Positions 1 through 64,000 of a stretch of DNA of 64,000 bases are shown piece by piece. Each line of letters starts with the position of its first letter. The stretch's first letter is position 1. The position numbers and the translations under genes were made by a program. A model generated the notes under the pieces. The model was not told the origin of the DNA. It was given only the letters and a program-made list of their open reading frames with translations, and made no database searches. Source of the stretch: Magallana gigas (Eukaryota); the NCBI RefSeq assembly GCF_963853765.1, contig NC_088855.1, forward strand, positions 38,316,001-38,380,000. The letters run 5' to 3'.

Positions 1-28400: not shown

Positions 28401-31400
28401 CATGCAACATCTTATAACATTTATTGTTTATATAGATTCAATTGCCACAGTTTTACTTAACGTTGAAAGAGTGATTTTTACTACATTCACAATAATTGGT
28501 GCCGCCAAAAAATAGCGACTGAACCACAGTATTAGACTTTGTATATCACAAAGCTTCTACTATAACACTAGAAAAAAATTCTCAAACCATTGTTCTGGGT
28601 TTTTTGTACCAATTCGAGTGTATTTTTATTGGTAGCTATAAAACTGGATGAGTGCAATGTAAAGGGATACACGGCATGGTCAATGATGGATAACTTTGAG
28701 TGGCGAAGAGGATACTCGGAACGTTTCGGGATTCATTACGTCAATTTTAGTGACCCATCCAGACCAAGAACACCAAAAGCATCCGCAAGGTTCTACCAGC
28801 AGCTGATACGTGAGAACGGCTTTAAGCATGGCTACACGGCTATAGGAGGGCGGGGGGTCGCTCCGGCCATGGAGGGCCAGTTTTACTACGACAAGTTCCC
28901 GGATGATTTCGCCTGGAGTACAGCCACCTCAGCTTACCAGATAGAAGGAGGGTGGAACGAAGGAGGTACTATATTCAGTACAGTTGAACTGTGAATGTTA
29001 TACTTCTTTGTTTGGTGTCTAGAGCCGCATCTCTTAGAAGACTTAAAAAGAGATGACAATATATGCACTCGATTAAATGACTGATTTAGTATTTAACTGT
29101 ATCCATGTTGAATTCATCTCATAATTTCTTGAAACAGGAAGAGGACCAAGCGTTTGGGACACGTGGGTTCACGAATATACACACGTGGAGAAAAACGCCA
29201 CTGGAGATATAGCATGTGACAGTTACCATAGATACAAGGAGGATGTCCAGTTGTTGAAAAACTTAGGGGTAAAAAAAAATCATTTTCAATGTTTACCAAT
29301 TTGGTATTTGACAGTGTTAAAATTTATCTGTTTTGAGTGTTTTAAAAAGTTAAACTACACATTATGGAAGTTTTCTTTGAATTTTCCCAAAGGTTTTTCA
29401 ATGAGTATCATTTTCATTGAATAAATATTTCATTAGGTATCTCATTACCGTTTTTCCATCTCCTGGCCAAGGATTTTCCCAGACGGTACCAAAGAAAGTT
29501 TGAACAAAGAAGGCATTCAATACTACAGCAACGTGATTGATGAGCTTCTAAAGTTCAACATTAAACCCATGGCGACCCTCTTTCACTGGGATTTACCGCA
29601 AGCTTTAGAGGACCAAGGCGGGTGGCTGAACGAAAGCACGGTCTATCACTTCAGAGACTATGCCGATGTGTGTTTCCGAGAGTTTGGTGACAGGGTAGGT
29701 TAAATATATCAGTTTCATTTTTTTTTTATTACTTTTGCTCATTTTTATAAACAGTTTACTCAAGATATTCCATTCAGACATCAATATTATCTAAAATTTT
29801 AGACACAATTTAACACCCATATAGAACAAAAATGTTACGTACTCAGGAAATTACAGATGGAATATTTTTTTTTACAATCTTTCTAATTTATTTTCAATAT
29901 ATATTACATGTATATTGTGATTTAGGTTAAATTGTGGATATCTTTCAATGAACCTGGGCTAACGGCATGGACTTGTTACGGAAATGGTGGAATGGCGCCG
30001 GGTCGGCACGGGCACCCGGGGACCTACCCATATATAGTGACACGCAACATCATTCTAGCTCATGCGGAAGGTTATCATGTTTTGAAAAAGAAGTACCCTC
30101 AACAGAAGGGTATGTTGATCAGTTGGAATTTATTTCTAAACACTGTGTGCAGGACAATGTAATGGTGTTATTTGTACCAATCATATTCGTTCTTACGGTA
30201 TTTCCCCTTGCCCCTTAGGTCAGTATGGAATCACGTACAGTATTGGCTGGGCGGAACCTAAAGATCCGTATAAACCTGAGGATATTGAGGCTTCCGAGAG
30301 AAAACTACAATTTGATGCAGGGTGGTTTCTTAATCCAATATATATAAATGGCGACTACCCAGAGGTTATGAAAAAGAAGGTAGCAGAGAAAAGCGCCGCC
30401 CAAAATTTCACTTCTTCACGTCTTCCGCCATTTACAGAGGAAGAAAAACGCCGCATCAATCGTAATCCATTTTCAGTTAAATTCTATTGCTAGCCAATCA
30501 TAAGAAATAAATATTTCTCGGTAACACATCAGACAAATCTTAAAGAATTCAAAATATTCACTTTTAAAAGTTCGCGTTTTAGGCAAATCAAAAGGAATTT
30601 TTTTTCTACATTCAAATAACGTGGATGTCATTTGTTACACTTTTTGAAGAATTATAATTTTGATAAGTTTTACTAACTTAATGAATAAAAAAAAAGAAAA
30701 CAAAACAATACTTTGTGAGATATATTGCACAATTAGGCCAGCATTTTTTAAAATTTCGATTTACAAACCCGCCGACCCTATTTTTTAAAAATTCAAATAA
30801 AAATAAAAGGATCTGAACTAGCTATTTATTTTATTTTTTCCTCCGACCCGAAGTTTTCTTTCTGGTAAAAATAAAAATAAATGTTGATGCAACCACGTAT
30901 GTGTAGTCTGAATTATTGTTGTTCATGCATTGATTTAATAAAAAGACCAAGTTCTTTCCGATCAAGTCACAGGCACTAGAAGTCACAAAAAACCACCAAA
31001 GGGCCTACTCCTGTTTGCTTTCGTCCAACCCTACAATTTACGACCCTATTAAGTTTTGTGATCGGCAACTTAGCCAGAATTTCCTCAATAAAGAGAAGTT
31101 GAAGTCTTTTTCTATCACAATTCTGTAAATTAAAAAAAAAACACCTCATTGATAAGAAAATGATAAGTTACTTTAAAAAAAAACATTTTTGCAAAATAAA
31201 TTCTAGAATAATCATAATTTAACCGTTTGGAAATAGATCCTCTACATAACGGTTGTACATTTGTAAGTGGGTCATAGGGTTGGACTAATAACCCTAAACA
31301 CACTGAACACAGGTCTTATGACTGAAGGAAAGAGAATAATTTTATTTGTCATTAAGGTTAAAGCTAACAAAATAACGAAACATTTCCTTTATTAAAGGTA

Positions 31401-34400
31401 TAGTTACATAAATAAATAAAATTTTAAAAGTTATTTAGTCTTTTTTAAATAAAAAAACTTGTTTGATTTTTTACTGACATTTATGGACATGCTTCTAATC
31501 CAATTTATTTTCAGTAACAATATTTTAAATTTTGAATTTGTGAATAGCATTGTTAATTTAATCAAATAAATTATTTCTCAAACTTCTTCCTATTTTTCTG
31601 CAAGGAAGAAGTGAAAACTCCCTTATTTTTTTTTTTTGGTCTTAATGTATATGTACAGTATGTACTTGTATTTATAAAAAAAAAAAACCTTCGTTTTTAT
31701 ACATGCATGTACAATATATCAACACAAATTTTCAGTGCCCATGGATAAAATATGTTATGATAAGAACATCACCAACAACCAAAATTACTTAGATATTTTT
31801 AAAAAATGGCAGCTCCTAAACACATGTTCTTATTTTAAAAATAAAAAAAATATTGTTGAAAAATTGTTTTATTTTCATTTTTTTTCTTGACGGACAAATT
31901 TTTCAATTTTATTTTTATTTTTTTTCCCTCCTCCTCACCAAATAATTTGAAAAATATTTCGTAAATCTAAAAATAAAAAAAATGCTGGCCTTAATACGAT
32001 TGGTGTATACGTAAATGATTGAAATTTTCTGTTGAAGAAACCGGTGACTTTTTCGGATTAAACCATTACTCCTCCTCCTACTTCTTCCCAAGAGAGCACG
32101 ACATTACTGATGTGTCTTATGAGGCTGACCAAGACGTGGGAAGTGAAAATGATCCAAAGTGGCTGGGGTTGGTATCAAAACCTTTTCTTTGTATGTACCT
32201 GCATATGTAAATTACTTTTTATTTTCGTTTGCAAACTCTTTCCAAATCACTAGGTAAAAATCAGTTGAAAATGCTTTTCATTTGGTACATGTACTTCGCT
32301 CTTGCATATGGACTGATTAGCATTTGTATGTTAATGTTGATTTTCCAATTATGGTAAGACATGTATTTCACAAAAAGGAGGATGTCTCTGTTGCAGCATA
32401 GACATTTCCAAAAGATTTTTTCTTCATTACAGATCTGGATCTTCTTGGTTATTTGTCACTCCATTCGGGCTGAGAAAAGTTTTAAATTGGGTGAAAATGA
32501 CCTATAACAACATTCCCGTTTACATAACGGAAAATGGTGTATCGGATAGAAACGGATCACTTAACGACTACAGTCGCGTATACTTCTATAGAAACTATAT
32601 CAACGAAATGCTGAAAGGTACATAAGTCAAATCGAAATTTCATATGCTTCATGTAAAAAATAAACTCAGTAGTTTTTTTTTTTACATGTCGACAGTCTCT
32701 TCATGTTTTGTGCTATTAATTCTACGGAATTATTATCTTTTTATTCAGCTGTTAAACTCGATGGCTGCAATGTGAAAGGTTATGCAGCATGGTCATTTAT
32801 GGACAACTTTGAATGGAACACTGGCTACGCCGAGAAGTTTGGAATGCACTACGTTAACTTCAGTGATCCAGAACGACCTCGAACCCCGAAACTATCAGCA
32901 GTCCTCTACAACCAACTGATCAAAGACAACGGTTTTCTTGAAGATGCTGCTACTTCCCCTTCTAAAGGAAAAGAGCTGGGTGTCTACCGAGAGCTTCCGT
33001 ATGCAGATAAGTTCTATTACGGAACATTTCCGAAAGAATTTGCTTGGGGCGCCTCCACTTCGGCTTATCAAATAGAAGGAGCCTGGAATGAAGACGGTAA
33101 AATATATGTACGGTTAATTAATTGGAATAATTTTAAGCATTTGCTATAATGGTTTAATGTGTGGCTTTATATCTCATTCAGGTAAAGGAGAAAGTAATAT
33201 TGACAAAATGACTCATAGTGACTTTGAATCAACCGATGGAAACATTGCCTGCAATAGTTATAAAAAATTTAAAGAAGATGTGAGAATATTAAAAGAAACG
33301 CACGTAAGTGATTTAAATATAAATCTGCATCAAGGTATGAAACTTTCTTTCCTTTACTTCAAAATTTACATGAATAAGTATTCATCTATAATTACGGTTA
33401 TATTTTGATGTTTCAGGTGTCATTTTACCGTTTTTCAATATCCTGGAGTCGAATTTTACCTGAAGGAAATGTCAGCGATGTTAATCACTTAGGGATTCAA
33501 TACTACATGAACATGACAGACGCACTGATAGACGCAGGAATCACCCCTGTTGTGGTCATGCATTACTATGACATGCCGATTACAATATATAACCAAGGCG
33601 GATGGAAAAATCCAAACACAATTCATCTCTTTGTTGAATATGCACGAGTTTTATTCAAAGAGCTAGGTTCCAGGGTACTGTACAATATTTATATAATAAT
33701 GTTACATTTATTTCAGCGGTCTGTCTGTTTTGTAATTAATTCGATGTCACAATTATATTGACTCATGATTGAATTGTTGTAGGTCAAATATTGGATAACT
33801 ATCAATGACCCATACTCTGTGTCAGTTGGTTTGGATGCTAATGAAGAAAACCCACATACAACTGGACATAATTTGATAAAAGCCCATGCATATGTGTACA
33901 AATTGTACAAGGAGGAATTCAAGGAACAACAAAAAGGTTTAGCGTATTTACAATACACAACAATTATTATCACAATTAATAAATTAACAAATATTTAGAA
34001 TTGGGTCATTTAAATACATTATTTTAATTTAGGTCACGTGGGAATTTCTCTTCGCGCTGATTGGTTTGAACCTGTAACACCTACCGACCCATCTGATATT
34101 GAAGCCACCAACAGGAAAATGGAACATTCTTTTGGATGGTTTGCGCATCCAATTTTTGTTAACGGCGACTATTCACAACTGCTCAAGTCAATATTAGAGA
34201 AAAAAAATACAACTATCCCCAAATTTACAGATTACGAATCAACGCTGATTAAAGGTTAGATATGGTAGTTAATCCATTATGTGAACATTCTGTGTGTGTG
34301 GTCATTGCAGATAACAGTTGGCTCTCGTTAAAAATGTATTGAACTATAACATTTTTTCTGTAGATTCTTCTGATTTCTTGGGATTGAATTTCATATCAAC

Positions 34401-36968
34401 ATTTAAAGTAAAATCAAAAGAAAATGATTTTAAAGGATTTGAGTTTGAGACAGATACAGAGATAACTTTCAATTCCTCGTGGCCTAGGTGAGTGTCAAAA
34501 GTACATTTAACTTTATCATAAGTTTACTGTGTCCAGTGAATACTAATTACCGATAAAAACAGATAACAGATAATTAAATTATCAGAGGGGAAATCACAAT
34601 CAACTAATACGTTACTAAAAAAAATTATTTGTGCTTAGAATAGAATAATTACTTTTAGAATAAATAAAAAAATCCAGTGTCCAAAATTTACCATAAGCAA
34701 TAAGGTTAGTGTTTGAAGAAAGATATTTCAAACTTATATATTCAGGTGCAATGGTTTTCAAAATAATTCCATATACATGTTATTTTACTTTGACAGAAGC
34801 AGCATAGCAACCATAAGGTTTGTACCGTTTGGTCTTCGAAAGGTTTTGAACTGGATTAAGGATAAATATCACAATGTCACAGTATACGTCACAGAGGCTG
34901 GGTTTCCAGATGACTCGGGGACTCTACAGGATAACACTAGGGTAAAATTCTACAAGGAGTACGTCAATGAAGTATTAAAAGGTGCGTTCGTTAATACAGT
35001 AAACAATAGCATCAGCTTGTAGTCACTATCGGGATGATACTCAATTATATCGCATTAATGATGTTGAGATTTTGAGAGTTAACCAGAACAATAGACTTGA
35101 GTACATTAACTGGAACTGTATTTATGCCAAAATTGTATTATTGTTACAATGTATTTACATTCTTTTGTTTTGTTTCTATTTTCAGCTGTTAGATTGGATA
35201 AATGTAATGTTAAAGGATTCAACATTAAAAGCCTGATAGACGATGTCGATTACACCGGAAGTATAAAACATAAATACGGAATTTACAAAGTGGATTTCAA
35301 TGATCCATCAAGACCTCGAACAAGAAAATCTTCAGCTAATTTCATAACAAATATTATAAAAGATAACGGCTTTCTACAGGGAAAATCTTACTCTGTTGAA
35401 TCAGGCATAGGGGAATTTAATCCAAACTATCCTTACAGGCCATTGAGACAGGAAAATGAGATGTATTCTGGTAGTTTTCCTCACGGTTTTGTATGGAGCA
35501 CAGCTACAGCGGCTTACCAGGTAGAAGGCGGATGGGACGCCGATGGTAAGTCAAAATAAGATTGATGAAAGTTTTTGAAAGTATCCTTGTAGAATAAATG
35601 TACATTAGCTATACCTCCATATTTTATTCCAATACATGAAGACAAATTGACGCGAACGTCTGAGAAAACATTGGATTGAAACAGTTACTGTGTTTTTAGA
35701 AGATTTCAGAGAATTGTGCTTAATTATTATGATGCATGTTTTTTAAAATCAGGTAATTAAGATGAAATAAAGAATGTAGCTTAAAATGCATCACCGTGAT
35801 AATAAGGTGAAACAGTTTAATACTGAGAAACTTTGACTTTACATTACATGATGGCAAAATTTGAAATCGTCAACAGTTACTGTATTAATTAAGTAATAGG
35901 AACCAATATCAACTGCTAGGTGTTTATATTAATTTACGCTTATCTTGTAAAATACGTTCTTAACTAAATTATTAATAACAGCAACTTTTTAATTTAATTG
36001 ATTTTGGTTTACTAACATACAAAAACTATGGTAATTATACCCTCACATGGAATACGCAGGTAAAGGCAAAAGCAACTGGGATGTTTTCTCTCAAGAGCCT
36101 GGACATATAGTTAATAATGACAATGGAAACATAGCCTGTGACAGTTACCACAATTATAGAACAGACGTAGAGCTTCTGAAGAATCTAAAGGTTTGAGTAC
36201 TAATACACATTTTATTGGAAATGCAACAAGTTACTGTTGAAAAAATGTCATGTTGCTGTAAAAGTTTCCTAGAACAAACCCGATTTACAAACTGTTGTCT
36301 ACATGGTTTCTATGCACATTGCTAGGTAACACACTACAGATTCTCTATATCGTGGTCTCGGATACTGCCACTGGGGACGCTGGAAAAAATCAACCAACCA
36401 GGGATAGATTATTACAACAAGTTGATCGATGCCCTTCTAGAGGCTAATATCGCTCCAATGGTGACCCTCTACCACTGGGACACCCCACAGGCCTTCAACA
36501 ACAGCGGGGGCTGGCAAAATAGCACTATATCTGACCATTTTGCCAACTACTCCAGATTGTGCTACGAACGGTTTGGTGACAGGGTAATGATATTGAGAAA
36601 TCTACCTTGTGTCGGTGATTCAGATTCTGTCATAATATTGTCATATCAAACCGCTGCTATAACTTCTTTTATATTTCATTCGTCAGGTAAAACTTTGGAT
36701 AACTCTGAATGAACCCTGGGTAGTCTCTAACCTAGGCTACGAGCTTGGCGTGAATGCCCCTGGTATAAAAGGGAGGGGGGATCGTATCTACCAAGTGGCT
36801 CACAACCTCATCAAATCTCACGCCAAAGCTTACAGAGTCTATGAAAAAGAATTCAAACAAAAACAAAAAGGTAATCATGCTTTATTCGGATATAAAACAT
36901 TAAAATATGTAATAATCTAGGAATGATTTAGAGAATATCGAATGATATGTAACAGTTCTGAATATATT

Positions 36969-37048
<80 letters not shown>

Positions 37049-40000
37049 GTATATAGTAATACGACTACATTTAATTTTTACCAATGTTCAGATTAATGTA
37101 TATGCATAATAACAAGAGAGAAGAAATTAGACTTCAGATAATTATTATAACAGGACAAGTGGGTATAACGCTGAATACGGACTGGCAGGTTCCAAAGAAC
37201 CCGGAAAACCCCAGCGACCTGGAGGCCTCCGAACGAGCCATCGACTTCATGTTAGGGTGGTTCCTCAATCCAGTGATGAAGGGAGATTATCCCAAAGTGA
37301 TGAGAGATCAGGTAGACAGGAAAAGTCGGGAACAGGGACTGCCAACTAGCCGGCTTACTAGGTTTACCCAAGCTGAACAAATGGATATAAAAGGTGTACT
37401 GATGATGGAGTTTAATTGAATGTCGAAGGGGGGATTCAAATAGGAAATTCGGGGGTTTTTTTCCAGAAACTTTAATAGTTGCTTCAAAAATTAAACTTAA
37501 ACTTTATGCATAGAGTTAAGTTTTTCAAATAATATTTACGAAATATAAAAAAAACTGTATTGCAGGTTCATACGATTTTCTTGGAATAAATTTCTACACG
37601 TCGAACGTTGTGACCTACAAACCATCGACTGGACAGAGCTACAGTGCTGACGGTGACATCGATATCACAAAGGACCCGGAGTGGCTGGGGTGACCACGAT
37701 TTCTTATATTTCTTCTTACAGAATTTTGTTATGTCTTTAAAAATTTAATAACGAAAGTAAATCAGTACGTGACATCTAAAGGATCCGTCAAATGATTTTG
37801 AAAAGTAGAATGATACTTTGAAAATTTATTAAGTTTTCAAGTTTACTAACATTATTTTATCTTTTACTTTGGTAATTTGTATGGTGTAGAAGTACATGTC
37901 AATCAAAATACAATAAACCATCATAAAGATGTGATACGGGTATATTTTTCGAAAAAAAAATCGTTACGTCCTGGGACAGAAAGAGTTCTCAATTAATTTG
38001 CTATACTCATCAATATTTAAGATTGCTTTTTCTTACTGAATTATATTCATCAATAGGAATTGATCAGCAATAATTTTTCATACCTGTGATTGAATACAGA
38101 TCTGGCTCCGACTGGCTAAAGGTGACCCCTGTCGGGATCCGCCGAATGCTGAACTGGATCAAGTACACGTACGGAGATTTCCCCATTTACATAACAGAAA
38201 ATGGAATCTCGGATAGAAACGGATCTCTACAGGACGAGCATAGAATATTTTATTACAAACATTACATTAATAATGTTCTTAAAGGTAAGGATCATTAGCA
38301 AATCTGTATTGTATTCTTGATGTAAAATTTTATTTAAGAAAAAGAAGCAAAAATAAAATTAAAACAACATAAAACATGTCCAATCAGAAATACAAGTATA
38401 TAAAAGCTACAATGTCTTGATAGCTAAAATTTATATGCAAACAAATTCGGTTATAGACGAAATCGGATTTGTCCCTCTGACCAATTCTCATAGGTGATGC
38501 AACACGGTATATCAAATGTATTTACTGTCCTGTGAGCATGATCTTGAGAAGAGAATATCAAATTGATATCTTTAAGATAACGATATTCCATATAATAATT
38601 CAATCTTTTTAAAATTTGGATTTTCTTTTTCTTTTAGCCATCGTGACTTTTTGAAGAAAAAAAATTATTTTCATGACAGAAATTAAATGGTTGGAATGTG
38701 TATCAATTATATATCGCTATTTTTGTTCGCTACCATCCAATTTTAAACTACATAAATGATAAATGCATACAGTTTTCCTGTTGCATATTATATTTTTAAA
38801 GTGAACATTCTTGTATCTTGTACACATAGCTATACGTCTTGATGGGGTAAACGTTCGAGGGTACACGGCATGGTCATTAATGGATAACTTTGAGTGGGCA
38901 CGTGGGTATACGGAACGCTTCGGACTTCACTATGTTAACTTCAGCGATCCTGAGCGACCACGCACACCAAAGGAAAGCGCCCGTTTCTTTAAAAAACTCA
39001 TTGAAAACAATGGCTTTCCTGACGAAAAGTCGAAGTTCTCTTTTCCGTTTGCATTGGAACCAGCCTTTCCAGGAAATAATCCTTACCGGGCACTTTTTGA
39101 GGAAGACGACTTCTACTACGATTCTTTCCCAGAAGGCTTTGCGTGGAGCACTGCCACATCGTCGTATCAAGTGGAAGGAGCTTGGAATAAGGATGGTAAG
39201 ATTTAAATGGGATCATTCCTGCCATATATATATATTAAGAAATGTTAAAGGAGGTTTGAAATATTCTTTGATATTTATAATTACAGAATATAATATCCCA
39301 ATTAATTTTTACTGTACTAGTATTTGACCAGCATTGTAAAAAATCCTGATTTTAAAATACGAAGGTAAAAATTTAAAAATCCGTAGCGGCACTCATACTC
39401 ATGAAAAGTAATCATTAGCTAACGCTCTAATAAACTGAAAATTAATATAAAAAAAATAGTTGAAAATAATTTTAATTTTCGAAAAGTGGATGATTACTTA
39501 CTAAAAGGAGTTATCTCCACAGGGGGAACCTCTGTCATTCAGTCAGCTAAATGGTAACTGAATGGTCTGGAAATGTGACTGAATGACATACATGTAGCTA
39601 GGCCAATCAGTCAGATTTTAGTAACCTTTTAGTTGACTGAATGGCATAACTTCATCCTGTCCCCAATGATTTGATCCTTACAATATCCTTAAATGACTGT
39701 CGGATCTATTCTTCCTTTCAGGTAAAGGTCTTGGAATATGGGATGTCTTCAGCCACACACCTGGTAAGGTAGTCAACAATGACACGGGTGACGTTGCATG
39801 CAATAGCTATGACAAGTTTCACGAAGATATCAAACTGTTAATGGATATGAAGGCAAGTATTTTAAGATGCAGATGTATCCGGTTTTTTTTACCAGTTAGC
39901 AGTAAGATTAAATTTTTTTCTTTGTAAGCAATCGTTCGGATAAAAAATACAATTGTACCGTTATAAGTCTGATTCTCCCTTTTATGAATCAAGTTAAAAG

Positions 40001-40658
40001 GCTATTTTTTTCTTTTGATTTTGTCATCGCGAGTTTTTCTTAAACATGACTGTATTTATATTTTAATTTAAATCATAATGCTTTTAGATATCATAATTAT
40101 AGATGTAACGCACGACTTTTAAGTTTTCAAAAGGACGATTACGGATAAAGCAGTTACTTGAAAATATAATCCCAACTCAATAAAGTTCATGCGCGGATCC
40201 AGAATTAATTTCCAGGGGGGGGGGGTGTTTCAACGGTTATTTGAGTTTGCCCGGGGGGGGGGTGGTGTCCGAAGCATATTTTGGTAATTTTATAATTCAA
40301 ATTAATGAAATTAGAATTTTGCAGACCCCCTGACCCCCCTTATGAGTTTAACTATATAGTTATATATTTACTTTACGCTTAACCTGCGTTTAGGTTACAC
40401 ACTACCGTTTCTCGCTATCATGGCCACGAATCTTACCTGATGGAACCACACAGAATGTGAACTCCCTGGGAATACAGTACTACAGTAGTCTGATTGATGC
40501 AGTCCTAGACGCCGGAATCGCCCCAATGGTCACTCTGTACCACTGGGATCTCCCACAAGCCCTAATGCAATATGGCGGCTGGCAAAGTGAACGCACGGCC
40601 GAATTGTTTGCCGAATACGCTAGGTTTTGCTTTTCTCTGTTTGGAGATCGGGTATGTG

Positions 40659-40727
<69 letters not shown>

Positions 40728-41041
40728 ATTTTAAATACGGTTACTGAAGGAAGCAGTAAACGGATAAAGAGTTTCTTTTCTCCTAGGTAAAGTTTTGGAT
40801 AACATTGAATGAACCGTTTGTCGTCTCAAACCATGGCTACGAGATCGGAGTTATGGCACCTGGTTTAACAGGAAAGGGCGATCGAATATACCAAGCTGGT
40901 CATAATTTGATTAAGGCGCATGCGAAGGCGTACCACATCTATCAGAACGAGTTCAAACGGGCTCAAAAGGGTACGTGAATATTAAGTGCTTTTGTGGTTC
41001 CATCAGGTAACGTATATCACAGCGAATTTTATTTACATGTA

Positions 41042-41086
<45 letters not shown>

Positions 41087-42550
41087 TAAACTTTTAAGTT
41101 GGGGAAAAAAGAGATAAAACGTCAGAAGAAGGTGTTGTAAAATATGTGATCATCAGAACTATTATTCTTCTTGAAATTTTGAAATGAGTGTGTTTTTTGT
41201 GCTCAAAACATTTTTATACTATTGTATTGCAAATGCAAATAGTTTTAAAAACAAAAACCAACTCAATTCAGGCATCATTGGTATAACTTTAAACACGGAC
41301 TGGCAAGTTCCAGAAGATCCCAACAGTGAGAGAGATTTACAGGCGTCGCACCGGGCCATCCACTTCATGTATGGCTGGTTCTTAAACCCAGTTATGAAGG
41401 GAGACTACCCCGCAATCATGAAGGAACAAGTCGACCGGAAAAGTCGTGCGCAGGGATACAAAGAAAGTAGACTTCCGGAATTCTCAGCAACGGAAAAGGA
41501 TTATATTAAAGGTATTCACCTTAACTTTACAAAGTTAACGCATACCAGATATCTTCGTTACACATAATAAAATTAATAACTAAACAGGATTAAAAATAAT
41601 TGTGATCACTGCATTATGCATAAGATGTAAATAATTATACACTTTGTGCGTGCCAGGTACTTACGACTTCCTAGGCATGAATTTTTATACGTCAAACCTG
41701 GTTTCATCCATTGATAATATAAACCAGAGTTACTACGGGGACCAGGATGTCAACTCCACGAAAGACCCTTCTTGGCTCGGGTAATGTCGCACAATAGGTT
41801 CTTTTATACATCATGCTGATGCAAATGAAGTACATCTTTGCTCGAATTATACAATGATATATAATGTAGATCTTTCATTCATATGATGACCTGATTGTTT
41901 TAGATCGGGGTCATCTTGGCTCAAAGTGACTCCTAAAGGAATTCGACGTATGCTGAATTGGGTGAAATATACCTACGGTGATTTCCCAATCTACATCACG
42001 GAAAACGGAGTTTCGGACCTTAACGGAACCATAAAGGATGAACATAGGATCTTTTATTACAAACATTATATCAACAATGTTCTAAAAGGTAGGTTTTGAA
42101 ATGATGGAATAACTTTTTAGAAGTAATTTTTTTATTGTAAAATCGCAGTTGTCTCTCCTTTGAGTGACATTACATTCTACTGACGATAGATAACGGGTTT
42201 TTTTTTCAGCCATCCGACTTGACGGAATAGACGTTCGTGGATACACGGCATGGTCATTAATGGATAACTTCGAATGGGCAAGAGGATATTCGGAACGCTT
42301 CGGTCTTCACTATGTTAACTTCAGCGATCCCGCCCGACCACGTACACCAAAAGCAAGTGCGCGGTACTATAGGTCTATTATCGAAAAAAATGGATTCAAG
42401 AAAGAAACAGTTAATAACAATGAGAATAAAACACCAGCAAACAGTAACAATCGAACACCTAACCCAGTTTCTGGGGTACAAAAGACAGTTATCTCTTTTC
42501 AAGTCCTAACTGGTTTTGTCATAGGTGTTGTGTTATGGAATTTTAAATAA
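19496..42550 (+). CDS. Six-domain GH1 beta-glycosidase (lactase/phlorizin hydrolase-like), gene 2; complete, 2974 aa
   Basis: 43 exons: 19496-19544 (signal [16 protein letters not shown]), 21606-21722; D1 22081-22211, 23092-23349, 23523-23949, 24065-24194, 24336-24520, 24723-25052; D2 25478-25608, 25940-26200, 26316-26499, 27404-27628, 27722-27848, 27966-28150, 28636-28965; D3 29138-29268, 29437-29694, 29926-30109, 30219-30461, 32038-32167, 32433-32617, 32749-33096; D4 33182-33303, 33417-33674, 33783-33936, 34033-34254, 34364-34487, 34797-34981, 35186-35545; D5 36060-36190, 36326-36583, 36687-36870, 37154-37393, 37566-37689, 38100-38284, 38830-39195; D6 39722-39852, 40394-40651, 40787-40970, 41272-41511, 41657-41780, 41904-42088, 42210-42550. 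Total 8925 nt = 2974 aa + stop, with consistent phases. NEP and TENG are intact in D1, D2, D3, D5 and D6; D4 has NDP and TEAG. One GC-AG intron (39853). Confidence 0.93.
19681..20168 (+). mobile_element. 3' fragment of HINE family A in intron 1 of gene 2
   Basis: Close direct copy of about 18610-19060. Ends AACGGAAGACCTA-CTCGTTActcgTAACGAG-ATCGTATCTAGT. Bounded by a perfect 13-bp inverted repeat, ACTAGATACGATC (19681) / GATCGTATCTAGT (20156). Confidence 0.75.
21421..21487 (+). CDS. Candidate alternative first coding exon (1b) of GH1 gene 2, encoding a second signal peptide
   Basis: aaaaATGG start; [22 protein letters not shown]; phase-1 donor G|GTAGGT compatible with the acceptor at 21606 (118-nt intron), giving ...[13 protein letters not shown]. 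Confidence 0.7.
22277..22557. mobile_element. Poly-G/C-containing MITE with 10-bp TIRs (CAGGCACGTA...TACGTGCCTG)
   Basis: Perfect terminal inverted 10-mers. A related copy lies in opposite orientation at about 60291-60596. Confidence 0.65.
26865..27336. mobile_element. Poly-G/C-rich non-autonomous element, intronic; related copy at 51714-52018 in opposite orientation
   Basis: Termini GGCGTCGTAAC / TTCCGACGCC are imperfect inverted repeats. Internal blocks (GAGAAGTGGGAGTCATAGG; GTTAGACCTAACCATTAG) match the reverse complement of 51830-51970. Confidence 0.7.
27861..27930. repeat. Tandem duplication of about 35 bp in an intron
   Basis: G(A)nTACTTGCTTTATGTTTGATGACTTT x2. Confidence 0.9.
30736..31990. 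mobile_element. PIF/Harbinger-type non-autonomous element (1255 bp) in a gene 2 intron
   Basis: TIR GGCCAGCATTTTT / AAAAATGCTGGCC with flanking TTA on both sides (30733-35, 31991-93). No transposase ORF. Confidence 0.8.
36971..37046. repeat. (AT)n microsatellite
   Basis: Read directly. Confidence 0.98.
39524..39665. repeat. Small imperfect fold-back (possible MITE relic) in an intron
   Basis: TGTCATTCAGTCAGCTAA versus TTAGTTGACTGAATGGCA inverted arms, with an internal GACTGAATG copy. No clear TSD. Confidence 0.4.
40188..40342. mobile_element. Truncated poly-G element beginning CATGCGCGGATCCAG
   Basis: GC-rich terminal motif followed by G-tracts; no matching second terminus. Confidence 0.45.
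40667..40724. repeat. (CT)n microsatellite
   Basis: Read directly. Confidence 0.98.
41045..41082. repeat. (TA)n microsatellite
   Basis: Read directly. Confidence 0.98.
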
Positions 42551-42557
42551 TTCGATA

Positions 42558-42563
42558 AATAAA
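42558..42563 (+). terminator. Candidate polyadenylation signal of GH1 gene 2
   Basis: AATAAA just after the stop at 42550. Very close to the stop, so a more distal site is possible. Confidence 0.35.
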
Positions 42564-43473
42564 ATTTATTTTTGGGAATCATATGCACTATTTGGACAAA
42601 TATTATAATATGTTTATGTCTATGTAATCTTATATGTTCTTAAAGAATATGTCCCATAAAAAATGTTGATTAGAGTTTGATTAGAAGGTTAGAAATATCT
42701 TATCAGAAGATAAATACGTGAGGACTTGTGTTTAGCTTTTAAGATAAATTTGGACCCATACTGCACTCTCCTCTTTACATTTTAAAAACTGTTTAGTATT
42801 ATGATGGTTATTTTTTAAATACGATGTCATTGCTTTATGTTAGTCATTTCATTAAAAACTTAATACATCTTGATTTTTTTTTTTGATTTCCTGAACCGGT
42901 GAAAAATTAAAATATGAAATGTTTTGTACTAATTATTTTGATAATTTATTTTTAAGAGCGCCTAGCGTTACTTATTTTTAAAAATGAATTAGCAATCATC
43001 GATGATATTGATGATCTATAATTCATGGAACCGAAAATAATCCGTTCATTTGGCTTTACAAATACAGCTTATTTTTAAGCTCTGCTTGCTTTGATTGTTG
43101 TGTGCAATGCTTTTTTTTAAACAAGGGTACATGTAACTTGGTCTCAGTGCTTTCCTACAGGACTAGACGCGATCAAAAGTTTTCGAATGTACATGTATTT
43201 AATGTAGCCCACGACAGTGATACTCGACACTTCTGTATACTGTATACATGTCATTGTATATCTGTATAGTGTAAATGTATACTAGTATACCATGTTCACT
43301 AAACAAAGCTGTGATCATATGTCAACAATATTGTTTTTAATGGTACATGTACCAATGATTAAAGCTGCGGAATAATTTCCTCGTGATTGTGATGTTTATG
43401 TGAAACTGTATGCTTGTGTATATATATTCCGAGAACTTTTAAAAAATGTAAGCATGTACATTATGTATTTATT

Positions 43474-44927
43474 TAAGGAATAAGGAATCATTCTTTGAGT
43501 ATTATGAGGTGATAATTTCGGTCGGGGCATGGTCAAATCCAATAAAGCCCGAAGAGCTTTATGATAGATTTGATCACACCCCGACCGAAATTAATTATCA
43601 CCTCATACAATGTAATATTCAAAGAATAATTCTTTATTACTTATATTTATATAATTTTAAGCCATCTTATGATTAAATATTTAAAGATGAATAAGCAAAC
43701 CCCGCTGGCGCCTCAATTTGGCGTCATTTGAAGTTTTTGGGTTGTATAGTACAAAATCGATATGTAGTGTTATCACAGGCAAAGACACTGGAAAACTGGA
43801 AAATGTGAATATATTTACATCTACCGAGTATGATTCCCTCCATTTCTTACGGAAACTTATTGTTAATTCATAGCTCCATAGAAAATGACAGGACTGAAAT
43901 CCCGTTTATCGACTGGTCGAAACCTACAGCGGCTGAAACTGACAGACAGACCTGAAATTTACACGCCTCGTTTATTGATTGGTCGAAACCTACAGCGACC
44001 TTAGCTGCAGGTCTGTAGCTCCCGGTCTGAAAAAAATCGGATGGACGACCTGGGAGCTACAGTGCCTCCAATAGTAAAAAACTGCAATTTACGGCGCCCC
44101 AAAAATTGCGCTAGTTTTGGACTTATTAATCTCATTTCCGAACATATTCTATACAAATATTTGATTCCAAAAAAACTCCTCGGACAATTTACTACAGATA
44201 TCGTCACTTTACTTGCCTCTGATATTCTTTGAAACACGATCACCAACCCTGTAAAGTGAAGTGGTGCAGTTTGTTTACATGTAAAAATGGCGACTTTCGA
44301 TCTCGACGTGAATTAATATACTTTATTTTCCGAGGTCGGTTAGCATGTTTCAAAGAAAGGCTGAGGCAAGTAAAGTAACAATATCAGTAGTAAATTGTCT
44401 GAAGAATTTAATGGTACTAATTGTTTTGGCACAGAATTTGTGTGAAAACAAGGTCCATCAGTCCAAAACTAGCGCATTTTTTTGTGCGCCGTAAATTGCA
44501 GTTTGTTACTATGGGAGGCACTGTAGCTCCCAGGTCGTCCATCCGATTTTTTTCAGACCGGGAGCTACAGACATGCAGCTACAGCGACCTAAGAAAATTA
44601 ACGGACTGCACTATATAATCATGATGTTGTCAGATTCAAATTCACGGAGGAGACGATTTCCTGTTTGTTGCAGCTAACGTACTGATGTACATTAACAGCG
44701 ATTTATTTATTTAACTTACTTTTACAATTAATTTATTAATTTGTTAAAAGAAAGATATAAATATAAAGAAATAAATGCTTTCTTTGATCATGCGGGTTCT
44801 GAGGGGAGCGATCATTGTAGAAAAAAAATTACATAACCCGCTAACGTGGATTTGTATTTTTTCTACAAGGTTGCCATCGTGATTCCCCGCATGAATTACC
44901 AAAGAAAGCATTTTATTGTTTAAATAA
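43474..44927. mobile_element. Unclassified composite repeat with long fold-back palindromes at both ends; partial copy at 57961-58506 in opposite orientation
   Basis: Palindromes of about 170 bp at 43474-43643 and about 155 bp at about 44770-44927. 43810-44927 (minus the nested MITE) aligns to the reverse complement of 57961-58506. Confidence 0.7.
44002..44581. mobile_element. Mutator-like (MULE) MITE, 580 bp, nested in the fold-back element
   Basis: TIRs of about 120 bp (TAGCTGCAGGTCTGTAGCTCCCGG...) and a 9-bp TSD CAGCGACCT (43993-44001, 44582-44590). The homologous copy near 58300 lacks the insertion. Confidence 0.85.
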
Positions 44928-45916
44928 TCACTTGTGATTTGACTTGGTTACATGATATCATTTCCGGGCTAAATTTGTAATGATAACTTGCTATGATGAC
45001 TTGACCTGCTATTGCTTCACTTTCGATTTGTTTTTGAATTATTAACTCAAGATTAGGTGCGCGTTAACAGTACACCTGTACTATGTCTTTTGTAGATCAA
45101 CTATAGACCGTGACCCTGTGTCATTTTCCAAAAATGCACCAATCTAATTTTGAAAACTGAATTGCCCTGAATCACCAACTTAAACTTTTGCATATGTCGA
45201 GTTTTTTTTCTAAAACACAATTATGAACTCTTCACAAAGAGATTTTATTAACTTCTTTCTTTTGTCATTTATTTCAATGCACCTTTTAAAACTTGTTTAA
45301 TTTTAACTACCAATTGGTAAATTAAATTTCTTGAGATGCACAAATCGTATGTGTATTATCAAATATTCATGAGCGCGTTTTTCTTGTACTTTTATAAAGG
45401 GTTTTTAGAGCAATTCCAATAAATAACTTTTCTCTCGCTTTCATATTAAAATAATTTGTCTTTTCTTTGAAAGAAAATTTGAAACTGAATTTTGTAATTA
45501 ATTGAAAAAATCGTGTTGAAAGTTCAAGGGGCATTGTACTTGATGTCAACCTATTTTATAAATTTCTCAACTGTATATAAATTTATATTCATGACATGTA
45601 TAGATAATTAAATATACAGGTTTTGGGGTAAAACAGATGTTGGAAAATTTTTCCAAAAGTAATCATTGAATTCTAATCAGAAAAAGTGGTTTAAAGCTTA
45701 AATAACAAATTAAAGATTAAACGTTTTAGATGTTTAATTTTGTATACACAACACGCTAATAAATACCTCTTAATAGGAAACAAATACATGCATATACAAC
45801 AATTAAACTAGAAATAGATCACTTCTTCTTCATCCATTGGAATACATAGGTATTCCCATTCCATTTAAACACTGTCAGAATTTTTAAAGAAAGTTTTCAT
45901 GAACGGCATTGCACCA

Positions 45917-46778
45917 TTATGGTTTGTTTGTGCCACAAGGGGGATTCACGTTAGCTGCCCAGTCACATGTCTGTAGTTCTTCATTGAAAACCAAAGCTGC
46001 AACACAGACGAAATAATAATTACCCAATTTCATTATTAAACAGAAAAATCACAATCCTATTGTCCTTCTGTAGCGTAGGTGTCTCAGTTTTTACAAAAAA
46101 TTATAAGCAGTAAGAATAAAGCCATTTTTTATTGTGGAAATCAAAATGTGTCAGAGTGACAATATAATTATGAAGGTTTGCATAATATGCATTCAGATTG
46201 AACATATATAATCTTAAGACAGTTACTTGATATAAAGATAATTTATCATCAGACAAATATTACAATAGATCTATACTCTAAAGAGACGAGACACTCAAGG
46301 CATGCAATGAATTAAATCCATTTCACCCAAAAATTCCTAGACCTCTTGCGATTTTCATTTTTATTGTGAGTTTCCATTATCAAATTCTAAATTTGTAATA
46401 CATCAAAGTCGCAACAGATTATGCTTTTAAAGATATTTTTAGCCTTTAGAATTCGAGAAAAATTTGAAGAACTTCTGATTCTAATCCTTTTGAATACTCA
46501 CTTGATGGACAAGGGTTATGTCCGAGAAATTTTCCATCAAAGCATGTGTAATAACTGTGACAGTGTTGGTCCATATCCGCGTATTTACCGTCCTTTTGAT
46601 TGGAGCAGTCCTTCATGACGCCACAGGGTGGAGAAACATTGTGAGGACTGAAAGCAGGGAGAAAAACTCATCACACTGACAGCAACGAGAAAGAATTAGG
46701 GAGACCGTGCATCCCCTCCTCCTCCTGACTGCCTCCTCCCATTCTAATTTAATTCTCAGAGAAAATATCGGGGGTTAA

Positions 46779-46829
<51 letters not shown>

Positions 46830-47612
46830 GAAATAACCTGATTTTACATAGCATGATAAACCCATATCAACCGTGCGCGACCCCCACCCACCCCTACACC
46901 CCCGCCTCCCATTTTTATTCTCAGAGTAAAATGGTGGGAGTTAGAGAGAGAGAGGGGAGAAAGAGAGAGTGAGTGAGAGAGAGGCTTACTCGTCACAGCT
47001 TCCTGTCGCGTTATTGTAGACCATTCCCTTATCACAATCTACAATGGTGACTTTTGCGCCCGTACACCTAGCAAAGGATCTGCATCCTATCTCATAAATA
47101 CCATCCTGTTGGGTGCTGCAGTCAACAGCTAGGGTGGACACTAAGAAAATATTACAAAATTTAGTTGAATGGTCATTTAAAGGAGGCTTTGTGATCTACA
47201 AATTAACCACCAGGACTTTAAAATTTCAAACTATAATTATGTAAAAAAAAAAAAATAATAATAATATTCTTACTTTATAATATCTGCATATTTTTTATAT
47301 GTAAATGTTCACAGTGTTATTCTTTTCCTCTAGGAGATTACATTGTAAAACAGTTTAAATTGGTCACCACTATACATTTCTCTAACATTAAAAAATCAAT
47401 TCCATTTAGCTTACAGATAATTCTACAATTCTGTTTCTGCAATTTGTCATAGTTGTCCATAAATCTTTTTTAAAATGTGTATTGATATTTATATTTATTT
47501 GGTTTGCATTGGTATGAATGACAATAAACTTTAATTTCTTAGAATATAAATATAATACATGAATGCACTCACCAACGACAGCTGCGAAAACCAGAACTTG
47601 TAAACCCTGCAT
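45917..47612 (-). CDS. Secreted protein with two peritrophin-A/CBM14 chitin-binding domains (138 aa), paralogue Y
   Basis: Exons 47612-47573, 47140-46990, 46647-46502, 45996-45917, all GT-AG and in phase: MQGLQVLVFAAVVVSTLAVDCSTQQDGIYEIGCRSFARCTGAKVTIVDCDKGMVYNNATGSCDDPHNVSPPCGVMKDCSNQKDGKYADMDQHCHSYYTCFDGKFLGHNPCPSTLVFNEELQTCDWAANVNPPCGTNKP*. Two six-Cys peritrophin-A patterns. Absent from the ORF track. Confidence 0.92.
46785..46825. repeat. (GA)n microsatellite in a CBM14 gene intron
   Basis: Read directly. Confidence 0.97.
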
Positions 47613-48989
47613 GATGATGATGTGTGCAACTACCCGGAGAAGAAGTAAAAGTGAGCGAGAGATAAAGGAGTTTGGTATATATACAATACTGTTGACTGCT
47701 AGACTACCAGGCGGTAATTGTCTGATACAAACCACCCACCCTAAGGTTATCTCTGTCTTTGATAACAGTAAAAGGGTGCAAATGTCTTGGGCCACGTTTA
47801 CTATGACTTGGACGGTTCATTATGGGCTCTCATCAATGCCAAAAGTTTGTTGAATAACTAAAACCCCTTTGAAGCATTTCGTATGACGTTAAAGGGCCAA
47901 CTTTTTTAATATTTAAAGTTTGTGTATTTTTTGTGTAATTATAAAACTATTAAAGGTGAAATTCTTGAACTATCAAGTAAAATTTTACAATAAATTTTTT
48001 ATCCTGACCCATTCTCGCTGCTAAAGAATGAAACAAATGTCTGGTAATTTTTATATTTTATACATTTTTTCAAATACTGCAGCCTTTATTATAACTAAGG
48101 ATAATATGTTTTAATTCGAGATATGAATAATTTTTTAAGAGAGAAAATATTAAACCTCTATTGCTGCTTTTTTTCGCTTTCATAAAAACAATACCACCTT
48201 TGCATTAAATACTATTATTTAAATCAAAGTGTATTGCCAATCATCGATTTAAGGACATACATGTAGGCACCCGTCCTAGCTGCCGTAGATTTTTAAGTCG
48301 ATTTCTAGCGTAGACGGGGCGTTACACCACGAGTTCCAACGTTGCGTGGACTTGTTAAAGAGGTGCACTGGGCAGTACTATTTGTCCGGAGATTAGGGCA
48401 AACAACGGTGATACTAATCCTTATTCTACCTTTATATCTCTGAAGAGCGAAACATCGTGACATAAGTGTACATTAATGGCTAGCCCTCAAAGGTGACGAA
48501 AATTGTACCGTTAGCTTAAATTGACGCAACATACCTATGCAGTCTCTCTTATACTAAAGGATTTTATTTTTTGTATTTCAAATTGATTCATTCTTTCAGT
48601 AAAGTCTTGTACGAATTATTCAATTTTCATTTGTAGTGAAATGCATTCACCAAAAATTATATTGATTAAGAACTTGGTAATAGTTTTATTTTTATTTATT
48701 TATTTTTTTTTTGGGGGGGGGAGGGAGAATAAGATTTCTTTTTTGAAACTTCGTACATTTTACTAATGATGTAAAAATCTTAATGATTCCTCCCAAAATC
48801 AGAATTTCCCAGGTTTCTAGTTGAACGATAGAATATTTTGTTGACCCCCCCCCCCCCAATAAAAAAACCGAAATTATTCATAAAAGTTTATTGAAATTTT
48901 TGTTTATTTAGATATTTGTTATAACAAAAATTACATCTCAAACTTGATAACTCGTATGATATTTGATTATCAAATACAAGACTCTGAAT

Positions 48990-49192
48990 CGTGCTACTGC
49001 ACAATTAAAACAGATCATATCGTTCCGTGCAAGAAACGAACCGTATCGTTCACAAATCGAACCGTATGTACCGTGCAAAAAGCGTGCAATGATAATTAAT
49101 GCAAGCCTCGCCAAAATCGACCAAACAAGCGCACCGTTCCATGCTAAAAAAAGTGTCACTTCCACATACGGCTTGCCGACCCGTTATGGAAT
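48990..49192. mobile_element. Probable single end of a DNA transposon with ACCGT/AACCG sub-terminal repeats
   Basis: Several (A)ACCGT/TCCGT motifs ending GCCGACCCGTTATGGAATA. No partner terminus found. Confidence 0.35.
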
Positions 49193-50769
49193 AAATTATG
49201 TTAACTATAATTTGCAGTGTTCTTTATTTCATTTGATACCATCGAAAAATTTGTTTAATATAAAAATGTCCATTTCATAAATTAAACTTCACCAATCCTT
49301 TGGTTATCGATAATCCTTTCATGGTCGATTACCATAAATGGTCGCAAAGCATGATAGAGTTGCTGTTGCTAATGATCATAATGATACATGTATTTCGATT
49401 GTACTTAGAGAAAAGCATGTGTTAATTCTAATTTCTGATCAGATTACATTAAAAGTTATACGTTTCTATCAATAACTACTGTCGGTTATTTCAGCGGAAC
49501 TTTATTTTGAGACTCAACTCTACTTGTGTAAAATCTCAAATATAAACCACGGATAAACTGTTATGCGATTCACAAATAATTAACTAAAGCTTGTTAAATA
49601 TTACCTTTAAACTTTGACAATCGACAATGAGACATGATGATAATAAAATTGTTAGAATACATCATATATATGCATGTTATTAATAGAAATTATTATTTTC
49701 TTTGTAATTTTATTCGACCATTGTAATAGAATAGCCAGGATACATCAATAATATCGTTTTTGAATTAACTAATTTATGTAAGTTGAGCAAAAAAGTAAAA
49801 ATCAATCGTGAACTACACTAAAAGTACAATTTTTTCATAAACAATTTGACCTATTTTTGAAAGTCTTTACTAAATGTGCTTGTGACCTAAAATTATGCAA
49901 AGTCTGCATATTACATTATATTCAATAAAAATTGTTATTAATGGTTGCATTCACACTTTATGTGAAAAACAGCTTGAAGACTACTTCTTAACAACGAAAA
50001 AGCGCTTATTTAGACACATAATGCACAATTAAACTCCCATAGCTGTCACATTACCACCTAGATTTTTGATGCTGCAAGTACATTTATATTTGATAAGGAA
50101 CACACAACTCACAAATATGGCGAAGTAATTTACGGAACAGAAAGGATTCCTGACAAACGAAAAAAAAAGAATCTTTACAAATATAAAATAAGAGAAAAAA
50201 GGTATAAATAAAGTGTAGAAGTCCTGTTTTGACTTAAAGATAATTAGAATTAGAGGGGAAGACCGGAAATGATCATATGGACAGGGGTTTTCAGTGTCAG
50301 TTGTGATAATGAACATGTTACTATTTATGGCAATGAAAGCTGAAACAGTTAATATCAAAATGAGGTTATTATTATATTCATAAAATATGACCATCTTTGT
50401 TATCGTAGAACGATATATTTTTTTTACAATGTTTATTTGTTGATAACCACAATGCACGACGTCTTTCAAATTAAATTCAATAAAACCCCTATAAACTAAT
50501 TTAAAATCTGCGACTAATAGTGTAGATAGGAAGACTGGTCGACAATAGAGTTACTGATTCACGATGGATGGGTCATTAGATTGACTTGTTTGACATGTCG
50601 ATAGTCAAGTAATATGACAAGTTAGCAGGTAATGAGTCGATAAAACGACTTGTCGGCATATTTTGTCATATGATAGTAGGACCGACTGCTTGACAGATAG
50701 AAAGATCAATAGTCACTGGTCGATAAGTCGAAATTCATTGGAGTCACTGGTCGAGGGGTCGACAAGTAT

Positions 50770-50994
50770 ATAGAGTGACTGGTCGACAATTCGGCAGTTC
50801 AATACAATGACTGGTCGACAGGTTGGGCGTTCAATAGAGTGACTTGTCGACAAGTCGGATGTTCAGTATAATGAATAGTCGACTGGTTGGAAGTTCAATA
50901 GAATGACTAGTCAACATGTCAGTAGTTTAATAGAATGACTGGTCGACATGTCGGTAGTATATTAGAGTGATTTTTCAACCTGTTGATCGGTCAA
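50770..50994. repeat. 32-bp minisatellite, about 7 copies with a GTCGAC core; degenerate copies extend upstream to about 50520
   Basis: Unit approximately ATAGAGTGACTGGTCGACAAGTCGGCAGTTCA; followed by CCTAAC/TAACCCTAACC motifs at about 51080-51100. Confidence 0.85.
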
Positions 50995-51713
50995 TTGAAT
51001 AGCTACTCGACAGGTTGACTGATAAATAGAGTGACCGCTTTATAAATAAATTTTTACTAAACGCCATCTTAACCTCACCTAACATGTAACCCTAACCAAA
51101 CAATTTGTGTTGACCTGTCGTTATTCGATTTCTAAAGTACATGTATTCTATAAAGAATACTTACGTTTCATATCTATCTTCAATACTATAATATCTATTT
51201 TTGCTATGGTTATGATTCTATATCTTTTAACTTGATTATTGTGTATAAATGACCTGTTATAATCAAACCTACTTTCTCATTATCTTTTGATATGGACTAA
51301 AAGTGTCTGATTCTGAACTCCACAAGGCAACTTTTCTATTGTTTAGGTCCGTAGCTTTTTGGCATTTGAGTTTATGCACATGAAAATACACCTTGGGCCC
51401 TTTTGCACGTACGTTCTATATAGTTTATCAGAGAGAATTCTTACAATTATTACAGATAGAAATTCTCTTACAACCCAAACATTTGTTGGGCCCATATGTT
51501 GATATAATGTACATACCGCTTGAAAACATTTTTAACATATTTAATTTCCAAATTTTTAATGTTACCACACGACAAAAATGAAATCTCGCTCATGTTACTT
51601 ATTTATCATAAAATGTGCATGGAATAAGGTGAGGATCAAATCTAACATTGCATAATAATCAGTAAATTTTCCCTTGGTGTTATGCAATAACCAGTATAAC
51701 TCCTCTTTATACG

Positions 51714-52018
51714 CAGTGGCTTCGGAAACAAATTGAAAACAAATTGGAGGGGGGGGGGGGGGGCTAGACTATATCTTGACTAAACCTAATTCCACAATCA
51801 TGAAAATCCTCATCCGTGGTGGGGGGGGGGGGGTAGTAGTATACCTATGACTCCCAACTTCTCAATATTTCAATCTTTTCAAGGTAAATTTAAGAACAAT
51901 TATGTTTGCTGCCAGAAATAGTGGGGGGCTGAATCCTCTATGATGCTATTTTTCTAATGGTTAGGTCTAATTTAGTCCCCTCCCCATTCCACCACCCCAC
52001 CCGGTTCCGACTCCTATG
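51714..52018. mobile_element. Poly-G/C element, shorter copy of 26865-27336 in opposite orientation
   Basis: Starts CAGTGGCTTCGGAAAC, ends GGTTCCGACTCCTATG; shares internal blocks with the first copy. Confidence 0.65.
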
Positions 52019-52207
52019 ATACGATGATTTTATCGTATGAACAGATGTTTATAAGTAACATAAAACTGACAAAAAATGAAGTCTAATTAATACAAAAAAA
52101 GGCAAAACAAAATGTTCCTAATAAATATAAGTGTTTATTGAGGTGCATAGAATACATAGCGAGAGGTAGCTGTGTTGCAGAAGGTAGTGAGGTTTTCATT
52201 GGTTACA

Positions 52208-55200
52208 TCACCTGATTCCGCATGGTTCCATTACATTGAATGGCCAATCACAGACCTGCTTTCTCACGTTGAATACCAAACCTGGAAATATGTAAAGAAC
52301 AAATTGTTGACATGCTGATTAATACAATGGGTGCTTTAATATTTGATTTTTCTATTTAAGAGTTTTCAAAAATAACGGGTATAATTTTATGACATAATTA
52401 TATTCACGTATCGTCACGGTGATATTTTTTTACTGCACGTAGCATAAATGTATATCCTTTTATCTCTCTCTTAGCAGTATGTTACATTAAAAGTGAATTA
52501 AACTGTTGCGATTTTCTAGGGAAGAAATTTCTAGTTTCCTACGAGTTATTCTAGATACATATTGACTTACATAGGATGTACACTTGTTTAATAAATAAAA
52601 GTTACGAATAGATTTAAAACTATTAAAAATAGTTCTGGTTTAAAAAAAATACTGACATGATATAAATAAATAAATATCTGTTTTCCATAATGGTATTTGA
52701 TTTGTAGATTAACTTGATTCAATTTTTTAACAAAACATTAATTCAAATATATAAAACTATTAAAAATGCAATTGTTATGAAGTCAATCTTACATTAGTTT
52801 AAGTTAGTTTTAGTATTATATATTTATATATGAATATGTTAAAAACGGGTGCGTGAAGTGAATATCTATATTTAAATTAAAAACCTATAGATAAGAAAAC
52901 ATACTTTTACTGTTACATGTATCATATAACAATTCATGTACAATTCTTAATTTTTGTCTAATTACATGTATAAAATATGAGCAAAACGGAAATAAACACT
53001 TTCAATTACACATCTTTAATGTATGCATTTTGTTAAACAAATAAAATAAAGAATTAAAAAAGAATTTTATATTGATCTTTTTTTGCGTATACATTTACCC
53101 ATAGAGCAAGAATTGAATCCAAGAAAACTCTTTTTCCAGCACGTGTAAAAGCGCATACACTTGTGTTCTGTATCTGGAAAGTGTCCGTCAGGCAACTTGG
53201 TACAATCCCGAAATACTCCGCACGGTGAATGAACGTTGAAGGCACTGGAATAAAAGGTTACATGTAAATATTTATCTTAAAATGTACAATTATTATTACT
53301 TAATTATGTACATAAAATGACATGGAAAAGATTACAGAGCTCATTATATAGTTGGCTATATTGATTTCATCTATTACTTACACGTATATTCAATTTTTAG
53401 TTTCTTAAGAGTATGTCTATAATGTTAAGAGGTTTTTAGTACTAGTATTAATCGTTCTATTTCACTGTTTCTATAACGTAAACATTTAAGATAATTGCTA
53501 TAGTTTAGATCATATGCCATATAAATAATCTTGAGTATTTTTGTGGAGATTAATTCGTTGTGTATCTTTAATTTTCATAAAGTAATGCATGTATATTTAT
53601 GGATTAATCAAAGAAACAACTGTATTGTAAATTACGAATAAATATTTGAATTTGTTAAAAGTGTTTTCATAAAAAAGTATTCAATTCAAAGGACAAAATC
53701 AAAGTATATCCTGCGTTCTATTGTGGTTTCATCAATATTCATTGAATGCCAACTGTCGTGGAAATCGTTGTTTAGTTGATCCATGAAATAATGTTCATTA
53801 AAGTGCAATTTCTATTAACATTTTGTATTGATAGGGTCATTGGCCACGAATTAATGTATCTTTGAAGCTGTAATTTTCACTTTACCCACAAAAATTGATA
53901 CCCTTGAAAATTAATAAAACCACAATATTACAGTTTGGTTATGCAGATTTAGTTGTGCGTTTTTTAAAAATAGTTTTCATTATTATTTTTCCTCTCTTGT
54001 ATTGGATGTAATTGCTCTATAACTTACTATTCACAATTCCCTGAGTTCATATTGAAGACCATGTACTGATCGCAATGAAAGGTGACCGCTGTCCCATTCA
54101 CACATTTGAGATAAGTTTTACAGCTTCTCGCAAAGATGACATCGTCTCTTCCTAAACATAGATCATCTACGGCTGATTCTGAAGAGAGAAAAGGCAATTT
54201 TTCATGCAGATATTGCTTTTAATAATTGAAATCGCAATACAAATGTCTAAAAAAAAAAACCATTAAAGAATTCTTATATTTGAAGAAAATATTTAAACAC
54301 AATGAATAATTATTACTCTAGCAGAATAAGAGTTGAGTCAAAAAATGTAAAAGATTGTTAATCGTTTCGGAAAAAAAGTGAATTGTAATAAAAAAAAATT
54401 GCACCATAAATTGCTGAAATTGGAAGCATTTCAAAACAATTAAATCGTAAACAAAGAGAAAGTAGAGGAGATAAAATGCAAAAAATAATATACTACAAAT
54501 TAAAACATAGGTTTCTACCGTCAACTATTTAATTTATTGCGAAACGTTGCCATTTCAATGTAAATGAGGACCATTTCGGCTAAAACAACTTGTTTCCAAC
54601 AGGTTTAATGGATGGCCTCTCCAAACCTTTTTTTGAATCTTTGAATACATAAATAAAGTAAACTTTATAACAAAGAGTATACATTTACAAAAACCTCCTC
54701 CGCTAAGAATGATAATTTTTCTGATTTTCCCGATTTGGTATGCGTGTATAAAGAGAAGGAAAAGGTCAAGAAAATATACCACGAAACAACACTAAAGTTA
54801 GATATTTTTTGAAGTCATACGAGGACATGACATACACTCTTACCGGATTGCATACTGCTTAGCATTTTAAGCAGAAGAAAAACTATCAATAGATAGTTCA
54901 CTTCGTTTTATATAGATGAATTTGCAATAACACGATAGTATATGCAGACAAAAATCACCGTACTTTTAAAACAATTATTCTAAACTTCCGTGAAGAAATA
55001 GAACCCATCAATCGTCTGAGCTGAGTGTTTTGACACGTTAACTTTGTCACTGTTTTTGATAAAGATGTTTCCGCGTGTTAGGTGAGCTGCTCGACTATTT
55101 CCCGACCCAATTGTTGGCTGCATTTTTTAAGTATTCATACAATCTTTTGATTTTGAATTTAGGAATTCCAGTCGGTTATAATCGTGCATAATTAATCAGA

Positions 55201-56594
55201 ATTGTAAGCAATCAACAGATCTAAAGCGTTTATTATACGACGGCAATTTCTGTGTTTATGCTTAACTGAAGTTAAGTTTTAAGTGATATATGAATATTTT
55301 TATTTTAAATACTGCTTTTGCCATATAGTACAATGTTCATATAACTTGTCTTGATTATCATAGCTCATTTTTTTCTCTTACTAATTAATAATACATTGTA
55401 GAGATTTTGAAGTACATGTATAATACATGTACGATGGCATGAGAATTAAACGGTAACGTACAATTGCTCCAATTTATTTCAACCATTTGAGATTTATACA
55501 AAATTAATATTGTTATTTTCAAAGTGTTTAATTTTACATTGTTTTCTTAAACCATTCCACTAGTACTCTCACTTTACTCTTTAATTTATCATTTAGCAGC
55601 GTTTAATTGATTTTTATTATGTTTTCAAATAAAAAAAAATTTAAATATTCTATTCAGAATTATAATTTTTTTTCATAAATTCCTAATTCTATGATTTATT
55701 ATGTATAAACAATCAAAACAAAAAAGATAATTGTATATCTATGTATATAAGTATACGAAGAGTCAGACGCATGTTACATGTACGTACATCAAATTAACAG
55801 CATTCATTTGTCAAAAAAAGGAAAGAAAAAAAAACGATGGTTTGGTTGGCTCTGGACGTTTTGTGATTGAATTGTTAGGTCATTTCGGCAATCAGCATGG
55901 TTTAGCATAATATTGAATGATATGAATTTATATAGGGAGAAATCCAAACATACCACCCCTCCACCCCGCCCCCCCCCCCCCCCGAAAAAAAAAATCCATA
56001 CACACGCAAATAAAAACAAAGTTTCGGAACAAATTATTAGTTAGATATCGATGTTTTTGTTTATTATCATTAAAATAGTAATAATAATTTTTATTATAAC
56101 CATTATTATCATTTTTGCAAATATGATGATTTACATTTATTTAGAATGAAATCCTACTGTAAGGCATGACAAAAAGTAAAGCTTTAGATATTTACCGCTC
56201 AAAGCTTTTAACATGAAAATATGAATATTATTTATAACGCATTAAGTCCAAACTACTCATGCTGGTTAATTGCTACCCTAATTGTTGTATCGTATACTAT
56301 TACGGTACAATACATAATATAAATATAAAGTAATGGTATTAATATATCACTTTTTCAGCTTGTTGTGTTTTTAAAATGTTAATAATATCAAGAGACAAAC
56401 CTATAAACTATGCTTGCTAGTCAAAAAAAAAATTTCAAGGACAAATTTGTTTGCAAACATTCTCATTAAAGTACTTCGTCAGAAACTGGTGGTGAAATAT
56501 GTCATAATAGTGGTATACCGCAGTACTTACCGTAATATGCGGAAACCAAAACAAGTCCACAAATCGATAACAGAGAGTAGTGGACCAGTAACAT
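52208..56594 (-). CDS. Secreted protein with two peritrophin-A/CBM14 domains (144 aa), paralogue X
   Basis: Exons 56594-56531 (signal MLLVHYSLLSICGLVLVSAYY), 54178-54028, 53244-53099, 52281-52208. Internal exon lengths (151, 146 nt) equal those of paralogue Y. Product continues ESAVDDLCLGRDDVIFARSCKTYLKCVNGTAVTFHCDQYMVFNMNSGNCEYAFNVHSPCGVFRDCTKLPDGHFPDTEHKCMRFYTCWKKSFLGFNSCSMGLVFNVRKQVCDWPFNVMEPCGIR*. The first-exon assignment is less certain than the rest. Confidence 0.85.
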
Positions 56595-57960
56595 GTTCAC
56601 AAGACGTTAAAGGACACACCGAAGGCCTCGGTCTGGACGAGGTTCTAGTTCACAAAACTAAATGTTCAGACAATATGAACATTATTTTTACCCATGATGA
56701 ACTTTGTTTTAAATCACTTTTAGAAACCACTTTCAGAGATCCACTTAGAAATAAACACCCGGTCTCTTGCAGGCAGCACAAAAAGTTGTGTTCATATGTA
56801 TTTGGTTTGAGTCAGCAGGGCATTTATATATTTATAAGTTATTTTGCATAATCAAAAGGTAAAAAAACTTTCCAGTATTTATCAAATTATGGTAAAGAGG
56901 GAAATTACAGTGGACCCGTGACAGCTGTCACTCAGCTATTTGTCTCGGGAATTAGCAATTTTGTACCGTTGTCAACGGGAGACCATTAAATGAAAAGGTA
57001 GAAAAGGTTTTTGTAATGATATTGTGGTTTTGTACTAACCTTAAACAAGCAATCATCGTTTCATTGGCCTGTCAAATCCATTAGCATTATTAAAGTTCCA
57101 ATCCTTTTCATATCTCAGTGCAAGAGTTCATGGTTCGCGGGAACATTTCGGTACACTGATTGACTGTTTTCCGATTTTATTGACCAATCTTAACTTCAGT
57201 AGTTTAAAAAAATAAGGCAATTAAAAATAGCTCTCAAGACTTCAACTGAATGAAATCATTTGTTCATTTCGACCGCTTGGAATTCCATTCGTTTTTATTC
57301 AGAATTAAATTCTACCAATGATTGGAACTATAAGTTATAAGAAACTTAAATCATTCTAATGATAAAGGAAAATAAAACAAAGGTATATATTTGTTACGTC
57401 ATCTCAATCTGACTACTCTTTTGTCCATTCCATAATCAATGTCCTGTTTTGGGTTATCCGCAATTTATCGCTTCAGTCGAGACTAAACCAAAGATACTAG
57501 TTTATCCAGTAAAACTTTAGCCAAGAAACGGAAAAATAAAAATTTAAAAAGGGGTGGTACTTAAACGGAAACTATAGGATTATTTAATCTTATAAACAAT
57601 AAATGTTTTGAATTAAAATCACAGATTATTTTGTCCCACACGACATACATTTGATCTTTGATTGGTTAAGGATTTCTTCAGTAACTTTTCGGCTGCGTTG
57701 AAGCATGTATTTTCACAAGGAAATGCCTAATATGTAAATATGGACGTTGCTGCATACAAGGTTTTTACTTTGATCTTAACATGTAGTAAAATTCCTTTCT
57801 GTGTTTGATCCATACATGTTAGGATATGCAAACAGAGGACACGGTGACCGCCGGATAAAACATATCCGGCATCAGCGGGTATGGTAACTTTTTACTGCAA
57901 TGTTCGCCTCCCAAAAACATTCAAGTGTTATATATATCTCTCACCGTAGGTCTTTTTTAA

Positions 57961-58506
57961 ATTATTTAAACAATAAAATGCTTTCTTTGGGGATTCATTC
58001 GGGATATGAAGGTAGCGACATTGCAGAAAAAATACATAACCCGCGTTATGTAAATTTTTTTTTTCTGCAATGATTGCTACCTTCATTACCCGAATGAATC
58101 ATCAAAGAAAGCATTTTATTGTTTATATTAACATCTTTCTTTTAGCAAATTGATAAATTGATTATGAAAAGTAAGTAAAATTCACTAAATTACTGTTAAT
58201 GTACGTAAGTACGTTAACTAAAAGAAACAGCCAAATCGTCTCCTGTGAGACTTTGAGTCTGACGTCGTCATGATTATTTCGTGCAGTCCGTGATTTTTCC
58301 TTGGTAGTTGTTGGTCTCGACCAATCGATAAACTGGGCGTGTCAAGTTTGGTCCTGTCACTTTCTTGTCAGTTTCAGCCGCTGTAGATTTCGACCAATAA
58401 ATAAACGGGGCGTGTAGATTTCAATCTGGCTGTTTCTATAGAGCTATGAATTAACTATAAGTTTCCGTAAGAAATAGAGGGAATAATACTTGGTAGATGT
58501 AAATAT
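57961..58506. mobile_element. Partial copy of the fold-back element at 43810-44927, in opposite orientation
   Basis: Palindrome of about 165 bp (57961-58125) centred on TACATAAC-ccgc-GTTATGTA, followed by sequence matching the reverse complement of 44590-44770 and 43810-43990. Confidence 0.75.
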
Positions 58507-59221
58507 TCATATATAGTGGGTTAATATCCTAAGAAACAACACTTAGAAAGTTACTTAGAGGGAGGAGCCACAGGTCTGTCGTCACCTTTTTGCAATTTTT
58601 GCTTGCCAATGTTTGCAGTGTTGCTAAAACACTCTCGATAGATCTCACAATAATTATCAAAGACTTACTTAACCATTCTAAAATAATTTCACACATGGTA
58701 TATCGTGCCATTTTTTTGTCCAAACCAACATGAACATTAAGTTGGTGTCAGAGTTGGGATGCCCTGAAAGCATCGAAATTTATAGGGTTTTTTCCAAAAA
58801 GTCTATTTGTTCATTAGACATTTCTGTACATAATATTATATACATACTGATTCATCTAAAGAACATCTATGGTTTAGCACAACGTATAGCTTACAGTTTA
58901 GTATGTATGAAATAAAATAAGTAACTAAAAAATACCAGTGGTGTCCACAATTGCAGCTTGAAAAAGAGAGAAGAAAACGAATCCCGTCTTCAAAGATAGT
59001 AAGTTTTGTCAGTATATTCATATGTACAAACTGTTTTACATACATTTATTAATAATCTTTAAAACCAGCAATTATGACTACTCTAATGTTCAAGTAAGCA
59101 AAATTACATATAACGGCGGAGAAATTACTTTTACGATGACTCCTTGACCTTTATTGGCGCCTCAGAGGGTTTACGAATGCAGAGTTTTACAAACAGTGGC
59201 ATGTAAGAATATGCTAACCAG

Positions 59222-60290
59222 GGGCTCGTAACATAAAGCATGCTAAGATTTTGACTTACGTAGGGTCATAAGTAGGACTTAGGCGGAATCTTAGGACCTA
59301 CATAAGTCATACTTAAGTATGTCTTATACCGTAACATAAAGCAAACTTAGCAATGTCTTAGCTTAGTCATACTTATGTTAAAAGTAAAAACAAACTGTTC
59401 ATTTTTTTTATCGAATTCGAATGTATCGGTAATGAATCGTTATCTTAGGTTGATATCATGTTTATTTATAGATACATGTGCTTGGTATTTTTTATGTCAG
59501 ATGGGGTAGAATTAAATGTACAGACACAAAAATTCAAGGTATCATGAGTGTAAATATATGTACCTAAAAATTTTAAAAAGCTCAAAGCAATGGATCTCAG
59601 GCAATGCATTCAGTTAATTGTTGTTACTTCTTTGTTTTGATGAATATTCACTAGTCGTTCTCGAAGACTTCCTGTAGCGTAATATCGCGATGCCGTTTGA
59701 ACTTGATAGAATAATATAGTTGATTTCTATTTATTGTTTGATCTACATCTTATCTCGCCAATAAGGCAATTCACTTACTCTGAGTATAATTTCTTCATTA
59801 AATCAATATACTGAATCGAGGCAATCGTCATCTTTAAAATCACTGAGGGTTTTTTGTCTTCAAACGTTCTTTTTATAATTTCTCAGATTTCACGAGTTTA
59901 CGTATATACATGTAGTCACAAGTACTTCTTGTAAACTGATTGTTACGTGTTTACAACCTATTCAGCAGTCCACTTGCATACTATATGGAAAATGTTGCAG
60001 CTCATTAAGACCATTGCTAATGTTTATATCAATTAAACTAAAACTCTGATATTGAACTATATTATAAATACACTGTATTTACAAGCTAAATTGAAATACT
60101 TAACAAATAAACTTCTAAATATGTGTAAAACAAACTTAAGATAAACTTAAGCCACCTCTATCGGCCGTCTAAGTTTTATGTAAATTGTCCTAGCTAAGCA
60201 CTCTTCTAGTTACGGGCTTAAGTCTAAGAATGCACTTAAGTCCTGCTTAAGCACTGTCTTACACTTAAGTACCCTTTATGTTACGAGCCC
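59222..60290. mobile_element. PIF/Harbinger-type non-autonomous element (1069 bp) with a CAG TSD
   Basis: Perfect 17-bp TIR GGGCTCGTAACATAAAG / CTTTATGTTACGAGCCC, flanking CAG on both sides (59219-21, 60291-93), and many sub-terminal CTTAAG/CTTAG motifs. Confidence 0.85.
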
Positions 60291-60596
60291 CAGGCACGTA
60301 CATGTGTAGCACCCTCCCCCTCCCCCTTTTTTCTCGCAGCAAACAACTTCCTTAAATAGACGCATTAAAAATACATGTAGAATAATCCTGGAGTCGGTGC
60401 CTCTACTTTTTTTTTGGAGTATGTAAAAAAAATTGAAATAAGGGGAGTTGAAGTTATAGATATACGCATTTTGGCTTACCCTTCCCCTCCCGGATTTGGA
60501 TTTTCACGATTTGTGAATTTGCTTCTTTTTTTTTTTTCTTTTTTTTTTGTTCAAGATTCTTGGCTGAGTCCCATCTTCAAAACCGGTGCTACCTGC
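60291..60596. mobile_element. Poly-C/T element related to 22277-22557, in opposite orientation
   Basis: Starts CAGGCACGTAC. The distal end resembles the reverse complement of 22290-22335, but the second TIR is degraded. Confidence 0.55.
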
Positions 60597-62119
60597 TTAC
60601 ATAGGAAAACTACATGACCAATTTAAGGTGCAATTTCAGAGTAACTGTATTTTCTATGAAGAAATACATCCTGTTACGTTATCTAGAACGATAAATTGTC
60701 TAAAAATGAATAAACCGTGTCTTTGATTTCCAGTTGACCAAAATTCTAAATGTTCTAACTCCATCATGACTCTGAAACTGTGAGACATTCAAAATTTAAA
60801 AAAACAGATGTATTGCAAGTAACGTTTTTACAGGTAGAGCTGCAAAAACCGTCTTTAACAAAATCAAACGACGTGTATATTAATTGTGAATTCATAATTG
60901 CTTTAATTCTTCCGACCTAGATCATTCAAAAATTTCAATTATAATATTTCATTAAAGTACTCTAGCATCCAAGACAAATAGATTTGTATTCTTACAAAAA
61001 CATAAATCCTCTTTATTTACAGACAAGAGACTGTACGGTGTTGTTTTCTTCTAAGAAATTCAATTTTTTTAAATAACACTTTTTTGTCAGAACACATGCA
61101 AATATAGTTATATTAGACGTATAAAATTATTTTAATAATATTAATGTTAAAAGTTTTCCCTTAAAATTAACGGTTTTTTCGTATTTTGCGATCGTTTCAA
61201 TCAAAATTTGAAATAATAATTACTTTTTTTTGAATGAAAGAAAGATGTGAACGATAATTATATACGCAATCTTAATTTTAAAAAAAATTAATTCAACGGT
61301 AAATTTTTTTTAAAAATAACTATTTGTGCAAGCATTTGACTACAAATGTCCCCTATATTTTGTACTTTTAGCTGTTTAATGTAATTCAAACGAAAATTTC
61401 GTTAAAAAAATTGGTATGTATATTAACAGCTTTTGGTGAATTGCGTTTTGTATTTTATTATTTTTTTTTTTTCAATTACGAACGAGACGGAGACACAAAG
61501 AGACACTATAATGGAGGCCCTGACCTTTGTGCGGCACGACCATAAATCCCCGACCCACCAATCATTAGAGCTGGTCACCGATATTACTAGTCTTATCACG
61601 ACCCAACACAGGTGTCTTCTCGATCGAGTGTTATTGATCAATGCTCCACAGGTTACCATTGGTGTGCCAGTAATCTGTTTGTCTCTCACTTGATGAATTG
61701 TCAAATTGCTTTTGAAGTACGCATCTTATCAGAACTAAGTTACGCTTTCTGTCGAATAGGAAAGTAGGTGAAAAGCCAAATTGCTATAAAAAAGAAATCT
61801 CTGCTGCAAATTTGCATGAACCCAGTAATTAATGATGTGGTTAGTCACTATATAGGTCAATATTTCATAACAATTCTAATGAAGTTTAGTCTGCTCTATA
61901 TCCATAGTTTAGCATAATCGGTACCTTCCGAAATGATCAAAGGCGCATTGAATCATCAACAGAATTTTAAACAAAATTAGAAAGACACGTGTTTAATACA
62001 TTGTATTTAATACATTAAAAGTCTTTTCAAACATGTTTGGTATACAATTAAGTAAAGTATTAATCAGCAATTAATTAATTACTAATTATTCACACGTTTG
62101 TCGTCAGCTGATGAAGAGA

Positions 62120-63177
62120 TCACCCAAGTTGTTCCAGTGGACTTGACGTCATATTCGGATTGATTCCACATGGCGGACCGATGTCGGTGATGTAGTCACA
62201 AGTTTGTAGGGCAAAGTTAAATACAAGTCCAGCGGGGCACGGATTGTGTCCCATGAATTTCCGCGCATAGCACGTGAAATAATATTGACACTTCCGGTCG
62301 ATGTCCGGATATCTTCCGTCATCTCGACCTTCACAGTCCCGGAACGTCCCACAAATCTCATGCACATTGGCAGGACTGAAATGGATATCAAATTGTTTTA
62401 AACATTTTATCAGCGGTACGTCAAATTATACATTGTACTATTGGAGTTTTTCGTGTATTTTACCCATATGCAAAAGAGCAAACATGTATATGCCAATTGA
62501 TACTTTTGAATTTTACATTATATACGCAGGTACAATGTATATAAGTATATGCAGATAGAGCCTTTGTGTACCCCTGTAACAATACTATCATGTTTTAAAA
62601 AGCCGCATCTAGTTAACATATTACAAAGCTCTACTTCATATTGCACACCCTCTTCAACGTTTACGTCGCACAGAAGAAAATTTCTTCATCAGTGAAGTAC
62701 ATGATGTGAAAACCTAGGAAAATCATTGTGGTACATGTACAGTACTTACTCGTCACACTGGTTGGTATCTCGATTGAAGACCATAGGCTGCTTGCATTCG
62801 GTGATTGTGCCTACCCCGCCTTTACACGTGGTGTAGGCGCGACAGCCGGCGTCATATACTCCATCTACCCTCCCAACACAATTCTGTCCACATGCTGCAA
62901 ATAAAGGAATAAAATAAAAATTCATTCGTTGTGACGAATCTTTTTTTTTAATCTTGCAAATAAAAACCCGTCTACCAAAATCTGGCCGTACGAATTAATT
63001 CTCAAAAAAACTTTTAAAAATGTAGTTTACCATTTAACATTACATCAAGACTCAACCATTTTTATAATCTGGAAAAGATTGAAAAATATTTATAAGCCTG
63101 AACGACTGAAAGTTATTCTTACCAAAGTCAAAAATTGCAAGTAGAAGAACTGCTAAAGCGCTAGCGTAGACCTCCAT
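62120..63177 (-). CDS. Secreted protein with two peritrophin-A/CBM14 domains (151 aa), paralogue Z
   Basis: Exons 63177-63123, 62894-62750, 62375-62120: MEVYASALAVLLLAIFDFACGQNCVGRVDGVYDAGCRAYTTCKGGVGTITECKQPMVFNRDTNQCDDPANVHEICGTFRDCEGRDDGRYPDIDRKCQYYFTCYARKFMGHNPCPAGLVFNFALQTCDYITDIGPPCGINPNMTSSPLEQLG*. Confidence 0.93.
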
Positions 63178-63212
63178 TGTAACTTTACTACAACGAGGCG
63201 TCCATCCACTGC

Positions 63213-63220
63213 TATAAATA
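63213..63220 (-). promoter_or_regulatory. Candidate TATA box of CBM14 paralogue Z
   Basis: TATTTATA on the - strand about 36 nt upstream of the ATG at 63177. Confidence 0.4.
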
Positions 63221-64000
63221 AATACCTCCCACCCGCCCGTCTCATTTCTCGGTAGCTGGGTAGATCAAAGTCCTTCAGCTGATGAATATGACCAGTGTTT
63301 AGGTTAAAATGTCTTCCCCGCCCGAGAAAGTTTAATTAACAGATTATGGAAGTATCTGGTGTTTAGCTATCCGCAATTAACAACATAAACTTATAATCTA
63401 TGACTTCGTATGTGTCTTGATAAGGCAATAGTAGCACACATTTTACAACTTAAAGAGCCTGGGTGGTATCACGAATGTTCTTTTTATATCACTGAAGATA
63501 GAAAACCGGATGCTTGATTTGTTTTTGTTTTTTTTCATGCCTGTCCTTCTTTCTGTCTTTCTGTTTACCAAACCTAAATCTTTAAATCTTTTAAATGTAT
63601 TAAGCAGATGAACTTTTTTGGGCAAACATAATTTATTCAACTACTGATGTTCTCACAAATGTACCCTTACAAAGTACCATATGTCCATCCATTTTGTTTG
63701 ATCGTTAATATGTACACAAGAATAGTTTTTTAATAATTTAAAAGCTTTGTCGTCTTCAGAAACAATCTAAACAATTATAATGTTGAATTGTTCCTGCAAT
63801 TTCTCCCTATAAACCACATTCATCATAAAATCATCCCTTTTTTAGATATTGATTTGAATCATAATCAATCGTCATTGTACACAATTTAGGTCTAAATAAT
63901 TATTACATTTCTGCATCTTTTCCCACTTCAAGGACTCTGCAGCTTTATACAGACATTAACCTTATATTACTTATTCTGTAATTATTAAGAGTGTAAAAAC

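What the first reader, a model, noticed from the sequence alone, without database searches (positions are those of the whole stretch)
33020..35400. Gene 2 domain 4: a degenerate but frame-intact GH1 module (NEP to NDP, nucleophile kept)
Seen: acid/base motif TINDP; TLYHWDLP becomes VMHYYDMP; the loop exon is 154 versus 184 nt; GLN(F/H)Y becomes GLNFI; the nucleophile survives as VTEAG; WSLMDNFEW becomes KSLIDDVDY. All seven exons and splice sites are intact. Established: GH1 members lacking the acid/base Glu include myrosinases (Gln, still active on activated substrates) and Klotho/lactase-like proteins (non-catalytic or binding roles), and the LPH pro-region assists folding. Inference: a retained pseudo-enzyme acting as a carbohydrate-binding module, spacer or intramolecular chaperone, or an enzyme limited to good leaving groups.
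Basis: partly seen in the sequence, partly recalled or inferred. Interest (0 to 1): 0.8.

Follow-up and report, generated by a model that had tools for sequence, protein, structure and literature searches.

The report
Conserved non-catalytic GH1 module in oyster
The fourth of six glycosidase-like modules in an oyster digestive-type enzyme gene has lost most of its sugar-cutting residues yet is expressed, spliced in and kept by selection in several oyster species. It is a new example of the inactive GH1 modules already described in sea-hare, clam and shipworm enzymes.

Summary
Window 33021-35400 (+) encodes an open, GT-AG-spliced GH1 module with [23 protein letters not shown] and KSLIDDVDY, and a 154-nt loop exon against 184 nt elsewhere. 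RNA contigs from three studies plus raw reads support every junction and run from domain 3 through 4 into 5, with no skipping.

It is not decaying. Intact orthologues occur in four other oysters at 70-91% identity. Nine of 13 pocket residues are replaced, and 11 of the 13 positions are invariant across the five species. dN/dS against a close species is 0.16 (95% interval 0.10-0.22), against 0.06 and 0.11 for the catalytic neighbours.

The neighbouring gene carries a milder paralogue, also NDP. Other bivalve multi-GH1 proteins have a degenerate module at the same relative place. A predicted structure of the C. virginica orthologue is a confident full barrel, nearest to Aplysia akuBGL. Its first domain has the same Glu-to-Asp change, keeps the nucleophile and was inactive in an assay.

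Best reading: a retained pseudo-enzyme module whose role is probably folding or scaffolding. That role is inferred, not tested. It is a new member of a known kind, of modest interest.

The parts
33021..33096 (+). Start of module 4 ([25 protein letters not shown]). This is the 3' part of the exon 32749-33096 shared with the end of module 3 and the 28-aa linker.
   Evidence: Spliced alignment. The donor at 33096/33097 is confirmed by the RNA joint 33095>33181 in four runs.
33182..33303 (+). Exon 2, 122 nt (131 in canonical modules). SNID replaces S(I/N)WD.
33417..33674 (+). Exon 3, 258 nt. It carries YRFSISW and [10 protein letters not shown], where the glycone-binding His and the neighbouring Trp have both become Tyr.
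   Evidence: Pfam PF00232 E=1e-30. RNA joints. Alignment.
33783..33936 (+). Exon 4, 154 nt against 184. It carries WITINDP (acid/base Glu replaced by Asp) and a loop 10 aa shorter.
   Evidence: RNA joints.
34033..34254 (+). Exon 5, 222 nt against 240-243.
34364..34487 (+). Exon 6, 124 nt. It carries GLNFIS, where the catalysis-related Tyr has become Ile.
34797..34981 (+). Exon 7, 185 nt. It carries [10 protein letters not shown]: the nucleophile Glu is kept, and the Asn of TENG has become Ala.
35186..35545 (+). Exon 8. It holds the end of module 4 ([10 protein letters not shown]...[10 protein letters not shown], to about 35379), a 32-aa linker ([18 protein letters not shown]) and the start of module 5.
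21647..42560 (+). Gene 2 as far as it was traced. It has six GH1 modules starting at 21653, 24983, 28896, 33027, 35476 and 39126, then a Ser/Thr/Pro/Asn linker and a hydrophobic C-terminal tail before the stop. The exon holding the start codon was not located.
   Evidence: The six-module orthologues P0292 (C. virginica, 2986 aa) and P0290 (Saccostrea, 2964 aa) are.
3760..6210 (+). Paralogous B-type module of gene 1 (g1B). It carries [19 protein letters not shown] and WSLMDGIDW, with a 142-nt loop exon. It is 51% identical to module 4.

Best explanation
Module 4 is a folded, expressed and selectively maintained non-catalytic GH1 module. It sits inside a six-module protein that resembles lactase-phlorizin hydrolase and is probably membrane-anchored. 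The other five modules keep the full catalytic set.

Its (beta/alpha)8 barrel is intact, but the -1 subsite is rebuilt. The acid/base Glu is Asp. The glycone-binding His, two Trp and Glu, and the catalysis-related Tyr and Asn, are replaced by Tyr, Lys, Tyr, Asp, Ile and Ala. Ordinary retaining beta-glycosidase chemistry is therefore lost or severely crippled (inferred).

The most likely role is structural. It would help the neighbouring catalytic modules fold, or hold them at a set spacing and orientation, as proposed for akuBGL GH1D1, the first CjCel1A domain and LpMDGH1 domains 1 and 3. This role is inferred by analogy and was not tested.

Evolutionary history (shown):
- The module lineage lost the acid/base Glu after the oyster lineage split from the Pinctada lineage.
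- It was copied when the whole gene duplicated, before Crassostrea and Saccostrea diverged.
- The gene-2 copy then changed further and has since been held nearly constant.
For: Expression and inclusion:
- RNA contigs of three studies span modules 3, 4 and 5 with all junctions.
- Raw-read depth in module 4 is similar to that of its neighbours.

Fold:
- Pfam GH1 matches every exon piece tested (exons 3, 4, 5, 7 and 8).
- The AlphaFold2 model of the C. virginica orthologue (75% identical, identical 13-residue pocket signature) has pLDDT 94.9 and pTM 0.94.
- Its best PDB match is akuBGL 8IN1, with TM 0.96.

Pocket:
- The canonical signature is QHWNENYENWEWF. Module 4 reads QYYNDNIEAKDYY.
- The same or nearly the same signature occurs in L001, C. 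virginica, Saccostrea and L009.

Selection:
- The orthologous exons are intact and of identical length in L001 and L005; in the L009 orthologue, also intact, exon 4 is 163 nt against 154.
- dN/dS is 0.156 (bootstrap 95% interval 0.10-0.22, maximum 0.27 in 300 replicates). Module 3 gives 0.06 and module 5 gives 0.11.
- Seven of ten RNA-run variants in module 4 are synonymous.
- 58% of columns are invariant across the five species.

Context:
- Other bivalve proteins of five to eight modules carry a degenerate module between an A-type module and the C-type catalytic modules.

Precedent:
- In the crystal structure of akuBGL GH1D1, D192 replaces the acid/base while E404 is kept. The carboxylates lie 8.4 A apart instead of about 5 A. 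The glycone-binding and catalysis-related residues are not conserved, and the recombinant domain is inactive (bioRxiv 10.1101/2023.06.04.543649).
- LpMDGH1 keeps its two inactive modules in the mature protein (PMC5840672).
Against: - No activity, binding or folding assay exists for any oyster module. A chaperone or scaffold role is only a proposal in the cited papers as well.
- The nucleophile Glu and a carboxylate at the acid/base position are both strictly conserved. A purely structural role does not obviously require this.
- The rebuilt pocket residues are held constant (11 of 13 invariant, against 57% of the other columns). That could point to a ligand site, although the difference is not significant (Fisher p=0.08), and buried residues are conserved in any case.
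- I folded the C. virginica orthologue and not the window's own spliced protein, because that protein has no reference.
Confidence: 0.6

Rival explanations
1. Module 4 is a ligand-binding module. The rebuilt pocket is rich in Tyr and Lys and still carries Asp and Glu. It would bind an algal glycan, an oligosaccharide product or a dietary inhibitor without cleaving it. That would target the enzyme or protect its catalytic modules.
For: The derived pocket residues are fixed across five oyster species, while the former catalytic Tyr position varies freely as I, H or R. There are long conserved lineage-specific motifs around the pocket, such as KSLxDxVDYTG..HKYGIY and EMEHSxGWFA. Sabbadin et al. 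list 'substrate interactions' as a possible role of the inactive LpMDGH1 modules (PMC5840672). It is established that the pseudo-glycosidase pocket of beta-Klotho binds a ligand.
Against: No binding data exist. The excess conservation of pocket positions is not significant (p=0.08). The aromatic Trp platforms typical of sugar binding are the residues that were lost.
Confidence: 0.2
2. Module 4 is still an enzyme, with Asp as a weak acid/base. It would act on activated substrates, or on a glycone different from glucose or galactose.
For: The nucleophile Glu, the Asn before the acid/base, the Gln of YQxEG and a carboxylate at the acid/base position are all conserved. GH1 modules reading NDP with otherwise canonical pockets exist elsewhere (P0102 and P0097).
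Against: His, Trp, Tyr, Asn, Trp, Glu and Trp of the -1 subsite are all replaced. The Tyr that positions the nucleophile is I, H or R in different species, so it is unconstrained. akuBGL GH1D1, with the same Glu-to-Asp change, has its carboxylates 8.4 A apart and no activity on oNP-galactoside (bioRxiv 10.1101/2023.06.04.543649).
Confidence: 0.1
3. Module 4 is a pro-region-like segment. It would be needed only during biosynthesis and removed by proteolysis, like domains I-II of mammalian lactase-phlorizin hydrolase.
For: The window has RPLR in the linker between modules 4 and 5. The linkers flanking the module are rather long and conserved.
Against: The RPLR motif is not conserved: it reads RALV in C. 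virginica, RPLP in Saccostrea and RALP in L009. The module is internal, so removing it would cut the protein in two. The shipworm homologue keeps all six modules when mature (PMC5840672).
Confidence: 0.07
4. Module 4 is a neutrally decaying remnant or a mere spacer on its way to loss.
For: It evolves faster than its neighbours. Identity between species is 71-75% against 76-90%, and its omega is higher than that of modules 3 and 5 pooled in 293 of 300 bootstraps.
Against: dN/dS is 0.16 and never exceeded 0.27 in bootstraps. The frames are intact and the exon lengths identical in L001 and L005, and the L009 orthologue is also intact apart from a longer exon 4; the annotated proteins of two more species are uninterrupted. 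The model folds with high confidence. The paralogue g1B is conserved in Saccostrea as well.
Confidence: 0.03

Closest known systems
akuBGL GH1D1 (Aplysia kurodai beta-glucosidase, PDB 8IN1; bioRxiv 10.1101/2023.06.04.543649)
   Same: It is a GH1 barrel fused to a catalytic GH1 module in one mollusc digestive protein. The acid/base Glu is replaced by Asp and the nucleophile Glu is kept. The glycone-binding and catalysis-related residues are not conserved. It is the best PDB match by sequence and by fold. The motif DP(F/Y)SV follows the Asp in both.
   Different: akuBGL has two modules, with the inactive one first. Here the inactive module is fourth of six. Orthology is unresolved: a Lymnaea homologue of GH1D1 falls in an unresolved polytomy under the site-heterogeneous model. 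Module 4 has additional changes, such as Trp to Lys and TENG to TEAG.
LpMDGH1 domains 1 and 3 (shipworm Lyrodus pedicellatus six-module GH1; PMC5840672; P0304 here)
   Same: It is a six-module bivalve GH1 protein in which the module after the first catalytic one lacks catalytic residues. Its inactive modules are kept in the mature protein. Folding or substrate-interaction roles are proposed.
   Different: The shipworm protein is soluble and lacks a C-terminal hydrophobic tail. Its inactive module 3 has lost the nucleophile as well (signature EASNEHFRSFEMY). Its first module is also degenerate, whereas oyster modules 1-3 are canonical.
CjCel1A first domain (Corbicula japonica; Sakamoto et al. 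2009, as cited in PMC5840672)
   Same: It is a tandem GH1 protein of a bivalve digestive gland whose first module is predicted to be inactive and was proposed to act as a chaperone.
   Different: It has two modules only.
Pro-region (domains I-II) of vertebrate lactase-phlorizin hydrolase
   Same: These are degenerate GH1 modules in a multi-GH1, membrane-anchored brush-border-type enzyme, and they assist folding of the catalytic modules (Jacob et al. 2002, as cited in PMC5840672).
   Different: They are N-terminal, are removed by proteolysis and lack the nucleophile (LPH II signature NHWHETYGNREGF). Module 4 is internal, keeps the nucleophile and has no conserved cleavage motif.
Klotho and beta-Klotho KL domains
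   Same: They are GH1-fold pseudo-enzymes in which one catalytic Glu is missing per domain, reused for binding.
   Different: Each has two domains and acts as a vertebrate FGF co-receptor. They are not close in the trees. The resemblance is by analogy only.

Membership tests
Glycoside hydrolase family 1 (fold and sequence family, Pfam PF00232) | Collinear match to the GH1 profile over the whole module | tested here: met
   The exon pieces match PF00232 positions 73-156, 157-213, 215-284, 335-391 and 396-453. Identity to the canonical modules of the same gene is 42-45%.
Glycoside hydrolase family 1 (fold and sequence family, Pfam PF00232) | Complete (beta/alpha)8 barrel | tested here: met
   The AlphaFold2 model of the C. 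virginica orthologue has pLDDT 94.9 and pTM 0.94. Foldseek gives TM 0.95-0.96 to GH1 structures. The window's own protein was not folded because it has no reference.
Catalytically competent retaining GH1 beta-glycosidase | Acid/base Glu in the NEP motif | tested here: not met
   The motif is TINDP. Asp is conserved in five oyster species and in the paralogue.
Catalytically competent retaining GH1 beta-glycosidase | Nucleophile Glu in the TENG motif | tested here: met
   The motif is VTEAG or TEVG, and the Glu is invariant.
Catalytically competent retaining GH1 beta-glycosidase | Glycone-binding and catalysis-related residues: His and Trp of YHWD, Tyr of NxY, Asn of TENG, Trp of AWS, and Glu-Trp of NFEW | tested here: not met
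   These positions read Y, Y, I, A, K, D and Y (signature QYYNDNIEAKDYY).
Catalytically competent retaining GH1 beta-glycosidase | Measured hydrolytic activity | not testable with these tools
   This needs a bench assay.
Non-catalytic GH1 modules of molluscan tandem GH1 beta-glucosidases (akuBGL GH1D1, LpMDGH1 domains 1 and 3, CjCel1A domain 1) | Fused in one polypeptide with catalytically intact GH1 modules in a mollusc | tested here: met
   Five canonical modules lie in the same gene. RNA contigs join modules 3, 4 and 5.
Non-catalytic GH1 modules of molluscan tandem GH1 beta-glucosidases (akuBGL GH1D1, LpMDGH1 domains 1 and 3, CjCel1A domain 1) | At least one catalytic Glu lost, plus loss of the glycone-binding residues | tested here: met
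   The Glu-to-Asp change with the nucleophile kept is the same as in akuBGL GH1D1.
Non-catalytic GH1 modules of molluscan tandem GH1 beta-glucosidases (akuBGL GH1D1, LpMDGH1 domains 1 and 3, CjCel1A domain 1) | Common descent with those modules | tested here: inconclusive
   The LG+G4 tree groups all degenerate modules (SH-aLRT 89). The C20 mixture tree collapses this group. The AU test does not reject one clade of the 18 bivalve B-position modules (p=0.19).
LPH pro-region | N-terminal position and proteolytic removal | tested here: not met
   The module is internal, fourth of six. RPLR in the linker is not conserved in three other oysters. Actual cleavage cannot be tested here.
Myrosinase-type GH1 | Gln at the acid/base position with an otherwise intact glycone site | tested here: not met
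   The residue is Asp and not Gln, and the glycone site is rebuilt.

The most novel reading that the evidence does not exclude
The rebuilt pocket, with fixed Tyr, Tyr, Lys, Asp, Tyr and Tyr around a retained Glu and Asp, would be a new binding site evolved inside a GH1 barrel. It might bind an algal glycan or a dietary polyphenol inhibitor. Module 4 would then act as an in-built lectin or inhibitor decoy for the five catalytic modules of the same protein. The repeated Glu-to-Asp change at this module position in several bivalve lineages would reflect selection for binding without cleavage.
Probability: 0.15. Interest if true: 0.6.

Novelty: new member of a known kind. Interest (0 to 1): 0.33.

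Why it matters
This is a clean, well-supported case of a pseudo-enzyme module kept by selection inside a giant tandem glycosidase. Orthologues, a milder paralogue and a still-canonical sister module in Pinctada bracket the time at which catalysis was lost. Together they make a natural series for asking what inactive GH1 modules do, a question the akuBGL and shipworm papers leave open.

The data also show that GH1 proteins of six or more modules, in the same module order, are general in bivalves: oysters, scallops, clams and Mya. Papers up to 2026 describe them instead as a speciality of wood-eating bivalves. Beyond that, the finding is an ordinary annotation result.

Tried and rejected
- **Window's own protein not referable.** The spliced 452-aa protein has no reference. 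I therefore could not send it to structure prediction, the PDB search or the whole-protein homology search. I used exon pieces and the C. virginica orthologue P0292:1505-1955 instead.
- **Representative search.** Searching with exon 3 found no full-length close relative. The best hit was a 99-aa exon fragment (P0012), which led to locus L009.
- **First long-protein search.** One search missed the oyster proteins because of the length limit. A longer query found them.
- **Origin of degenerate modules.** The LG+G4 trees suggested a single origin for all degenerate mollusc modules. The site-heterogeneous tree does not support this, and the AU test is indecisive. I make no claim either way.
- **Pocket conservation.** The excess conservation of pocket positions in module 4 is not significant (p=0.08).
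- **Saturated comparisons.** dS is saturated for the distant comparisons (L009 and the gene 1 against gene 2 paralogues). Only the window against L001 ratio is used.
- **Furin-type site.** RPLR is present in the linker but is not conserved.
- **Other features in the region.** Rfam found nothing in 20000-44000. An 86-aa antisense ORF over exon 4 has no read support, since all stranded reads lie one way.
- **Odd RNA joint.** One joint, 34860>36124 with GA..AA ends, appears in a single contig with only 27 nt on one side. I take it to be an assembly chimera between similar modules, not splicing.
- **Earlier notes of the scan.** They held nothing relevant.
- **Complex prediction.** I did not run it, because I make no binding claim.


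Full report
**What the window holds.** Sequencing runs that contain the stretch are labelled as oyster or oyster metagenome. tblastn and my own spliced aligner found ten GH1 modules on the + strand.
- Four belong to gene 1. Its modules span 3-14458 and its C-terminal tail runs a little further. The gene is cut by the start of the window.
- Six belong to gene 2. Its modules span about 21647-42397 and its coding sequence ends near 42560.
- Each module has the same exon pattern of about 131, 258, 184, 240-243, 124-130 and 185 nt. One exon bridges each pair of adjacent modules.
- Both genes end in a Ser/Thr/Pro-rich linker and a hydrophobic tail of about 20 residues directly before the stop.

**Checking the observation.** Module 4 of gene 2 consists of 33021-33096, 33182-33303, 33417-33674, 33783-33936, 34033-34254, 34364-34487, 34797-34981 and 35186-35400 (that exon continues to 35545). 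All introns are GT..AG, and the product is 452 aa without a stop. The loop exon is 154 nt against 184 nt. Exons 2 and 5 are also shorter than in the canonical modules. The exon pieces match Pfam PF00232 in order.

**Expression and splicing.** I laid one raw-read RNA run and the contigs of three RNA runs from three further studies on 32350-38300.
- All seven introns of module 4 appear as exact joints in all three contig sets. Five appear in the raw reads.
- Single contigs run from module 3 through module 4 into module 5. Examples are a 4206-nt record in X16 and a 2780-nt record in X15.
- Raw-read depth in module 4 is like that of its neighbours.
- All but one of the stranded reads have the first mate on the - strand. 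Under the usual protocol this means a + strand RNA.
- No indel was reported.
- The only non-canonical joint (34860>36124, GA..AA, one contig, 27 nt on one side) looks like an assembly chimera.

**Active-site anatomy.** I aligned all the modules and read 13 positions that line the -1 subsite in GH1. Choosing these positions rests on established knowledge of the family.
- The positions are Gln of YQxEG, His and Trp of YHWD, Asn and Glu of NEP, Asn of HN, Tyr of NxY, Glu and Asn of TENG, Trp of AWS, Glu and Trp of NFEW, and Phe of ERFG.
- The eight canonical window modules read QHWNENYENWEWF.
- Module 4 reads QYYNDNIEAKDYY, so nine of 13 are changed.
- Gln, Asn-Asp, Asn and the nucleophile Glu remain.
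- The corresponding module of gene 1 (g1B, 3760-6210) reads QQSNDNYENWDWF. It also has NDP and a shortened loop exon (142 nt), and is 51% identical to module 4.

**Orthologues and selection.**
- An exon-3 search led to genomic contigs of two other oysters. L001 and L005 are a close species (91% identical). L009 is a more distant one (70%).
- The whole module is intact in both. In L001 and L005 all eight exon segments have identical lengths; in L009 six of the eight match, exon 4 is 163 nt against 154, and the last aligned segment is 3 nt shorter.
- Annotated six-module proteins supply further orthologues: C. virginica P0292:1509-1951 (75%) and Saccostrea echinata P0290:1483-1928 (72%). Saccostrea P0288 carries the g1B type.
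- The pocket signature is identical in L001 and C. virginica. It reads QYFNDNHEAKDYY in L009 and QYFNDNREVKDYY in Saccostrea.
- Eleven of the 13 positions are therefore fixed. The former catalytic Tyr position varies freely as I, H or R.
- Against L001, dN/dS is 0.156 (bootstrap 95% interval 0.10-0.22, maximum 0.27). Module 3 gives 0.06 and module 5 gives 0.11 on the same contig. Module 4 exceeds the pooled neighbours in 293 of 300 replicates.
- Between species, module 4 is 71-75% identical against 76-90% for the five catalytic modules. g1B shows the same pattern: 73% against 83-91%.
- Seven of ten variants seen in the RNA runs are synonymous.
- The module is under clear purifying selection, somewhat relaxed compared with its neighbours. 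Decay is excluded.

**Fold.** The window's spliced protein has no reference, so I folded the C. virginica orthologue with a 78-module alignment. The result was pLDDT 94.9 and pTM 0.94, a complete barrel, with only the shortened loop near residue 175 dipping to about 71. The best PDB matches by sequence and by fold are both Aplysia kurodai akuBGL, 8IN1. I could not read the coordinates, so I did not examine pocket geometry.

**Wider context.** Long-protein searches returned GH1 proteins of five to eight modules from Pinctada, scallops, mussels, Dreissena, Sinanodonta, venerid clams, Mya, Mactra and the shipworm Lyrodus.
- Almost all of them carry a degenerate module between an A-type catalytic module and a run of C-type catalytic modules. 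Sinanodonta P0167 is an exception besides Pinctada (below): its complete modules all read as canonical.
- Many of these degenerate modules have Asp at the acid/base position: DDP and SDP in scallops, NDP in Mya and Dreissena, and HDP in Mytilus.
- Under a site-heterogeneous model, the following groupings are robust: the module 4 clade, the g1B clade and their union (each 100/100), and their sister relation to Pinctada P0165:980-1421 (98/96).
- That Pinctada module still has a nearly canonical signature, QHFNENYENWEWF.
- The oyster lineage therefore lost the acid/base Glu after separating from the Pinctada lineage. The loss came before the duplication that produced genes 1 and 2, which itself predates the Crassostrea-Saccostrea split.
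- Whether all degenerate mollusc modules share one origin is unresolved (AU p=0.19).

**Literature.**
- Sabbadin et al. (PMC5840672) purified LpMDGH1 from a shipworm. It has six GH1 modules. Modules 1 and 3 lack the NE and TENG residues, and all six are kept in the mature protein. [quoted passage not shown]
- The akuBGL structure paper (bioRxiv 10.1101/2023.06.04.543649) reports that GH1D1 has D192 in place of the acid/base with E404 kept. The carboxylates are 8.4 A apart. Neither the glycone-binding nor the catalysis-related residues are conserved. The recombinant domain has no activity on an o-nitrophenyl glycoside, and a chaperone role is proposed.
- CjCel1A of Corbicula is cited in both papers for the same idea.

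**Interpretation.**
- Shown: an intact, expressed, confidently folding GH1 barrel, conserved by selection, that lacks the acid/base Glu and most of the -1 subsite.
- Inferred: it does not hydrolyse ordinary beta-glycosides.
- Most likely but untested: it serves folding or architecture of the six-module protein.
- A ligand-binding role for the rebuilt and fixed pocket is the main rival. Residual or altered catalysis is less likely. Proteolytic removal lacks a conserved site.

**Verdict.** The finding is a new member of a known kind of non-catalytic GH1 module, and interest is modest.

Noticed in passing
window 3760-6210 (+), gene 1: The neighbouring gene has its own B-type module ([22 protein letters not shown], 142-nt loop exon). 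Only four of 13 pocket residues are changed, and the nucleophile motif YVTENG is intact. It is conserved in Saccostrea (P0288:1483-1933, 73%). It is a milder intermediate between the canonical Pinctada module and module 4.
   Followed up: partly
window 42398-42560 and 14459-14640 (+); C-termini of P0292, P0290, P0288, P0165, P0283, P0301: Both oyster genes, and the multi-GH1 proteins of Pinctada, Pecten and Mya, end in a Ser/Thr/Pro linker and a hydrophobic tail of about 20 residues right at the C-terminus. This could be a GPI signal or a membrane anchor. The shipworm protein lacks it. PMC5840672 states that lack of a membrane region is common among invertebrate multi-domain GH1 proteins.
   Followed up: partly
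whole of gene 2 (21647-42560) and proteins P0283-P0304: GH1 proteins of six or more modules occur in oysters (two tandem genes), scallops (7-8 modules), venerid clams, Mya and Mactra. PMC5840672 (2018) calls the six-module form unique to the shipworm. A 2026 preprint (10.64898/2026.07.25.740686) treats it as an adaptation of wood-eating bivalves. The database proteins contradict this.
   Followed up: partly
B-position modules of several bivalves: The acid/base Glu is replaced by Asp again and again at this module position: oysters NDP, scallops DDP and SDP, Mya and Dreissena NDP, Mytilus HDP, and also akuBGL GH1D1 (Lymnaea's first domain reads DDP too). The Pinctada module sister to the oyster ones keeps Glu. 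Whether this is one old change or repeated convergence is unresolved, and why the replacement is Asp each time is unexplained.
   Followed up: partly
window 23523-23949 (+), gene 2 module 1: Exons 4 and 5 of the usual pattern are fused into one 427-nt exon (184+243). This is an intron loss specific to this module.
   Followed up: no
window 9896-12952, with an ORF at 10343-11329 (-): Module D of gene 1 has an unusually long intron of about 3 kb. It contains a 328-aa ORF on the opposite strand with no Pfam match. It may be a remnant of a mobile element.
   Followed up: partly
window 35642-35681, intron between modules 4 and 5: A stretch of about 40 nt inside the intron is covered by several RNA contigs and reads. 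They run on into unrelated sequence on both sides (loose ends at 35642 and 35681). It is probably a short dispersed repeat also present in other transcripts.
   Followed up: no
window 38284 onward (module 5, last exon junction): Reads and contigs of three runs continue after 38284 into 38 letters that are not at the next window exon. In two runs the contig then joins back to 32787 (tables 5c and 7). This is likely cross-assembly between the near-identical module ends of paralogous modules or alleles.
   Followed up: no
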